Source: Burkholderiales bacterium (lineage in GTDB: Bacteria > Pseudomonadota > Gammaproteobacteria > Burkholderiales > SG8-39). Taken from it: a stretch of DNA of 58,165 nucleotides. The position numbers and the translations under genes are program-made. Location of the stretch: contig DASUFW010000185.1 of NCBI GenBank assembly GCA_036274335.1, forward strand, positions 1 through 58,165, read 5' to 3'. This document shows, piece by piece, positions 1 through 58,165 of the stretch (position 1 is the stretch's first letter; every line of letters starts with the position of its first letter). The notes beneath the pieces were generated by a model. That model did no database searches and was not told the DNA's origin. It was given only the letters and a program-made list of their open reading frames with translations.

Positions 1-3
1 AAG

Positions 4-681
4 GTGCGCCGGCACGGCCTCGCCGCGACGCTCCATCTGGCGGCGGTCAAGGCGCTCGGCGTGCTGGTGGAATTCAAGATCCTGCGCGCCGTGTCCGCCG
101 ATCGTCCCGTCCCGGCCTTCCTCGACTGTCCCTACGCGGCCCGGCTGCTCGACGAGGCCGAGCTGCGGGAATTCGCGCGCGATCCGGCCAGCGAGCTGTC
201 GGCCGAATTCCTCGACCAGGCCCTCGCGCGCGGCGATCAGTGCTACGCCATCGTCGACGGCGGCAGGCTGGCGGCGTACGGCTGGTACGCGTTCGGCCCG
301 ACGCCGCTCGGCCCGCCCGGGGTCACGGTGCAATTCCGGCGCGGCTGGGTGTACATGTACAAGGGCTTCACCGATCCGGCCTACCGCGGGCAGCGGCTGC
401 ACGCCATCGGCATGACGCGCGCCCTCGAGCACTACCGCGAAAAGGGATTGGCCGGCATCGTCTCGTATGTCGAGTCGAGCAACTTCGACTCGCTCAAGTC
501 CTGCTTCCGGATGGGCTACTCGGCGTTCGGCACCGTCGTCCTGGTCAGGCTGCTCGGGCGCTATTACAGCGGCGCGACCCCGGGTTGCCGCAAGTACGGC
601 TTCGGCGTCACATGTTCGGATAGTTCGGGCCGCCGCCGCCCTCCGGCGCAACCCAGACGATATTCTGCGTCGGATCCTTGA
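4..681 (+). CDS. GNAT-family N-acetyltransferase, possibly 5'-truncated by the window edge (frame is open from base 1)
   Basis: 225-aa ORF with a GNAT-like core (GWVYMYKGFTDPAYRGQRLHAIGMTRALEHY). High GC3. The last ~25 codons overlap the convergent ETF-QO gene. Confidence 0.55.
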   Translation: MRRHGLAATLHLAAVKALGVLVEFKILRAVSADRPVPAFLDCPYAARLLDEAELREFARDPASELSAEFLDQALARGDQCYAIVDGGRLAAYGWYAFGPTPLGPPGVTVQFRRGWVYMYKGFTDPAYRGQRLHAIGMTRALEHYREKGLAGIVSYVESSNFDSLKSCFRMGYSAFGTVVLVRLLGRYYSGATPGCRKYGFGVTCSDSSGRRRPPAQPRRYSASDP

Positions 682-2227
682 TGTCGCAGGTCTTGCAGTG
701 CACGCAGTTCTGCGCGTTGATCTGCAGCCGCGGGCTGCTGTCGAGGTCGACGAACTCGTAGACCCCGGCGGGGCAGTAGCGCTGCTCGGGTCCGGCGTAC
801 CGCTCCAGGTTCACCTTGACCGGGATCGAGGGATCCTTGAGCGTCAGGTGCGCCGGCTGGTCCTCGCCGTGATTGGTGTTGGAGAAGGAGAGATCGGTCA
901 GCCGGTCGAACGTGAGGACGCCGTCCGGCTTCGGATAGGGAATCGGCCTGGCCTTTGATTTCTCCACCAGGGTCTCGTGATCGGCGTGGCCATGCTGCAA
1001 GGTCCACGGGGCGCGCCCGCGGAACAGCACCTGGTCGATGCCGACCATCATCGTCCCCAGGTACAGGCCCTTCGCCATCCACGGCTTGAAGTTGCGCGCC
1101 TTGTAGAGCTCCTCGTACAGCCAGCTCGCCCGGAAGGCATCGGGATAGGCGGCGAGCTCGTCGCCCGCCCGGCCCGCCTTCAGCGCCGCGACCGCCGCCT
1201 CGGCCGCGAGCATGCCGGACTTGATCGCCGCGTGGCTGCCCTTGATGCGCGAGGCGTTGAGGAAGCCCGCGTCGTCGCCGATCAGCGCGCCGCCGGGGAA
1301 GACCAGCTTCGGCAACGATTGCAGCCCGCCCGCGGCGATGGCGCGCGCGCCATAAGCCACTCGCTTCCCGCCGGCAAGAACCTCGCGGATCGCCGGATGC
1401 GTCTTGAACCGCTGGAATTCCTCGTAAGGCGAGAGATACGGGTTGGCGTAGGCGAGGCCCACCACGAACCCGACCGAGACCTGGTTGTTCTCCTGGTGAT
1501 AGACGAACGAGCCGCCGTAGGTGTCCGGGTCGAGCGGCCACCCGGCGGTGTGCATGACCAGGCCGGGCCGGTGCCTTTCCGGCTTCACGTCCCACAGCTC
1601 CTTCAGCCCGATGCCGTACACCTGGGGCGACGTCCGCAGCCTGAATCGCTCCTCCAGCTGCCGCCCGAGCTGGCCGCGGCAGCCCTCGGCGAACAGGGTG
1701 TACTTGCCGTGCAGCTCCATGCCCGGCTGGTAGGCGCCGGTCTTCTCGCCTTTCCTGTCGATGCCCAGGTCGCCGGTCGCGACGCCTTTGACGGCTTCGT
1801 TCTCCAGGAGAATTTCCGTGGCGGCGAACCCGGGGAAGATCTCCACCCCGGCTTCCTCCGCCTGCTTGCCGAGCCAGCGGGTGACGTTGCCGAGGCTGAC
1901 GACGTACATGCCGTGGTTCTGAAAGCAGCCGGGCAGCATCCAGCCGGGCGTCGCGATCGAGCCTTTCTCGGTCAGGAACAGGAAGCGGTCCCGTGTGACG
2001 GGCGTGTTGAGCGGCGCGCCCTTCGCCTTCCAGCCGGGAATCAGCTCGTCGAGCGCGCGCGGGTCCATCACCGCGCCGGACAGGATGTGGGCGCCGACCT
2101 CCGAGCCCTTCTCGAGGACGCACACCGAGACCGCGGCGTCGAGCTGCTTGACGCGGATCGCGGCGGCGAGGCCGGCGGGCCCGGCGCCGACCACCACGAC
2201 GTCGTACTGCATCGATTCGCGCGGCAT
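608..2227 (-). CDS. Electron-transfer flavoprotein:ubiquinone oxidoreductase (ETF-QO)
   Basis: 539 aa. N-terminal FAD fold DVVVVGAGPAGLAAA. C-terminal 4Fe-4S ferredoxin-like motif (CPAGVYEF...NCVHCKTCDIKDP). Full-length ETF-QO architecture. Confidence 0.93.
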   Translation of the reverse strand: MPRESMQYDVVVVGAGPAGLAAAIRVKQLDAAVSVCVLEKGSEVGAHILSGAVMDPRALDELIPGWKAKGAPLNTPVTRDRFLFLTEKGSIATPGWMLPGCFQNHGMYVVSLGNVTRWLGKQAEEAGVEIFPGFAATEILLENEAVKGVATGDLGIDRKGEKTGAYQPGMELHGKYTLFAEGCRGQLGRQLEERFRLRTSPQVYGIGLKELWDVKPERHRPGLVMHTAGWPLDPDTYGGSFVYHQENNQVSVGFVVGLAYANPYLSPYEEFQRFKTHPAIREVLAGGKRVAYGARAIAAGGLQSLPKLVFPGGALIGDDAGFLNASRIKGSHAAIKSGMLAAEAAVAALKAGRAGDELAAYPDAFRASWLYEELYKARNFKPWMAKGLYLGTMMVGIDQVLFRGRAPWTLQHGHADHETLVEKSKARPIPYPKPDGVLTFDRLTDLSFSNTNHGEDQPAHLTLKDPSIPVKVNLERYAGPEQRYCPAGVYEFVDLDSSPRLQINAQNCVHCKTCDIKDPTQNIVWVAPEGGGGPNYPNM

Positions 2228-2253
2228 CGAGGAAATTATAATTTGCCCCTTCC

Positions 2254-2648
2254 ATGAGCGAGAAAAAGCTGGTCCACGTCGAGAAGATCCCGGTTCGCTG
2301 GGGCGACATGGACGCGATGGGGCACGTCAACAACACCGTCTACTTCCGCTTCATGGAGCAGACCCGCATCCGCTGGTTCGAGAAGCTGATGCCGCGCGGC
2401 GAGGCGTGGGGCGCGACGGGCATCGTCATCGCCAACGCCTCGTGCAACTTCAAGAAGGCGATCAACTATCCCGCCACGGTCGAGGTGAAGATGTACGCCG
2501 GGCCGGCCGGCGGATCGAGCCTGCCCACGTTCTATGAATTGACGGTCGACAATCAAATGTACGCCGACGGCGCGGCCACGGTCGTGTTCATCGACATGGC
2601 GAAGCAGAAGGCGGTGCGCATCCCCGAGCACCTGCGGGCGAAGCTGGC

Positions 2649-2652
<4 letters not shown>
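2254..2652 (+). CDS. Acyl-CoA thioesterase, 4HBT/YbgC-like hotdog fold
   Basis: 132 aa. N-terminal motif [23 protein letters not shown] is typical of YbgC/4HBT thioesterases. Confidence 0.85.
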
Positions 2653-4565
<1,913 letters not shown>

Positions 4566-4604
4566 TTTCGTGTAAACTGCTCCATTCCTACACGCCTCAG
4601 GTAA

Positions 4605-8391
<3,787 letters not shown>

Positions 8392-8395
8392 CGCC

Positions 8396-8689
8396 ATGAG
8401 GTTGCTCGGCGCCGTGCTCGGCGCCCTCCTGGTGCTGATCCAGTACCCTCTGTGGCTGGGCAAGGGGGGGTGGCTGCGGGTATGGGAGCTCGACCGGCAG
8501 GTGGCGACCGCCCAGGCGCGTAACGCGGGGCTCGAGGAGCGCAACGCGGGCCTGGAAGCCGAGGTGAGCGACCTGAAGCAGGGCTCGGAAGCCGTCGAGG
8601 AGCGAGCGCGGTATGAACTGGGGATGATCCGGCAGAACGAGGTCTTCTTCCAGGTCATCGAACAAAAACAAATAGAAACAAGTAAATAG
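8396..8689 (+). CDS. ftsB: Cell division protein FtsB
   Basis: 97 aa from [25 protein letters not shown]: TM anchor, then coiled coil, then [15 protein letters not shown] motif. Conserved position after eno. Confidence 0.85.
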
Positions 8690-8778
8690 AGATCTTATTT
8701 CATGTCATTTATGCGGTACGCCCAGGACATCCTTGGTGACCGGCCTGGCGTAGCATTGCTCGGACCAAAGGAGGCGCC

Positions 8779-9624
8779 ATGAAGCTCACCGGCTCGCAGG
8801 CCGAACAGTTCGACCGGGACGGCTACTTGTTCTTTCCGGGCCTGTTCACGCAGGAAGAGGTGAAGACGCTCACCGACGAGGTTCCGGCGATCTACGCCCA
8901 GCGCCGGCCGGAAAACGTGCGCGAGAAGGACAGCGACGCGGTGCGCACGAATTTCGCCGCGCACCTGTACAGCGCGCCGTTCGCGAAGCTGGCGCGCCAC
9001 CCGCGCATGGTCGAGCCGATCAAGCAGCTGTTCGGCGAGGACGTGTACATGCACCAGTTCAAGATCAACGGCAAGATGGCCTTCGAGGGCGACGTCTGGC
9101 AGTGGCACCAGGACTACGGCACCTGGCTGAACGACGACCAGATGCCGGAGGCGCGCGCCATGAACGTCGCGATCTTCCTCGACGAGGTGAACGAGTTCAA
9201 CGGCCCGCTGATGTTCATTCCGGGCAGCCACAAGCAGGGCGTGCTGGAGGCGGGCCACGACACGAGCACCACCAGCTATCCGCTGTGGACGATCAACAAC
9301 GAGAACATCCGCCGGATGGTGGCGAAGGGCGGGCTGGTGGCGCCCAAGGGGCCGGCGGGCTCGATGATCCTGTTCCATGGCTGCCTGGTGCACGCATCGG
9401 GCTCCAACCTCTCGCCCTGGAACCGGGTGAGCGTGTACCTGTCGCTGTGCGCCGTCTCCAACCACATCCGCCGCTTCAAGCGGCCGGGCTACATCGCGCA
9501 CCGGGACTTCACGCCGATCGAGTGCCTGCCCGACGACTGCCTGCTCAAGGACTACCGGGTCGCGCTGCCGTGGAAGGACGGGACGCCGGCCGAGGAGCTG
9601 CAGGGGCTCCTGAAGGCGGCGTGA
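8779..9624 (+). CDS. Fe(II)/2-oxoglutarate dioxygenase, PhyH family, ectoine-hydroxylase-like
   Basis: 281 aa. The block VWQWHQDYGTWLNDDQMP resembles the EctD signature but diverges from it. HxD plus a distal His (LFHGCLVHASGSN). AGGAGG SD upstream. Confidence 0.8.
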   Translation: MKLTGSQAEQFDRDGYLFFPGLFTQEEVKTLTDEVPAIYAQRRPENVREKDSDAVRTNFAAHLYSAPFAKLARHPRMVEPIKQLFGEDVYMHQFKINGKMAFEGDVWQWHQDYGTWLNDDQMPEARAMNVAIFLDEVNEFNGPLMFIPGSHKQGVLEAGHDTSTTSYPLWTINNENIRRMVAKGGLVAPKGPAGSMILFHGCLVHASGSNLSPWNRVSVYLSLCAVSNHIRRFKRPGYIAHRDFTPIECLPDDCLLKDYRVALPWKDGTPAEELQGLLKAA

Positions 9625-9625
9625 G

Positions 9626-10951
9626 ATGAACCTGCACGCCAAGCTGAGAGCGCGCGAGGCGGCGGGGAGGCCGCTGCGCGTGGGGCTGATCGGGGCGGGC
9701 AAGTTCGCCGCCATGTACCTCGCGCAGGTGCCCAGGACGCCGGGCGTGCGGCTGGTCCGGATCGCCGACCTGGCGCCGGAGAACGCGCGGGCCAATCTGG
9801 CGCGCGTCGGCTGGCCTGCGGAGCTCGTGCGGCGCACGCCGATCGTCGAGGACTGGCGCAAGGTGGTCGCCGATCCGGAGGTCGACATCGTGATCGAGGC
9901 GACCGGCAACCCCATGGCCGCGGTCGAGCACGTGCTGGAGTGCTTCCGGCAGGGCAAGCACGTGGTCATGGTCACGGTGGAGGCGGACGCCTTCTGCGGC
10001 CCGATCCTCGCGCGGAAGGCTGCGGAAGCGGGCGTCGTGTACAGCCTCGCCTATGGCGACCAGCCCGCGCTGATCTGCGATCTCGTCGACTGGGCACGGA
10101 CCGCCGGCTTCCCGGTGGTCGCGGCGGGGCGGGGCCACAAATGGCTACCGCATTTCGCGCAGTCCACGCCGGAGACCGTCTGGGGCCACTACGGCCTGAC
10201 GCCGGAGCAGGCGAAGGTGGGCGGGCTCAACCCCAAGATGTTCAATTCGTTCCTGGACGGGTCGAAGCCGGCGATCGAGACCAGTGCCGTCTGCAACGCC
10301 ACCGGCCTCACCCCGGCGCCGGGCGGGCTCGCCTATCCGGCCGGCAGCGTCGATCAGATCCCGAACCTGATGCGGCCCCGGGCAGACGGTGGCGTGCTGC
10401 ATCACAAGGGGCAGGTCGAGGTGGTGTCATCGCTGCATCCCGACGGAAGGCCCATCGACTACGACATCCGCTTCGGCGTCTGGGTCGCGTTCGAGGGCGA
10501 AAGCGAGTACATCCGGCGCTGCTTTGCGGAGTACGGCGTGAAGACGGACGACAGCGGCCGCTACGCCTGCCTGTACAAGCGATGGCACCTGATCGGGCTC
10601 GAGGTGGGCATCTCGGTCGCCTCGGTGGGCCTGCGGGGCGAGCCGACCGGTTGCGCCACCGGCTTCCGGGCGGATGCCGTCGCGACGGCCAAGCGCTCGC
10701 TGAAGGCGGGGGAGGTGCTGGACGGCGAGGGAGGCTACACCGTGGTCGGCCGCCTGATGCCCGCCGAGGACTCGCTCGCGCGCGAATGCCTGCCCCTGGG
10801 GTTGGCGCACGGCTGGAAGCTCACGCGGCCCGTCGCCGCGGGCGAGCCCCTGCGCTGGAGCGACGTGGCCGTGGACTCGGCCCATCCCGCGGTGCGCTTG
10901 CGCCGCGAAATGGAGGATTCGCAGCGCGCGCGCAATCGGCATGCCGCCTGA
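9626..10951 (+). CDS. NAD(P)-dependent oxidoreductase with C-terminal SAF domain (homoserine-dehydrogenase-like, COG4091-type)
   Basis: 441 aa. Rossmann motif VGLIGAGKFAAMY. C-terminal SAF-like segment (LKAGEVLDGEGGYTV...AAGEPLRWSDVAV). Starts 2 nt after the dioxygenase stop. Confidence 0.7.
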   Translation: MNLHAKLRAREAAGRPLRVGLIGAGKFAAMYLAQVPRTPGVRLVRIADLAPENARANLARVGWPAELVRRTPIVEDWRKVVADPEVDIVIEATGNPMAAVEHVLECFRQGKHVVMVTVEADAFCGPILARKAAEAGVVYSLAYGDQPALICDLVDWARTAGFPVVAAGRGHKWLPHFAQSTPETVWGHYGLTPEQAKVGGLNPKMFNSFLDGSKPAIETSAVCNATGLTPAPGGLAYPAGSVDQIPNLMRPRADGGVLHHKGQVEVVSSLHPDGRPIDYDIRFGVWVAFEGESEYIRRCFAEYGVKTDDSGRYACLYKRWHLIGLEVGISVASVGLRGEPTGCATGFRADAVATAKRSLKAGEVLDGEGGYTVVGRLMPAEDSLARECLPLGLAHGWKLTRPVAAGEPLRWSDVAVDSAHPAVRLRREMEDSQRARNRHAA

Positions 10952-11192
10952 CCAGTCCCCGCGGTTCCTGACGAAGTTCAGCTTCCGGATCCGGACCCGC
11001 AGCGGCACGCCGGTGGAAAACCTGATGATCCAGGCGGCCAATCAGGGGCAGGCCGAGCAGCGCCTGCAGCAGATGTATCCCTATTGCGAGATCGTCGAGT
11101 GCCGGGAGCTGACGGCGATGCCGCGCGACGAGTCGGCCAACATCGACAACATCATCTCGCTGATCTCGAAGGACGACGGCGAGGCGCGCTAG
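10941..11192 (+). CDS. Hypothetical small protein (83 aa), translationally coupled to the upstream oxidoreductase
   Basis: ATG overlaps the end of the upstream gene by 11 nt. Third codon positions are strongly G/C over the whole ORF. No family recognised. Confidence 0.5.
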   Translation: MPPDQSPRFLTKFSFRIRTRSGTPVENLMIQAANQGQAEQRLQQMYPYCEIVECRELTAMPRDESANIDNIISLISKDDGEAR

Positions 11193-11974
11193 GACGCGGG
11201 TGGCGGCCGCTGCTGGATGAAGCCGGATGTGATCAGCTCTTCCACCAGCGCGTCATAATCCCGCGCGCCGCGGCTCTCCGGGGCGTGGGCGAAGACGTCC
11301 TTGCCCGCCGCGGGACTTTCGGCCAGCGCGACGTTCTCCGAGATGCGCGTCTGGCAGATGTCCGCGCCGAAACGGGCGTGCAGCTCCTCGACGATCTGGT
11401 GCGAAAGTTTGCGGCGGGTGTCGAAGCGGGTGATCAGGTAACGGCGCTCGACGCGCTTCTTCAGCACGTGCTCCAGCGCCTTCAGCGTCTTCTCGCATTG
11501 CTGCACGCCCTTCAGCGCGAGGTAGTCCGCGGAGACCGGGATCAGCACCCGGTCGGAGGCGAAGATGGCGGAGAGCGAAAGCACGCCGAGCACCGGGCAG
11601 CAGTCGATCACGATCGGGCGGCCGGTGTTGAGGTTCTCGCGCACGATCCCCAGGTTCAGGCGGTTGAGCACGCTCGCGCCCTTGCCGAACTGCGTGTCGA
11701 CCTTGGACAGCTCGACGTGCGCGGAGATCGCCAGCCAGCCGCCGGTCGAGGGGCGGATCAGCTGCGTGAGGGGCTTGGAGAGCTGGTAGAACCCGTACAC
11801 CGAGTCGTCCGAGCGCTCGACTACCGCGCCGCACACGTACGACAGGTGCGCCTGGGGGTCCAGATCGATCGACAGGGGGTTGAAGCCGCGCCGGGCGAGG
11901 GCCGCCGTCAGGTTGAGCGAGGTCGTGGTCTTGCCGACCCCACCCTTCTGATTGAAGACCGCGATCTTGGCCAA
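11189..11974 (-). CDS. ParA/MinD-family P-loop ATPase (orphan)
   Basis: Deviant Walker A: AKIAVFNQKGGVGKTTTSLNLTAAL. Start placed at the TTG giving M-AKIAVF, with GGAGGG just upstream. The ORF track extends to 12025. Confidence 0.82.
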   Translation of the reverse strand: MAKIAVFNQKGGVGKTTTSLNLTAALARRGFNPLSIDLDPQAHLSYVCGAVVERSDDSVYGFYQLSKPLTQLIRPSTGGWLAISAHVELSKVDTQFGKGASVLNRLNLGIVRENLNTGRPIVIDCCPVLGVLSLSAIFASDRVLIPVSADYLALKGVQQCEKTLKALEHVLKKRVERRYLITRFDTRRKLSHQIVEELHARFGADICQTRISENVALAESPAAGKDVFAHAPESRGARDYDALVEELITSGFIQQRPPPAS

Positions 11975-12062
11975 TTGCCCTCCGGGGTCCAGACCTTCGC
12001 ACCCGAGGGGAGGGCTGTCAAACAACTAGTGCCGGTCTGCGCCGGCCGGGGCGCCCAGGGGG

Positions 12063-12452
12063 CTAGACCCCACGATCCTTGAACACTTCCCGTGCGCAGC
12101 GGAAGCTGACCACCGCGGCCGGCACGCCGCAGTAGATCGCCACCTGCAGGAACACCTCCCGGATCTGCTCCTTGGACAGGCCGTTGTTGAGCGCACCATT
12201 GATGTGCAGCTTGAGCTCGTGCTCCTTGCCCAGTGCGGACAGCATCGCCAGGTTGAGCATCGAGCGGGTCTTGCGATCCAGTCCCGGGCGGTTCCAGATG
12301 TCGTTCCAGCAATACGTGTTCAGGAGCTCGACGAACGGCTGGCTGAATTCGTCGGCCGAGGCCATGGCCTTGTCCACATACTCGGCGCCGAGCACCGCGC
12401 GGCGGGTCTTCAGTCCGTCGTCGAAACGCTCCTTCTGGCTGCGCTTGTCCAT
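12063..12452 (-). CDS. Carboxymuconolactone decarboxylase (CMD/AhpD-like) family protein
   Basis: 129 aa from MDKRSQKERFDDGLKTRRAVLG. The stretch YCWNDIWNRPGLDRKTRSMLNLAM...QVAIYCGVPAA is typical of PcaC-like CMD proteins. Confidence 0.85.
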   Translation of the reverse strand: MDKRSQKERFDDGLKTRRAVLGAEYVDKAMASADEFSQPFVELLNTYCWNDIWNRPGLDRKTRSMLNLAMLSALGKEHELKLHINGALNNGLSKEQIREVFLQVAIYCGVPAAVVSFRCAREVFKDRGV

Positions 12453-12466
12453 CCTTGGGTCTCCGT

Positions 12467-13240
12467 TCAAACGATGTCTTCGTAGCGGATGCCGGCCCGG
12501 CGGAGCAGGGCATCGAAAGGCGGTCCGGCGGGGCGCGGTCCGGAAAGGACGGCCTCGTTGCGCGCCGTCGACGACTCGAGGACGTCCCGGCGGATCGGCA
12601 GATTCTCCCCGTGCATCGCGTCGGTCGCCGCCTGGATTTCGCAAGCGCGCTGCAACCCCCAGTAGGTGAGGTAGGCCTGCGAAATGCTCGGGCAGGCCAC
12701 GAGCAGCCCATGGTTGCGGAGGATGAGGATCGACTTGTCGCCGAGGCTCGCCACGAGCCGCGGCTGCTCCGAGAGATCGGTCGTCACGCCCTCGAAGTCG
12801 TGGTACGCGATTTGTCCGTAGAGGAGCGCGCTGTAGAAGTTGTCGAAGCGCAACCCCTCCTTCTTGCAGGCAACGGCGCTGCCGGCCGTGGTGTGCGTGT
12901 GGATGACGCAATGCGCGTCCTCGCGCGCGGCGTGGATGGCGCTGTGGATGACGAATCCCGCCTTGTTGACCGGGTACTTCGACCCGTCCATCGTCTCGCC
13001 GGCGATGTTCACCTTGACCAGGTTGGTCGCCGTGACTTCGCAGTAGTTCAGTCCGAACGGGTTGATGAGGTAGTGGCGGTCCGGCCCGGGTACGCGGGCC
13101 GTGATGTGGTTGAAGATGGATTCCGTCCAGTCCATCCAGTCGAACGCGCGGTACAGCGCGGCGAGCTCCAGACGGACTTCCCACTCGTCGGCGCTCATCG
13201 CGTCGGGCTTGAGGCGCAGCAGCTTTTCACTCAGGTCCAT
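12467..13240 (-). CDS. Class II aldolase/adducin family protein
   Basis: Start at MDLSEKLL with GGGAGG SD. Motifs FVIHSAIHAAREDAHCVIHTHT and LRNHGLLVAC. Confidence 0.85.
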   Translation of the reverse strand: MDLSEKLLRLKPDAMSADEWEVRLELAALYRAFDWMDWTESIFNHITARVPGPDRHYLINPFGLNYCEVTATNLVKVNIAGETMDGSKYPVNKAGFVIHSAIHAAREDAHCVIHTHTTAGSAVACKKEGLRFDNFYSALLYGQIAYHDFEGVTTDLSEQPRLVASLGDKSILILRNHGLLVACPSISQAYLTYWGLQRACEIQAATDAMHGENLPIRRDVLESSTARNEAVLSGPRPAGPPFDALLRRAGIRYEDIV

Positions 13241-13259
13241 GGGGCCTCCCTGCCGGCGA

Positions 13260-14459
13260 CTATAGCCGCTTTCGGGCACGCAGCAACAGGCCGCCCGCGA
13301 TCGTCATGTTGAGCAGGTTCCAGCCGATGCCGTTCAGGAACGCGGCGCGATACGATCCGGTCAGGTCGAACAAAGCCCCGGACAGCCAGCCGCCGAGCGC
13401 CATGCCGACGAGCGTGGCCGTCAGCACGACGCTGACCGTGGCGCCCGCCGTCTGCGGGCGGAAGTACTCGCGCACGATGATCGCGTAGGAAGGCACGATC
13501 CCGCCCTGGAACAGGCCGAACAGCGCAGAAACCACGTAGAGCGATGCCAGCCCGTCGGCCGGCAGATACAGGAACAGCGCGACGCATTGCAGCGTCGAGC
13601 CGAGCAGGAGGGTGCGCAGCCCGCCGATACGGTCGCAGATCCAGCCCGACAGCAGGCGGCTGACGATGCCGAAGGCGAGCATGAGGGAGAGCATCTCCGC
13701 GCCGCGCGCGGCCGCAAAGCCGAAGTCTCCGCAGAGCGCGACGATATGGACCTGCGGCATGGACATGGCCACGCAGCAGGCCACGCCTGCGGTGCAGAGC
13801 AACCCGAGCAGCAGGGCGGGAGGCAGTCCGAGATCATGCGGGGGGCGAGCGCCCGCGGCCCCGGGGGCCGGGTCGAGGCGCGGCGGGCGCGGCCGCAATA
13901 CCCAGGCGAGCGGCAGCATGGCCAGCGTGCAGAACACCCCCACGCCGACGTAGGTCGAGCGCCAGCCCACCGAATCGAAGAAGTGCTGGACCACCGGGGG
14001 CCACACGGCGCCTGCCAGGTAGTTGCCGCTCGCGCAGATGGCGACCGCGATGCCACGACGCCGGAAGAACCAGAGGGAGGTATCCGCCACCAGCGGCGCA
14101 AAGGTGGCCGAGCTGCCGAGGAAACCGATCAGCAGGCCTTGCACGAGCGCGAATTGGGCGAGGCTGGCCGACTTCGCGGCAAACAGGAACCCGGCGCCCA
14201 GGCAGAACGCGCCGAGCATCACGGGCACCATGACGCCGAACCGGTCGGCGAGCCTCCCCATGAGGATGCTGCCGAGGCCGAAGCCGATCATGGTCAGCGT
14301 GTAGGGCAGCGACGCGTCCGAGCGATCCACCCCGAACTCGCTCTGGATCGGCGGCAGCGCGACCGTCACGATGTACATGCCGGCGCCGCCCAGCGTGACC
14401 AGCGCGAGCGCCGCGGCGAGGCGCAGCCACGCGTAGCCCGATTCCGCTTCGTGCCGCAC
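13260..14459 (-). CDS. MFS transporter
   Basis: 399 aa, about 12 hydrophobic segments, MFS loop motif GRLADRFG. Confidence 0.85.
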   Translation of the reverse strand: MRHEAESGYAWLRLAAALALVTLGGAGMYIVTVALPPIQSEFGVDRSDASLPYTLTMIGFGLGSILMGRLADRFGVMVPVMLGAFCLGAGFLFAAKSASLAQFALVQGLLIGFLGSSATFAPLVADTSLWFFRRRGIAVAICASGNYLAGAVWPPVVQHFFDSVGWRSTYVGVGVFCTLAMLPLAWVLRPRPPRLDPAPGAAGARPPHDLGLPPALLLGLLCTAGVACCVAMSMPQVHIVALCGDFGFAAARGAEMLSLMLAFGIVSRLLSGWICDRIGGLRTLLLGSTLQCVALFLYLPADGLASLYVVSALFGLFQGGIVPSYAIIVREYFRPQTAGATVSVVLTATLVGMALGGWLSGALFDLTGSYRAAFLNGIGWNLLNMTIAGGLLLRARKRL

Positions 14460-14473
14460 GGGGGTCGCCGCGA

Positions 14474-15115
14474 CTACGCGGCGCGGAACAAGAGAAAGTA
14501 CTGGCGCGGCAGAAACTCGTGCGCGCCCTCCGCGACGTACCCGGCCGCCTTCATTTCGGCCGTGACCTGATCAGGCGGAATGCGCGAGCTGCGCGGCGGG
14601 CCTTCCGGCGCGTCGAGCCGGAAATCGATGATGGCGATGCGCCCGCCCGGTCTCAGGGCATCCCGCAGGCGGCGGAAATAGTCGCTTCGCCGATCGATGT
14701 GATGATAGACGTCGACCAGCAGCACCAGGTCCACTTTCTCCGGCAGGCGCGCATCGTCGAACACCGACGCCACCGGCACGAGGTTCTCGAGCTTCTCGCG
14801 CTTCGCGCGCTCGCCGAGGTAGCGCACCATGTCGGGCTCGACGTCGGCCGCGTACACCGTGCCGCCGGGCAGCATGCGAGCCAGGCGCGCGGAGAAGTAG
14901 CCGGTGCCGGCGCCCAGGTCGGCCACCCGGGCGTCGGCCGGGAGCGCCAGCGCCCGGATGACTTCGTGCGGCTTCTGCCAGGCGTCGCGCGCCGGATCGT
15001 CGAAGACCTGCGCCCAGCGCTCGGCGTGGTCGAACGAGTGCTGGTGGGTGGGCGGGGTCTGCGCGCCCGCCAGCCCTGCGCCCAACAGGAATGCGAAGAG
15101 CGCGACGCGGCGCAT
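14474..15115 (-). CDS. Class I SAM-dependent methyltransferase with N-terminal signal-peptide-like sequence
   Basis: 213 aa. MRRVALFAFLLGAGLAGAQT leader, then SAM motif I VADLGAGTGYFS. Confidence 0.8.
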   Translation of the reverse strand: MRRVALFAFLLGAGLAGAQTPPTHQHSFDHAERWAQVFDDPARDAWQKPHEVIRALALPADARVADLGAGTGYFSARLARMLPGGTVYAADVEPDMVRYLGERAKREKLENLVPVASVFDDARLPEKVDLVLLVDVYHHIDRRSDYFRRLRDALRPGGRIAIIDFRLDAPEGPPRSSRIPPDQVTAEMKAAGYVAEGAHEFLPRQYFLLFRAA

Positions 15116-15121
15116 CGCGGG

Positions 15122-15400
15122 CTAGAGCTCGCCGCGCGTGATCGTCGCTCCGTGGAACACGTGCGCCGGCATCCTCACGTCCCGCATCATTTCCTCATCG
15201 ACCGGCAGCTGGATCGCCTTGATGTTCGCGACCGGCAGCGCCGTCAGCACGCCGTCGGCGATCACCAGCAGATAGTTGCTCTTGAGGAATTCCTCCAGGC
15301 GGATCGTCCGGGCGGCCGAATTCGCCGACTGCGTGGGAAAACCGAACGACAGCTTGCTGCCGTCCATGAAGTGCACCGTCAGGCCCTGCGTCGGCTCCAT
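15122..15400 (-). CDS. Hypothetical protein (92 aa)
   Basis: Compact ORF 6 nt upstream of the methyltransferase. GC3-rich. No recognisable family and no signal peptide. Confidence 0.45.
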   Translation of the reverse strand: MEPTQGLTVHFMDGSKLSFGFPTQSANSAARTIRLEEFLKSNYLLVIADGVLTALPVANIKAIQLPVDEEMMRDVRMPAHVFHGATITRGEL

Positions 15401-15434
15401 CTCTCCTCCTTGTGATGCGCGGCGGCGCTGGCGC

Positions 15435-16097
15435 TCAGAACTTCGCCCCGAAATCCAGGCGGTACTGCGTCCACTGGTCCGAGCCGTAGCTGCCGCCGAA
15501 GTCCACCCACTGCCATCCCACCTGACCGCGGACGAAGCCCGTGTTGCCGAAGTCGTAGCGCAGGCCGACGTTGGCGTTGTAGCTGAACTTGGTCGTGGTC
15601 GCCGTCGGTACGTAGGTGCCGCAGTACTGGCCCCAATACGGATACCACCAGCATACGTTCTGAGGCAGGCCCGTCGGGATGTTGGTGTCGATGCTGGTCC
15701 AGCCGAGGCCGCCGCTCACGAAGGGCGTAAAGGCGTTCCTGCTGAAGTTGTAGTTGCCGAGGAACCGAACCGTCCAGGTCTCGATCGAGGCGTTGATGCT
15801 CTGTATGCCGAGGCTGTTGCCGGGACCGGGCTGCACCGTAGCCCGGTAGTCGGCCTCGCCCCAGGAGAACTCGCCGCCGATCGATACCTTGTCGTCGAGA
15901 TTGAAGGTGTAGCCCATCGCGAGCCCGAAACCGGTATCGGTGCGCGCGGTGGAGCCGCCGCTGAAATTGTAGGTCTTGCCGTCGGTGAAGATCGGCGATA
16001 CGTAGAACTCGCCCTTGCCGGCGCGCCGCACCTCCTGGGCCCAGGCGCTGCCCGCGGCGAATGTCAGCAGGATGACAAGCAGGGTTCTGGAGCGCAT
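15435..16097 (-). CDS. Outer-membrane beta-barrel protein (OmpW/OmpA-barrel-like small porin family)
   Basis: Start at MRSRTLLVILLTFAAGSAWAQE (signal peptide). Alternating aromatic/Gly strands. Terminal ...DFGAKF. Cys-bracketed loop CWWYPYWGQYC. Confidence 0.75.
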   Translation of the reverse strand: MRSRTLLVILLTFAAGSAWAQEVRRAGKGEFYVSPIFTDGKTYNFSGGSTARTDTGFGLAMGYTFNLDDKVSIGGEFSWGEADYRATVQPGPGNSLGIQSINASIETWTVRFLGNYNFSRNAFTPFVSGGLGWTSIDTNIPTGLPQNVCWWYPYWGQYCGTYVPTATTTKFSYNANVGLRYDFGNTGFVRGQVGWQWVDFGGSYGSDQWTQYRLDFGAKF

Positions 16098-16134
16098 GGC
16101 GTTTTCTCCCGGGAGGAAAGCGCCAATGTACTGC

Positions 16135-16152
16135 AAAAAACCCCGCCGCGGA
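16135..16152 (-). terminator. Possible weak intrinsic terminator after tRNA-Asn
   Basis: On the minus strand, CCGCGGCGGGG is followed by a T6 run immediately 3' of the tRNA. The stem is poor. Confidence 0.3.
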
Positions 16153-16160
16153 CAAGGCGT

Positions 16161-16236
16161 TGGCTCCCCGACCAGGGCTCGAACCTGGGACCTGCGGATT
16201 AACAGTCCGTCGCTCTACCGACTGAGCTATCGGGGA
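16161..16236 (-). tRNA. tRNA-Asn (GTT)
   Basis: 76 nt on the minus strand. Acceptor stem TCCCCGA/TCGGGGA. Anticodon loop CTGTTAA. T-arm GGTTCGAGCCC. Encoded CCA. Confidence 0.9.
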
Positions 16237-16255
16237 TCCGGAAAAGCCGGCAATT

Positions 16256-17473
16256 CTACCGGATTACCTTCGCGATCGCCTCGGCAACGTAGTCGATGTT
16301 GCCCGAGTTGAGCGCCGCCACGCACACGCGCCCGGTCTCGATCGCGTAGACGGAATATTCCGAGCGCAGGCGCTCGACCTGCGCCTTGGTCAGCCCGGTG
16401 TAGGAGAACAACCCCTTCTGGCGCTCGACGAACGAATAGTCCGCGCCCGGCACGCGCCGCTGCACGCCTTCGGCCAGCGCCTTGCGCATCGCCTTGATGC
16501 GCTCGCGCATGCCGCCAAGCTCCCGCTCCCACAGCGCGCGCAGCTCGGGCGTGCCAAGCACGCGCGCGACGATGTCGCCGCCGTGCGTCGGCGGATTGGA
16601 GTAGTTGGTGCGCACGATGCGCTTGATCTGCGAAAGCGCGCGGGCGGCCTCGTCGGGACTGCCGGCCACGAGGCTGAACGCGCCCACCCGCTCGCCGTAC
16701 AGCGACAGCGACTTGGAGAACGAGCTCGACAGGAAGATCGGCGTCATCGCGCTGGCGAACAGGCGCGGCGCATAGGCATCGGCATCGATGCCTTCGGCGA
16801 AGCCCTGATAGGCGAGGTCGAGGAACGGAACGACGCCCCGCGTCTGCACGATCTCGAGGACCGTGCGCCATTGCGCCTGCGACAGGTCGGCGCCGGTCGG
16901 ATTGTGGCAACAGGAATGCAGCACCACGATGTCCCCCGCCGGCATCGCCTCCAGCGCCGCGCGCATCGCCTCGAACTTCAGTCCCCGGCTGGCGGGGTCG
17001 TAGTACGGATAGCTCTGGACGCGGAATCCCGCCGCCTCGAACAGGGCCCGGTGGTTCTCCCAGCTCGGATCGCTGATCCAGACCTGGGCGGAGGGCAGAA
17101 TCTGGCGGAGGAAATCCGCGCCGATCTTGAGCCCGCCCGTGCCGCCCAGCGCCTGCACCGTCACGACGCGCTTCTCCGCGAGCACGGCCGCGCCTTCCCC
17201 GAACACCAGCCTCTGTACCGCGGTGTCGTAGGCCTGCAGGCCGTCGATCGGCAGGTAGGACTTCGGCGCGGCCGACTGCACGCGCAGCGCTTCGGCGCGC
17301 TGCACGCACGCCAGGAGCGGGACCTTCCCGGCATCGTCGTAATACACGCCGACGCCCAGGTTCACCTTGCGCGGGTTCTGGTCGGCGACGTAGAGCTCGG
17401 TGATGCCGAGAATCGGGTCGCGCGGCGCCATCGGGACGGCGGCGAGCGGGGAAGGCGAGTGGGGGGCGTTCAT
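16256..17473 (-). CDS. Aromatic-amino-acid/aspartate aminotransferase (class I, TyrB/AspC-like)
   Basis: Start at [10 protein letters not shown]. Motifs [34 protein letters not shown] (PLP lysine), TNYSNPP. Confidence 0.9.
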
Positions 17474-17515
17474 CGTGCTAACATTTTTCGGTTTCGGCGG
17501 AAGCAAATTCTACTC

Positions 17516-19546
<2,031 letters not shown>

Positions 19547-19573
19547 CCTCCGGTGGCGAGCCCCGGCGCCCGG

Positions 19574-22276
19574 TTAGTGCTTGGTCTCCACCTGCACGAG
19601 CGGTTCATCCTCGGCGGACTGCCGGGGACGTTCCGACCGGGGCCGGCCCAGCGGGGTCGCCGGTTCCGACTCGATCGTCTCGGATCGGCCCGACTTGGTT
19701 TCCACCATCTGCAGGCCGCTGTCCTGCAGCGCGGCGCGCGCATCGCCCAGCGACACGGCCGGGACAGACTCGGGCCGCGTGGCGGGCTCGCGCGAGCGCT
19801 CCGGCCGCGACGCCGGAACCGGCGCGGGCTCAGGCGGCGATTCGGCCACAGCTTCAGGCCGCGGGAGAGGGTCGGTCATGGGCTCCGGCATTTGCTCGGG
19901 CGGGGCCTCGGCGGCGGGCTGAGCCGCGCGTTGTGCCTCCGCTTCAGCGCGCATCTGCGCCCGGTGCATCTCCAGCTCTGCCTGGCGCAGCCCGTCGGGA
20001 TCCGCGCTCCCGGCGTAAGCCGAAGGCGCTACCGTCTCACGGGCACCGTCGGGCCGGCGATCGCGGTGCCGGTCGCGACGGCCACGGCGGCCGCGGCGCG
20101 GCTCGTCGCCGCCGCGTTCCCCATTCGCGAGAGGCCCGCGCGGAGCCTGCAGGGCGTTCTGCGCCTGAAGCTGCGGTTGTTGCGGCTGTTGCTGCTGGGG
20201 CTGTTGCTGCTGGGGCTGCTGCTGCGTCCGCCCCTCCGGACGGCGATCGCCGCCCGGCCGCGGGCCATCCCTCTGCGACCCGCGCTGCTCATGGCGCTGG
20301 CCGCCCTGATGCTCCCGGCGGCCCTCGCGGTGCTCCTCGCGGCGTCCGTCGCGACGACCGTCGCGACGACCATCGCGGCGTCCATCACGTCCTTCACGTC
20401 CTTCACGTCCTTCACGCCGCTCACCCCGGGGCTCCCCATGCCGAGGGTCAGGCCGACGGTCGCGGCCGCCTCCTTCGCGTCCCCCGCGTACCGGCGACGG
20501 GGCGGCGACCGGGCTCGGCGCAGCCAGAGCCTCCGGCTGAGGCTTGCTGGCAAGCCAGCCGAAGAGCTTGCCGAGGAATCCGCCTCCCGGCGCGACCGGC
20601 GCGACCGGCGCTGCCGCGGGTGCCGGCGAGGCCGGCTGGGGCCGCACTTCGGCGACCACGGGGGCCGGCTGGTCGGGGACGATGGCCTTGACCACCGCTT
20701 CCTGGCGCTCGCGCTTCTCCGCTGCCGCCGCCTCGGACGTCTTCGGCTCCTCGGGCTGCTCCACCATCTCGTAGCTGGCGGGCACGTGCTCCATGGCGTT
20801 CAGCTCGTCGTGCCGCAGGCGCTGCACCTTGTAGTGCGGCGTCTCCAGATGCGGATTCGGCACCAGCAGGATATTGACCTTGAGGCGCGCCTCGAGCTTC
20901 TGGATCTCGGCGCGCTTCTCGTTCAGCAGGAAGCTGGCCGCGTCGACCGGCACCTGCACGTGCACGGCGCCGGTGTTCTCCTTCATGGCCTCCTCCTGCA
21001 CGATGCGCAGCACGTGCAGCGCGGTGGACTCGGTGCCGCGGATGAAGCCGGTGCCGCTGCAGCGCGGACAGTTGATGTGCGCCGTCTCCTCGAGCGAGGC
21101 CTGCAGCCGCTGGCGCGACAGCTCGAGCAGTCCGAAGCGCGAGATCTTGCCGACCTGCACGCGGGCGCGGTCATAGCGCAGCGCCTCCCGGAAGCGGTTC
21201 TCGACCTCGCGCTGGTTCTTCTGCGACTCCATGTCGATGAAGTCCACGACGATGAGCCCGCCGAGGTCCCGCAGGCGCAGCTGGCGCGCCACTTCCTCGG
21301 CGGCCTCCGAATTGGTGCGCAGCGCCGTTTCCTCGATGTCGCCGCCGCGGGTGGCGCGCGCCGAGTTGACGTCGACCGCCACCAGCGCCTCGGTGTGGTC
21401 GATGACGATCGCGCCGCCCGAGGGCAGGCTCACCTGCCGCGAGTAGGCGCTCTCGATCTGGTGCTCGATCTGGAACCGCGAAAACAGCGGCACATCGTCG
21501 CGGTAGAGCTTGACCTTGCCGACGTTGGCGGGCATCACGGTCTGCATGAACGCGCGCGCCTGCTCGTAGATTTCCTCGGTGTCGATCAGGATTTCGCCGA
21601 TGTCGGGCTGGAAATAGTCGCGGATCGCGCGGATCACCAGGCTCGACTCGAGATAGATGAGGAAAGGCTTCTTCTCCTGCGAGTGCGCGGCGCCTTCAAC
21701 CGCACTCCACAGCTGCAGGAGGTAGTTGAGGTCCCACTGCAGCTCCTCCACCGAGCGCCCGATGGCGGCCGTGCGAGCGATGACGCTCATGCCGTCGGGA
21801 ACCTGCAGGTGCTCGATCGCGTCGCGCAGCTCGTTGCGATCCTCGCCCTCCACCCGGCGCGACACGCCGCCCCCGCGCGGGTTGTTGGGCATCAGGACCA
21901 GGTAGCGCCCGGCCAGGCTCATGTAGGTGGTGAGCGCGGCGCCCTTGGTGCCGCGCTCGTCCTTCTCGACCTGGACGATCAGGTCGCGGCCTTCGGACAG
22001 CGCGTCCTGGATGCGCGCGCGGCCGACGTCCACGCCGGGACGGAAGTAGACCTTGTCGATCTCCTTGAAGGGCAGGAACCCGTGCCGCTCCTCGCCGTAG
22101 TCGACGAAGGCGGCCTCGAGGCTGGGCTCGATGCGAGTGATGACGCCCTTGTAGATGTTGCTCTTGCGCTGCTCCCTTGATGCCGACTCGATGTCGAGGT
22201 CGATGAGCTTCTGCCCGTCGACGATGGCGACGCGCAGTTCTTCCTGCTGCGTCGCGTTAAACAACATGCGCTTCAC
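19574..22276 (-). CDS. rne: Ribonuclease E
   Basis: 900 aa. GTG start giving [25 protein letters not shown]1 domain and catalytic core, then a long Arg/Glu/Pro/Gln-rich repetitive C-terminal scaffold. Confidence 0.95.
20171..20416 (-). repeat. In-frame short tandem repeats inside the rne C-terminal region (approximate bounds)
   Basis: CAG/CAA-type runs encode [19 protein letters not shown] 9-bp unit cacgtcctt x3 encodes (REG)3. A 12-bp unit x2-3 encodes (RRDG)n. Confidence 0.7.
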
Positions 22277-22284
22277 TTATTGTT

Positions 22285-22302
22285 CTCCTGCGCGCGCAGG
22301 AG
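22285..22302 (-). promoter_or_regulatory. Perfect 18-bp palindrome in the rne leader that contains the SD
   Basis: CTCCTGCGCGCGCAGGAG. On the mRNA the 3' arm GCAGGAG (the SD) ends 8 nt before the GTG start. Confidence 0.5.
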
Positions 22303-22538
22303 TCTGCGTCCACTTGGGTCTGTACGCTCCTTTTGGGAATGGACCTTGCCGGTCGAGGGACCTGCAGCGCGCTATCAAGTACTATCGCTACTTCCGGTGA
22401 GCGAGATTAACCAGTGCTTCAGGTCCAGCTGTGGCCGGACAGGAGGCGGGTTGCAGGTTCCGGCTGCGGGACTTGCGCTCACCGCGCCCGGGAAACCTGT
22501 GCCTCGCATCTCGAAGCAACGCGCAGATCATACGGATA

Positions 22539-23492
22539 ATGAATGACTTAAGCAAGGCTCGGGCGACCCAGCTTGAAGTCGACGAGGAAGGGGCCGCCCA
22601 GCGCATCGACAACTTCCTGCTGCGCCGCCTGAAGGGGGTCCCGAAGAGCCATGTGTACCGGGTCCTGCGCAGCGGAGAAGTGCGCGTCAACAGCGCGCGG
22701 GTGAAGCCCGACTACCGGCTGCAGGCGGGCGACCGCGTCAGGATCCCCCCGGTGCGCATCGCCAGCGCGCCGCCGCCGCCCCGCGCGCCGCGGCTGCCGT
22801 CGCTTCCGGTCGTGTATGAGGACGCGGCCCTGCTGGTCATCGACAAGCCCTCGGGCGTGGCGGTGCACGGCGGGAGCGGGGTGAGCTACGGCGCGATCGA
22901 GGCGCTGCGCGCGCAGAGGCCGGCGGCGCGCACGCTCGAGCTGGCGCATCGGCTCGATCGGGACACGTCGGGCCTGCTCATCATCGCCAAGAAGCGCGCG
23001 GCGCTGACCGCGCTGCATGCAATGCTGCGCGAGGGCGGCATCGACAAGCGTTACTGGGCGATCGTCCACGGCCGCTGGGGAGGCGGCGGGCGCGACCTGC
23101 GCGAGCGCCTGCACAAGTACGTCACCGGGGGCGGCGAGCGACGCGTCGCCGTGCACGACGACGGCCAGGAGGCACTGACCCGGGTCCGGCCGGTCGCCCT
23201 GGGGCCGCGCTGCAGCCTGCTGGAGCTGCGCCTCATGACGGGCCGCACGCACCAGATCCGCGTGCACCTCGCGCATGCGGGCCATCCCGTGCTGGGAGAC
23301 GACAAGTACGGGGACGAGGCCCTGGACAAGGCGCTTGGCGGCATCGCGCCGAAGCGGTTGATGCTGCATGCGGGCAGGCTCGCGTTCGCGCACCCTGCGA
23401 CCGGCGCTCGCGTGCAGCTTACCGCGCCGCTGCCCGTCGAGATGCGCCAATTCGCGGAGGCGCAGCTTGCGCTACCGACTGATCGTCTTTGA
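22539..23492 (+). CDS. rluC: 23S rRNA pseudouridine synthase, RluC-like
   Basis: Start at MNDLSKARATQLEV. S4 domain (RIDNFLLRRLKGVPKSHVYRVLRSGEVRVN). Catalytic HRLDRDTSGLL. Divergent from rne as in E. coli. Confidence 0.85.
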   Translation: MNDLSKARATQLEVDEEGAAQRIDNFLLRRLKGVPKSHVYRVLRSGEVRVNSARVKPDYRLQAGDRVRIPPVRIASAPPPPRAPRLPSLPVVYEDAALLVIDKPSGVAVHGGSGVSYGAIEALRAQRPAARTLELAHRLDRDTSGLLIIAKKRAALTALHAMLREGGIDKRYWAIVHGRWGGGGRDLRERLHKYVTGGGERRVAVHDDGQEALTRVRPVALGPRCSLLELRLMTGRTHQIRVHLAHAGHPVLGDDKYGDEALDKALGGIAPKRLMLHAGRLAFAHPATGARVQLTAPLPVEMRQFAEAQLALPTDRL

Positions 23493-24117
23493 CTGGGACG
23501 GCACCCTGATCGACTCGGCGGGCGCGATCGCCGAGTGCATCCGGCAGTCGGCGCGCGACCTCGGGCTCGAGGTGCCCGACCGGGAGCGGGCCCGGCACGT
23601 CATCGGGCTCGGTCTGCAGGAATCACTGCAGCTCGCGGTGCCGGACCTGCCGAGGCATCGCACACGGGAGTTCGTCGATGCGTACCGGCGTCACTTCCTT
23701 GCGAAGGAGGACTCGATGCAGCTGTTTCCGGGCGTCGCGCCGCTTCTCGAGATGCTGCAGGCGAGAGGGCATCGGCTGGCGGTGGCCACCGGCAAGAGCC
23801 GGCGCGGACTGGATCGCGCGCTCGAGGCGTGCGGCCTGCGCAGGCATTTTGCGGCCACGCGGTGCGCGGACGAGACGACGCCCAAGCCCGATCCCGCCAT
23901 GCTCCGCGAGCTCATGGCGCAGCTCGACATGTCGCCGGAAGGTTCGCTGATGGTCGGAGACACGTCTCACGACCTGCAGATGGCATCGGCGGCGGGCGTG
24001 GATGCGGTTGCGGTGTGCTACGGGGCACACGAGGAGGCGAGCCTGCTCGCGCTCAAGCCGCGCGCCTGCCTGGCGAGCGTGGAGGGACTGGACCAGTGGC
24101 TGCGGAACCACGCCTGA
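23467..24117 (+). CDS. HAD-superfamily hydrolase (phosphoglycolate-phosphatase-like)
   Basis: TTG start giving M-RYRLIVFDWDGTLIDS (DxDGT motif I), with later ATGKS and GDTSHD motifs. Overlaps the rluC end. The start is uncertain; the ORF opens at 23368. Confidence 0.78.
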   Translation: MRYRLIVFDWDGTLIDSAGAIAECIRQSARDLGLEVPDRERARHVIGLGLQESLQLAVPDLPRHRTREFVDAYRRHFLAKEDSMQLFPGVAPLLEMLQARGHRLAVATGKSRRGLDRALEACGLRRHFAATRCADETTPKPDPAMLRELMAQLDMSPEGSLMVGDTSHDLQMASAAGVDAVAVCYGAHEEASLLALKPRACLASVEGLDQWLRNHA

Positions 24118-24455
24118 TCTGCGCGTCAGCGGAACTGACGGATTCGGGCGCCGGCGTGCGCTTCGACGTGGAGCTGGCGGGTGACCTCGTTCCCGCTTTT
24201 GCGGTGCGCAGCGACGGCCGCGTGGTCGGCTACCTGAATCGCTGCTCGCACGTGGAGATGGAACTCGACTGGGCGGAGGGGCAGTTCTTCGATGAGGACG
24301 GGCGCGATTTGATATGCTCGACGCACGGTGCCGTCTACGCCGCAGCCAGCGGCCAGTGCCTGGGCGGCCCCTGCGACGGCAAGCCGCTGGTGCGACTGCG
24401 GATGGATGAGCGGGACGGCGGCGTCTATTACCTGGGAGTCGCCGATGGCGGATAA
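24096..24455 (+). CDS. Rieske (2Fe-2S) domain protein
   Basis: CSHVEMELDW...CSTHGAVY equals CxH...CxxH. About 119 aa. The GTG start is inferred. Confidence 0.72.
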   Translation: MAAEPRLICASAELTDSGAGVRFDVELAGDLVPAFAVRSDGRVVGYLNRCSHVEMELDWAEGQFFDEDGRDLICSTHGAVYAAASGQCLGGPCDGKPLVRLRMDERDGGVYYLGVADGG

Positions 24456-25386
24456 CGACGGGCAGTGGGAGCGAGCGGTGATCGAGCGCCTGGCGGGTGC
24501 GGCGCTCCAGGAGCAGCGGCGCGCGCGCCGCTGGGGCATCTTCTTCAAGCTCCTCGCCTTTGCCTATGTCACGGTCATCCTGCTGATGGCCGTGGACTGG
24601 AACAGTCGCGGCGACAGCGGCGGCAAGCACACGGCGCTGGTCGAAGTGAACGGCGTGATCGCGGCCGGCGCCGAGGCGAGCGCCGAGCGGGTCACGGCGG
24701 CGCTGCAGGCCGCGTTCAAGGACGCCAACACGGAGGGCGTGGTCGTCCGCATCAATTCGCCGGGCGGGAGTCCGGTCCAGGCGAACGACATCTATGACGA
24801 GATGCGGCGGCTGCGCAAGAAGTACCCGAAGATCCCGCTGTACGCGGTCGCCGAGGATCTTTGCGCCTCGGGCGGCTACTACGTGGCGGCGGGGGCCGAC
24901 AAGATCTACGTCAGCAGGTCGAGCATCATCGGATCGATCGGCGTACGCATGGACGGCTTCGGCCTGACGGGCCTGATGCAGAAGCTGGGCGTCGAGCGCC
25001 GGCTGATCACTGCCGGCAAGAACAAGGGCTTCCTGGATCCCTTCCTGCCGCTCGACGAAGCCCAGAAGCAGCATGCGGAGGCGCTGCTGCAATCGGTGCA
25101 CCAGCAGTTCATCGCGGTGGTGCGCGAGGGCCGCGGCAAGCGCCTCAAGGAAACGCCCGAGATCTTCTCCGGGCTGGTATGGACCGGCGAGCAGGGCATC
25201 GAGCTCGGCCTCGCCGATGCCGTCGGCAGCCTGGACTACGTGGCGCGCGAGGTCGTGAAGGCCGAGCACATCGTCGACTTCACCCAGAAGGAGAACGTGG
25301 CCGAGAAGCTGGCCCGGCGCTTCGGCGCGGGCGCGGCGCAGGCGCTCGTCGAACTGGCGCAGCGCGCCTCGCTGGCGCCGAACTAG
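24445..25386 (+). CDS. sppA: Signal peptide peptidase SppA, 36K type (S49)
   Basis: Start at MADNDGQWER. TM segment. INSPGGSPVQ and CASGGYYVAAGADKIY motifs. Confidence 0.85.
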   Translation: MADNDGQWERAVIERLAGAALQEQRRARRWGIFFKLLAFAYVTVILLMAVDWNSRGDSGGKHTALVEVNGVIAAGAEASAERVTAALQAAFKDANTEGVVVRINSPGGSPVQANDIYDEMRRLRKKYPKIPLYAVAEDLCASGGYYVAAGADKIYVSRSSIIGSIGVRMDGFGLTGLMQKLGVERRLITAGKNKGFLDPFLPLDEAQKQHAEALLQSVHQQFIAVVREGRGKRLKETPEIFSGLVWTGEQGIELGLADAVGSLDYVAREVVKAEHIVDFTQKENVAEKLARRFGAGAAQALVELAQRASLAPN

Positions 25387-26072
25387 GCGGCCAGCATCAG
25401 GAACACGGCCGGCCGGCGGCCGATCGTGCGGCGTGCGGCTCGCCACTCGGCGATGGGGCGCGACACGATCTCTTCGCTCGGCAGGGTCAGGTCGATGGCG
25501 ACGCACAGGCGCGTGCCGGGGGCGCAGGCCTCGAGCAGCGCGGCGAGCAGCGCGTCGTTGCGGTAGGGCGTCTCGATGAACAGCTGGGTTTCCCGCGCGG
25601 CCCGGGAGCGGCGCTCGAGCTCGCGGAGTGTCGCGAGTCGCGCCGGCGCCTCGCGAGGCAGGTAGCCGCGGAACGCGAACCGCTGACCCTCCAGGCCGCT
25701 CGCCATCAGCGCGAGAATCAGCGAAGACGGTCCGACGAGCGGCACGACCCGAAATCCCGCCGCGTGCGCCGCGGCCGCCACCGCCTGGCCCGGGTCGGCA
25801 ATGCCGGGGCAGCCCGCCTCCGACAGCAGCCCGAGCGAGCGTCCCTCGCGCATCGGCGCGATCAGTGCCTGTGGATCCTCGCCGATCCTGTCGATCCGCA
25901 GTTCCCGCAGCGCGCAGGGCATCGGCAACGCCGCGAGAAACGCGCGTGCGCTCTTGGGATCCTCGACGGCGAAGTCGCGCAGCGCACGCACGCGCTCGAT
26001 GACTGCCCCTGGCAGGACGGCATGAGGATCGCCGCCCAGGGGGACGGGAATGAGATACAGCGTCGGCGTCAA
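25383..26072 (-). CDS. SAM-dependent methyltransferase, tetrapyrrole-methylase/RsmI-like fold
   Basis: TTG start giving M-TPTLYLIPVPLG. SEAGCPGIADPG and VPLVGPSSLILALMASGL motifs. Only the last 229 codons of ORF 25383..27218 are credible. Confidence 0.72.
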   Translation of the reverse strand: MTPTLYLIPVPLGGDPHAVLPGAVIERVRALRDFAVEDPKSARAFLAALPMPCALRELRIDRIGEDPQALIAPMREGRSLGLLSEAGCPGIADPGQAVAAAAHAAGFRVVPLVGPSSLILALMASGLEGQRFAFRGYLPREAPARLATLRELERRSRAARETQLFIETPYRNDALLAALLEACAPGTRLCVAIDLTLPSEEIVSRPIAEWRAARRTIGRRPAVFLMLAA

Positions 26073-26662
26073 GCGCCCAGCGCCGGGAGCCCGGCGGCCG
26101 CGAGCAATTCGGTCAGCGCAATCAGGGGCAGTCCGACGAGCGCCGTCGGATCCTCGGAATCGACACGCGCAATGAGCGCGATGCCCAGGCCCTCCGCCTT
26201 GGCGCTCCCGGCGCAGTCGTAGGGCTGCTCGCGCCTGAGATAGCTCTCGATCGCGGCGGCCGAGAGCGGGCGGAAGTGCACTTCCGTCGGCACGACCCGC
26301 GATCGCAGGTCGCCGCTCGCCGCGTCGAGGAGCGCAACCGCCGTGTCGAACGTGGCACGCCGGCCGCTGACCGCGGTCAGCTGGCGCACGGCGTTCTCGT
26401 GCGTCAGCGGCTTGTCGAGGCGCAGCGGGCCGCAGGTCGCAACCTGATCCGCGCCGATGATGAGCGCGTCGGGAAATCTGCCCGCGGCCGCGCGCGCTTT
26501 GGCGACGGCCAGGCGCTCCGCGGCGCGTGCTGCAGGCTCGTGCTCGAGCAAAGCCTCGTCGACGCCCGGACTCCAGCACTCGAAGGGCAGGCCCAGGCGC
26601 AGGAGCAGCTCGCGCCGGTAGCGCGAGGTGGAAGCGAGGACAAGGCGCCGGGTTGCAGGCAT
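26069..26662 (-). CDS. maf: Maf-like nucleoside triphosphate pyrophosphatase (YceF type)
   Basis: 197 aa from MPATRRLVLASTSRYRRELL. Contains GADQV, YDCAGSAKAEGLG. Divergent from yceD as in E. coli. Confidence 0.85.
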   Translation of the reverse strand: MPATRRLVLASTSRYRRELLLRLGLPFECWSPGVDEALLEHEPAARAAERLAVAKARAAAGRFPDALIIGADQVATCGPLRLDKPLTHENAVRQLTAVSGRRATFDTAVALLDAASGDLRSRVVPTEVHFRPLSAAAIESYLRREQPYDCAGSAKAEGLGIALIARVDSEDPTALVGLPLIALTELLAAAGLPALGA

Positions 26663-26671
26663 GACTTTGTT

Positions 26672-26703
26672 TTGACACGTCTTTTTCCTGGATGATATCA
26701 TCC
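26672..26703 (+). promoter_or_regulatory. Candidate yceD-rpmF promoter (TTGACA-N18-TATCAT) overlapping a perfect 14-bp palindrome GGATGATATCATCC
   Basis: TTGACA at 26672-26677, TATCAT at 26696-26701, palindrome at 26690-26703. The yceD ATG is at 26712. Confidence 0.4.
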
Positions 26704-26711
26704 GCCGCCTC

Positions 26712-27221
26712 ATGCCGCAGCCGCCGCGGTTTCCGTTGATCGACGGCCTGGAATTTGCGGCCGCGGGTGAGCAGCTGCGCGGCACGTGGCCGGTGAGCGA
26801 ATTTCCCCGCCTGCGCGACGCGTTGTACGACGACCAGGGTTCGATCGCGTACGAGCTGCGCGGCGTGCGCGACCTGCAGGGCCGCCCCGGACTCGCGTTG
26901 CGGGTCACGGGGACGATGCGGATCGCCTGCCGGCGGTGCCTGGAGGCGGTCGTCGTCCGGTTGGACGAAGACACGCAGCTGTGGCTGGCGCGCACGCAGG
27001 CGGAGATCGACGCTCAGCCCGTCGCCGCGGAGGGGCCGGACGGCATCGTGGCGGGCAGGGAGATGGGAGTGCGGGACCTGGTCGAGGATGAATTGCTGCT
27101 GGCGCTGCCGTATGCGCCGCGGCACGAGAATTGCCCGGCGCGCGGCGACGCGGCGCCGGGAACGCAGCAGTCGCCGTTTGCGGGCTTGCGCAGCATGCTG
27201 CGCGGCAGACACAGACATTGA
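26712..27221 (+). CDS. yceD: YceD/DUF177 family protein (large-subunit rRNA accumulation protein)
   Basis: 169 aa with a CRRC...[15 protein letters not shown] pattern, located immediately upstream of rpmF. Confidence 0.8.
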
Positions 27222-27234
27222 GAGGAGTCACATC

Positions 27235-27414
27235 ATGGCAGTCCAGCAGAACAAGAAGTCGCCGTCGCGCCGCGGCATGCATCGTGCGCATGATTTCCTC
27301 GGCAAGCCGCCCCTGGCGGTGGAGCCGACGACCGGCGAGGTCCACCTCCGGCACCAGATCAGCCCGACGGGCTACTACCGCGGCAAGAAGGTCGTGAAGT
27401 CGCGCGACGAATAG
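27235..27414 (+). CDS. rpmF: 50S ribosomal protein L32
   Basis: [28 protein letters not shown] upstream. Confidence 0.96.
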
Positions 27415-27437
27415 CGCGGCCGAGACTCGGAACCGGG

Positions 27438-28490
27438 GTGAGCGGCACGAGTGCCGCAGGACCGACGGAGACCGTCGTCGCCGTCGACTGCATGGGGGGA
27501 GATCACGGACCGCGGGTGACGGTCCCGGCAGCGCTTGCGTTCCAGCAGCGCCATCCCGAGGTGTCGATCATCCTGGTGGGCCAGCACGACGCGCTCGAGG
27601 CCCAGCTGCGCGCGGCCGGCGCGGCCCCCGGGGCGCGACTGCAGCTCCGGCATGCCACGGAGGTCGTGAGCATGGACGAGCCGCCGGCACAGGCGCTGCG
27701 CTACAAGAAAGACTCGTCGATGCGCGTGGCAATCAACCTCGTCAAGGGCGGCAGCGCGCATGCCTGCGTCAGCGCGGGCAATACGGGCGCGCTGATGGCG
27801 ATCTCGCGCTTCGTCCTGAAGACCCTGCCGGGCATCGACCGTCCGGCGATCGCGACCGTGCTGCCCAACGCCAAGGACGGCTGGACCTACGTGCTCGACC
27901 TGGGGGCCAACGTGGACTGCACGCCGGAGCAGCTGATGCAGTTCGGCGTGATGGGCGCGATGCTGGTCGCCGCGGTCGAGCACAAGGAGCGGCCCTCGGT
28001 GGGCCTGCTCAATATCGGCGTCGAGGACATCAAGGGCAACGAGACGGTCAAGCTCGCCGCCGACCTGCTCCGCGCCAGCGGCCTCAACTTCCAGGGCAAC
28101 GTCGAGGGCGACGACATCTACAAGGGGACGACCGACGTAGTGGTTTGCGACGGCTTCGTCGGCAATTCGGTGCTCAAGGCGTCGGAAGGCGTGGCCACCA
28201 TGATCGTCGGCTTCCTGCGCCAGGAATTCACCCGCAGCCCGTGGCGCAAGCTGGCCGCGCTCGCGGCGCTGCCCGTGCTCCGGGCGCTGCGCAAGCGCAT
28301 GGATCCGGGGGAATACAACGGCGCGAGCCTGCTGGGTCTGCGCGGCATCGTCATCAAGAGCCATGGCTCGGCCAACGCCTTTGCATTCGGCCGTGCGCTG
28401 GAGCGCGCGGTCGAAGAGGTGCGCAACGACGTCATCGAGCGCATCGCGCAGCGGATGTCTGCGCTGCCCGTGCAGGGAGCCGCGCAGTGA
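27438..28490 (+). CDS. plsX: Phosphate acyltransferase PlsX
   Basis: 350 aa. [29 protein letters not shown]. Confidence 0.95.
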
Positions 28491-29446
28491 CCTATTCGCG
28501 GATCGTGGGCACCGGCAGCTACCTGCCGGCGCGCGTGGTCACCAACGACGAGTTCGCCGCGCGCCTGGACACCAGCGACGCCTGGATCCGGGAGCGGACC
28601 GGCATCGTCCAGCGCCATATTGCGGACGCGAACCAGACCTCGAGCGACCTCGCACTCGAGGCGAGCCGTGCCGCGCTGGCCGCTGCCGGCGTACGGCCGG
28701 ACGGGATCGACCTGATCATCGTCGCGACCTCCACGCCGGACTACGTGTTTCCCAGCACGGCCTGCCTCCTGCAGGCGAAGCTCGGCATTCACGGCTGCCC
28801 GGCCTTCGACGTACAGGCGGTCTGCAGCGGGTTCGTCTACGCGCTGGCGACGGCGGACAACTTCATCCGCTCGGGGATGAACCGGCGGGCGCTCGTGGTC
28901 GGCACGGAGGTCTTCTCACGCATCCTCGACTGGAACGACCGGGGCACCTGCGTCCTGTTCGGCGATGGCGCCGGCGCCGTGGTGCTGGCGGCGGGCGAGC
29001 GCCCGGGCGTGCACGCTTCCGTGCTGCGGGCCGATGGGAGCCACGCGGGAATCCTGTCGGTGCCGGGCAACGTATGCGGCGGGCAGATCACAGGCTCGCC
29101 TTACCTGCAGATGCAGGGCAGCCAGGTGTTCAAGTTCGCGGTCAAGGTGCTCGACGAGGTCGCCCGCGAGACGGTGTCGGCGGCCGGCATGTCGCTGGGG
29201 GACATCGACTGGCTGATCCCGCACCAGGCCAACGTGCGCATCCTCGAAGCCACGGCGCGCAAGCTCGGGCTGCCGCACGAGCGGCTGGTGGTGACGGTCG
29301 ATCATCACGGGAACACGTCCGCGGCCTCGGTGCCGCTGGCGCTCGATGAGTTCGTGCGGGCCGGGAAGATCCGGTCCGGGCACCGCGTCATGCTCCAGGG
29401 CGTGGGCGGCGGATTTACCTGGGGCGCGACACTGGCGACGATGTGA
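28487..29446 (+). CDS. fabH: 3-oxoacyl-ACP synthase III
   Basis: GTGA overlap with the plsX stop. [13 protein letters not shown], active-site Cys in [21 protein letters not shown]. Confidence 0.95.
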
Positions 29447-29450
29447 CGAC

Positions 29451-30386
29451 ATGAAGCTCGCAATGGTCTTTCCGGGGCAGGGTTCGCAGGCGGTCGGGAT
29501 GCTTCGTGGCTACGAGGGATTGCCGGGCGTCGAAGACGTGCGCCGCGAGGCGGGCGAGGTCCTGGGCGCGGACTTCCTGAAGATGCTGGACGAGGGGCCG
29601 GCCGAGGCGCTCGGTCTTACGGTCAACACCCAGCCCGCGATGGTCACGGCCGGGTATGCCGCGTACGCTGCGTGGCAGGCGCTGGGCGGGCCGGAGCCGG
29701 AAATGGTGGCGGGCCACAGCCTCGGCGAGTACACGGCGCTGACCGCTGCCGCCGCGCTGTCGCTGCGTGATTGCCTGCCCCTGGTCCGCTACCGCGCGCA
29801 GGCGATGCAGGAGGCGGTGCCCGAAGGGCAGGGCGCCATGGCGGCGATCCTGAATCTCGACGACGAGGCAGTACGCGCGGCCTGCGCGGAAGCCGCACAG
29901 GGTGAGGTGGTCGAGGCGGTGAACTTCAACGCGCCGGGGCAGATCGTCATTGCCGGCGCGAAGGCGGCCGTGGAGCGCGCCATGCAGGCCTGCAAGGCCC
30001 GGGGCGCGCGCCGCGCCGTGCCGCTGCCGGTCAGCGCGCCGTTTCATTCGGCGCTCATGCGGCCGGCGGCAGAGCGCCTCGGCAGCTATCTGGCGGACGT
30101 GACGGTCGCCGTGCCGAAGGTTCCGCTCGTCAACAACGTCGATGTCAAGATCGAAACGCAGCCGTCGGCGATAAAGTCGGCGCTCGTGCGCCAGGCCGCC
30201 TCGCCCGTGCGCTGGGTGGAATGCGTGCGCAAGATGCGCGCGGACGGGGTGACGCACGTGCTCGAATGCGGCCCGGGCAAGGTGCTCGCCGGGATGGTGA
30301 AGCGGATCGACGGCGAGTTGCAGGTGCATGCGCTCGCGGATCGCACGTCTCTCGAGCAGGCGCTCGCGGCGCTCAGGGGAGGATAG
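29451..30386 (+). CDS. fabD: Malonyl-CoA:ACP transacylase
   Basis: MKLAMVFPGQGSQAVGM, GHSLGEY. Confidence 0.95.
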   Translation: MKLAMVFPGQGSQAVGMLRGYEGLPGVEDVRREAGEVLGADFLKMLDEGPAEALGLTVNTQPAMVTAGYAAYAAWQALGGPEPEMVAGHSLGEYTALTAAAALSLRDCLPLVRYRAQAMQEAVPEGQGAMAAILNLDDEAVRAACAEAAQGEVVEAVNFNAPGQIVIAGAKAAVERAMQACKARGARRAVPLPVSAPFHSALMRPAAERLGSYLADVTVAVPKVPLVNNVDVKIETQPSAIKSALVRQAASPVRWVECVRKMRADGVTHVLECGPGKVLAGMVKRIDGELQVHALADRTSLEQALAALRGG

Positions 30387-30387
30387 G

Positions 30388-31128
30388 ATGCTGCAGGGCA
30401 AGCTGGCGCTGGTGACGGGGGCCTCGCGCGGCATCGGCCGCGCCATCGCACTCGAGCTCGCGCGTTCGGGCGCCCTCGTGGTGGGCACCGCAACCACGGA
30501 GCAGGGCGCCGCGGATATCGGCAAGGCACTGTCGGAGGCGGGCACAGCCGGGGAGGGCCGCAGGCTCGACGTCCGGGACGCTGCGCAGTGCGAGGCGTTC
30601 CTCGAGTCGGTGCAGAAGGCGCACGGCGATGTGGCGATCCTCGTCAACAACGCGGGCATCACGCGGGACAACCTCACCCTGCGCATGAAGGACGCGGAAT
30701 GGGACGAGGTCATGGAGACCAACCTGAAGGCCGTGTTCCGGCTCTCGCGCGGGGTGATGCGGGGCATGATGAAGGCACGCTGGGGACGTATCGTGAACAT
30801 CACCTCGGTGGTGGGCGCCTCGGGCAATGCCGGGCAGGCCAACTACGCCGCGGCCAAGGCGGGCGTGGTCGGCATGACCAAGTCGCTGGCCCGGGAGTTC
30901 GGCAGCCGCGGCATCACGGTGAACTGCGTCGCCCCGGGATTCATCGACACCGACATGACGCGTGCGCTCACGCAGGCGCAGCGGGAGGCGCTCCTGGGCC
31001 AGATTCCGCTCGGCCGGCTGGGCGAGCCGGCCGACATCGCGGCCGCGGTGGCGTACCTGGCGTCGCCCGGCGCCGGGTACATCACGGGATGCGTGCTGCA
31101 CGTGAACGGCGGGATGTACATGGCGTAG
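30388..31128 (+). CDS. fabG: 3-oxoacyl-ACP reductase
   Basis: MLQGKLALVTGASRGIGRAIA, NNAG, YAAAKAG. Confidence 0.95.
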   Translation: MLQGKLALVTGASRGIGRAIALELARSGALVVGTATTEQGAADIGKALSEAGTAGEGRRLDVRDAAQCEAFLESVQKAHGDVAILVNNAGITRDNLTLRMKDAEWDEVMETNLKAVFRLSRGVMRGMMKARWGRIVNITSVVGASGNAGQANYAAAKAGVVGMTKSLAREFGSRGITVNCVAPGFIDTDMTRALTQAQREALLGQIPLGRLGEPADIAAAVAYLASPGAGYITGCVLHVNGGMYMA

Positions 31129-31192
31129 GAACGGCACGCCGATGCGGTAAAATTCGGGCCGCCGCTTGGCCCAACAAGGGAAGGAGCAGAAC

Positions 31193-31432
31193 ATGGAGAA
31201 CGTGGAGCAGCGCGTCCGCAAGATCATCGCCGAGCAGCTCGGGGTGAACGAGGCGGAAATCAAGAACGAGTCCTCCTTCGTCGACGACCTGGGGGCAGAT
31301 TCCCTGGACACCGTCGAGCTGGTGATGGCGCTCGAAGAGGAGTTCGAGACGGAGATTCCCGACGAGGATGCGGAGAAGATCACCACCGTTCAGCAGGCCA
31401 TCGACTACGTGAAGTCGCACTCCAAGTCATAG
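31193..31432 (+). CDS. acpP: Acyl carrier protein
   Basis: [18 protein letters not shown]...[20 protein letters not shown] (phosphopantetheine-attachment Ser in DSL). Confidence 0.97.
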
Positions 31433-31444
31433 CGCAGCGACGCC

Positions 31445-32677
31445 GTGTCCCGTCGCAGAGTCGCTGTCACCGGGCTCGGCATCGTCTGTCCGGTCGGCAA
31501 CACCGTTGAGGAGGCCTGGGCGAGCGTCGTCGCCGGAAAGTCGGGAATCGGCACGATCACGCGGTTCGACGCCGCGGCGTTCGCATGCCGGATCGCCGGA
31601 GAGGTGAAGGGATTCGAGGCTGCCGCCTACCTTCCGCCCAAGGAAGCGCGGCACATGGACACCTTCATTCATTACGGCCTCGCGGCAGGGATCCAGGCCT
31701 GGAAGGATTGTGGCCTCACAGTCACGGAGGCCAATGCCGAGCGCATCGGCGTCAACATCGGGTCGGGGATCGGCGGGCTTCCCCGCATCGAGGAGACCCA
31801 CCTGGAGTTGACCCAGCGCGGACCGCGGCGCATCTCGCCGTTCTTCGTGCCGGGCGCGATCATCAACATGATCTCCGGGCACCTGTCGATCATGTACGGA
31901 ATGAAGGGTCCGAACCTCGCGGTCGTGACCGCCTGCACGACAGGGTTGCATGCGATCGGCCAGGCCGCGCGGCTCATCGAGTATGGCGACGCCGACGTCA
32001 TGGTCTCCGGGGGATCGGAGTCGACCGTCTCGCCGCTCGGCATCGGCGGATTCGCTGCGGCGCGCGCCCTGTCCACCCGCAATGACGATCCGGCGGCCGC
32101 CAGCCGGCCCTGGGATCGCGATCGCGACGGCTTCGTGTTGGGCGAAGGCGCCGGGGTGGTGGTGCTGGAGGAAATGGAGCACGCCCGCGCGCGAGGGGCG
32201 AAGATCTACTGCGAGGTCTCCGGGTTCGGCATGAGCGCGGATGCCTTCCACATGACGGCACCCGACCAGGACGGACCGAGGCGCTGCATGCGCGCGGCGC
32301 TGGCCAATGCGCGCATCGCGCCTGACGAGGTGCAGTACCTCAACGCGCATGGGACCTCCACGCCGCTCGGCGACAAGAACGAGACGGAAGCCATCAAGAT
32401 GGCCTTCGGCGAGCACGCGCGCCGGCTGGTCGTGAGCTCGACCAAGTCGATGACCGGGCACCTGCTGGGCGGTGCCGGGGGCATCGAGTCGGTGTTCACC
32501 GCGCTGGCGGTGCATCGCCGGGTGGCGCCGCCGACGATCAATCTCGTCAACCCGGATCCCGAGTGCGACCTGGACTACTGCGCCCATGTCGCCCGGGACC
32601 TGGACATCCGGTACGCCGTGAAGAACAACTTCGGTTTCGGGGGCACCAACGGCACGCTGGTGTTCGGCCGGGTCTGA
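31445..32677 (+). CDS. fabF: 3-oxoacyl-ACP synthase II
   Basis: 410 aa. RVAVTGLGIV, ACTTG active-site Cys, NAHGTSTPLGD, GHLLGGAGG. Confidence 0.95.
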   Translation: MSRRRVAVTGLGIVCPVGNTVEEAWASVVAGKSGIGTITRFDAAAFACRIAGEVKGFEAAAYLPPKEARHMDTFIHYGLAAGIQAWKDCGLTVTEANAERIGVNIGSGIGGLPRIEETHLELTQRGPRRISPFFVPGAIINMISGHLSIMYGMKGPNLAVVTACTTGLHAIGQAARLIEYGDADVMVSGGSESTVSPLGIGGFAAARALSTRNDDPAAASRPWDRDRDGFVLGEGAGVVVLEEMEHARARGAKIYCEVSGFGMSADAFHMTAPDQDGPRRCMRAALANARIAPDEVQYLNAHGTSTPLGDKNETEAIKMAFGEHARRLVVSSTKSMTGHLLGGAGGIESVFTALAVHRRVAPPTINLVNPDPECDLDYCAHVARDLDIRYAVKNNFGFGGTNGTLVFGRV

Positions 32678-32682
32678 CCCGG

Positions 32683-33123
32683 ATGGCGCCCCTGCGCCTT
32701 GAGCTGCGGCCGTCGCGCGCGCTGGCAGGGGCGATCCTTGGCGTGCACGCCGCGGCAGCGCTGGCAGTCCTGACGGCCGTGCCGGGTGTCCCCGGCGCCG
32801 GCCTCGCGCTCGTCATGCTGCTGCTCGGCGCAAGGGCATGCAGAAGCCGCGGCCTGCTGGCGGGCAGCGCGTCGCTGCGCTTTCTCGAGATTGCGGAGGA
32901 TGGGTCGCTGACGGTCGAACTGGCAGGGGGTCGGCGCGTTCCTGGCGTTGCGTCCGCGAGACGCCATCTGGGGCCCGGGTGGGTCGTCGTGCCGCTGGCG
33001 GCCCGACCCTGGGTGGCGCTGGTGGTCGGCGGGATGCTGGCTCCGGACGCCTTCCGGCGGCTTCGGATCTGGGCGCTCTGGGGGAGGCTGCCGGTCGCCG
33101 CGGATCCTGCCGGGGCAGGATAG
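32683..33123 (+). CDS. Hypothetical membrane protein, tentatively YgfX/CptA-like (DUF1434)
   Basis: 146 aa, two hydrophobic segments, C-terminal DAFRRLRIW motif reminiscent of that family. The assignment is from memory only. Confidence 0.4.
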   Translation: MAPLRLELRPSRALAGAILGVHAAAALAVLTAVPGVPGAGLALVMLLLGARACRSRGLLAGSASLRFLEIAEDGSLTVELAGGRRVPGVASARRHLGPGWVVVPLAARPWVALVVGGMLAPDAFRRLRIWALWGRLPVAADPAGAG

Positions 33124-33142
33124 AGGTACCCCTCGTGCGACC

Positions 33143-33170
33143 GAACTATTTCGCCTCCGGCCTGTCTCTG
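33143..33170 (+). promoter_or_regulatory. Candidate sigma-E/AlgU-type autoregulated promoter of rpoE
   Basis: GAACTA-N16-TCTC, compared with the consensus GAACTT-N16/17-TCTGA. It ends ~75 bp upstream of the rpoE ATG. Confidence 0.5.
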
Positions 33171-33243
33171 CCTCAGAGGCATTGCAACCGGCGGCCGGGT
33201 GGGTATCCTCTCCCGGCTGGAGAGACGGCGGACGGCGGCGTGG

Positions 33244-33843
33244 ATGTCTGAGCGCGATGTCGACCGCCAGTTGGTGGAGCGGGCACAACGTGGCGACAAG
33301 CGAGCGTTCGGGTTGCTGGTGGAAAAGTACCAGCGCAAGCTCGGGCGCCTGCTGGCGCGCTTCATTCGCGACCCGGCGGAAGTGGAGGACGTGACGCAAG
33401 AGGCATTCATCAAGGCGTACCGCGCGCTGCCCGGCTTCCGGGGGGACAGCGCGTTCTACACGTGGCTTTACCGCATCGGCATCAACACGGCCAAGAACTA
33501 CCTGATGGCGCTGGGGCGGCGGGCGCCGACGTCGACCGAGGTGGAGGCCGAAGAGGCGGAAGGGTTCGAAGACGGCGAGCAGCTTCGCGACATCAACACG
33601 CCGGAGAATGTGCTGATGTCTGCAGAGATTGCCCGAACGGTGAACGCGACGATCGAGGAACTGCCCGAGGAGCTTCGCACGGCGATCCAGCTGCGCGAGA
33701 TCGAGGGCATGAGCTATGAAGACATTGCGCGGGTCATGGAATGTCCGATCGGCACGGTACGCTCGCGGATCTTCCGCGCCCGCGAGGCGATCGCCGAGCG
33801 GTTGCGGCCGCTTCTGGATACTCGCAAGGATCAACGGTGGTGA
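33244..33843 (+). CDS. rpoE: ECF RNA polymerase sigma factor RpoE/AlgU
   Basis: MSERDVDRQLVERAQRGDKRAFGLLVEKYQRK..., region 2 and 4 motifs (FYTWLYRIGINTAKN; SYEDIARVMECPIGTVRSRIFRAR). Confidence 0.93.
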   Translation: MSERDVDRQLVERAQRGDKRAFGLLVEKYQRKLGRLLARFIRDPAEVEDVTQEAFIKAYRALPGFRGDSAFYTWLYRIGINTAKNYLMALGRRAPTSTEVEAEEAEGFEDGEQLRDINTPENVLMSAEIARTVNATIEELPEELRTAIQLREIEGMSYEDIARVMECPIGTVRSRIFRAREAIAERLRPLLDTRKDQRW

Positions 33844-33848
33844 CTGAC

Positions 33849-34385
33849 ATGAAGTCCGAGATCTCCGCATTCATGGATGGCGAGCTGGCGGGCGCCGAGC
33901 TCGAGACCGTGCTGGGGGCGCTTCGCGAGGACGGCGAAGCCCTGTCGGCATGGCGTACCTATCACCTGATTGGCGACGCGCTGCATGGCCCGGCCGCACC
34001 CGGAGGGCGCTGCGTTGCGCGCGTCCTGGCGAGGCTGGCGCAGGAGCCCGCGCTGATCGGGACCTTGCCGGCGGACATCGTCCCCGCGCAGCGCCCGCGC
34101 TGGTTCGTGCCCTCGGCGATCGCCGCGAGCCTGTCGGCGGTCGCGCTGGTCGGCTGGATGGTGTTTGCGCCCAGGCCGACGGGCACCGAGGTCGCACGGG
34201 TGGTCGAGCCCGTGGTGATCGATACCGCCAAACCCGCGCCCAAGCCTGCGCTCGTGCGCCATCCCCTCAGCCCGTCGGCGCGCGACTACCTGCTGGCGCA
34301 TCAGGTCTACTCTCCCCGGAACTCGCTGCAGGGCGTCGCACCGTACATTCGCTCGGTGTCCGCCGAAGCGGCGGGCACGCCGTGA
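33849..34385 (+). CDS. rseA: Anti-sigma-E factor, RseA/MucA-like
   Basis: MKSEISAFMDGEL...WRTYHLIGDALHG N-terminal RseA domain and a central TM segment. Lies directly after rpoE. Confidence 0.75.
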   Translation: MKSEISAFMDGELAGAELETVLGALREDGEALSAWRTYHLIGDALHGPAAPGGRCVARVLARLAQEPALIGTLPADIVPAQRPRWFVPSAIAASLSAVALVGWMVFAPRPTGTEVARVVEPVVIDTAKPAPKPALVRHPLSPSARDYLLAHQVYSPRNSLQGVAPYIRSVSAEAAGTP

Positions 34386-35356
34386 GGCTTGCCGCCTGCG
34401 CGGTAGCCCTGCTGACTGCAGCGGGGTGGGCGCAGGCACAGGCGCCGGACACGGCGCAGCATTCCGGCGAGGCGCTGGAGTGGCTGCAGCGCATCTACCA
34501 GGCGACCGAGACGCTCTCGTATTCCGGCACCTTCGTCTATCAGCAGGGTAATCGCTCCGAGACCTCGCGCATCACCCGCAGGGCGGGAGCGACGGGGGGG
34601 ATCGAGAAGCTCGAGGTCCTCGACGGGACGCCGCGCGAGATCCTGCGTACCCGCGACGAGGTGCGCTGCTACCTGCCCGAGAGCCGCACCGTCAAGGTGG
34701 ACCGGCGCAGCGATCCCGGTGCCTTCCCCACGCTGCTGCCCGCCCGGGTGAGCACGCTCCAGCAGAATTACGAGATTTCTTTGGGCAAGACCGCGCGCAT
34801 CGCGGGTTTCGAATGCCGCGCTGTTGTGCTGACCCCCAAGGATGATCTTCGCTACGGGTACGCCTTGTGGGCCGATACGCGCACGGCCATGCTGCTGAGG
34901 TCCCAGACGTTCAACCGGGACGGCGAGCTCGTCGAGCAGTTCAGTTTTGCGCAGCTGGACATCGGCAGCGTGCCGTCGCGCCGGCTGCGGCCTCCACCCG
35001 GGACGCGGGACTGGCGAATCGAAAAGGCCGGCGTGGCTCCGGCCGATCTGCAGGGCGCCGGATGGCGGTTCGGCAGCGAGCTTCCCGGGTTTCGCAAGCT
35101 GGCGGAGGTCCGCCGGGTCATGGGAGATGCGCAGCCCGTCGGCCAGGTGGTCTATTCCGACGGAATGGCGGCGGTATCCATCTTCATCGAGCCCCTCTCG
35201 GCCCGTACCGAGCACGCTCGGATCGGGCTTTCCGGAATGGGCGCGGTCAACGTCTACACGCGCAAGGTGGGGACGTTCCTGGTCACGGTGGTCGGCGAAG
35301 CGCCGGCGACCAGCGTGCAGCGCATCGGCAACGCGGTAGAGTACCGCCCACAGTAA
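34382..35356 (+). CDS. rseB: Sigma-E regulatory protein RseB/MucB
   Basis: GTGA overlap with the rseA stop. Signal peptide. WLQRIYQATETLSYSGTFVYQQGN is typical of MucB/RseB. Confidence 0.85.
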   Translation: MRLAACAVALLTAAGWAQAQAPDTAQHSGEALEWLQRIYQATETLSYSGTFVYQQGNRSETSRITRRAGATGGIEKLEVLDGTPREILRTRDEVRCYLPESRTVKVDRRSDPGAFPTLLPARVSTLQQNYEISLGKTARIAGFECRAVVLTPKDDLRYGYALWADTRTAMLLRSQTFNRDGELVEQFSFAQLDIGSVPSRRLRPPPGTRDWRIEKAGVAPADLQGAGWRFGSELPGFRKLAEVRRVMGDAQPVGQVVYSDGMAAVSIFIEPLSARTEHARIGLSGMGAVNVYTRKVGTFLVTVVGEAPATSVQRIGNAVEYRPQ

Positions 35357-35420
35357 CCTTGGTTCCCGCGGGACGCCGAGGCCCGGCCCGGGGGTGAACT
35401 CGCATGCTAAAGGATCGTCC

Positions 35421-36839
35421 ATGCCATTGATCAGAGCCGCCGCGGCGCTCGTGCTCGCCGCGGCTGCCGCATCCGCCCTAGCGCAGGCGCGCGACCTGCC
35501 CGACTTCACGCGACTGGTCGAGGAGCAGGGGGCCGCCGTCGTCAACGTGAGTACCACGCAGTCCCCGCGACGCGCGGGCACGCCGCAGGTTCCCAATGCC
35601 GAGGACGACGAAATGCTGGAGTTCTTCCGGCGCTTCGTCCCCCGGCCCCCCAGCCCCGGCCCGCGGCCGGAGGCCCGCTCGCTGGGCTCGGGGTTCATCA
35701 TCAGCGCGGACGGCTACATCCTCACCAACGCGCACGTGATCGACGCCGCCGACGAGATCGACGTGCGGCTCACCGACAAGCGCGAATTCAAGGCGCGCGT
35801 GATCGGCGCGGACAAGCGCTCCGACGTGGCCCTGATCAAGATCGAGGCGGCGGGCCTGCCCGCCGTCCGGGTCGGCGATCCCGGGCGCCTCAAGGTCGGC
35901 GAATGGGTGGTCGCCATCGGCTCGCCCTTCGGCTTCGAGAATACCGTCACCGCCGGCATCGTCAGTGCCAAGGGCCGCTCCCTGCCGCAGGAGAATTTCG
36001 TTCCCTTCATCCAGACTGACGTCGCCATCAACCCCGGCAACTCGGGCGGGCCGCTGTTCAATATGAGAGGCGAGGTGGTCGGCGTCAATTCCCAGATCTA
36101 CAGCCGTACCGGCGGATTCATGGGTCTTTCGTTTGCGATCCCGATCGACGTGGCGCTCGACGTGCAGCAACAACTGCGCGAGAAAGGCCGCGTCTCGCGG
36201 GGCCGCATCGGCGTGGTGATCCAGGAAGTGACGCGTGACCTGGCCCAGTCCTTCGGCCTGGACCGGCCGCGTGGCGCGCTCGTCAATTCGGTGGAGAAGG
36301 GCAGCCCCGCCGACAAGGGCGGCGTCGAGGCCACCGACATCATCACGAAGTTCGACGGCAAGGAGGTGGAATCCTCGGCCGATCTCCCGCGGATCGTGGG
36401 CGGGACGCGCCCCGGATCGCGGGTGACCTTGGAGGTCTGGCGACGGGGCGCCAATCGCGCGCTGACGTTGACGGTGGGGGAACTCCTCGAGGACCGCGTC
36501 GCGACGCGCGAGCCCGCCCGGGAGCGCAAGCCCGGTGCGTCCGTGGCCAACCGCCTCGGCATCGTGGTGAGCGAGCTGAGCGCCGACCAGAAGCGCGAGC
36601 TGGGCGTCGAGAGCGGGCTGCTGGTGACCGAGGTCAAGCCGGACGCGCGCGCGGAACTGCGCCGCGGCGACGTGCTGCTCAAGCTCGTCCATAGCGGCAA
36701 GCACACGGAACTGAAGAGCGCCGACCAGCTCAACAAGCTGCTCGCGGGCCTGGACAGGAATGCCGTCATCACCCTGCAGGTGCGTCGGGGCGAGAGCACG
36801 GCATTCGTGACGGTGACCGGCCTTGCCGACAAGGGCTAG
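35421..36839 (+). CDS. degP: Periplasmic serine endoprotease DegP/MucD (trypsin domain + 2 PDZ)
   Basis: ATG with AAGGA SD, giving signal peptide MPLIRAAAALVLAAAAASALA. Catalytic triad H (TNAHV), D (DVALIK) and S (GNSGGPL). The ORF track opens at GTG 35394. Confidence 0.9.
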   Translation: MPLIRAAAALVLAAAAASALAQARDLPDFTRLVEEQGAAVVNVSTTQSPRRAGTPQVPNAEDDEMLEFFRRFVPRPPSPGPRPEARSLGSGFIISADGYILTNAHVIDAADEIDVRLTDKREFKARVIGADKRSDVALIKIEAAGLPAVRVGDPGRLKVGEWVVAIGSPFGFENTVTAGIVSAKGRSLPQENFVPFIQTDVAINPGNSGGPLFNMRGEVVGVNSQIYSRTGGFMGLSFAIPIDVALDVQQQLREKGRVSRGRIGVVIQEVTRDLAQSFGLDRPRGALVNSVEKGSPADKGGVEATDIITKFDGKEVESSADLPRIVGGTRPGSRVTLEVWRRGANRALTLTVGELLEDRVATREPARERKPGASVANRLGIVVSELSADQKRELGVESGLLVTEVKPDARAELRRGDVLLKLVHSGKHTELKSADQLNKLLAGLDRNAVITLQVRRGESTAFVTVTGLADKG

Positions 36840-37068
36840 CGCGCCCATCGTGCTGTACGGCCGCTCCGGCTGCCACCTGTGCGAGGTGCTGGCGGACGAG
36901 CTCGCTCGCCTGGGCGTGCCCTTCGTGGACGTGGACGTAGACAGCGACGCGGCGCTGCGTGCGCGCTACGGCGCGCGAGTGCCGGTGCTGGCGGCGGCGG
37001 ACGGCCGGGAACTCGCGGCGGGACGCATCGAGCCGGCGGGCCTGCGCGCACGCCTTGGGCTAGAATAG
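36823..37068 (+). CDS. Glutaredoxin-like protein (DUF836 type)
   Basis: 81 aa. LYGRSGCHLCE (CxxC), then VPVL. The start could instead be the GTG at 36850. Confidence 0.7.
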   Translation: MPTRASAPIVLYGRSGCHLCEVLADELARLGVPFVDVDVDSDAALRARYGARVPVLAAADGRELAAGRIEPAGLRARLGLE

Positions 37069-37088
37069 CGGCCGCTGCTGAATGGGAA

Positions 37089-37112
37089 GGGTGCCGCTGG
37101 CACCCTTTTTTT
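37089..37112 (+). terminator. Canonical intrinsic-terminator-like hairpin with T7 tract abutting the lepA start codon
   Basis: GGGTGCC-gct-GGCACCC (7-bp perfect stem, 3-nt loop) followed by TTTTTTT. The lepA ATG begins 2 nt later. Confidence 0.65.
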
Positions 37113-37113
37113 C

Positions 37114-38916
<1,803 letters not shown>

Positions 38917-38919
38917 GCC

Positions 38920-39708
38920 GTGAGCTTCGCGCTGTTCCTGCTCCTCCTGCTCGTGGTGACCGGCGCGGTCTGGGCGCTGGAGGCGGCATGGCTGCGCCGG
39001 CGCCGACCGGACGGGCGCAAGCAGCCGTGGTGGGTCGAGTACTCGGTGAGCTTCTTCCCCGTCATCCTGATCGTGTTCCTGCTGCGCTCCTTTCTCGTGG
39101 AGCCCTTCAAGATCCCTTCGGGCTCCATGGTGCCAACCCTGCTGGTCGGCGACTTCATCCTGGTCAACAAGTTCGCCTACGGAATCCGGCTGCCGGTGGC
39201 CAATGTCAAGGTGCTCGAGGTAGGCAGCCCACAGCGCGGCGACGTGATGGTGTTCCGGTTTCCCGAGGATCCTTCGCTCGACTACATCAAGCGCGTCGTG
39301 GGACTCCCCGGCGACCGGATCGTCTATCGCGACAAGCGGCTGACCATCAACGGGCAACCGGTGCCGCAGCGCCAGATCGACGACTATCTGGCACGCGAGC
39401 GCGTGCAGATGTACCGTCGGTACGTCGAGACGCTGGGCAAGGTCGAGCACCAGATCCTCGTCGACCCCGATGCCCCCCCGTACGTGCCCCAGGTCCACGC
39501 TTTTCCGCATGTGGGAAATTGCAACTACAATAAGAGCGGGCTGGAATGCACGGTCCCGGCGGGGCACTATTTCATGATGGGCGACAATCGCGACAATTCG
39601 AGCGACAGCCGGGTGTGGGGCTTCGTGCCGGACGAGAACATCGTCGGCAAGGCGTTCTTCGTCTGGCTCAATATCGGCGAGCTGAGCCGATTCGGGCCGT
39701 TTCACTGA
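38920..39708 (+). CDS. lepB: Signal peptidase I
   Basis: 262 aa. IPSGSMVPTL (catalytic Ser), YIKRVVGLPGD (Lys), GDNRDNSSDSR. Confidence 0.93.
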   Translation: MSFALFLLLLLVVTGAVWALEAAWLRRRRPDGRKQPWWVEYSVSFFPVILIVFLLRSFLVEPFKIPSGSMVPTLLVGDFILVNKFAYGIRLPVANVKVLEVGSPQRGDVMVFRFPEDPSLDYIKRVVGLPGDRIVYRDKRLTINGQPVPQRQIDDYLARERVQMYRRYVETLGKVEHQILVDPDAPPYVPQVHAFPHVGNCNYNKSGLECTVPAGHYFMMGDNRDNSSDSRVWGFVPDENIVGKAFFVWLNIGELSRFGPFH

Positions 39709-39734
39709 ACCGGCTTCCTCAGAGGAGATCGACC

Positions 39735-40082
39735 ATGCGCGCGCGGCAAACAGGCGTCACGCTGTTGGGCTTGATCATAGGTTCGTTCGTGCTCGTGCTG
39801 GTGGCACTGCTCGCGATGCGGCTGCTGCCTTCGTACATCGAGTACTTCTCGATCAAGAAGGCCGTGGTGAGCATCTCCAAGGAACGCGAGGCCACGCCCA
39901 GCGATCTGCGCCGGGCCTTCGAGAACCGCTCGGCGATCGACGATTTCCAGTCGGTCAAAGCGAAGGACCTCGAGATCAGCAAGCAGGGCAACGGGTATCT
40001 GATCACGGCGCAGTACCGCAGGGAGGTCCCGTTGTTCGCGAACATCGGCGTCTACATCGACTTCGACGTGTCGTCGCAGTAG
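39735..40082 (+). CDS. DUF4845-like small membrane-anchored protein
   Basis: 115 aa from MRARQTGVTLLGLIIGSFVLVLVALLAM (prepilin-like N-terminal helix). Conserved position between lepB and rnc in betaproteobacteria, as far as I recall. Confidence 0.55.
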   Translation: MRARQTGVTLLGLIIGSFVLVLVALLAMRLLPSYIEYFSIKKAVVSISKEREATPSDLRRAFENRSAIDDFQSVKAKDLEISKQGNGYLITAQYRREVPLFANIGVYIDFDVSSQ

Positions 40083-40100
40083 GTCGGGGGTCCCGGCGGC

Positions 40101-40772
40101 TTGCCCCGCATCGACGCCCTGGAGCTGCGGCTCGGGTACGCCTTTCGAAGCAAGGCGCTGCTCGAGCAGGCGCTCACGCACCGCAGTTTCGGCGCGCCCC
40201 ACAACGAACGGCTGGAGTTCCTGGGCGATGGCGTGCTCGGCTGCGTGGTCGCGCAGGCCCTGGTCGAGAAGTTCCCGGAGGCGAGCGAGGGCGAGCTGTC
40301 GCGATTGCGCGCCAGCCTGGTCCGGCGCGAGTCGCTCGCGGCGGTGGCCCGGGAAATCGGCTTGCCCGCGCATGTGCGCCTGGGCCGGGGAGAAGGCGCG
40401 AGCGGCGGAACCGGACGTCCATCGATTCTCGCCGACGCCCTGGAGGCCCTGTACGGCGCCGTGCTGCTCGACGGCGGCTACGAGGCGGCGCGGGGAGCGG
40501 TGCTGGCGACGCTCTCGGCTTCTCTCGCGACGGCGGATGAGCGGGCCACGGCGAAGGACGCCAAGACGCGGCTGCAGGAGGCCTTGCAGGCACGCCGCCA
40601 CGGTCTGCCGCGCTACGAGGTCGTCGCCACCCACGGCGCGGCGCACGCCCAGCGGTTCGATGTCGAGTGTACGGTGGCGGGCCTGGACCTCCGGGCGCGC
40701 GGCAGCGGCAGTTCGCGGCGGTCCGCTGAGCAGCAGGCGGCCGAGGCGCTGCTAAGACGGCTGGGGCCGTGA
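40101..40772 (+). CDS. rnc: Ribonuclease III
   Basis: TTG start. ALTHRSF...NERLEFLGD signature and C-terminal dsRBD. Confidence 0.95.
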   Translation: MPRIDALELRLGYAFRSKALLEQALTHRSFGAPHNERLEFLGDGVLGCVVAQALVEKFPEASEGELSRLRASLVRRESLAAVAREIGLPAHVRLGRGEGASGGTGRPSILADALEALYGAVLLDGGYEAARGAVLATLSASLATADERATAKDAKTRLQEALQARRHGLPRYEVVATHGAAHAQRFDVECTVAGLDLRARGSGSSRRSAEQQAAEALLRRLGP

Positions 40773-41653
40773 GCGCCTTTCGCAGTGGCAGCGTCGGTTT
40801 GATCGGCCGGCCGAACACCGGCAAGTCGAGCCTGCTCAACCGCCTGCTCGGGCAGAAGCTGGCGATCGTTTCGCCCCGCGCCCAGACGACTCGCCACCTG
40901 CTGACCGGGGTACTGAACCTGCCGGACGGCCAGATCGCCTTCGTCGATGCGCCCGGATTCCAGACGCGGCATCGCAGCCTGCTCAACCGCTCGCTCAACC
41001 GGCGCGCGGGCGAGGCCGCGCGGGATGCCGACGTCGCGGCCTTCGTGGTCGAGGCGCTGCGCTTCGGCGTCGACGATCGCTCCGCGCTGGCGCGGATTTC
41101 GGCCGACCAGCGGGTCGTGGCCGTCGTCAACATGGTGGACAAGGTGCGGCCTGTGAGCCGGCTGCTGCCGTACCTCGAGCGACTGGCCGCGGAGCGGCCC
41201 TTTGCGGCGGTGGTGCCGGTGTCGGCCGCGACCGGCCGGAACCTGCCGGAGCTGCTCCGCGTGCTCCTCGCGCTGCTCCCCGAAGGCCCGCCGATGTATC
41301 CGGAGGATCAGCTGACCGACCGGGATGAGCGCTTCTTCGCCGCGGAGCTGCTGCGCGAGAAGATCTTCCGCGAGCTCGGCGAGGAGCTTCCGTATCACTG
41401 CGAGGTGATCGTCGAGCGCTTCCGGGAAGAGGGCCGGCTGCGGCGCATCGAGGCGACGCTGTGGGTGGAGCGCGAGGCTCACCGCCCGATCGTGCTGGGT
41501 GCGGGCGGCGCGCGCCTCAAGCGCATCGCGTCGTCCGCGCGGCGCGACATGGAGCGGATGTTCGGCGGAAAAGTGTTTCTGCAGACCTGGATCAAGGTGA
41601 AGTCGCGCTGGTCGGAGGACGAGCGCCTGCTGCGCGAGCTCGGTTACGCGTGA
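40769..41653 (+). CDS. era: GTPase Era
   Basis: GSVGLIGRPNTGKSSLLN, DAPG, C-terminal KH domain. Overlaps the rnc stop. Confidence 0.95.
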   Translation: MSAFRSGSVGLIGRPNTGKSSLLNRLLGQKLAIVSPRAQTTRHLLTGVLNLPDGQIAFVDAPGFQTRHRSLLNRSLNRRAGEAARDADVAAFVVEALRFGVDDRSALARISADQRVVAVVNMVDKVRPVSRLLPYLERLAAERPFAAVVPVSAATGRNLPELLRVLLALLPEGPPMYPEDQLTDRDERFFAAELLREKIFRELGEELPYHCEVIVERFREEGRLRRIEATLWVEREAHRPIVLGAGGARLKRIASSARRDMERMFGGKVFLQTWIKVKSRWSEDERLLRELGYA

Positions 41654-42381
41654 CGCGCCGCAAGACCGAGCAGGAGCCGGCCTTCGTCCTGCATACGTAT
41701 CCCTACAAGGAGTCGAGCCTCATCGTCGAGGTCTTTTCGCGGCACGCCGGTCGCATCGCGCTGCTCGCGCGCGGCGCGCGCCGTGCGCGCTCGGCGATCC
41801 GGGGGACCCTGCTGTCGTTCCATCCGCTGCGGCTGGGCTGGACGGGCGTCGCCGAGCTTCCGACCCTGACGGCGGCCGAGTGGTCGGGAGGCTATCGCGC
41901 GCTCGCCGGGATCGGCCTGATGTGCGGCTTCTATCTGAACGAGTTGCTGCTGCGCCTGCTGCCCCGCGAAGATCCCCACGAGGCGTTGTTCGACGCCTAT
42001 GGGGAGACCCTGGCCTTGCTGGGGGGCGCCGGGGAGCAGGCGCCGCTCCTGAGGCGCTTCGAGCTCAGTCTGCTGCGGGAACTCGGGTATGCTCCGCCGC
42101 TCGACCGCGAGGCGGGCAGCGACGCGCCCGTGACGGCAGCCCGGCACTATGCCTATGCGTCTGAGACGGGCCCGCGAATGATCGAGGCCGAGGCGGGGGC
42201 TGCCGCTGGGGAGGAGGTGGTGGTCTCCGGCCAGACGCTGCTCGACATGGCGCAGGGCGATTTTTCGCGCCCGCAGACGCGCGAAGAGTCGCGCCGCCTC
42301 ATGCGGCGCCTGATCGCCGAGCGGCTCGCGGGCAAGGACCTGTACACACGCGACGTGCTGAGGGAGCTGCAGGACCTATGA
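41650..42381 (+). CDS. recO: DNA repair protein RecO
   Basis: GTGA overlap with the era stop. AFVLHTYPYKESSLIVEVFSR N-terminal OB fold. Confidence 0.9.
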   Translation: MTRRKTEQEPAFVLHTYPYKESSLIVEVFSRHAGRIALLARGARRARSAIRGTLLSFHPLRLGWTGVAELPTLTAAEWSGGYRALAGIGLMCGFYLNELLLRLLPREDPHEALFDAYGETLALLGGAGEQAPLLRRFELSLLRELGYAPPLDREAGSDAPVTAARHYAYASETGPRMIEAEAGAAAGEEVVVSGQTLLDMAQGDFSRPQTREESRRLMRRLIAERLAGKDLYTRDVLRELQDL

Positions 42382-43124
42382 TCGAGCTGGGCGTCAACGT
42401 CGACCACGTGGCAACCGTGCGCCAGGCGCGCCGGACCTACGAGCCCGACCCCGTGTGGGCCGCGGTCGAGGCGCACCTGGGCGGCGCGGACGGCATCACC
42501 GTGCATCTGCGCGAGGACCGCCGCCACATCCAGGACGAGGACGTACGGCGGCTGCGCGAGCTGACGCACATCAAGCTGAACCTGGAGATGGCGGCCACCG
42601 CCGAGATGGTGGCCATCGCCGCGCGCATCCGGCCGGAAATGGCCATGCTGGTCCCCGAGGGGCGCCACGAAATCACCACGGAAGGCGGGCTGGACGTCGT
42701 CGCTCACGAGGCGACGCTGCGCGACGCCGTCGCGCGCCTGGCCGAGGCGGGCATCGTCGTTTCCGTATTCATCGACGCGGACCCGCGGCAGGTGGAGGCA
42801 TCGCGGCGCATCGGCGCTTCGGTCTGTGAAGTGCACACGGGTCCCTACGCGCACGCATTCCACGCCAAGGGCCGAGACGCGGAATCGCCCGCCGTGGTCG
42901 CGGAGCTGGACAAGATCCGAACCGCCGGCGAGAGCATCCGCGCGCTGGGAATGCGCTTCAATGCGGGGCACGCGCTCAACTATTTCAATGTGCAGCCGGT
43001 CGCGAGTCTGCGCGGCCTGCGCGAGCTGCACATCGGTCACGCCATCGTCAGCCGGGCGGTCTTCGTCGGCATGCGCGAGGCCGTGCGCGAAATGAAGCAG
43101 CTGATGCGGCAGGCCGCCGCTTGA
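42378..43124 (+). CDS. pdxJ: Pyridoxine 5'-phosphate synthase
   Basis: LGVNVDHVATVRQAR, HLREDRRHI, NLEMA. Confidence 0.95.
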   Translation: MIELGVNVDHVATVRQARRTYEPDPVWAAVEAHLGGADGITVHLREDRRHIQDEDVRRLRELTHIKLNLEMAATAEMVAIAARIRPEMAMLVPEGRHEITTEGGLDVVAHEATLRDAVARLAEAGIVVSVFIDADPRQVEASRRIGASVCEVHTGPYAHAFHAKGRDAESPAVVAELDKIRTAGESIRALGMRFNAGHALNYFNVQPVASLRGLRELHIGHAIVSRAVFVGMREAVREMKQLMRQAAA

Positions 43125-43504
43125 TCTACGGCGTCGGGACCGACCTGATCGAGATCCCGCGCATCGAGCGTGCGCTGGGCCGGTTCGGCGAGCGCTTCGC
43201 CGAACGCATCCTGTGCGAGCCGGAGCTGCGCCGTTTTCGCGCGCACGCGCGCCCCGCGTCCTACCTTGCCAAGCGGTTCGCGGCCAAGGAGGCGTTTACC
43301 AAGGCGCTCGGCACGGGCATCCACGCGCCCGCCAACTGGCACGGCGTGTGGGTCGTGAATCTGCGCTCCGGCAAGCCGGAGCTCCAGTATTCCGAGGCGC
43401 TGGCGGCGCTGCTGCAAACCCGGGGCATTCGCCGCGCGCATCTCACGCTCACCGACGAGCGCGGCATGGCCGCCGCGACCGTGATCCTCGAATGCGACGC
43501 GTAA
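43121..43504 (+). CDS. acpS: Holo-ACP synthase
   Basis: TTG start. MIYGVGTDLIEIPRI, AAKEAFTKALG. Confidence 0.92.
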   Translation: MIYGVGTDLIEIPRIERALGRFGERFAERILCEPELRRFRAHARPASYLAKRFAAKEAFTKALGTGIHAPANWHGVWVVNLRSGKPELQYSEALAALLQTRGIRRAHLTLTDERGMAAATVILECDA

Positions 43505-44532
43505 GGTCGCGACTGCCCCTCGGCCCGGTGATGCTCGACCCGATCGGCACCGCGCTCACCGAGGACGACGTGCGGCGCCTGCGTCACCCGGCCGTGGGCG
43601 GCGCAATCCTCTTCGCCCGCAACTTCGAGAGCCCGGCGCAGCTCACGGCCCTGACCGAGGACATCCATGCGTTGCGCGAACCGGCGCTGCTGATCGGCGT
43701 CGACCACGAGGGGGGGCGGGTGCAGCGCTTCCAGGCAGGCTTCACGCGCCTGCCGCCGATGCGACTGCTGGGTGAAGCGTGGGATCGGGACCGCGAGACC
43801 GCGAGCAAGGCGGCGCACGGCGCAGGCTACGTGATGGGCGCGGAGCTCTCGGTGCATGGCCTGGACTTCAGCTTCGCGCCGGTGCTCGACCTCGACTACG
43901 GATCGAGCTCGGTGATCGGCGACCGCGCGCTGCACTACGATCCGCTGGCCGTCGGCGCGCTCGCGGCCGAGCTGATCCGTGGCATGGGGGAGGGCGGCAT
44001 GGCCGCGGTCGGCAAGCATTTCCCGGGACACGGCTTTGCGGCCGCCGACTCGCACGTGGCCCTGCCTCGCGACGAGCGGCCGCTGGCGGAGCTCATGCGC
44101 AAGGATCTCGCGCCCTACCGGCGCGCGATCGCAGCGGGCCTGTCGGGCATCATGCCGGCGCATGTGGTCTATCCGCGAGTTGACGATACTCCGGCGGGCT
44201 ACTCGCCGGTCTGGCTGCGGGACGTGCTAAGGGCCCAGCTCGGGTTCGACGGCCTGATCTTCAGCGACGACCTCTCGATGGAGGGTGCCCGCACCGCCGG
44301 TGGCGTGGTCGAGCGGGCCCAGGCGGCGCTTCGCGCCGGTTGCGACATGGTGCTCCTGTGCAACGACCCCGACGGCCAGGAGCGGCTGCTCGGCGGCCTC
44401 GGCGCGATGCCGCTGGAAGACGCGACTCGCGCCGAGCGGATGCGTCACCGCGGCGGCGCCGACTTGCGACGGCGCGTCGCCTACCGGGAAGCGCTCGCCG
44501 CCTTGGCGCAGGCGGCGCGGCCGACGGCCTAG
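43492..44532 (+). CDS. nagZ: Beta-N-acetylhexosaminidase NagZ
   Basis: GPVMLD...GGAILFARNF...IGVDHEGGRVQRF, KHFPGHG. Start at MRRVRSRLPLGPVMLD; the alternative is 43531. Confidence 0.9.
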   Translation: MRRVRSRLPLGPVMLDPIGTALTEDDVRRLRHPAVGGAILFARNFESPAQLTALTEDIHALREPALLIGVDHEGGRVQRFQAGFTRLPPMRLLGEAWDRDRETASKAAHGAGYVMGAELSVHGLDFSFAPVLDLDYGSSSVIGDRALHYDPLAVGALAAELIRGMGEGGMAAVGKHFPGHGFAAADSHVALPRDERPLAELMRKDLAPYRRAIAAGLSGIMPAHVVYPRVDDTPAGYSPVWLRDVLRAQLGFDGLIFSDDLSMEGARTAGGVVERAQAALRAGCDMVLLCNDPDGQERLLGGLGAMPLEDATRAERMRHRGGADLRRRVAYREALAALAQAARPTA

Positions 44533-45095
44533 GCGCGCTCCATGTAGGTCCCTTCGTTGGTGTCGATCTTGATCTTCTCGCCCTTGCTGATGAAGGGCGG
44601 CACCTGGACCGTGATGCCGGTCTCCATGGTGGCGGGCTTGAAGGTGTTCGTCGCCGTCGCGTTCCGGATGCCCGGCTCGGTATCCACCACCGTCAGCACC
44701 ACCGTGGGCGGGATCTCGATGCCGATGGCCCGGCCGTTGTAGAAGTTGATCTGCACGTCCGCGTTGGGCAGCAGGTAGCCGGCCTGCCCCTCCAGGAAGT
44801 CGGCCGGCAGCGTCAGCTGCTCGTAGTTCTCCTGGTCCATGAAGACGTAGCCGGCGCCGTCCTGGTACAGGTACTGCATCGCGCGCGCGTCCACGTAGGC
44901 GCGTTCGACCTTGTCTTCCGTGCGAAAGCGCTGGTTGGTCTTGGTGCCCGATTCGATATCCTTCATTTCGACCTGCATGAAGGCGCCGCCGCGGCCGCCC
45001 ACGTGCACGTGATAGCACTTGAGCACGCGCCAGACGCGCTTGTCCCATTCGATGAGGTTGCCTACGCGGATTTCGACGGCAGAGACCTTGGCCAT
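44529..45095 (-). CDS. efp: Elongation factor P
   Basis: 188 aa. The loop HVGGRGGAFMQVEMKD has Arg at the modified-residue position, as in rhamnosylated-type EF-P (inference). Confidence 0.97.
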   Translation of the reverse strand: MAKVSAVEIRVGNLIEWDKRVWRVLKCYHVHVGGRGGAFMQVEMKDIESGTKTNQRFRTEDKVERAYVDARAMQYLYQDGAGYVFMDQENYEQLTLPADFLEGQAGYLLPNADVQINFYNGRAIGIEIPPTVVLTVVDTEPGIRNATATNTFKPATMETGITVQVPPFISKGEKIKIDTNEGTYMERA

Positions 45096-45156
45096 GGCGA
45101 TTCACAGTGCGGAAAAAGGCGCGAATTCTACACTGATTGCACAGCCCGGCGCTAGA

Positions 45157-46935
45157 ATGACCGCTCGCATGGAAACCGCGCAATTCGACGCCAAGCGCTT
45201 CGTGGCCGGGTTGCCGAACCTGCCGGGGGTGTACCGCATGCTGGGCGCGGCCGGCGAGGCGCTGTACGTCGGCAAGGCGCGGGATCTGCGCAAGCGCGTG
45301 TCGAGCTACTTCCAGAAAACCGTGGAGAGTCCGAGGATCCGCCGCATGCTCGGGCAGGTCGCACGCATCGAGGTCACCGCCACGCGCTCCGAAGACGAGG
45401 CGCTGCTGCTCGAGAACAATCTCATCAAGAGCCTGGCGCCCCGGTACAACATCGTCTTCCGCGACGACAAGTCGTACCCGTACCTGATGATCAGCGGCCA
45501 CCGGTATCCGCGGCTGGGGTTCCACCGGGGCGCGCGCGACTCCCGCCATCGCTTCTTCGGACCGTTTCCGCATGCGCATGCCGTGCGGGAGAGCATCCAG
45601 CTGCTGCAGCGGGTGTTCCGGCTGCGAACCTGCGAGGACACCGTATTCGAGAATCGCTCGCGACCCTGCCTCCTGCACCAGATCCGGCGATGCACCGCAC
45701 CCTGCACCGGGCTGATCGGGGAGCCCGAGTACGCGGAGAGCGTCGAGCATGCGGCGTTGTTCCTGCGCGGCCGTGAGGACGACGTGGTGCGGCGCCTGAC
45801 CGAGCGGATGCAGACGGCCTCCGACGAGCAGCAGTACGAGGTGGCGGCCATGCTTCGCGACCAGGTGCGGGCGCTCGCCCGCGTGCAGGCCCGGCAGTAC
45901 GTCGAATCCGAGCAGGGGGTCGAGGCCGACGTGGTGGCCTGCGTCGCGCAGGCGGGCGCGGTGTGCGTGAACCTCGTGATGATCCGCGCGGGCCGGCACG
46001 TGGGCGACCGGAGCTTCTTTCCCGCCAATGCCGATGCCGCGGATGCCGCCGAGGTTCTGCTGGCCTTTCTCGAGCAGCACTACCTGGAACATCCGCGACC
46101 GCCGCTGGTGCTCGTGGACCAGGCCGTCGAATACGACGCGGTGATCCCGCAGCAGGGGGAACGCCGGGTCTGGGTCCTGATGGCGCAGAAGAACGCGCAG
46201 CTGGCACTCGAGCAGCGGGCGCGAGAGCGGGGCGCCCAGGAGCTCCGGCTCGGCGCGCTGCGGCAGGCCCTCGGCCTGCCGGATACGGCCGAGCGCGTCG
46301 AATGCTTCGACATCAGCCACACGATGGGCGAGGCGACCGTGGCCTCCTGCGTCGTGTACGACCGGCACGCCATGCAGAAAGGCGAATACCGGCGCTTCAA
46401 CATCCGGGACGTGACACCGGGCGACGACTATGCCGCGATGCGCCAGGCGCTGGCGCGCCGCTACGAGCGCGTCAGCGTGGAAGGTGGAAAGGTCCCCGAC
46501 CTCATCCTGGTGGACGGCGGCCAGGGACAGGCGAGCGCGGCCCGGGCGGCACTCGCCGAAATCGGCATGAACGATGTCAGCGTGGTCGGCGTGGCGAAGG
46601 GCCCTGAACGCAAGCCGGGGCTGGAGGCGCTGGTGCTGGAAGGCGAGGGGCTCGTCGTGCGCCTTGCGGCGAACGACCCGGGATTGCACCTGATCCAGCA
46701 GATCCGCGACGAGGCGCACCGCTTCGCGCTGGTCGGACACCGGGCGCGCCGCGCCAAGTCGCGCACCTCATCGGCGCTCACGCAGATTCCCGGCATCGGT
46801 GCGCAGCGCCGGCAGCGCATCCTGGCGCATTTCGGCGGACTGCGGGAAGTGCAGGCGGCGGCGGTGGACGAGCTCGCGCAGGTGGAAGGCATCAGCCGGC
46901 CGCTGGCCGAGCGCATCTACAAGGCCCTGCACTGA
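45157..46935 (+). CDS. uvrC: Excinuclease ABC subunit C
   Basis: FDAKRFVAGLPNLPGVYRM...LYVGKARDLRKRVSSYF (GIY-YIG), UVR domain, C-terminal HhH. The second ATG at 45169 aligns better with the E. coli N-terminus. Confidence 0.92.
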   Translation: MTARMETAQFDAKRFVAGLPNLPGVYRMLGAAGEALYVGKARDLRKRVSSYFQKTVESPRIRRMLGQVARIEVTATRSEDEALLLENNLIKSLAPRYNIVFRDDKSYPYLMISGHRYPRLGFHRGARDSRHRFFGPFPHAHAVRESIQLLQRVFRLRTCEDTVFENRSRPCLLHQIRRCTAPCTGLIGEPEYAESVEHAALFLRGREDDVVRRLTERMQTASDEQQYEVAAMLRDQVRALARVQARQYVESEQGVEADVVACVAQAGAVCVNLVMIRAGRHVGDRSFFPANADAADAAEVLLAFLEQHYLEHPRPPLVLVDQAVEYDAVIPQQGERRVWVLMAQKNAQLALEQRARERGAQELRLGALRQALGLPDTAERVECFDISHTMGEATVASCVVYDRHAMQKGEYRRFNIRDVTPGDDYAAMRQALARRYERVSVEGGKVPDLILVDGGQGQASAARAALAEIGMNDVSVVGVAKGPERKPGLEALVLEGEGLVVRLAANDPGLHLIQQIRDEAHRFALVGHRARRAKSRTSSALTQIPGIGAQRRQRILAHFGGLREVQAAAVDELAQVEGISRPLAERIYKALH

Positions 46936-47501
46936 TGCCGTTGAACGCGCCGAACGTGGTCACGTGGCTGCGCATCTTGCTCATCCCGCTCCTTATCGCG
47001 GTGTTCTATTTGCCCGACGCATGGCTGTCGTCTTTCGGGAAGAACGTCTCTGCCTGCGCAATCTTCATCGTCGCCGCGCTCAGCGACTGGCTGGACGGGT
47101 ATCTGGCCCGGGCCCTGAACCAGACCTCCGCGTTCGGTGCGTTCCTCGATCCGGTCGCCGACAAGCTCGTCGTCGCCGCAGCGCTCGTCATGCTGCTGAA
47201 GTTGGGCCGGGTGGAGCCCGTCATCGCCCTGATCATCATCGGACGCGAGATCGCCATCTCGGCGCTGCGGGAATGGATGGCGCGCCTCGGCCAGTCGGCG
47301 AGCGTGGCGGTGGCCTACGTCGGCAAGGTGAAGACGGCCAGCCAGATGGTGGCGATTCCGCTCTTGCTGTTCCACGGCGACGTGCTGGGGCTGTTCAGCG
47401 CGCAGCGGCTGGGGACCCTCCTCATCTACGTCGCGGCGGCGCTGACCGTGGTTTCCATGGTGCATTACCTGCGCCGCGCCCTGCCTTATGCGAGGGGATA
47501 A
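46935..47501 (+). CDS. pgsA: CDP-diacylglycerol-glycerol-3-phosphate 3-phosphatidyltransferase
   Basis: 188 aa. SDWLDGYLAR...GAFLDPVADK (CDP-alcohol phosphatidyltransferase motif). Confidence 0.93.
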   Translation: MPLNAPNVVTWLRILLIPLLIAVFYLPDAWLSSFGKNVSACAIFIVAALSDWLDGYLARALNQTSAFGAFLDPVADKLVVAAALVMLLKLGRVEPVIALIIIGREIAISALREWMARLGQSASVAVAYVGKVKTASQMVAIPLLLFHGDVLGLFSAQRLGTLLIYVAAALTVVSMVHYLRRALPYARG

Positions 47502-47503
47502 GC

Positions 47504-47509
47504 TATAAT
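47504..47509 (+). promoter_or_regulatory. Perfect TATAAT -10 hexamer upstream of the tRNA cluster
   Basis: TATAAT lies 15 nt before tRNA-Gly, immediately after the pgsA stop. The -35 (CTGCCT at 17-nt spacing) is weak. Confidence 0.4.
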
Positions 47510-47524
47510 TCCCGGCCCCGATAC

Positions 47525-47600
47525 GCGGGAGTAGCTCAGTTGGTAGAGCGCAACCTTGCCAAGGTTGAGGTCGCGAGTTCGAGACTCGTCTCCCGCTCCA
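47525..47600 (+). tRNA. tRNA-Gly (GCC)
   Basis: GCGGGAGTAGCTCAGTTGGTAGAGC..., anticodon loop TTGCCAA, T-arm GGTCGCGAGTTCGAGTC-like, encoded CCA. 76 nt. Confidence 0.92.
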
Positions 47601-47650
47601 GTTTAGGCTAGGGAAGGCGCTCGCGCCTTCCCGTCTCAAGCGCATCCCCG

Positions 47651-47724
47651 GGGCGGGATGGCAGAGTGGTCATGCAGCGGCCTGCAAAGCCGTCTACGCC
47701 GGTTCGATTCCGACTCCCGCCTCC
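47651..47724 (+). tRNA. tRNA-Cys (GCA)
   Basis: GGCGGGATGGCAGAGTGGT..., anticodon loop CTGCAAA, GGTTCGATTCC T-arm, CCA. 74 nt. Confidence 0.92.
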
Positions 47725-47734
47725 ACCGCACGTC

Positions 47735-47821
47735 CGCCCGGGTGGCGAAACTGGTAGACGCAAGGGACTTAAAATCCCTAGGCCGCAAGGCCGTACAGGT
47801 TCAAGTCCTGTCCCGGGCACC
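47735..47821 (+). tRNA. tRNA-Leu (TAA)
   Basis: GCCCGGGTGGCGAAACTGGTAGACGC, anticodon loop CTTAAAA, long variable arm, GGTTCAAGTCC T-arm, CCA. 87 nt. Confidence 0.92.
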
Positions 47822-47844
47822 AAGCTTCGGGCCGGCGGTTGAGG

Positions 47845-48273
47845 CTAGGCCGGGGCGAGCATCAGGCGTATGCGGTTGCGCCCGAACACGTACGCATAGT
47901 CGCGGGACTTGGCCAGTTCCTTGGTCAACAGGACGCCGAGACCCCCGATCCGGCGCATGCTGACGGTCGTATCGGGCGCCGGGGCGGCCGCCTCAGCCAG
48001 GGCCGAGTACGGATTAAAGGGCGGGGCCTTGTCCTCGTAGATCAGCTGCACCGTGTCGCTGCCCCGCGACACGGTCACCCAAACCGGTGCGTCGCAGTCG
48101 CCCCGATGGCCGTGGCGAACGGTATTGGTGAACAATTCCTCGACAACCAGGTTGAGCCTCAGGCACGCTTCCCTCGGTAACCCGGCGCCGGCGCAGAACT
48201 TTTCCAGGAATGACTGCATGGGCCGAAGCTGGTCCAGGCGTGCAAGAAATTGTTCGGTGCGGAGGGTGTTCAC
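47845..48273 (-). CDS. GHKL-type anti-sigma-factor-like serine kinase (RsbW/SpoIIAB-like, HATPase_c_2)
   Basis: 142 aa, GTG start. N-box EELFTNTVRHG. G2 box IGGLGVLL. The G1 region is YEDKAPPFNP (Gly replaced). Confidence 0.75.
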   Translation of the reverse strand: MNTLRTEQFLARLDQLRPMQSFLEKFCAGAGLPREACLRLNLVVEELFTNTVRHGHRGDCDAPVWVTVSRGSDTVQLIYEDKAPPFNPYSALAEAAAPAPDTTVSMRRIGGLGVLLTKELAKSRDYAYVFGRNRIRLMLAPA

Positions 48274-48296
48274 GGCGGCGTCGGCAGTCCCGGAGC

Positions 48297-48306
48297 ATTA
48301 TAAAAT
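48297..48306. promoter_or_regulatory. AT-only 10-mer ATTATAAAAT with back-to-back -10 hexamers in the 58-bp divergent region
   Basis: The plus strand reads TATAAA/TAAAAT, ~26 nt before the FecR-gene ATG, which has a GGGAGG SD. The minus strand reads a perfect TATAAT, ~24 nt before the kinase GTG. Confidence 0.35.
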
Positions 48307-48331
48307 CCCGTTCAGAGATTGGGAGGGTCCC

Positions 48332-48775
48332 ATGCGGCACCTAGCAGTGGCAGCAGTCCTGGCGTTCGCGGTGGCGGGCTTTGCGCGCGCCGAGGACGTC
48401 GGCCAGATCAAGGTCGCGAAGGGCACCGTCCACGTCGAGCGCGACGGCAAGCAACTGCCGGCCTCGGTGGGAATGCCCATTCGTCAAGCCGACAAGCTGA
48501 TTACCGGCGCCGACGGCTCGGCCGGGGTCACGTTCACCGACAACAGCCTCCTGTCCACCGGTCCGAACAGCGTGCTCGTCGTCGACCACTACACCTTCGA
48601 CACGCGCACGCACGTTGGGCAGTTCGACGCGTCGCTGAAGAAGGGATCGCTGGCGGTCGTCTCGGGCAAGATGGTCAAGCAGACCCCCGGCGCGATGCGC
48701 GTGCGCACGCCGGCGGCGATCATGGGCGTGCGCGGCACGGACTTCGTCGTGCAGGTGGACGACCCCGCCAAGTAG
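48332..48775 (+). CDS. Secreted FecR-domain protein
   Basis: 147 aa. Signal peptide MRHLAVAAVLAFAVAGFARA. FecR-like beta-rich body (GTVHVERDGK...GADGSAGVTFTDNS...MGVRGTDFVV). Confidence 0.72.
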   Translation: MRHLAVAAVLAFAVAGFARAEDVGQIKVAKGTVHVERDGKQLPASVGMPIRQADKLITGADGSAGVTFTDNSLLSTGPNSVLVVDHYTFDTRTHVGQFDASLKKGSLAVVSGKMVKQTPGAMRVRTPAAIMGVRGTDFVVQVDDPAK

Positions 48776-48778
48776 AAC

Positions 48779-49381
48779 ATGGGGGCCGTGATCGTCGCGC
48801 TCGTCGGGGCGCTCATGGTCCTCATCAGCAGCAGCGGGGAACGTCTGGGGAACGAGCGGGTTGTCGTGCTCCGCTCGGCGGACGGGCATGTCGGCATGGT
48901 GGTCGTCGAGCGGGGCGGGAAGCGCGTCGTGCTCAACGAGGCCTACGCCTCCAGCGATATCGTCGACGGCGGTGCGCCAGAGCGCCGGATCCTGACCTCC
49001 GCCGAGGTGCGCTCGGAATTCTCGGCCGCGCTGATGGCCCTGCCGGAGCTGCCGAAGACATTCCTCGTGTACTTCAACGAAGGCACCGACGAGCTCACAC
49101 CCGAGTCGCGCGCCGAATTCGAGAAGATCCTTGCAGAGATTCGCGATCGCAGCGGGCCGGACATCCTGGTCATCGGGCATACCGACCGGCTTGCCTCGGA
49201 CGATTACAACGACCGGCTGTCGCTGCAGCGGGCGCAACGCGTGCGCGACGAACTGATCAAGCTCGGCATTCCGGCCGACCGCATCCGTGCCGCGGGTCGA
49301 GGCGAGCGCGAGCCGCTGGTGGCGACCCCCGACGGCGTTTCGGAGCCCCGCAACCGGCGCGTAGAGATCAACGTCCGCTGA
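48779..49381 (+). CDS. OmpA-family peptidoglycan-binding protein with N-terminal membrane anchor
   Basis: 200 aa. N-terminal hydrophobic helix. C-terminal OmpA_C motif GHTDRLASDDYNDRLSLQRAQRV...NRRVEI. Starts 3 nt after the FecR-gene stop. Confidence 0.8.
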   Translation: MGAVIVALVGALMVLISSSGERLGNERVVVLRSADGHVGMVVVERGGKRVVLNEAYASSDIVDGGAPERRILTSAEVRSEFSAALMALPELPKTFLVYFNEGTDELTPESRAEFEKILAEIRDRSGPDILVIGHTDRLASDDYNDRLSLQRAQRVRDELIKLGIPADRIRAAGRGEREPLVATPDGVSEPRNRRVEINVR

Positions 49382-49397
49382 GTCGCCCGCCGGCGCG

Positions 49398-51386
49398 CTA
49401 GGCGGGACCTCGCCAGCGCAGGCAGAGCAGCGTCAGGTCGTCGGAGGCCTCCGCATCGCCGACGAATTGCCGGACATCCGCGCGCACGGCCGAGAGCATG
49501 GCCTCGGGCGAAGCGTCGGGCGGCACGGACTCCAGCACCCGGCGCAGGCGCCCGGCGCCGTAGAGCTCGCCCGCGGCATTCATCGCCTCGGTGACCCCGT
49601 CCGTCACCACGCAGACCCATTCGCCCGGTACGAGCTGGTGCCGCGCCATCGGGTAGTCGAATCCCTCCACCACGCACAGCGGCGGCCCGCCTTCATGCTC
49701 GAGCCGCGCAATGCGCTGCCCCGGCGCGCCTGCGAAGGGCGGCTCATGGCCGGCGTTGCTGAACTGCAGCTCGCCCGTGCGGGCGTCCAGAATGCCGGCA
49801 AAGGCGGTAATGAACAGGGATTCGGGGTTCTCGCGGGAGACTTCGCTGTTGGCCCGCAGCATGACGCGCGCCAGGTCCTCCCCGCGCCGCGCCGCGCTTT
49901 TCAACAGCGTCTTGGACAGCGCCATGAACAGGCTTGCCGGCAGCCCCTTGCCTGATACGTCCGCGACGATGAAGAACAGCCGGTCGCGGTCGACCATGAA
50001 GCAGTCGTAGAAATCCCCGCCGACCGAGCGGGCGGGCTCGAGCAGCGCGTCGATCGCGAAGCGCGGTTCCCGGGCAAACAGTTCTCCTGGCGCCGGCAGC
50101 AGGCCCATCTGGATGCGGCGCGCCGATTCGAGCTCCCCCGACACACGCGCGGCCTGCTCCCGCAACCGCCGCCGCTGCTCGTCGGCCTCGCTGAGCGCCT
50201 CGGCCAGCACCACGCCGAACACGACGGTCGCGGCGATGGCCGGCCAGGCGACATCGATCAGCAGGCCTTCGACCAGGAAGGCCTCGATGCCGAGTGCGGC
50301 CAGAAGCAGCACCGTGCACGCGTAAAGCACGATGGCCGTGCCCACGCCGAGCGCGGGCACCGCGAAAGCGAAGGCGAGGGCGGTCAGCGCCGTCAGGCCG
50401 AGCTCGAGACCATGCAAAGCGGCCGGCCGGCGCAGGAACGCGTGATCGAAGATCTGCTCCAGGATCTGGGCGTGGATCTCCACGCCGGGGACCCGATCGC
50501 CGAGCGGGGTGCTCTGGTAGTCGAGCAGTCCGATGCCGGTAACGCCGACCAGCACGAGCCGCTGCTCGAGGGTCTCCGGGTTCAGCTCGCCCGAGAGCGC
50601 TTCGGCCGCGGACACGAACCGATCGGGATCGTGCGGTCCGTAGCGGATCCAGAATTGCCCGTCGTTCTGCGCCGGTATCGTGACATCGGCGACGCGCACG
50701 TCGACCTGATCGCGCCCATGGCCCTGGAGAACGATCGGTCCACCAGTGGCGACCCGCAGCATTTCCACGCTGAGCGAGGGCACCACCACCTCGCCGATGC
50801 GCGCCACGGCCAGCGCTCGCCGGATCACGTTGCTCTCCGGATCGACGCTCAGCAGGCCGTGCCCGGCCGCCGCCTGATCGATCTCCGGGAGGCTCTGCAG
50901 GTGCCCGGGAAAATAGCGCAGCGAGAGCGACGGCGCATCCCTGATCAGTACCGGCGGGGCAGGCGGGGGGCGGGGGAAGCGCGGGTCTCGTGATTCGATG
51001 CCGGCAATGCCAAGCACGACCGGGCGTCCACGAAGGGCGTCCGCCAGCATGGCGTCGTTCGAAGGCAGCGCGCGCAGGCGGCGCGCGACCCCGGGCGAGA
51101 GTTCCTCCACTTCCCGCGCCACGGCGGCGGGCGAAAAGCGGTCGGGCTCCGGGAACAGCAGGTCGACGCCGATGGCCGCCGGCCGCGCCGCGGCGATCTG
51201 CTCGAGCAGCCTGGCCAGCCGCGTGCGCGGCCAGGGCCACTGCCCGTAGCGTTCGAGCGCGGCTTCGTCGATGGCCACGATGACCGCCGGCGCGCTGCGC
51301 CGCTCGCGCGGGAAGATCCGCTGGTAGGTATCGAACAGCGCGTGGCGGAGCCCCCGCACGGCGGGCGGCTCCTCCCACAGCAGCAC
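49398..51386 (-). CDS. CHASE2 sensor domain / PP2C (SpoIIE-type) serine phosphatase; the true start is probably upstream at CTG 51443
   Basis: CHASE2-like N-terminal part (VIVAIDEAALERYGQWPWPR...GVDLLFPEPD), 3 TM helices, then PP2C motifs GGDFYD, ADVSGKG, NAGH, VTDGVTEA. Confidence 0.82.
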   Translation of the reverse strand: MLLWEEPPAVRGLRHALFDTYQRIFPRERRSAPAVIVAIDEAALERYGQWPWPRTRLARLLEQIAAARPAAIGVDLLFPEPDRFSPAAVAREVEELSPGVARRLRALPSNDAMLADALRGRPVVLGIAGIESRDPRFPRPPPAPPVLIRDAPSLSLRYFPGHLQSLPEIDQAAAGHGLLSVDPESNVIRRALAVARIGEVVVPSLSVEMLRVATGGPIVLQGHGRDQVDVRVADVTIPAQNDGQFWIRYGPHDPDRFVSAAEALSGELNPETLEQRLVLVGVTGIGLLDYQSTPLGDRVPGVEIHAQILEQIFDHAFLRRPAALHGLELGLTALTALAFAFAVPALGVGTAIVLYACTVLLLAALGIEAFLVEGLLIDVAWPAIAATVVFGVVLAEALSEADEQRRRLREQAARVSGELESARRIQMGLLPAPGELFAREPRFAIDALLEPARSVGGDFYDCFMVDRDRLFFIVADVSGKGLPASLFMALSKTLLKSAARRGEDLARVMLRANSEVSRENPESLFITAFAGILDARTGELQFSNAGHEPPFAGAPGQRIARLEHEGGPPLCVVEGFDYPMARHQLVPGEWVCVVTDGVTEAMNAAGELYGAGRLRRVLESVPPDASPEAMLSAVRADVRQFVGDAEASDDLTLLCLRWRGPA

Positions 51387-51439
51387 CAGCAGCGCGACGA
51401 GCAGCGCGAGCGGTCCGGCCCGCCGGGTCCACTCCGCGC

Positions 51440-52396
51440 TCAGACGTCCACCTCCAGACCGTCATAGGCGGCGGAAATCCGCAGCGGGCGCGTGCCGCGG
51501 GTCAGCTCCTCGAAGCGCCGCGTTTCGCGCAGCACGCCCTCGATGGTGGCGTCGTCGTAGGACGGTTCGTGGTGGAACAGCACCAGGTGCTTCACGCGCG
51601 CCATCTGGCACAGCTCGACACCGATGATGTTGCTGGAATGGCCCCAGTCGGCCTTGACGGAGATCGCGTCCGCGAGCGAGTACATCGCATCGAAGATGAC
51701 GAGGTCGGCGCCGTGGAAGAAGCGCACGAAGCGCTCGGTCTGCGCGCGATTCTCGAGCTTGTGCTCCGAATCCGTCGTATACACGACGGCCTTGCCCGCC
51801 TGCTCGAAGCGGTAGCCGAAGGAATCGCCCGAATGCATCTGCGGTGCCGGCGTCACCGTCACCCCGCCGATCTCGTGGCTGCGGCCGGGCACCAGCCTGA
51901 CGAACTCGATATCGGCGGCAAGTTGGGAGAACTCCACCGGGAAGCAGGGAGGGGCCTGTTGCAGCCGGAAGGCGTGCTCGAGGGTGTCGTGGCATCCGTG
52001 GATGCGGATGCGCGTGCCCGGCGCATAGGCCGGCCCGAAGAACGGGAAGCCCATGATGTGGTCCCAGTGCACATGCGACATGAACACGTTGATGGCGGCC
52101 GGCTTGCCCGACTGGCGGGCCAGGACGTGGGCGCCGAAGGGACGTGCGCCGCTCCCCATGTCGCAGACGAAGTAGTCCTCGCCGCCGGTTTCGATCTCGA
52201 CGCACGGCGAGTGGCCGCCAAAGGTGTGCGTCAGCGAGAAATCCAGGCTCGAGGTGGCGAAGTCGTAGGCTTCGCCGACCGTGGCGAAGCGCCGCCCCTC
52301 GGCGCGAAACAGCGCCTGGGCCACCTTGTCGCGAATGTCCGCGGAGGTCAGCGCGACGGGGATCGAGCCGCGCGTGCCCCAGAACCGGACGCGCAC
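51440..52396 (-). CDS. MBL-fold metallo-hydrolase (PhnP/RNase-Z-like subgroup)
   Basis: 318 aa. MRVRFWGTRGSIP..., metal motif SHVHWDH, later D/H positions (TTDSEH, HSSN, FHHEP). Confidence 0.8.
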   Translation of the reverse strand: MRVRFWGTRGSIPVALTSADIRDKVAQALFRAEGRRFATVGEAYDFATSSLDFSLTHTFGGHSPCVEIETGGEDYFVCDMGSGARPFGAHVLARQSGKPAAINVFMSHVHWDHIMGFPFFGPAYAPGTRIRIHGCHDTLEHAFRLQQAPPCFPVEFSQLAADIEFVRLVPGRSHEIGGVTVTPAPQMHSGDSFGYRFEQAGKAVVYTTDSEHKLENRAQTERFVRFFHGADLVIFDAMYSLADAISVKADWGHSSNIIGVELCQMARVKHLVLFHHEPSYDDATIEGVLRETRRFEELTRGTRPLRISAAYDGLEVDV

Positions 52397-52401
52397 CCCA
52401 G

Positions 52402-52776
52402 CTATCCCCGGTCGAACGCGGCGGCGGCGGCGGGCGAAAGCGCGGCCAGGGCGTCGCGCACCTTCGGGTAGGCGTCGAACACGAGGTTGAACCGCGCGAT
52501 CTGGAAGATCTCGGCCACCACAGGCTGCATGGCCGCGATCACGATGCGGCTGTTCTGCGCCTTGGCCTGCTTGGCCGCCAGCATGAAGCAGCGCAGGCCC
52601 GCGCTCGACACGTATTCCAGGCCGGACAGGTCGAGCACCAGGGACAGCTGCTCCCGGGCGGAGCGCTCGAGGTGCGGCGCCAGCTCTTCGCGGAACGACT
52701 CGCAGTTGTCGTGATCCAGCCGGCCGGTCGGCGCGAGGACCAGCGCGTTTTCGAACAAGCGGTGGGCGAGGGGCAT
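52402..52776 (-). CDS. STAS-domain anti-sigma-factor antagonist (RsbV/SpoIIAA-like)
   Basis: 124 aa from MPLAHRLFEN. LVLDLSGLEYVSSAGLRCF contains the conserved phosphorylatable Ser context. Ends 5 nt before the MBL gene start. Confidence 0.8.
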   Translation of the reverse strand: MPLAHRLFENALVLAPTGRLDHDNCESFREELAPHLERSAREQLSLVLDLSGLEYVSSAGLRCFMLAAKQAKAQNSRIVIAAMQPVVAEIFQIARFNLVFDAYPKVRDALAALSPAAAAAFDRG

Positions 52777-52834
52777 GGGGTCGGGTTTCCGGGCGCTATT
52801 GTCGACAAACCGGGCGTCTGCGGCAACCGTTAGA

Positions 52835-53650
52835 ATGCCGCCCATGCGCGTCCGCGACGAGCAGCGCACGCAACGCGCCGCGCGCTGGCTGGTTCGTCAG
52901 CACCTGGCGCGACTGGCCTCGCGGCCGATCCCGGCCGCCCTTGCGCCTCGCGACCTTGCGCAGGCGTACGCGGTCCAGGACGCCTTCGTTGCGCTCAAGG
53001 CTGCCCAGTGCGGGCCGGTCGTGGGCCACAAGATCGCCCTCACGTCGCCCCAGATGCGTTCCATGGTCGGGCTGGATACGCCGATTGCGGGGCGGCTGCA
53101 TGCGCGCCAGCTGGTCGGCGGGGCGGCCAGCGTGCGCGCGGCCGACTACGGCCGCCTGCTCGTGGAGTTCGAGATCGGCTTCCGCCTGGGAGCTTCGCTC
53201 GCGCCGCGGGCCCTGCCCTACAGGCGCGAGGAGGTGGCCGCGGCCGTTGCCGCCGCCATGCCGGCGCTCGAACTGGCGGACGACCGGGGCGCGGATTACG
53301 CGACGCTCGCTGCGCGCGCCTATGAGCTCGCCGCGGACAACGTCTGGAACGAAGGAGCGGTGCTGGGGGTGCCGGTCACGACATGGCGCTCCCTGGACCT
53401 TGCGGCGCTGCATGGGGTCGCACGCATCAACGGCGCCGTCGTCGGCGAAGGCCGGGGCGCCGACGCGATGGGCCATCCGCTCGATGCGCTGTGCTGGATT
53501 GCCAACCACCTGTCGGCCCGGGGCCAGGCCCTGCGGCGCGGGGATATCGTCATCTGCGGCAGCCTGGTCACTTCCAAGTTTCCGGCAGCCGGCGATGTCC
53601 TTCGCTTCGATGCGGGGGCGTTGGGCGCGGTCGAGCTGCAGGTGACCTGA
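52835..53650 (+). CDS. 2-keto-4-pentenoate hydratase-like protein (FAH fold, MhpD/HpcG family)
   Basis: About 271 aa. GHKIALTSPQMRSMVGL, EFEIGF, GDIVICGSL. The start (52835 or 52844) is uncertain. Confidence 0.75.
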   Translation: MPPMRVRDEQRTQRAARWLVRQHLARLASRPIPAALAPRDLAQAYAVQDAFVALKAAQCGPVVGHKIALTSPQMRSMVGLDTPIAGRLHARQLVGGAASVRAADYGRLLVEFEIGFRLGASLAPRALPYRREEVAAAVAAAMPALELADDRGADYATLAARAYELAADNVWNEGAVLGVPVTTWRSLDLAALHGVARINGAVVGEGRGADAMGHPLDALCWIANHLSARGQALRRGDIVICGSLVTSKFPAAGDVLRFDAGALGAVELQVT

Positions 53651-53656
53651 AGCGCC

Positions 53657-55057
53657 TCAAAGGCGCTTCTTCAGCTCCTGCTTCTGCACCTTGCCGAGCG
53701 CGTTCTTGGGCAGCGCATCGGCGAAGACCACGCGCCGAGGGTGCTTGTAGCGGGCGAGCCGGTCCCGGAACAGCGCCAGGACGCTGGGCTCATCGAGCGT
53801 CGCCCCCTCCCGACGGACCACCACGGCGCACGCCGTTTCTCCCCACTTCGCGTCGGGCATGCCGACGACGGCGGACTCCGCGATCGCCGGGCAATCGGCC
53901 AGCACATTCTCCAGCTCGGCCGGGTAGATGTTCTCGCCGCCTGAAATGATCACGTCCTTGGAGCGGCCCATGATCCAGTAGAAGCCTTCCTCGTCGACCC
54001 GCGCCAGGTCCCCGGAATGGAACCAGCCATCGCCGTCCAGCGCCGCCGCGGTCGCCGCGGGGTCGTTCCAGTAGCGCCGCATCACGTTCGGCCCGCGCAC
54101 GCAGATCTCCCCCTCCAGCAGCTTGACCTCGCAGTGCGCTGCGGCCTTGCCGGTGCTGCCGACCTTGCGCGATGCATCCTCGCGGGTCAGCACGATCGCG
54201 ATCGGCGAGGTCTCGGTCGAGCCGTAGATCTGGCCGACCGGGACCCCTCGCGCATGGAACACGCGGATCAGCGAGTCGGGCACCACCATGGACCCCGTGT
54301 ATACCAGCCGCAGGCTCGACAGGTCGGTCCGCGGCCATTCCGGGTGGGAGATGACGGCCTGCATGGTCGCGGGCACGAGCAGCGACAGACTCGGCCGGCG
54401 CGCCGCAACATCGGCCAGCCATCGCCCCGGTTCGAACCGGCGGTGCAGCGTCACCGTCGCGCCCGCGAGCAAGGCGGGCAGGGTCTGGTTGTTCAGGCCG
54501 CCGACGTGGAACATCGGCAGCGTGCTCAGCACGTGGTCGGCCTGGCCGAGATCGTGTGCATGGATGCTGTTGTAGCCGTTCCACAGCAGCGCCGATTGCG
54601 TGAGCACGGCGCCCTTCGGACGCCCGGTGGTGCCCGAGGTATAGACGATGAGCAGCTCGTCGTCATCCTCGCCCTGGGTCTCGATTCCGGCGGCGGCATC
54701 CAGCCGCCCCATGGGCACGCCCAGCGCGCGGGCCGCCTCGACATGCTCCGCGTCCGCGAACATCCAGCGCGGGGTGCAATCCGCCAGGATGTCGCGGTGC
54801 TCGGCCGCCGTGAGGCGCCAGTTGAGGGGCACCAGCAGGGCACCGCGCCGCGCCGCGGCCAGCAACAGCACGAGCATTTCCGGATCGTTGAAGCCGAGCC
54901 ACGCGATGCGATCGCCCTTGGCGACCTCCAGCGCGCCTGCTGCCTCGACAATGCGCCTCCAGAGGCGGGCGTAGGTCCAGTCCTCGCCTTCGACATGCAG
55001 CGCCACGCGCGCCGGCGCGTGCCGCGCCCAGTACTCGACGATGCGCGAGAGATTCAA
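53657..55057 (-). CDS. Adenylate-forming acyl-CoA synthetase/ligase (class I AMP-binding)
   Basis: 466 aa. LIVYTSGTTGRPKGAVL, GQIYGSTET, WFHSGDLA, PKNALGKVQK. Confidence 0.88.
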   Translation of the reverse strand: MNLSRIVEYWARHAPARVALHVEGEDWTYARLWRRIVEAAGALEVAKGDRIAWLGFNDPEMLVLLLAAARRGALLVPLNWRLTAAEHRDILADCTPRWMFADAEHVEAARALGVPMGRLDAAAGIETQGEDDDELLIVYTSGTTGRPKGAVLTQSALLWNGYNSIHAHDLGQADHVLSTLPMFHVGGLNNQTLPALLAGATVTLHRRFEPGRWLADVAARRPSLSLLVPATMQAVISHPEWPRTDLSSLRLVYTGSMVVPDSLIRVFHARGVPVGQIYGSTETSPIAIVLTREDASRKVGSTGKAAAHCEVKLLEGEICVRGPNVMRRYWNDPAATAAALDGDGWFHSGDLARVDEEGFYWIMGRSKDVIISGGENIYPAELENVLADCPAIAESAVVGMPDAKWGETACAVVVRREGATLDEPSVLALFRDRLARYKHPRRVVFADALPKNALGKVQKQELKKRL

Positions 55058-55058
55058 G

Positions 55059-56312
55059 TCAGTCGTCTTCGCCCGGCTCGTAGAGCGCTTCGCGACCGAT
55101 CCGGTCCAGGCACAGCTCCGCTGTCCAGGGCAGCATCAGCGCCCCGCAGCGCGAGTCGCGATACAGGCGCTCGAGGGGCAGCGACTTCAGCATCGACTGT
55201 CCGCCGCAGGTGCGGATCGCGAGCCGGCAGAGGTCGTTGGCGTTCTCCATGATCGTGTACTGCGCCGCGTAGGCGCGCAGCCGGGCGTCCTTGGGGGGGT
55301 CGACGCGCGCGTCCTCCAGCATGCGCAGGAAGAGCGCGCGGGTCTGCTCGAGCGTCACCCACATCTCGGCCACGGCGATCTGCTTGGTGGGATACATGCG
55401 GCGCTTCACCGGCGGCATGCCCGGCACTTCGCCGCGCAGGTAGCGCACCGTGAACTCGTAGGCCGCGATGGCGATCCCCATGTAGGTGGGCGAGAGCGTC
55501 GTGAACATGTGGGGCCAGCGGCTTGCCGCCTGGAAGTACACGCCGCGCGGCATCATGGTGCCATCGTCGGCCACGAACACGTCCTTGAAGACCAGGGTGC
55601 GCGACACCGTGCCGCGCATGCCGAGCGGATCCCAGTCGCCGGTCACCGAGAGGCCGGGCGCATCGCCCGGGACCGCGAGGTAGAGCGTGTCGCGCATGGA
55701 GAGCTGCGGCTTGTTCTCCGTGCACAGGACGCCGTAGTAGTTCGCCGCGCCGGAGAGCGAGGCGAAGATCTTCTTGCCGTTGACCAGCCAGCCGCCCTCG
55801 ACCTTGGCGGCGGTCGTGCCGAACGGCGCCTTGCCGGCGGCCGCCGCGCTGCCTTCCGAGAACGGCTGGGCGTATACCGCGCCCTGCCGGACCACGCGCT
55901 CGAAGTGCACGGCCCGGCAGCGCTCGTGCTCCCCGCGTTGCGCCGGCGTCATGTCGAGGTCGTCGGCCAGCAGCCCGGGCCACAAGGTCGAGCACGCATG
56001 CATGTTGAACGTCAGCGCGGTCGCGCCGCAGTACTTTCCCAGCGTTGCGGACACCAGCGAGTAGGTCCTGAGGTCGGCGCCCATGCCGCCGAACTTTTCG
56101 GGCACGCACAGGCCGAGCAGGCCGGCGGCGCGCAGCTCCGCGTAGTTCTCGAAGGGAAAGCTCGCCTCGCGGTCATAGCGTTCGGCGCGCGCCGCGAAGC
56201 GCGGGCCGAGCTCTTCGGCCAGGCCGATCAGCGTGCGTTGCCGGGCAGTCAGGGGGTAGTTCGAGCCGACGACGCCGTAGCGGGGATCGGGCGAGGGCAG
56301 GGCGGAGTCCAT
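55059..56312 (-). CDS. Acyl-CoA dehydrogenase-fold flavoprotein
   Basis: 417 aa. ACAD-like N-terminus (FPFENYAELRAAGLLGLCVPEKFGGMG). The C-terminal helix reads RLYRDSRCGALMLPWTAE, without the usual YEG(T) catalytic-base context. Confidence 0.78.
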   Translation of the reverse strand: MDSALPSPDPRYGVVGSNYPLTARQRTLIGLAEELGPRFAARAERYDREASFPFENYAELRAAGLLGLCVPEKFGGMGADLRTYSLVSATLGKYCGATALTFNMHACSTLWPGLLADDLDMTPAQRGEHERCRAVHFERVVRQGAVYAQPFSEGSAAAAGKAPFGTTAAKVEGGWLVNGKKIFASLSGAANYYGVLCTENKPQLSMRDTLYLAVPGDAPGLSVTGDWDPLGMRGTVSRTLVFKDVFVADDGTMMPRGVYFQAASRWPHMFTTLSPTYMGIAIAAYEFTVRYLRGEVPGMPPVKRRMYPTKQIAVAEMWVTLEQTRALFLRMLEDARVDPPKDARLRAYAAQYTIMENANDLCRLAIRTCGGQSMLKSLPLERLYRDSRCGALMLPWTAELCLDRIGREALYEPGEDD

Positions 56313-56321
56313 GCGGCGGCC

Positions 56322-57056
56322 TCAGAGCTGGTGGCGTTTCAGGAATGCGGCGAGGGCTTCACTGAAGGCTTCCGGCTGGTCCATCGGTCCGAGGTGGCCG
56401 CAGCCTTCCAGGCAGACATATTCGGCCCCCGGGATCCGGGCCGCCATCTTTTCCATGACCGCGGCCGGCGCGACCCGGTCGTCGCTTCCGGCGAGCACCA
56501 GCGTCGGCACCGAGATCGCGGCAAGGCGGGCCCGCTGATCGAACGTCGTCAGCAGGTGCACGGCCTTGCGATAGGTGTCGGGCGGCACCTCCGACATGAC
56601 CCGCTGCGCCAGCGCGACCCCGTCCCCGCGCGAGCGCGTGCCCCGCATGGTCGGGATGACGCGCGCCGCAATTTCGGCCATGGTCTTGCCCTGCTCCAGG
56701 GGGGCAATGCGCGCGGCGATGAACTGGCGCGCAAAATCCGACCCCGCGCCGCCGAAGGAGGCGCTCGTGAAGCTCAGCACCAGCGCCCGGAAGCGCTCGG
56801 GAAAGCGCGTATAGGCTTCCTGGGCAACGAAGCCTCCCATGCTGTGGCCGACGACGACCGCGGGTTCCGCCGGAAGCCAGCGCAGCAGGGCGTCCGCGAC
56901 CTGCGCAAGATCGTAGGGCTCGACCGTTGGGGATCCCCCGTAGCCCGGCTGGTCCCAGGCGCGCGCGTCATAGCCTAGCCCGGCGAAGTAGGGCAGCTGC
57001 CGGTCCCAGACTGCGTGGTTGCCGCCCACGCCATGCAGAAACGCCAGCGGCGTCAC
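56322..57056 (-). CDS. Alpha/beta-fold hydrolase
   Basis: GTG start in a GTGA overlap with the upstream gene's stop. HG oxyanion motif (FLHGVGGN), nucleophile elbow GHSMGG, C-terminal GCGH. Confidence 0.82.
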   Translation of the reverse strand: MTPLAFLHGVGGNHAVWDRQLPYFAGLGYDARAWDQPGYGGSPTVEPYDLAQVADALLRWLPAEPAVVVGHSMGGFVAQEAYTRFPERFRALVLSFTSASFGGAGSDFARQFIAARIAPLEQGKTMAEIAARVIPTMRGTRSRGDGVALAQRVMSEVPPDTYRKAVHLLTTFDQRARLAAISVPTLVLAGSDDRVAPAAVMEKMAARIPGAEYVCLEGCGHLGPMDQPEAFSEALAAFLKRHQL

Positions 57057-58120
57057 TCGGCGAGCCGCCCCTCGCGCACCACGGCCTTGCCGTCGAGCTC
57101 CACGGTGCAATGCCGGAAGGGCAGGTCGAAATGTCCCAGGGTGTGACGTCCGGCGACCTCGTTGGCGCCGGTCGAGTACAGGAAATTGCCGGCGAAAGCG
57201 CGCTGCTCGGTGCCGTTCACGTCGGCCCGGTCGTACATCACCAGCGCATCCCAGCGCGCCCGCTCGTTCATCCCCCAGCCGACATGGGACACGGCGTACG
57301 CCTCCCGATCGCCCCAGGCCGCGAGGTACTCGCGCATCAACTCGGCATCCAGGGAATCCCCCTCGATCCGCGTCACGTAATCGCCCTCGACGTGCAGGCG
57401 CACGGGCGCTTCCACGTACCGCTTGAAGGTCAGGTTGAGGTCGCCCGGTGCCAGCACCAGCGTGCCGTTGACAGATCCCGCCTTCGGAAAGCACAGACAC
57501 AGGCCGCCGGGCCAGTGGGAGAGGGTGCCCGGCTTTTCCGTGTAACCCCAGACGCCGCCGACCCGGGCGCCCTCCACCCGGATCTCGAGCGCGGTGCCCG
57601 CCGGGGAGGTCACGGCCATGCGCCTCGCTTCGCGCAGCCTGCGCATCGCTCCCCTCACCTTCTCCTCGTCCGTGGGGGAGGGGGCCAGCCGCTCGAGCAC
57701 GTCCGGGTGCTCGTTCGAGACGTAGAGGACCCGCGCGCCCCCGGCCAGAATCGCCGGCAGCTCGGCGGCGTGCATCAGGCCCTCGAGTGTGCAGTCGACG
57801 ATGAAGCGCGACGCCGACAGGGCCTGGATGGCCGGCCCGAGCCCCTGGAGGGCCACGGAGGCACCGGTGGAGCGAATGGGAACGGGCGCGCTCTGGCGGG
57901 GCGTAGGCACGCTCACGTGAAACGGCCGCGCACCGAGGCGCAGGAGCGCGAGCTCGGCCAGCTGGACGTTGAGGGCGCGCGATTGAGACTCCGACAGCAC
58001 GGCGCAGACGTCCGCTGCGGCGACCTTGCAGCGGCCGAACACCTCGGCGAACAGATCAATCCACTTGCCTTCGAGTCGGTCGGTCAGCATGTCGATGCAA
58101 TCGTAATAGAATCTGCGCAT
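57053..58120 (-). CDS. 2,5-dihydroxypyridine 5,6-dioxygenase (NicX)-like protein, aminopeptidase-T (M29) fold
   Basis: 355 aa. The blocks SHWPGGLCLCFP, GTLVLAPGDL, VSHVGWGMNERARW, AFAGNFLYSTGAN and GHFDLPFRHC resemble NicX as I recall it. The start could be M11 (58090). Confidence 0.65.
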   Translation of the reverse strand: MRRFYYDCIDMLTDRLEGKWIDLFAEVFGRCKVAAADVCAVLSESQSRALNVQLAELALLRLGARPFHVSVPTPRQSAPVPIRSTGASVALQGLGPAIQALSASRFIVDCTLEGLMHAAELPAILAGGARVLYVSNEHPDVLERLAPSPTDEEKVRGAMRRLREARRMAVTSPAGTALEIRVEGARVGGVWGYTEKPGTLSHWPGGLCLCFPKAGSVNGTLVLAPGDLNLTFKRYVEAPVRLHVEGDYVTRIEGDSLDAELMREYLAAWGDREAYAVSHVGWGMNERARWDALVMYDRADVNGTEQRAFAGNFLYSTGANEVAGRHTLGHFDLPFRHCTVELDGKAVVREGRLAE

Positions 58121-58165
58121 GAAGATCTTCGACCTCCAGTGCGGCGCCGGGCACCGGTTCGAGGG
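58119..58165 (+). CDS. 5' end of a DUF1178-like (zinc-ribbon) protein gene, truncated by the window edge
   Basis: ATG AAG ATC TTC GAC CTC CAG TGC GGC GCC GGG CAC CGG TTC GAG encodes MKIFDLQCGAGHRFE, matching the typical DUF1178 N-terminus (M-x-x-FDL-x-C-x-x-GH-x-FE). Confidence 0.45.
   Translation, partial: MKIFDLQCGAGHRFE

Follow-up and report, generated by a model that had tools for sequence, protein, structure and literature searches.

What does a partner switch act upon when no sigma factor is encoded beside it? The question is raised by six genes in a 58,165-nt stretch of a Burkholderiales bacterium contig (DASUFW010000185.1; the whole of this stretch is called the window below), among which a PP2C phosphatase, a STAS protein and a GHKL kinase accompany a metallo-β-lactamase-fold (MBL) hydrolase and two envelope proteins. 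No description of this six-gene cassette was found in the searchable literature. Its features, with their Pfam matches, are as follows.

47845..48273, minus strand: RsbW/SpoIIAB-type GHKL serine kinase, 142 aa (HATPase_c_2, 3e-19)
48274..48331, no strand: divergent intergenic region of 58 nt between the kinase and FecR genes (direct sequence reading)
48332..48775, plus strand: secreted FecR-domain protein, 147 aa (FecR, 5e-12)
48779..49381, plus strand: OmpA_C-type protein, 200 aa (OmpA, 4e-21)
49398..51443, minus strand: sensor phosphatase, 681 aa (CHASE2, 5e-53; SpoIIE/PP2C, 3e-48)
51440..52396, minus strand: MBL-fold protein, 318 aa, cytoplasmic (Lactamase_B_2, 2e-17)
52402..52776, minus strand: STAS-only protein, 124 aa (STAS, 1e-16; STAS_2, 5e-17)

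A sequence-only reading of this stretch had defined the six open reading frames and assigned seven Pfam domains to them; coordinates and strands were confirmed, each domain was found where it had been claimed, and the motifs that had been quoted (GGDFYD, DVSGKG, NAGH and TDG of the phosphatase, DLSGLEYVSSAGL of the STAS protein, and the N and G2 boxes of the kinase) are all present in the translations. The same reading had placed the genes directly 3′ of a tRNA cluster. This is true at the locus, where tRNA-Gly, tRNA-Cys and tRNA-Leu(taa) end at 47822 and the kinase stop codon lies 22 nt further, but the adjacency is restricted to the window's own clade and is incidental, not a property of the system.

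A cassette conserved in changing surroundings

The gene order STAS, MBL, CHASE2-PP2C, opposite-strand OmpA_C and FecR, and kinase is found again at 58 of the 80 related loci from Burkholderiales, counting only those in which each gene is covered to at least 80% with order and orientation kept; the 22 others are mostly truncated contigs. In a second and wider set, 63 loci with enough downstream sequence were compared, from Alpha-, Beta-, Gamma- and “Delta”-proteobacteria, Binatota, Methylomirabilota and Eisenbacteria. In this wider set, the CHASE2-PP2C gene directly follows the MBL gene at 54 loci, the kinase is found at 49, FecR at 47 and OmpA at 45, while all five downstream domains occur together at 41. 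The FecR and OmpA genes are missing from some cassettes, and there are minimal variants that consist of STAS-MBL and a kinase without a nearby PP2C (L105, L114, L115, L141, L147, L149 and L182). The co-occurrence that the sequence-only reading had supposed is thus strongly conserved, across classes and phyla.

Could the six genes be neighbours by chance or through local synteny, without a functional link? The closest relatives do share flanking synteny (context A), which is all that speaks for this explanation; the Burkholderiales cassettes as a whole sit in at least six different genomic contexts. The fixed order and orientation amid changing flanks, maintained in several phyla, show that the cassette is no chance adjacency. 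The existence of gene fusions among relatives, detailed below, and the tight packing of the genes, with stop-to-start overlaps of 4 nt or gaps of 3–5 nt, count against it as well, and we regard its probability as negligible. The six genes form a genuine signalling cassette that several bacterial phyla have in common. Defence-system models (PADLOC) gave no match for five of the six proteins; the OmpA_C-type protein matched ZorB only through generic OmpA_C/MotB similarity (1.7e-9).

The switch proteins and their envelope-facing partners

The STAS protein passes the NCBIfam model for anti-sigma factor antagonists (TIGR00377: 64.6 bits against a cutoff of 53.45). Phosphorylation is predicted at Ser58 (the second S of VSSAGL), which we take to be the counterpart of Ser58 in SpoIIAA; S58 and G60 are conserved in 100% of 153 orthologues. 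The kinase yields weak RsbW matches that remain far under the NCBIfam cutoff, and its G1 box is degenerate (DKAPPF, not DxGxxF), while N50, D81 and G113 are each 100% conserved in 118 orthologues. The same degree of conservation is seen for Asp477, 495, 615, 668 and 669 of the PP2C domain (155 orthologues), the best NCBIfam match of which is SiaA, again far under the cutoff. Over the whole cassette, catalytic positions are 96–100% conserved (118–160 orthologues). All three components of an RsbW-type switch are at hand: a PP2C with intact metal-binding Asp residues, a STAS protein with its phospho-acceptor Ser and a GHKL kinase, all of them intact and under purifying selection. The kinase gene shares its strand with the STAS-MBL-PP2C operon, but the opposite-strand FecR-OmpA pair lies between the two.

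The sensor phosphatase consists of an N-terminal transmembrane (TM) helix, a periplasmic CHASE2 domain, a hydrophobic stretch (read from the translation as three TM helices), a helical linker and the SpoIIE-type PP2C domain. In the operon, the MBL gene starts 5 nt after the end of the STAS gene, and the phosphatase frame begins at 51443 with a CTG codon that shares 4 nt with the end of the MBL gene (cTGA). The one canonical alternative, GTG at 51386, falls within the first TM helix. Homologues keep the residues upstream of this GTG and have CTG or GTG where the window has its CTG, which favours 51443; translation of the phosphatase probably begins there.

On the opposite strand, the FecR protein carries a signal peptide that ends in ...FARA|ED, and the OmpA-like ATG follows its stop codon after 3 nt, suggesting translational coupling. 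The OmpA_C protein has an N-terminal membrane anchor without a lipobox Cys, and it includes HTDRLASDDYNDRLSLQRAQRV, which in our judgement fits the OmpA_C peptidoglycan-binding consensus. Its gene is convergent with that of the phosphatase, the two stop codons being 16 nt apart. A GGGAGG ribosome-binding site, read directly from the sequence, precedes the FecR ATG, and the divergent intergenic region contains an AT-rich element, CATTATAAAAT, that reads TATAAT on the minus strand. A promoter consensus scan of this region found nothing, and the element is a putative promoter.

The sequence-only reading had named FecR-domain genes as frequent neighbours of CHASE2 genes, and this was borne out both by the wider set and by the BiofilmReg operon of Burkholderia, which encodes a response regulator, a LysM-FecR periplasmic protein and a CHASE2 histidine kinase (PMC5192318). 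In either system, a CHASE2 membrane sensor is found beside a secreted FecR protein linked to a peptidoglycan-binding module (PMC5192318), and the cassette has all the elements of such an input: CHASE2 between TM segments, an adjacent secreted FecR protein and a module that binds peptidoglycan. The two differ in that the module of the cassette is a separate OmpA_C protein instead of a fused LysM, and in that the transmitter is a PP2C acting towards STAS, where BiofilmReg has a histidine kinase and a response regulator.

The output of the switch

The absence of an adjacent sigma factor, remarked upon in the sequence-only reading, extends to the relatives. No sigma gene was found within 5–8 kb of the cassette or its relatives at the 247 loci collected, 167 of which were searched with probes and the rest by Pfam sampling. 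RpoE-like and SigB-like phmmer probes, the sensitivity of which is limited, gave no match at the 167 loci; Pfam searches of the immediate neighbours in six flank contexts returned housekeeping and metabolic genes only; precomputed Pfam annotation of loci L081–L087 contained no sigma factor; and the Sigma70 families are not among the 25 most frequent nearest-neighbour families, up- or downstream, of 80 distant loci. In the window itself, the gene that adjoins rpoE (33124–33840) reads as putative RseA-type. A RsbU/V/W system with a co-encoded sigma factor was thus considered and set aside.

What does accompany the STAS protein is the MBL enzyme. Time and again, members of its subfamily are joined to STAS in one polypeptide, with either domain first and in several phyla: as STAS-MBL (P0123–P0125, P0272 of Roseospira and many more), as MBL-STAS (P0131, P0156) and as MBL-STAS-Pkinase, with a Hanks-type kinase and with or without AAA_16-TPR (P0157, P0138, P0150, P0176). 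There are at least 45 fusions among the top 150 clusters at 50% identity, and the phospho-Ser is invariant in the fusions. An AF2 model of one natural STAS-MBL fusion has a disordered linker of 25 residues and a pTM of only 0.76. The core is also met unfused or with other partners: in Leptospira interrogans, the STAS and MBL genes are divergent neighbours with a PP2C nearby; in Fimbriimonadaceae (Armatimonadota), kinase, STAS and MBL form a tight operon; and Chloroflexota have the single-chain MBL-STAS-Pkinase form. Hence the inputs vary, with a kinase of either GHKL or Hanks type and a phosphatase that is either CHASE2-PP2C or a soluble PP2C, while STAS-MBL is constant; some STAS-MBL fusions even stand alone, with neither kinase nor phosphatase nearby. 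In view of the repeated fusion to STAS, the switch is likely to have the MBL enzyme as its output, a role that had been proposed for it from the co-transcription of the genes and is now much better founded. Judging from these gene and domain arrangements, the partner of STAS appears to be an MBL-fold phosphodiesterase and not a sigma factor.

The fusions also bear on a more conventional arrangement, in which the kinase would sequester a sigma factor or transcription regulator encoded elsewhere and the MBL enzyme would be accessory or just co-regulated. Mere co-regulation leaves a covalent STAS-MBL link unexplained, and the Chloroflexota fusions have exchanged the GHKL kinase for a Hanks kinase, without anti-sigma function; neither did any of the 247 loci offer a sigma gene within 5–8 kb. 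Such an arrangement draws on the RsbW/SpoIIAB type of the kinase (HATPase_c_2, with its weak RsbW matches) and on the fact that only 58 kb of the genome is visible, and other switches of proteobacteria, e.g., HsbA/FlgM and BtrUVW, are known to have targets encoded elsewhere. All in all, we consider it improbable.

We propose instead that the cassette is a sigma-less partner switch with an enzyme as its output, in which the phosphorylation state of STAS would gate the MBL phosphodiesterase, and we put the probability of this reading at roughly 0.55. An envelope-facing sensor would be made up of the FecR protein, the OmpA_C protein tethered to peptidoglycan and the CHASE2 domain in the periplasm; a signal would pass through the TM bundle and the helical linker and alter the activity of the cytoplasmic PP2C. 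The RsbW-like kinase would phosphorylate STAS at Ser58 and the PP2C would take the phosphate off; the resulting state would decide whether STAS docks to the MBL enzyme or to the kinase, and docking would switch the phosphodiesterase activity. Envelope sensing that feeds a phospho-switch with a non-sigma output is what the sequence-only reading had put forward; failing domain calls, a sigma gene beside related cassettes and a want of co-occurrence were each looked for as grounds to abandon it, and it withstood all three.

The MBL enzyme could also belong to the switch chemistry itself, either as a second hydrolase of phospho-STAS or by processing a nucleotide that the kinase produces or consumes, and not be a downstream effector. 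Phosphoesters are substrates of MBL enzymes, and the minimal variants without a nearby PP2C would suit such a role. We know, however, of no MBL-fold phosphoserine protein phosphatase; a dedicated PP2C directly follows the MBL gene at 54 of 63 loci, and the nearest structures are phosphodiesterases of nucleotides and nucleic acids, all of which renders this explanation very improbable.

A gated enzyme output has a precedent in SiaABCD of Pseudomonas aeruginosa, composed of the PP2C SiaA, the kinase SiaB, the switch protein SiaC and the diguanylate cyclase SiaD, where the switch protein acts directly on the enzyme (PMC8457831, PMC7647112). There, the phosphorylation of the switch protein is governed by a membrane-anchored sensor PP2C together with a small kinase, and the switch protein binds and directly controls a nucleotide second-messenger enzyme without a sigma factor (PMC7647112, PMC8457831), as we propose by analogy for the cassette. 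The differences are that the enzyme of the cassette is an MBL-fold hydrolase (Lactamase_B_2), with no GGDEF domain in the cassette; that its switch protein is a canonical PF01740 STAS with a Ser acceptor; that its sensor is CHASE2, with FecR and OmpA_C partners; and that switch and enzyme are often fused among its relatives. By analogy, we somewhat favour a cassette that works like SiaABCD, with an MBL phosphodiesterase replacing the diguanylate cyclase and CHASE2 as the input. RsbU-RsbV-RsbW and SpoIIE-SpoIIAA-SpoIIAB comprise the same three families, and the catalytic and phospho-acceptor residues are intact in the cassette, but none of the loci examined co-encodes a sigma factor, the kinase gene is apart from the STAS operon and the MBL enzyme takes the output place.

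Fold and candidate substrate of the MBL enzyme

Of the six proteins, the MBL enzyme shows the highest conservation (64–89% identity among the Burkholderiales loci). Its metal-ligand motifs (H108-x-H110-x-D112-H113, H188, D209, H253 and H275/H276) are conserved in 100% of 160 orthologues, and a three-helix insertion at about residues 17–55 is specific to the family. In Foldseek searches of the PDB with the AF2 model (pLDDT 87.5, pTM 0.88), the top matches were 1zkp, YhfI (6kns), RNase Z (1y44) and PhnP (3g1p), with 1.5e-13 for both YhfI and 1zkp; taking all comparisons together, the ElaC homologue 1zkp, YhfI, RNase Z, PhnP and yeast PDE1 come closest among solved structures, and the best profile E-value against a solved structure is about 1e-7. 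As far as the model goes, the fold sits between the YhfI-type cAMP/cGMP phosphodiesterases and RNase Z.

The protein has the features that define PF12706, namely the MBL fold and HxHxDH with downstream His/Asp ligands. This family includes the atypical class II cAMP phosphodiesterases Rv1339, CpdA and YhfI (PMC9293780), the last with a preference for cAMP/cGMP (PMC9117128). Beside these enzymes of Mycobacterium tuberculosis, Corynebacterium glutamicum and Bacillus subtilis, respectively, we compared Apyc1 of phages; the Pfam family, the MBL fold and the HxHxDH di-metal site are common to all, and in structural and profile searches with the cassette enzyme, YhfI and its B. anthracis relative 1zkp ranked first. 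The cassette enzyme, however, shares only 16–21% identity with them (profile E-values of about 1e-7), and it is some 70 residues longer, with the helical insertion past the first strand. Its subfamily is but distantly related to any characterised enzyme, and it scores far under the NCBIfam cutoffs for cNMP phosphodiesterases, RNase Z and PhnP alike; assignment to the curated cNMP-phosphodiesterase model was rejected at 53.9 bits against a cutoff of 400 (NF041851). The Anti-Pycsar_Apyc1 model (PF23023) had no match in the window's MBL protein, even at E ≤ 10, and weak matches in some close homologues.

The genes around related loci give some further indication. A CHASE2-cyclase lies in the operon in a single lineage, the Rhodospirillales; a cNMP-binding MscS channel adjoins the cassette at 11 Usitatibacter-like loci; on a Leptospiraceae contig, a cyclase is directly 3′ of the MBL gene; and the neighbours of distant relatives include PilZ and HD/HDOD. 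Elsewhere, the density of cyclase genes is about that expected by chance. A cyclic mononucleotide, cAMP or cGMP, is the most likely candidate substrate, and we name it tentatively, at somewhat less than even odds.

The main alternative keeps the wiring but makes the enzyme a regulated ribonuclease or another kind of phosphodiesterase, akin to RNase Z/ElaC or PhnP; the switch would then act on RNA processing or decay, or on a metabolite, and not on a cyclic-nucleotide signal. TIGR02651 (RNase_Z) is indeed its best NCBIfam match (2.2e-16), yet the score of 59.8 falls far below the cutoff of 292.95. The best single-sequence PDB match is RNase Z/BN (2cbn, 5e-6), PhnP is matched also and lends its name to the JGI family, and the highest Foldseek TM-scores on the query, 0.63–0.66, come from RNase Z structures. 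The GHSS motif aligns with the GHSS(T) loop of RNase BN, but the HEAT stretch of RNase BN aligns to FDAMY, and no counterpart of the flexible arm was noticed in the secondary structure of the model, as judged without superposition. The recurring neighbours are nucleotide-signalling and not RNA-metabolism genes, and we deem this alternative unlikely.

Returning to a cyclic-nucleotide output, a broader proposal may be ventured, although we hold it to be less probable than the gated switch as such: STAS-MBL could be an ancient multi-phylum unit in which the phosphorylation state of STAS directly gates a clade of MBL-fold cNMP phosphodiesterases not recognised before, driven by a peptidoglycan-tethered envelope sensor of FecR, OmpA_C and CHASE2 in Proteobacteria, Binatota and Methylomirabilota. 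If true, partner switches would gain a new class of output, and CHASE2 signalling its first tractable read-out.

Relatives of the STAS-MBL unit are also present in pathogenic Leptospira.

Composition and conservation of the cassette

The cassette comprises six reading frames at 47845-52776 of the window, listed here with the adjoining tRNA genes.

Genes of the cassette and neighbouring tRNA genes (window coordinates, strand, product and supporting search)
47525-47600, plus: tRNA-Gly (ARAGORN)
47652-47725, plus: tRNA-Cys (ARAGORN)
47736-47822, plus: tRNA-Leu(taa), just before the kinase stop at 47845 (ARAGORN)
47845-48273, minus: kinase (Pfam HATPase_c_2, 3e-19)
48332-48775, plus: FecR protein (Pfam FecR, 5e-12)
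48779-49381, plus: OmpA-like protein (Pfam OmpA, 4e-21)
49398-51443, minus: sensor phosphatase (Pfam CHASE2, 5e-53, and SpoIIE, 3e-48)
51440-52396, minus: MBL, a metallo-beta-lactamase-fold hydrolase (Pfam Lactamase_B_2, 2e-17)
52402-52776, minus: STAS protein (Pfam STAS, 1e-16)

The ORF table confirmed the six frames, coordinates and strands included, as they had been proposed in a sequence-only reading; each domain call of that reading was recovered with Pfam, and all the motifs it quoted were found in the sequence. The STAS protein scores above the cutoff of the NCBIfam anti-sigma-antagonist model as well. The gene spacing agrees with the three transcription units envisaged: the STAS stop and the MBL start are 5 nt apart, the MBL stop and the phosphatase start overlap by 4 nt, and 3 nt separate the FecR stop from the OmpA start, with the OmpA and phosphatase genes being convergent (16 nt between stops) and the kinase and FecR genes divergent across 58 nt. 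Residue conservation, computed over 118-160 orthologues, is 100% at Ser58 (the predicted phospho-acceptor) and Gly60 of the STAS protein, at Asn50, Asp81 and Gly113 of the kinase, at Asp477, 495, 615, 668 and 669 of the PP2C domain, and at His108, His110, Asp112, His113, His188, Asp209, His253 and His275/276 of the MBL. We predict from these residues that the components of the cassette are functional.

A scan for the phosphatase in one genome per GTDB species yielded 80 loci (45-75% identity), all from uncultured Burkholderiales/Betaproteobacteria, Usitatibacter and strain GR16-43. Mapping of the six window proteins onto these loci with tBLASTn showed that gene order and orientation are constant in all contigs of sufficient length: one strand carries STAS, MBL and CHASE2-PP2C, the opposite one OmpA and FecR, and the kinase comes next. 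All six genes are present at ≥80% coverage in 58 of the 80 loci, and the MBL is the best-conserved member (64-89% identity). Clustering of the flanking ORFs defined at least six genomic contexts, where the immediate neighbours are ordinary genes (FAA hydrolase, UvrC, PgsA, 3-HAO, AsnB, AbrB-type membrane protein, PPK2, amidohydrolase, cNMP-binding MscS channel, RapZ, M20 peptidase, GroEL, Icd, MutY, CYTH-CHAD and TDO). Since order and orientation are kept while the flanks differ, the cassette moves as a unit, without a sigma gene; the adjacency of the six genes is not due to chance.

The proposal that no sigma factor is linked to the cassette holds for the cassette flanks scanned with Pfam, in which none was found. 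Searches of 167 loci with two sigma probes, the RpoE of the window and a B. subtilis SigB sequence, gave no match either; the SigB probe missed even the window RpoE at E ≤ 10, so that its sensitivity is limited and the absence of a sigma factor rests rather on the Pfam scans of the neighbours. The rpoE region of the window (33124-41650) looks ordinary: the rpoE product is ECF-type by eye, and further ORFs look like a degP-like gene, lepA, lepB, rnc and era. An RseA-like ORF (33720-34382), some 14 kb away from the cassette, would be the region's own anti-sigma gene.

The tRNA cluster beside which the cassette had been placed is indeed present in the window, yet the association is incidental, the Gly-Cys-Leu cluster being limited to the window's clade. 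Three tRNA arrangements occur amongst the Burkholderiales clades (L001-L080): Leu(taa)-Cys-Gly after the kinase, tRNA-Phe just before STAS, and tRNA-Phe just after the kinase. Fourteen of 16 distant loci scanned have no tRNA gene, and in the remaining two, an unrelated tRNA gene lies past the kinase gene at a distance of ~2-3 kb. An island or mobile element, as tRNA adjacency might imply, was rejected on the uniform G+C content (0.65-0.71) and the lack of an integrase among the annotated flanks. PADLOC returned no defence-system match for the cassette.

STAS-MBL fusions and wider distribution

When 1.84 billion cluster representatives were searched exhaustively with the MBL (HMMER), 6609 matched at E ≤ 1e-3, 801 of them at E ≤ 1e-30. 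Many of the top matches are longer than 318 amino acids, and Pfam identified these as fusions.

Domain architectures of fusion proteins amongst the MBL matches (Pfam)
STAS-MBL: P0123, P0124, P0125
MBL-STAS: P0131, P0156
MBL-STAS-Pkinase: P0157
MBL-STAS-Pkinase-AAA_16-TPR: P0138, P0150, P0176

By our own HMMs, fusions make up no fewer than 45 of the 150 top representatives, a number that is an undercount as our STAS HMM is narrow: P0176 is MBL-Pkinase by these HMMs, its STAS domain being found by Pfam. A search with the fusion protein P0124 uncovered a large STAS-MBL family, which includes a protein of the cultured Roseospira visakhapatnamensis, and throughout which the Ser equivalent to Ser58 is invariant; we take this phospho-acceptor to be the counterpart of SpoIIAA Ser58. 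Two protein-pattern scans each confirmed more than 580 relatives among the matches listed. Because the two domains are fused in both orders, and in different phyla, it is likely, on this Rosetta-stone evidence, that STAS and MBL act together. In the AlphaFold2 model of a natural STAS-MBL fusion (pTM 0.76), both domains are confident and the linker (residues 113-137) is disordered; such a long linker would fit a tethered domain that docks and undocks. Giant proteins of 1200-1650 amino acids (P0138, P0150, P0164, P0176 and others) combine MBL, STAS, Hanks kinase, AAA_16 and TPR domains, and Chloroflexota loci (L168-L172, L207) encode an MBL-STAS-Pkinase form of ~700 amino acids. In the MBL-STAS-Hanks kinase proteins, the switch seems to be united in a single chain, with a kinase of the STAND type.

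Precomputed Pfam contexts place a CHASE2-cyclase, then a STAS-MBL fusion, then CHASE2-PP2C in Roseospira, and STAS, MBL and CHASE2-PP2C in Rhizobiales bacterium NRL2. A metagenomic contig carries a STAS-MBL fusion, CHASE2-PP2C and kinase with OmpA and FecR on the other strand, and two STAS-MBL fusions stand alone. A profile-based genome scan yielded 80 further loci, mapped with HMMs built from the first locus set, from Alpha-, Beta-, Gamma- and "Delta"-proteobacteria, Binatota, Methylomirabilota/Rokubacteria and Eisenbacteria. In the 63 loci that reach 4.5 kb or further downstream of the MBL, CHASE2-PP2C follows the MBL in 54, the kinase is present in 49, FecR in 47 and OmpA in 45; all five occur in 41, and STAS is fused to the MBL in 18. 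The minimal form, a STAS-MBL fusion plus kinase, was found in six loci.

A third scan, with the MBL-STAS-Pkinase protein as query, reached Chloroflexota, where the single-chain form occurs, as well as Nitrospinota, Spirochaetota, Ignavibacteria, Myxococcota, Verrucomicrobiota and a few archaeal bins; the Spirochaetota matches include Leptospira interrogans, L. borgpetersenii, L. weilii and L. noguchii. The MBL gene of L. interrogans is divergently arranged with a gene for a 103-aa STAS protein, with a SpoIIE-type PP2C 3 kb away; in the Armatimonadota, a Fimbriimonadaceae bin has a compact operon of kinase, STAS and MBL. The STAS-MBL pair is thus constant, and it is the kinase (GHKL or Hanks) and the phosphatase (CHASE2-PP2C or soluble PP2C) that vary, as would be expected for interchangeable inputs. 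The neighbours of distant MBL relatives (Spirochaetota, Ignavibacteria, Myxococcota and others) are heterogeneous (HD/HDOD, 7; FGGY kinase, 8; STAS, 4), and, therefore, the STAS link marks a large sub-clade rather than the whole family. A plasmid search found only shorter MBL relatives of ~30-35% identity, without STAS, on rhizobial chromids and a Leptospira plasmid. On 240 rhizobial plasmids or chromids, the relative lies beside a DUF3095 protein, a cyclase and an MscS channel (e.g., 3548-5813 in L248, a Sinorhizobium medicae chromid), and on the L. interrogans plasmid (L249, 5001-6414), it adjoins a PilZ-domain protein. In Roseospira, a protein of >1000 amino acids with WD40 repeats and a caspase-like Peptidase_C14 domain is encoded a few kb upstream of the cassette (L081, 1-2393).

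Identity and substrate of the MBL

No signal peptide was detected in the MBL protein. Its AlphaFold2 model is confident (pLDDT 87.5, pTM 0.88) and features three additional helices inserted behind the first strand. In the PDB, Foldseek matched it best, with TM-scores of 0.55-0.66 on the query, to the B. anthracis ElaC homologue 1zkp, B. subtilis YhfI, RNase Z and PhnP, besides an arylsulfatase, PNGM-1, PqqB and yeast PDE1; sequence and profile searches retrieved the same set of structures (E ~1e-7 to 1e-5). In the NCBIfam models for RNase Z, cNMP phosphodiesterase and PhnP, the MBL scores far below the cutoff. The preferred substrates of YhfI are cAMP/cGMP, Apyc1 being an MBL phosphodiesterase of class II (PMC9117128), and PF12706 includes the atypical class II cAMP phosphodiesterases Rv1339, CpdA and YhfI (PMC9293780). 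On the strength of the fold and profile matches and this literature, the MBL is a putative di-metal phosphodiesterase, of a distinct clade between cNMP phosphodiesterases and RNase Z. PF23023 (Anti-Pycsar_Apyc1) is listed for many homologues and was not reproduced for the window MBL or P0016, even at E ≤ 10; the listing is at most a weak hint. These proteins have been named "MBL fold metallo-hydrolase", "phosphoribosyl 1,2-cyclic phosphodiesterase" or "anti-anti-sigma factor".

The gene neighbours hint at a nucleotide second messenger, and a cNMP is our leading guess for the substrate. A gene for a cNMP-binding MscS-type channel (Pfam; flank ORF family 19) is located just after the kinase gene in 11 Usitatibacter-like loci (L054, L057, L064, L066, L070, L074, L077, L080 and others), a cyclase directly follows the MBL in a Leptospiraceae contig, and PilZ and HD/HDOD proteins are found among the neighbours of distant MBL relatives. 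The Rhodospirillales variants are without FecR and OmpA and have instead a second CHASE2 protein, the output of which is a class III nucleotide cyclase. This CHASE2-cyclase lies within the STAS-MBL/CHASE2-PP2C operon in two different positions (L081 and L089, 4690-6846; L088, cyclase domain at ~4950-5717; L096, 8437-10335). Enrichment of cyclases was rejected as strong evidence: with an iterated cyclase profile, they are in-operon in Rhodospirillales only, and elsewhere are 4-7 kb off, on the other strand, at about background frequency.

Proposed mechanism and expression

Partner switches are usually taken as regulators of sigma factors. To our knowledge, the target of the switch protein is an enzyme in only a few of them, SiaABCD and HsbA being examples. 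What is observed directly is which parts make up the cassette, how well they are conserved, that STAS and MBL are fused, and that the scanned flanks lack a sigma factor. We interpret the cassette as a widespread partner switch with a putative enzyme output. The secreted FecR protein, the OmpA_C protein anchored in the inner membrane and the periplasmic CHASE2 domain would constitute a sensor facing the envelope and peptidoglycan; the HTD...YN..LS..RA..V motif of the OmpA_C protein presumably fits the peptidoglycan-binding consensus. The signal would pass through the transmembrane bundle and a helical linker to the PP2C domain, which, opposed by the RsbW-like kinase, would set the phosphorylation of STAS Ser58. 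The phospho-state would then decide whether STAS docks to the MBL or to the kinase, by which the phosphodiesterase would be switched.

The lack of a linked sigma factor sets the cassette apart from the classical Rsb/SpoII systems. Its closest working analogue is SiaABCD (PMC7647112, PMC8457831), of which it is not a member, because it has no GGDEF domain and its switch protein belongs to a different family. The pairing of FecR with CHASE2 resembles that in the Burkholderia BiofilmReg operon, where a LysM-FecR protein is paired with a CHASE2 kinase, and the CHASE2 ligand was still unknown according to the 2016 paper on that operon (PMC5192318). Our full-text searches of the literature yielded no description of a CHASE2-PP2C/STAS/MBL system or of STAS-MBL fusions. 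From the conserved cassette and the recurrent fusion, the MBL phosphodiesterase is predicted to be a new enzyme output of partner switches, with CHASE2, FecR and a peptidoglycan anchor as the defined input; the question of the CHASE2 ligand would become testable in a system that can be read out simply, through phospho-STAS or the enzyme. If the MBL degrades cAMP or cGMP, the switch would be a new route from envelope state to second-messenger levels, in lineages that are abundant in soil and with relatives in Leptospira.

The divergent region between the kinase and FecR genes (48274-48331) contains the AT-rich stretch CATTATAAAAT amid ~68% G+C, in which the minus strand matches TATAAT perfectly and the plus strand reads TATAAA; a consensus promoter scan of this region gave no match. 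At 49382-49400, a G+C-rich inverted repeat (CCCGCC ... GGCGGG), without a T-run, overlaps the phosphatase stop. Two units on one strand, namely the STAS-MBL-PP2C operon and the kinase gene, flank the FecR-OmpA pair on the other strand in every lineage; with this arrangement, antisense or read-through effects are conceivable.

The phosphatase appears to start at 51443, where the codon is CTG and overlaps the MBL stop (cTGA; 51440-51443, minus strand). In the window, there is no canonical start upstream of the first transmembrane helix: the sole canonical in-frame start, GTG 51386, falls in the middle of that helix, and the 19 codons preceding it are conserved at the protein level in homologues (K/R-R-A-G-P-L-A-L...). 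Amongst close homologues (L001-L015, L072), the same overlap with the MBL stop features CTG in 12 loci and GTG in two (L002, L015), a pattern which suggests that the phosphatase may be initiated at CTG or by termination-reinitiation coupling.
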